A DNA stretch of 1,562 bases from assembly GCA_000004985.1 (NCBI GenBank), contig GG739380.1; one strand, given 5' to 3'. Below, in pieces: positions 1-1,562 of the stretch. The position numbers and the translations under genes are program-made. Below the pieces are notes generated by a model. It worked only from the letters and a program-made list of their open reading frames with translations, was not told where the DNA came from and searched no databases. How positions within the stretch are numbered: position 1 is the first letter of the stretch; each line of letters starts with the position of its first letter. Source of the stretch: Naegleria gruberi (Eukaryota).

Positions 1-2
1 AA

Positions 3-395
3 GATTCTTTCAAAAAGAAAGAGTTAACTGAAGAAGAAAAACGAAAGATTGAAGAGAGAAAGAAAGCATGGACTTTAACTTTATTCATGAGATTGTGTAA
101 TGTTTGTGAAGATGAAGCAAGGTATTATTTATCTATACATGATTTCGATTTTAAAGAAGCACTTCAAGAACATAAGAGTGATTTAGAATGGGAGCGAGAA
201 CATAATGAGAAATTGAGCAAAAAGAAGAGAAAGAAGCAAATTGACAATTTTTTAGATGAAAACCCAAGAGTAATGAACATTTTAAGATATTTATCATTTT
301 GCATTCCAAACAACATCAATTCTCGAAAAAAGAACAAGGATGTAGAATTAGATTTGATTCAGGATGATGTGATAGAATATGATAGTGATTATTGA
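3..395 (+). CDS. 3'-terminal part of a protein-coding gene (5' end outside window). C-terminal region has a UBA-like fold motif (LTLFMRLCNVCEDEARYYLSIHDFDFKEALQEH), a basic KKKRKK cluster and an acidic DSDY tail.
   Basis: Frame 3 is open from nt 3 to TGA at 393-395, so the listed ORF 87..395 is only the part after an internal Met. Codon usage is consistent with coding (GAA/AAA/AGA/TTG). The L..F..i..v.eeeAryyL....wD...Al pattern recalls UBA-like/TAP-C/p47-N-type three-helix domains, recognised from memory and not searched. An AATAAA hexamer directly follows the stop. Confidence 0.75.
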   Translation, partial: DSFKKKELTEEEKRKIEERKKAWTLTLFMRLCNVCEDEARYYLSIHDFDFKEALQEHKSDLEWEREHNEKLSKKKRKKQIDNFLDENPRVMNILRYLSFCIPNNINSRKKNKDVELDLIQDDVIEYDSDY

Positions 396-401
396 AATAA
401 A
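396..401 (+). other. AATAAA hexamer immediately after the stop codon of the upstream gene. Candidate polyadenylation positioning element.
   Basis: tgAAATAAAgc at 393-403, followed by a T/A-rich stretch (ttttatatcag 419-429) resembling yeast efficiency-element-like sequence. AT-rich context makes chance occurrence likely. Confidence 0.25.
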
Positions 402-852
402 GCAAAATCTTCCTATCATTTTATATCAGTAAGATCTTTACTAATCATATGACTACCTCCAAGAGTGACTCTTGAATCTAACATTTTCTTATTAGAATCT
501 GTTGAAGATTTTTGTTAGTGAAACTATTCGGGATATTGGACCAATCCTCTTTGCATGCAAACAGTTTTCATCCTTGCAATTCAATTTAATTTTATTTCTC
601 ATTGAAAAGAGATTCGAAACTATTTACTGTTAAACCTAACCAATATCTATCCATCCTTAAATTGAAACCTAAACTTGATGGAATAAACTTTTTAACACCA
701 GACAACTTGGCAGCATTTGTGAGTTGAAACATTTTCATGAGAGAGAAATTCTTTTACAATTTGAGATCCAAGATAACCACTGGACCCATTTCAACAGATG
801 GATGCTTTGAGGAGGACATGTTTGATTATAATAAGATTAATCATCCGGAAAT

Positions 853-870
853 AAAAAGAAAATTGGAAAA
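853..870 (-). terminator. RNA polymerase III terminator: T-runs on the minus strand (TTTT CC AA TTTT C TTTTT) directly 3' of the 5S gene
   Basis: + strand 851-870 ataaaaagaaaattggaaaa is TTTTCCAATTTTCTTTTTAT on the coding strand of the 5S gene. Pol III terminates at oligo(T) tracts. The first T4 may be weak, with T4 and T5 backups. Confidence 0.6.
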
Positions 871-989
871 AGACTACAGCACCACAGGTTCCCAAGTTGT
901 CTCCAACCTCAGTACTGATGTGGCTCGACGATGCTTAACTTCTCAAATCGGACGGGATGAGGTGTATTCATCGTGATATGGCCGTAGCC
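871..989 (-). rRNA. 5S ribosomal RNA gene (eukaryotic nuclear type, about 119 nt)
   Basis: Reverse complement reads GGCTACGGCCATATCACGATGAATACACCTCATCCCGTCCGATTTGAGAAGTTAAGCATCGTCGAGCCACATCAGTACTGAGGTTGGAGACAACTTGGGAACCTGTGGTGCTGTAGTCT. It carries the universal eukaryotic 5S signatures CGGCCATA, CCCGTCCGAT, AAGTTAAGC, AGTACT, GGAGAC and GGTGCTGTAG. The 5' GGCTACGGC and 3' GCTGTAGTC ends pair to form helix I with two G-U wobbles. The length is right and T-runs follow immediately. Ends are uncertain by about 2 nt. Confidence 0.9.
893..940 (-). promoter_or_regulatory. Type 1 RNA polymerase III internal control region of the 5S gene (box A-like at about 926-940, box C-like at about 893-910, + coordinates)
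   Basis: 5S positions 50-64 (AGTTAAGCATCGTCG) and 80-97 (GAGGTTGGAGACAACTTG) align with the TFIIIA-bound A box and C box of characterised 5S genes (Xenopus C box TGGATGGGAGACCGCCTG). Assignment is by position and similarity only. Confidence 0.5.
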
Positions 990-1011
990 ATTAGTGTATC
1001 AAAATGTGAAA

Positions 1012-1018
1012 CATAAAT
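1012..1018 (-). promoter_or_regulatory. AT-rich TATA-like element (ATTTATG) about 23-29 nt upstream of the 5S start
   Basis: Minus-strand upstream sequence is tgATTTATGtttcacattttgatacactaat|GGCTACGG. In several fungi (e.g. Schizosaccharomyces) 5S and tRNA genes need an upstream TATA element near -30. The position fits but the sequence is not a canonical TATAAA. Confidence 0.3.
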
Positions 1019-1226
1019 CAACTTCTCACAACTCTCTACCTTTCAAATCAGAAGATGAGAGATAGTAAAGGATAGAGAGCTTGGACACCCATCTCTTTTA
1101 TTAATTTGTTTATGCTGATAATGCTGGGTCGAACATTCCCAAGTTTCCTCAATTAACAATTCTAAACTCTTTAGGAAGAAACACTTACCCTTTCTGTAAT
1201 AATAAAAAAATTAAAAACACAAAAAA

Positions 1227-1562
1227 ATGCCCAAACTTGAAATTTTATCCTTGAGCGAATTTGTAAAACAAAATTCCTCAAATGACAAAATCATCTCGGA
1301 AATTCAATCCACAGTTCATAAAATTTTCACGAATGGTATGATTGATGGAATTCCAAAATATTATTTTAATGAATATTCGGAATTTATTGGATTATTATTT
1401 GGTGATGGATTATTACATACTGTGAAATTTAATTCTTGGATGGCACTGTTTAAGGATTATTTTGGATTTAAAATTCATATTGTTGTCTGGTCTGTTTTGT
1501 GCATTTGTTGGTGGTTGATTGGCATGATTTTGAAAGTTGGTACATTTCAAGTATCAGCAATC
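1227..1562 (+). CDS. 5' part of a protein-coding gene running off the window end (112 codons seen). The predicted product has a strongly hydrophobic, Trp-rich segment (IHIVVWSVLCICWWLIGMILKVGTF), consistent with a transmembrane helix. Function unknown.
   Basis: ATG at 1227 is the first in-frame ATG after a TAA at 1212-1214. Frame 3 is open to nt 1562 with no stop, so it is absent from the ORF track, which lists only complete ATG-to-stop ORFs. A-rich leader aaaaacacaaaaaaATG has A at -3. Translation: MPKLEILSLSEFVKQNSSNDKIISEIQSTVHKIFTNGMIDGIPKYYFNEYSEFIGLLFGDGLLHTVKFNSWMALFKDYFGFKIHIVVWSVLCICWWLIGMILKVGTFQVSAI. Confidence 0.7.
   Translation, partial: MPKLEILSLSEFVKQNSSNDKIISEIQSTVHKIFTNGMIDGIPKYYFNEYSEFIGLLFGDGLLHTVKFNSWMALFKDYFGFKIHIVVWSVLCICWWLIGMILKVGTFQVSAI

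Follow-up and report, generated by a model that had tools for sequence, protein, structure and literature searches.

Introduction

Does the 1,562-nt stretch of Naegleria gruberi DNA considered here (hereafter, the window) carry a small protein-coding gene in its central part, or does the most conspicuous reading frame there merely shadow an RNA gene on the other strand? The original prediction, made without database searches, noted an open reading frame (ORF) of 79 aa at 737..976 of the plus strand, where it does exist and begins with ATG, and regarded it as antisense to a 5S rRNA gene rather than as a protein. The two readings were weighed here using a covariance-model scan, RNA folding, covariation among related copies, protein comparisons, and the published catalog of N. 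gruberi 5S genes. The answer, which is given with high confidence, is that positions 871-989 of the minus strand are one nuclear 5S rRNA gene copy of N. gruberi, solitary in its spacer, and that the overlapping ORF is artefactual. In all likelihood, the window itself is an entire small scaffold from the N. gruberi assembly, and its features are collected in Table 1.

Table 1. Features of the window, in order of position (minus-strand features are read from the higher to the lower coordinate)
Feature	Position	Strand	Remarks
Protein-coding gene, likely 3' end	3..395	plus	open to left scaffold end; annotated start ATG 87
Spurious 79-aa ORF	737..976	plus	ATG start; longest ORF in spacer
Likely RNA polymerase III terminator	853..870	minus	TTTT 870-867, TTTT 862-859, TTTTT 857-853
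5S rRNA gene	871..989	minus	RF00001 match, fold, covariation; 119 nt
Loop E / helix IV-V arm	888..916	minus	strands AGUAC (916-912) and GGGAAC (893-888)
Box C-like segment of putative internal control region	893..910	minus	RNA positions 80-97, GAGGTTGGAGACAACTTG
Box A of putative internal control region	926..940	minus	RNA positions 50-64, AGTTAAGCATCGTCG
TATA-like element ATTTAT (plus strand ATAAAT), candidate	1013..1018	minus	-29..-24 upstream of 5S
Probable second protein-coding gene, 5' part	1227..1562	plus	112 codons from ATG 1227, open to right end

Identity and Extent of the 5S rRNA Gene

When both strands of the window were scanned permissively with all 4227 Rfam families, a single family, RF00001 (5S_rRNA), gave a significant match. 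The match falls at exactly 871..989 of the minus strand, where it scores 106 bits (gathering score, 38) at an E-value of 7.2e-24, and it spans model positions 1-120 of 120, untruncated and with no non-standard pairs flagged. The original prediction had named this very interval as 5S rRNA and had proposed a covariance-model scan with RF00001 as the means of checking it; the full-length, highly significant match bears out the call. The reverse complement of the interval is 119 nt long, begins with GGCTACGGCCATATCACG, and ends with GGTGCTGTAGTCT (in full, GGCTACGGCCATATCACGATGAATACACCTCATCCCGTCCGATTTGAGAAGTTAAGCATCGTCGAGCCACATCAGTACTGAGGTTGGAGACAACTTGGGAACCTGTGGTGCTGTAGTCT), and the 5S sequence quoted in the prediction is present there as given. 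The ends reported here are those of the Rfam alignment, with the mature ends being uncertain by ~1-2 nt.

Base composition sets the gene apart from its surroundings. The G+C content is 50.4% within the gene vs. 30.1% in the rest of the window, and a 100-nt profile reaches its maximum of 0.48 over positions 901-1000, so that the G+C-balanced island described originally is real. No tRNA genes and no second or tandem copy of the 5S gene were found in the window.

Secondary Structure and Covariation

The minimum free energy structure of the 119-nt RNA is a three-way junction, formed by helix I, a helix II-III arm, and a helix IV-V arm. Its free energy is -41.2 kcal/mol (z -3.1), a stability attained by none of 200 dinucleotide shuffles, and the centroid structure is identical to it. 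The three-helix junction with helices I-V that had been anticipated for this RNA was thus recovered, and all 39 of its pairs are kept in the eight related copies described next.

Covariation was assessed in an alignment of eight copies, namely that of the window and seven related loci (L001-L007), with a mean column identity of 93%. The consensus fold of the eight copies comprises 39 pairs in the same five helices, all of which remain intact in every complete sequence; across the five distinct sequences, 191 of 191 cells (100%) can pair. When the 3' partners were slid by 1-3 columns as a control, pairing fell to 28-45% and no compensatory pairs were seen, and the covariation score of the true alignment was reached by none of 500 shuffles. 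Four compensatory pairs are found, in helices I, II, and IV: C3-G116 is replaced by U-A in helix I, A19-U59 by G-C in helix II, and two neighbouring pairs of helix IV change from C-G to U-A and from A-U to G-C. The sample is small, consisting of five distinct sequences from close relatives, and the covariation therefore backs the Rfam result rather than serving as stand-alone evidence. The only private difference of the window copy is A25, where all seven other copies have G, and it converts a G-U pair into an A-U pair, with pairing kept.

Loop E, the second structural hallmark for which the prediction had suggested a check, is likewise present. The eukaryotic loop E motif, judged here on sequence, lies where helices IV and V meet, with an AGUA strand facing a GAA strand. 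Both of its strands in the window copy, AGUAC (RNA positions 74-78) and GGGAAC (97-102), align with loop E in the Rfam consensus, and both are invariant in eight of eight copies.

Likely Terminator and Promoter-Like Elements

In the type-1 paradigm of RNA polymerase III (Pol III) transcription, represented by the 5S genes of Xenopus and yeast, TFIIIA binds the internal control region (ICR), TFIIIC, TFIIIB, and Pol III follow, and transcription terminates at oligo-T. By analogy, Pol III would transcribe the window gene from a type-1 promoter composed of the ICR (box A and the box C-like segment), probably complemented around -29 by a TATA-like element, which would place TFIIIB. Transcription would then stop in the T-runs that start directly after the last base of the gene, and the RNA would take the universal three-helix junction fold and enter the large ribosomal subunit.

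The T-runs that the original prediction had noticed after the gene are there (Table 1), and they fit oligo-T termination. Moreover, 3-5 T residues immediately follow the last gene base in 11 of 11 related copies examined, and the joint chance of a T-run at a fixed position in 11 copies is ~1.6e-17.

Within the gene, promoter boxes were sought with the degenerate consensus sequences given in PMC3369914. Box A is an exact match to N(G/C)(C/T)(C/T)AANC-N7 and is unique in the gene; its function as part of a promoter would follow from what holds in other eukaryotes. The box C-like segment is the best match to its consensus in the gene, with 2 mismatches in 18 positions, and is invariant in eight relatives except at position 83, which is G or C by lineage; the same segment is also part of helices IV-V. 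Finally, the consensus of the intermediate element matches at 10 places within the gene and is too degenerate to be informative.

Upstream of the gene, ATTTAT at -29..-24 is a candidate promoter element, although it is no more than a hexamer rich in A and T within DNA of like composition. Seven of the eight copies with enough upstream sequence have, within -40..-12, a run of 6 nt or more made up of A and T alone, against a background rate for such a run of 0.23-0.50 per contig (~0.5 for the window). The upstream flanks are otherwise unrelated between copies, with an anchored identity of 19-39%, and no conserved upstream sequence beyond the A/T-rich run was established among these copies, which are too few for motif analysis; searching metagenomes for a 32-nt core of the 5S gene added only one further locus (L008). 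Short words are nevertheless shared by particular pairs of copies. The loci L009 and L010 have a 19-mer, AATTGTTTATTGAGGTGAT, in common at equal distance from the gene (-34..-16), and the window (997-1006) shares ATTTTGATA with L005 at -16/-17 upstream of the 5S gene. Such words could represent an upstream promoter element or the trace of a recent duplication.

Whether TFIIIA takes part in this scheme is a separate matter. According to PMC3369914 (Table 1), N. gruberi has TFIIIB, TFIIIC, and four Pol III-specific subunits, but TFIIIA is entered there as not found, and the TFIIIA step of the paradigm is therefore unsupported for this organism. One could conceive that Naegleria 5S genes are driven mainly by a gene-external element, consisting of the TATA-like A/T run near -30 and the short shared upstream words, and that they dispense with TFIIIA altogether. 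The hints in this direction are thin, comprising the TFIIIA reported as missing (PMC3369914), the A/T element of seven in eight copies, and the shared words. Against them stands an intact box A, and a promoter of this kind is considered rather unlikely. TFIIIA is, moreover, a factor notoriously difficult to detect by sequence. If true, however, the proposal would imply a simplified, TFIIIB-centred mode of 5S transcription in a free-living heterolobosean.

The 5S Gene Family of N. gruberi and the Status of the Window Copy

A catalog of putative 5S genes in the JGI assembly of N. gruberi, compiled by BLASTn, contains 279 entries, and these genes were described as having an internal control region, an upstream TATA box, and T-runs (Xin et al., PLoS One 2012, PMC3369914). 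One row of its Table S1, R33355, lists a gene on scaffold_912 at 870-986 with a similarity of 0.758 (PMC3369914). Its coordinates lie within 1-3 nt of the window gene, and R33355 is probably the window copy, the match being one of coordinates alone; the high number of scaffold_912 also suggests a small scaffold. Most rows of Table S1 have a similarity of 0.75, or 90/120, whereas R33355 has 91/120, a value that a single-base variant such as A25 could account for. The window gene is thus an ordinary member of a universal and already catalogued gene family, to which the present analysis adds, beyond the published BLASTn search, a covariance-model score and evidence from covariation. Since 5S rRNA is universal and the N. 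gruberi genes were catalogued in 2012, the identification as such carries little scientific weight.

How the family is arranged in the genome deserves a brief comment. Table 1 of PMC3369914 scores the N. gruberi 5S genes as tandem ("Y"), while the coordinates in its Table S1 are spread over very many scaffolds, and the nearest neighbours noticed there are ~1.1-1.5 kb apart (e.g., scaffold_23, 33781/34885). The description "dispersed, loosely clustered" seems to suit these genes better than "tandem". Nothing further on the organization of Naegleria 5S genes was found in the literature beyond PMC3369914.

In a family of ~279 members, some may be silent, and it is fair to ask whether the window copy could be a pseudogene, that is, an extra copy with an intact sequence that is decaying, not transcribed, or not used in ribosomes. 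Its private A25 would be in keeping with this, as would its place in the minority class of Table S1 (if it is R33355), which differs from most rows by one position. The copy is, however, full length and, in contrast to L005, shows no truncation or indel, all of its pairs are intact, including that of A25, and its bit score equals or exceeds those of most relatives. The T-run terminator, box A, and the upstream A/T element are all in place as well. Taken together, these features make a silent or decaying copy quite unlikely, and expression of the window gene is presumed here by analogy with 5S genes elsewhere.

A second alternative to a resident gene is a 5S-derived mobile element, such as a SINE-like or retroposed copy. 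The wide dispersal of 5S copies over many scaffolds and the unrelated flanks of the individual copies would be expected of such an element. On the other hand, the similarity between copies stops exactly at the gene ends, with no 3' tail, A-rich tract, or additional conserved body, and the flanks of the window gene were found to have no direct repeats. Solitary, dispersed 5S genes are, moreover, normal in several protists and fungi, including Acanthamoeba with ~100 of them (PMC9528979). A mobile origin is accordingly judged very improbable, and the window copy is best regarded as a resident 5S gene.

The Antisense Reading Frame

The last 35 codons and the stop codon of the 79-aa ORF (871-976) run antisense to the 5S gene, and the case for a protein has to be judged in this light. 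No Pfam family matches the ORF at an E-value of up to 1. In an exact-sequence look-up, no encoding contig was on record for either this ORF or the left one. The 79-aa ORF is not recorded as a called or annotated gene, and no full-length identical protein exists among 5.8 billion proteins, whereas the left neighbour has one. The claim that the RNA gene was hidden, or masked, by the ORF consequently concerns the six-frame ORF track from which the prediction started and nothing beyond it, the recorded proteins lacking this ORF.

The only relatives of the ORF are ten proteins (P0002-P0011), with E-values from 8.7e-13 to 3.3e-7. All are domain-free singletons of 54-132 aa, called by gene finders on ENA metagenome contigs (assemblies ERZ27315067, ERZ929261, and ERZ2098899). 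With the exception of the initiator methionine, all invariant residues of their alignment lie at or beyond K45, the codon of which (869-871) lies at the 3' edge of the 5S gene. Nothing in the relatives corresponds to residues 1-44, and their N-termini are unrelated and of varying length.

The loci behind these proteins explain the pattern. An antisense 5S gene lies directly under the ORF in all seven relative loci scanned with Rfam (91-105 bits), and L009 and L010 contain the same full 5S gene by sequence, which confirms a 5S gene under the ORF for nine of the ten relatives; in L011, the exact 32-nt core had no match. One relative, P0007, is particularly instructive. It diverges from the others after the residues GR, where two extra nucleotides in loop C of its 5S gene make the ORF continue in another frame, and conservation is therefore at the nucleotide level and not at the protein level.

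The 79-aa ORF is thus an antisense artefact and not a gene, as had been maintained from the outset, and the conservation as a protein that would have spoken against a 5S-only reading is not what the unrelated N-termini and the seven antisense 5S loci show. A real small protein overlapping the RNA gene, which its ATG, its rank as the longest ORF of the spacer, and the ten database proteins resembling its C-terminal half might suggest, has virtually no chance of being correct, given a similarity that begins at the edge of the 5S gene, domain-free metagenomic singletons as its sole relatives, a frame that shifts with an RNA indel, and its absence from the recorded N. gruberi proteins, among which its neighbour is present. 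The G+C-balanced 5S gene is stop-free in one antisense frame, which happens to extend into the A+T-rich spacer.

For annotation, an rRNA feature belongs at 871-989 of the minus strand and no CDS at 737-976. More broadly, ENA metagenome assemblies contain at least ten cases in which this antisense frame of a heterolobosean 5S gene was taken for a protein. False proteins of this kind can seed spurious "families", for which the remedy is the masking of rRNA prior to gene calling.

Neighbouring Genes and Other Candidates on the Scaffold

The 5S gene stands alone in an 831-bp spacer between two plus-strand protein ORFs. The left ORF, read from ATG 87, is 100% identical to an NCBI entry, "predicted protein [Naegleria gruberi]", the one item on public record for the scaffold in the protein collection. 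No stop interrupts its frame up to the left edge of the window, so that the annotated protein of 102 aa likely represents the C-terminal part of a gene truncated where the scaffold ends. Its UBA-like match is weak (E 3.4e-4) and falls slightly short of the Pfam threshold, and the gene is convergent with the 5S gene. The right ORF, which is divergent from the 5S gene and begins 237 bp away from it, is probably the 5' part of a protein-coding gene, as judged by the length of its open frame in DNA of 25-30% G+C. No Pfam match to it and no homolog among 5.8 billion proteins were found. It is possibly an unannotated, lineage-specific gene, and has a hydrophobic C-terminal stretch.

Two kinds of further RNA candidates were considered and rejected. 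The first, at 767-848 of the minus strand and directly downstream of the 5S gene, weakly resembles snoR127, a family of plant C/D-box snoRNAs; it scored 21.9 bits vs. a gathering score of 37 (E 0.26) and is attributable to chance; it includes a C-box-like word, AUGAUUA, but no CUGA D box was seen, and the downstream flanks of related copies are unconserved. The second comprises three short 5S-like fragments in the spacer, at 700-719 (plus), 1136-1150 (minus), and 1038-1059 (minus), which individually are at chance level (E 0.17-1.3). Two of the three copy the same box C segment (AGACAACTTGG / GAAACTTGGGAA).

Among the related loci, L005 (ENA ERZ929261 k127_101776, 1-1354) is a Naegleria-like metagenome contig of 1354 bp with a 5S gene at 470-590 of the minus strand. 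Three complete tRNA genes and a fourth that is cut share the contig with it, which makes this a dense cluster of Pol III genes; the loop C of this 5S carries a 2-nt insertion, and its score is lower, at 92 bits.

Comparison with Known Systems

Spurious protein predictions over rRNA genes are a known class of artefact in automated annotation. The present case resembles them in that an ORF antisense to a conserved rRNA has repeatedly been called as a protein, in the form of the ten ENA singletons. It differs in that the ORF of the window comes only from a six-frame track and is not among the public N. gruberi proteins.

With the type-1 Pol III genes of Xenopus and yeast, the window gene shares an exact box A at +50, a box C-like segment at +80, oligo-T directly after the gene, and a matching length and fold. 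Differences are found in box C, with its two mismatches in 18 positions, and in TFIIIA, which a published table gives as not found for N. gruberi. The TATA-like element upstream of the window gene may also play a part, as in several non-vertebrate 5S genes.

In terms of organization, a close parallel is offered by Acanthamoeba castellanii, in which the ~100 dispersed 5S copies are located across most chromosomes (PMC9528979). As in the window, these are solitary copies among protein-coding genes, unlinked to the 18S-28S unit. The two organisms belong to different eukaryotic supergroups, and the likeness is one of organization only.

Finally, the closest comparison is with the N. gruberi 5S genes already described (PMC3369914). 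The published genes are said to be tandem, whereas the window copy is solitary; in every other respect compared, the correspondence is direct, with the same organism, the same gene, and the same ICR, TATA, and T-run features.
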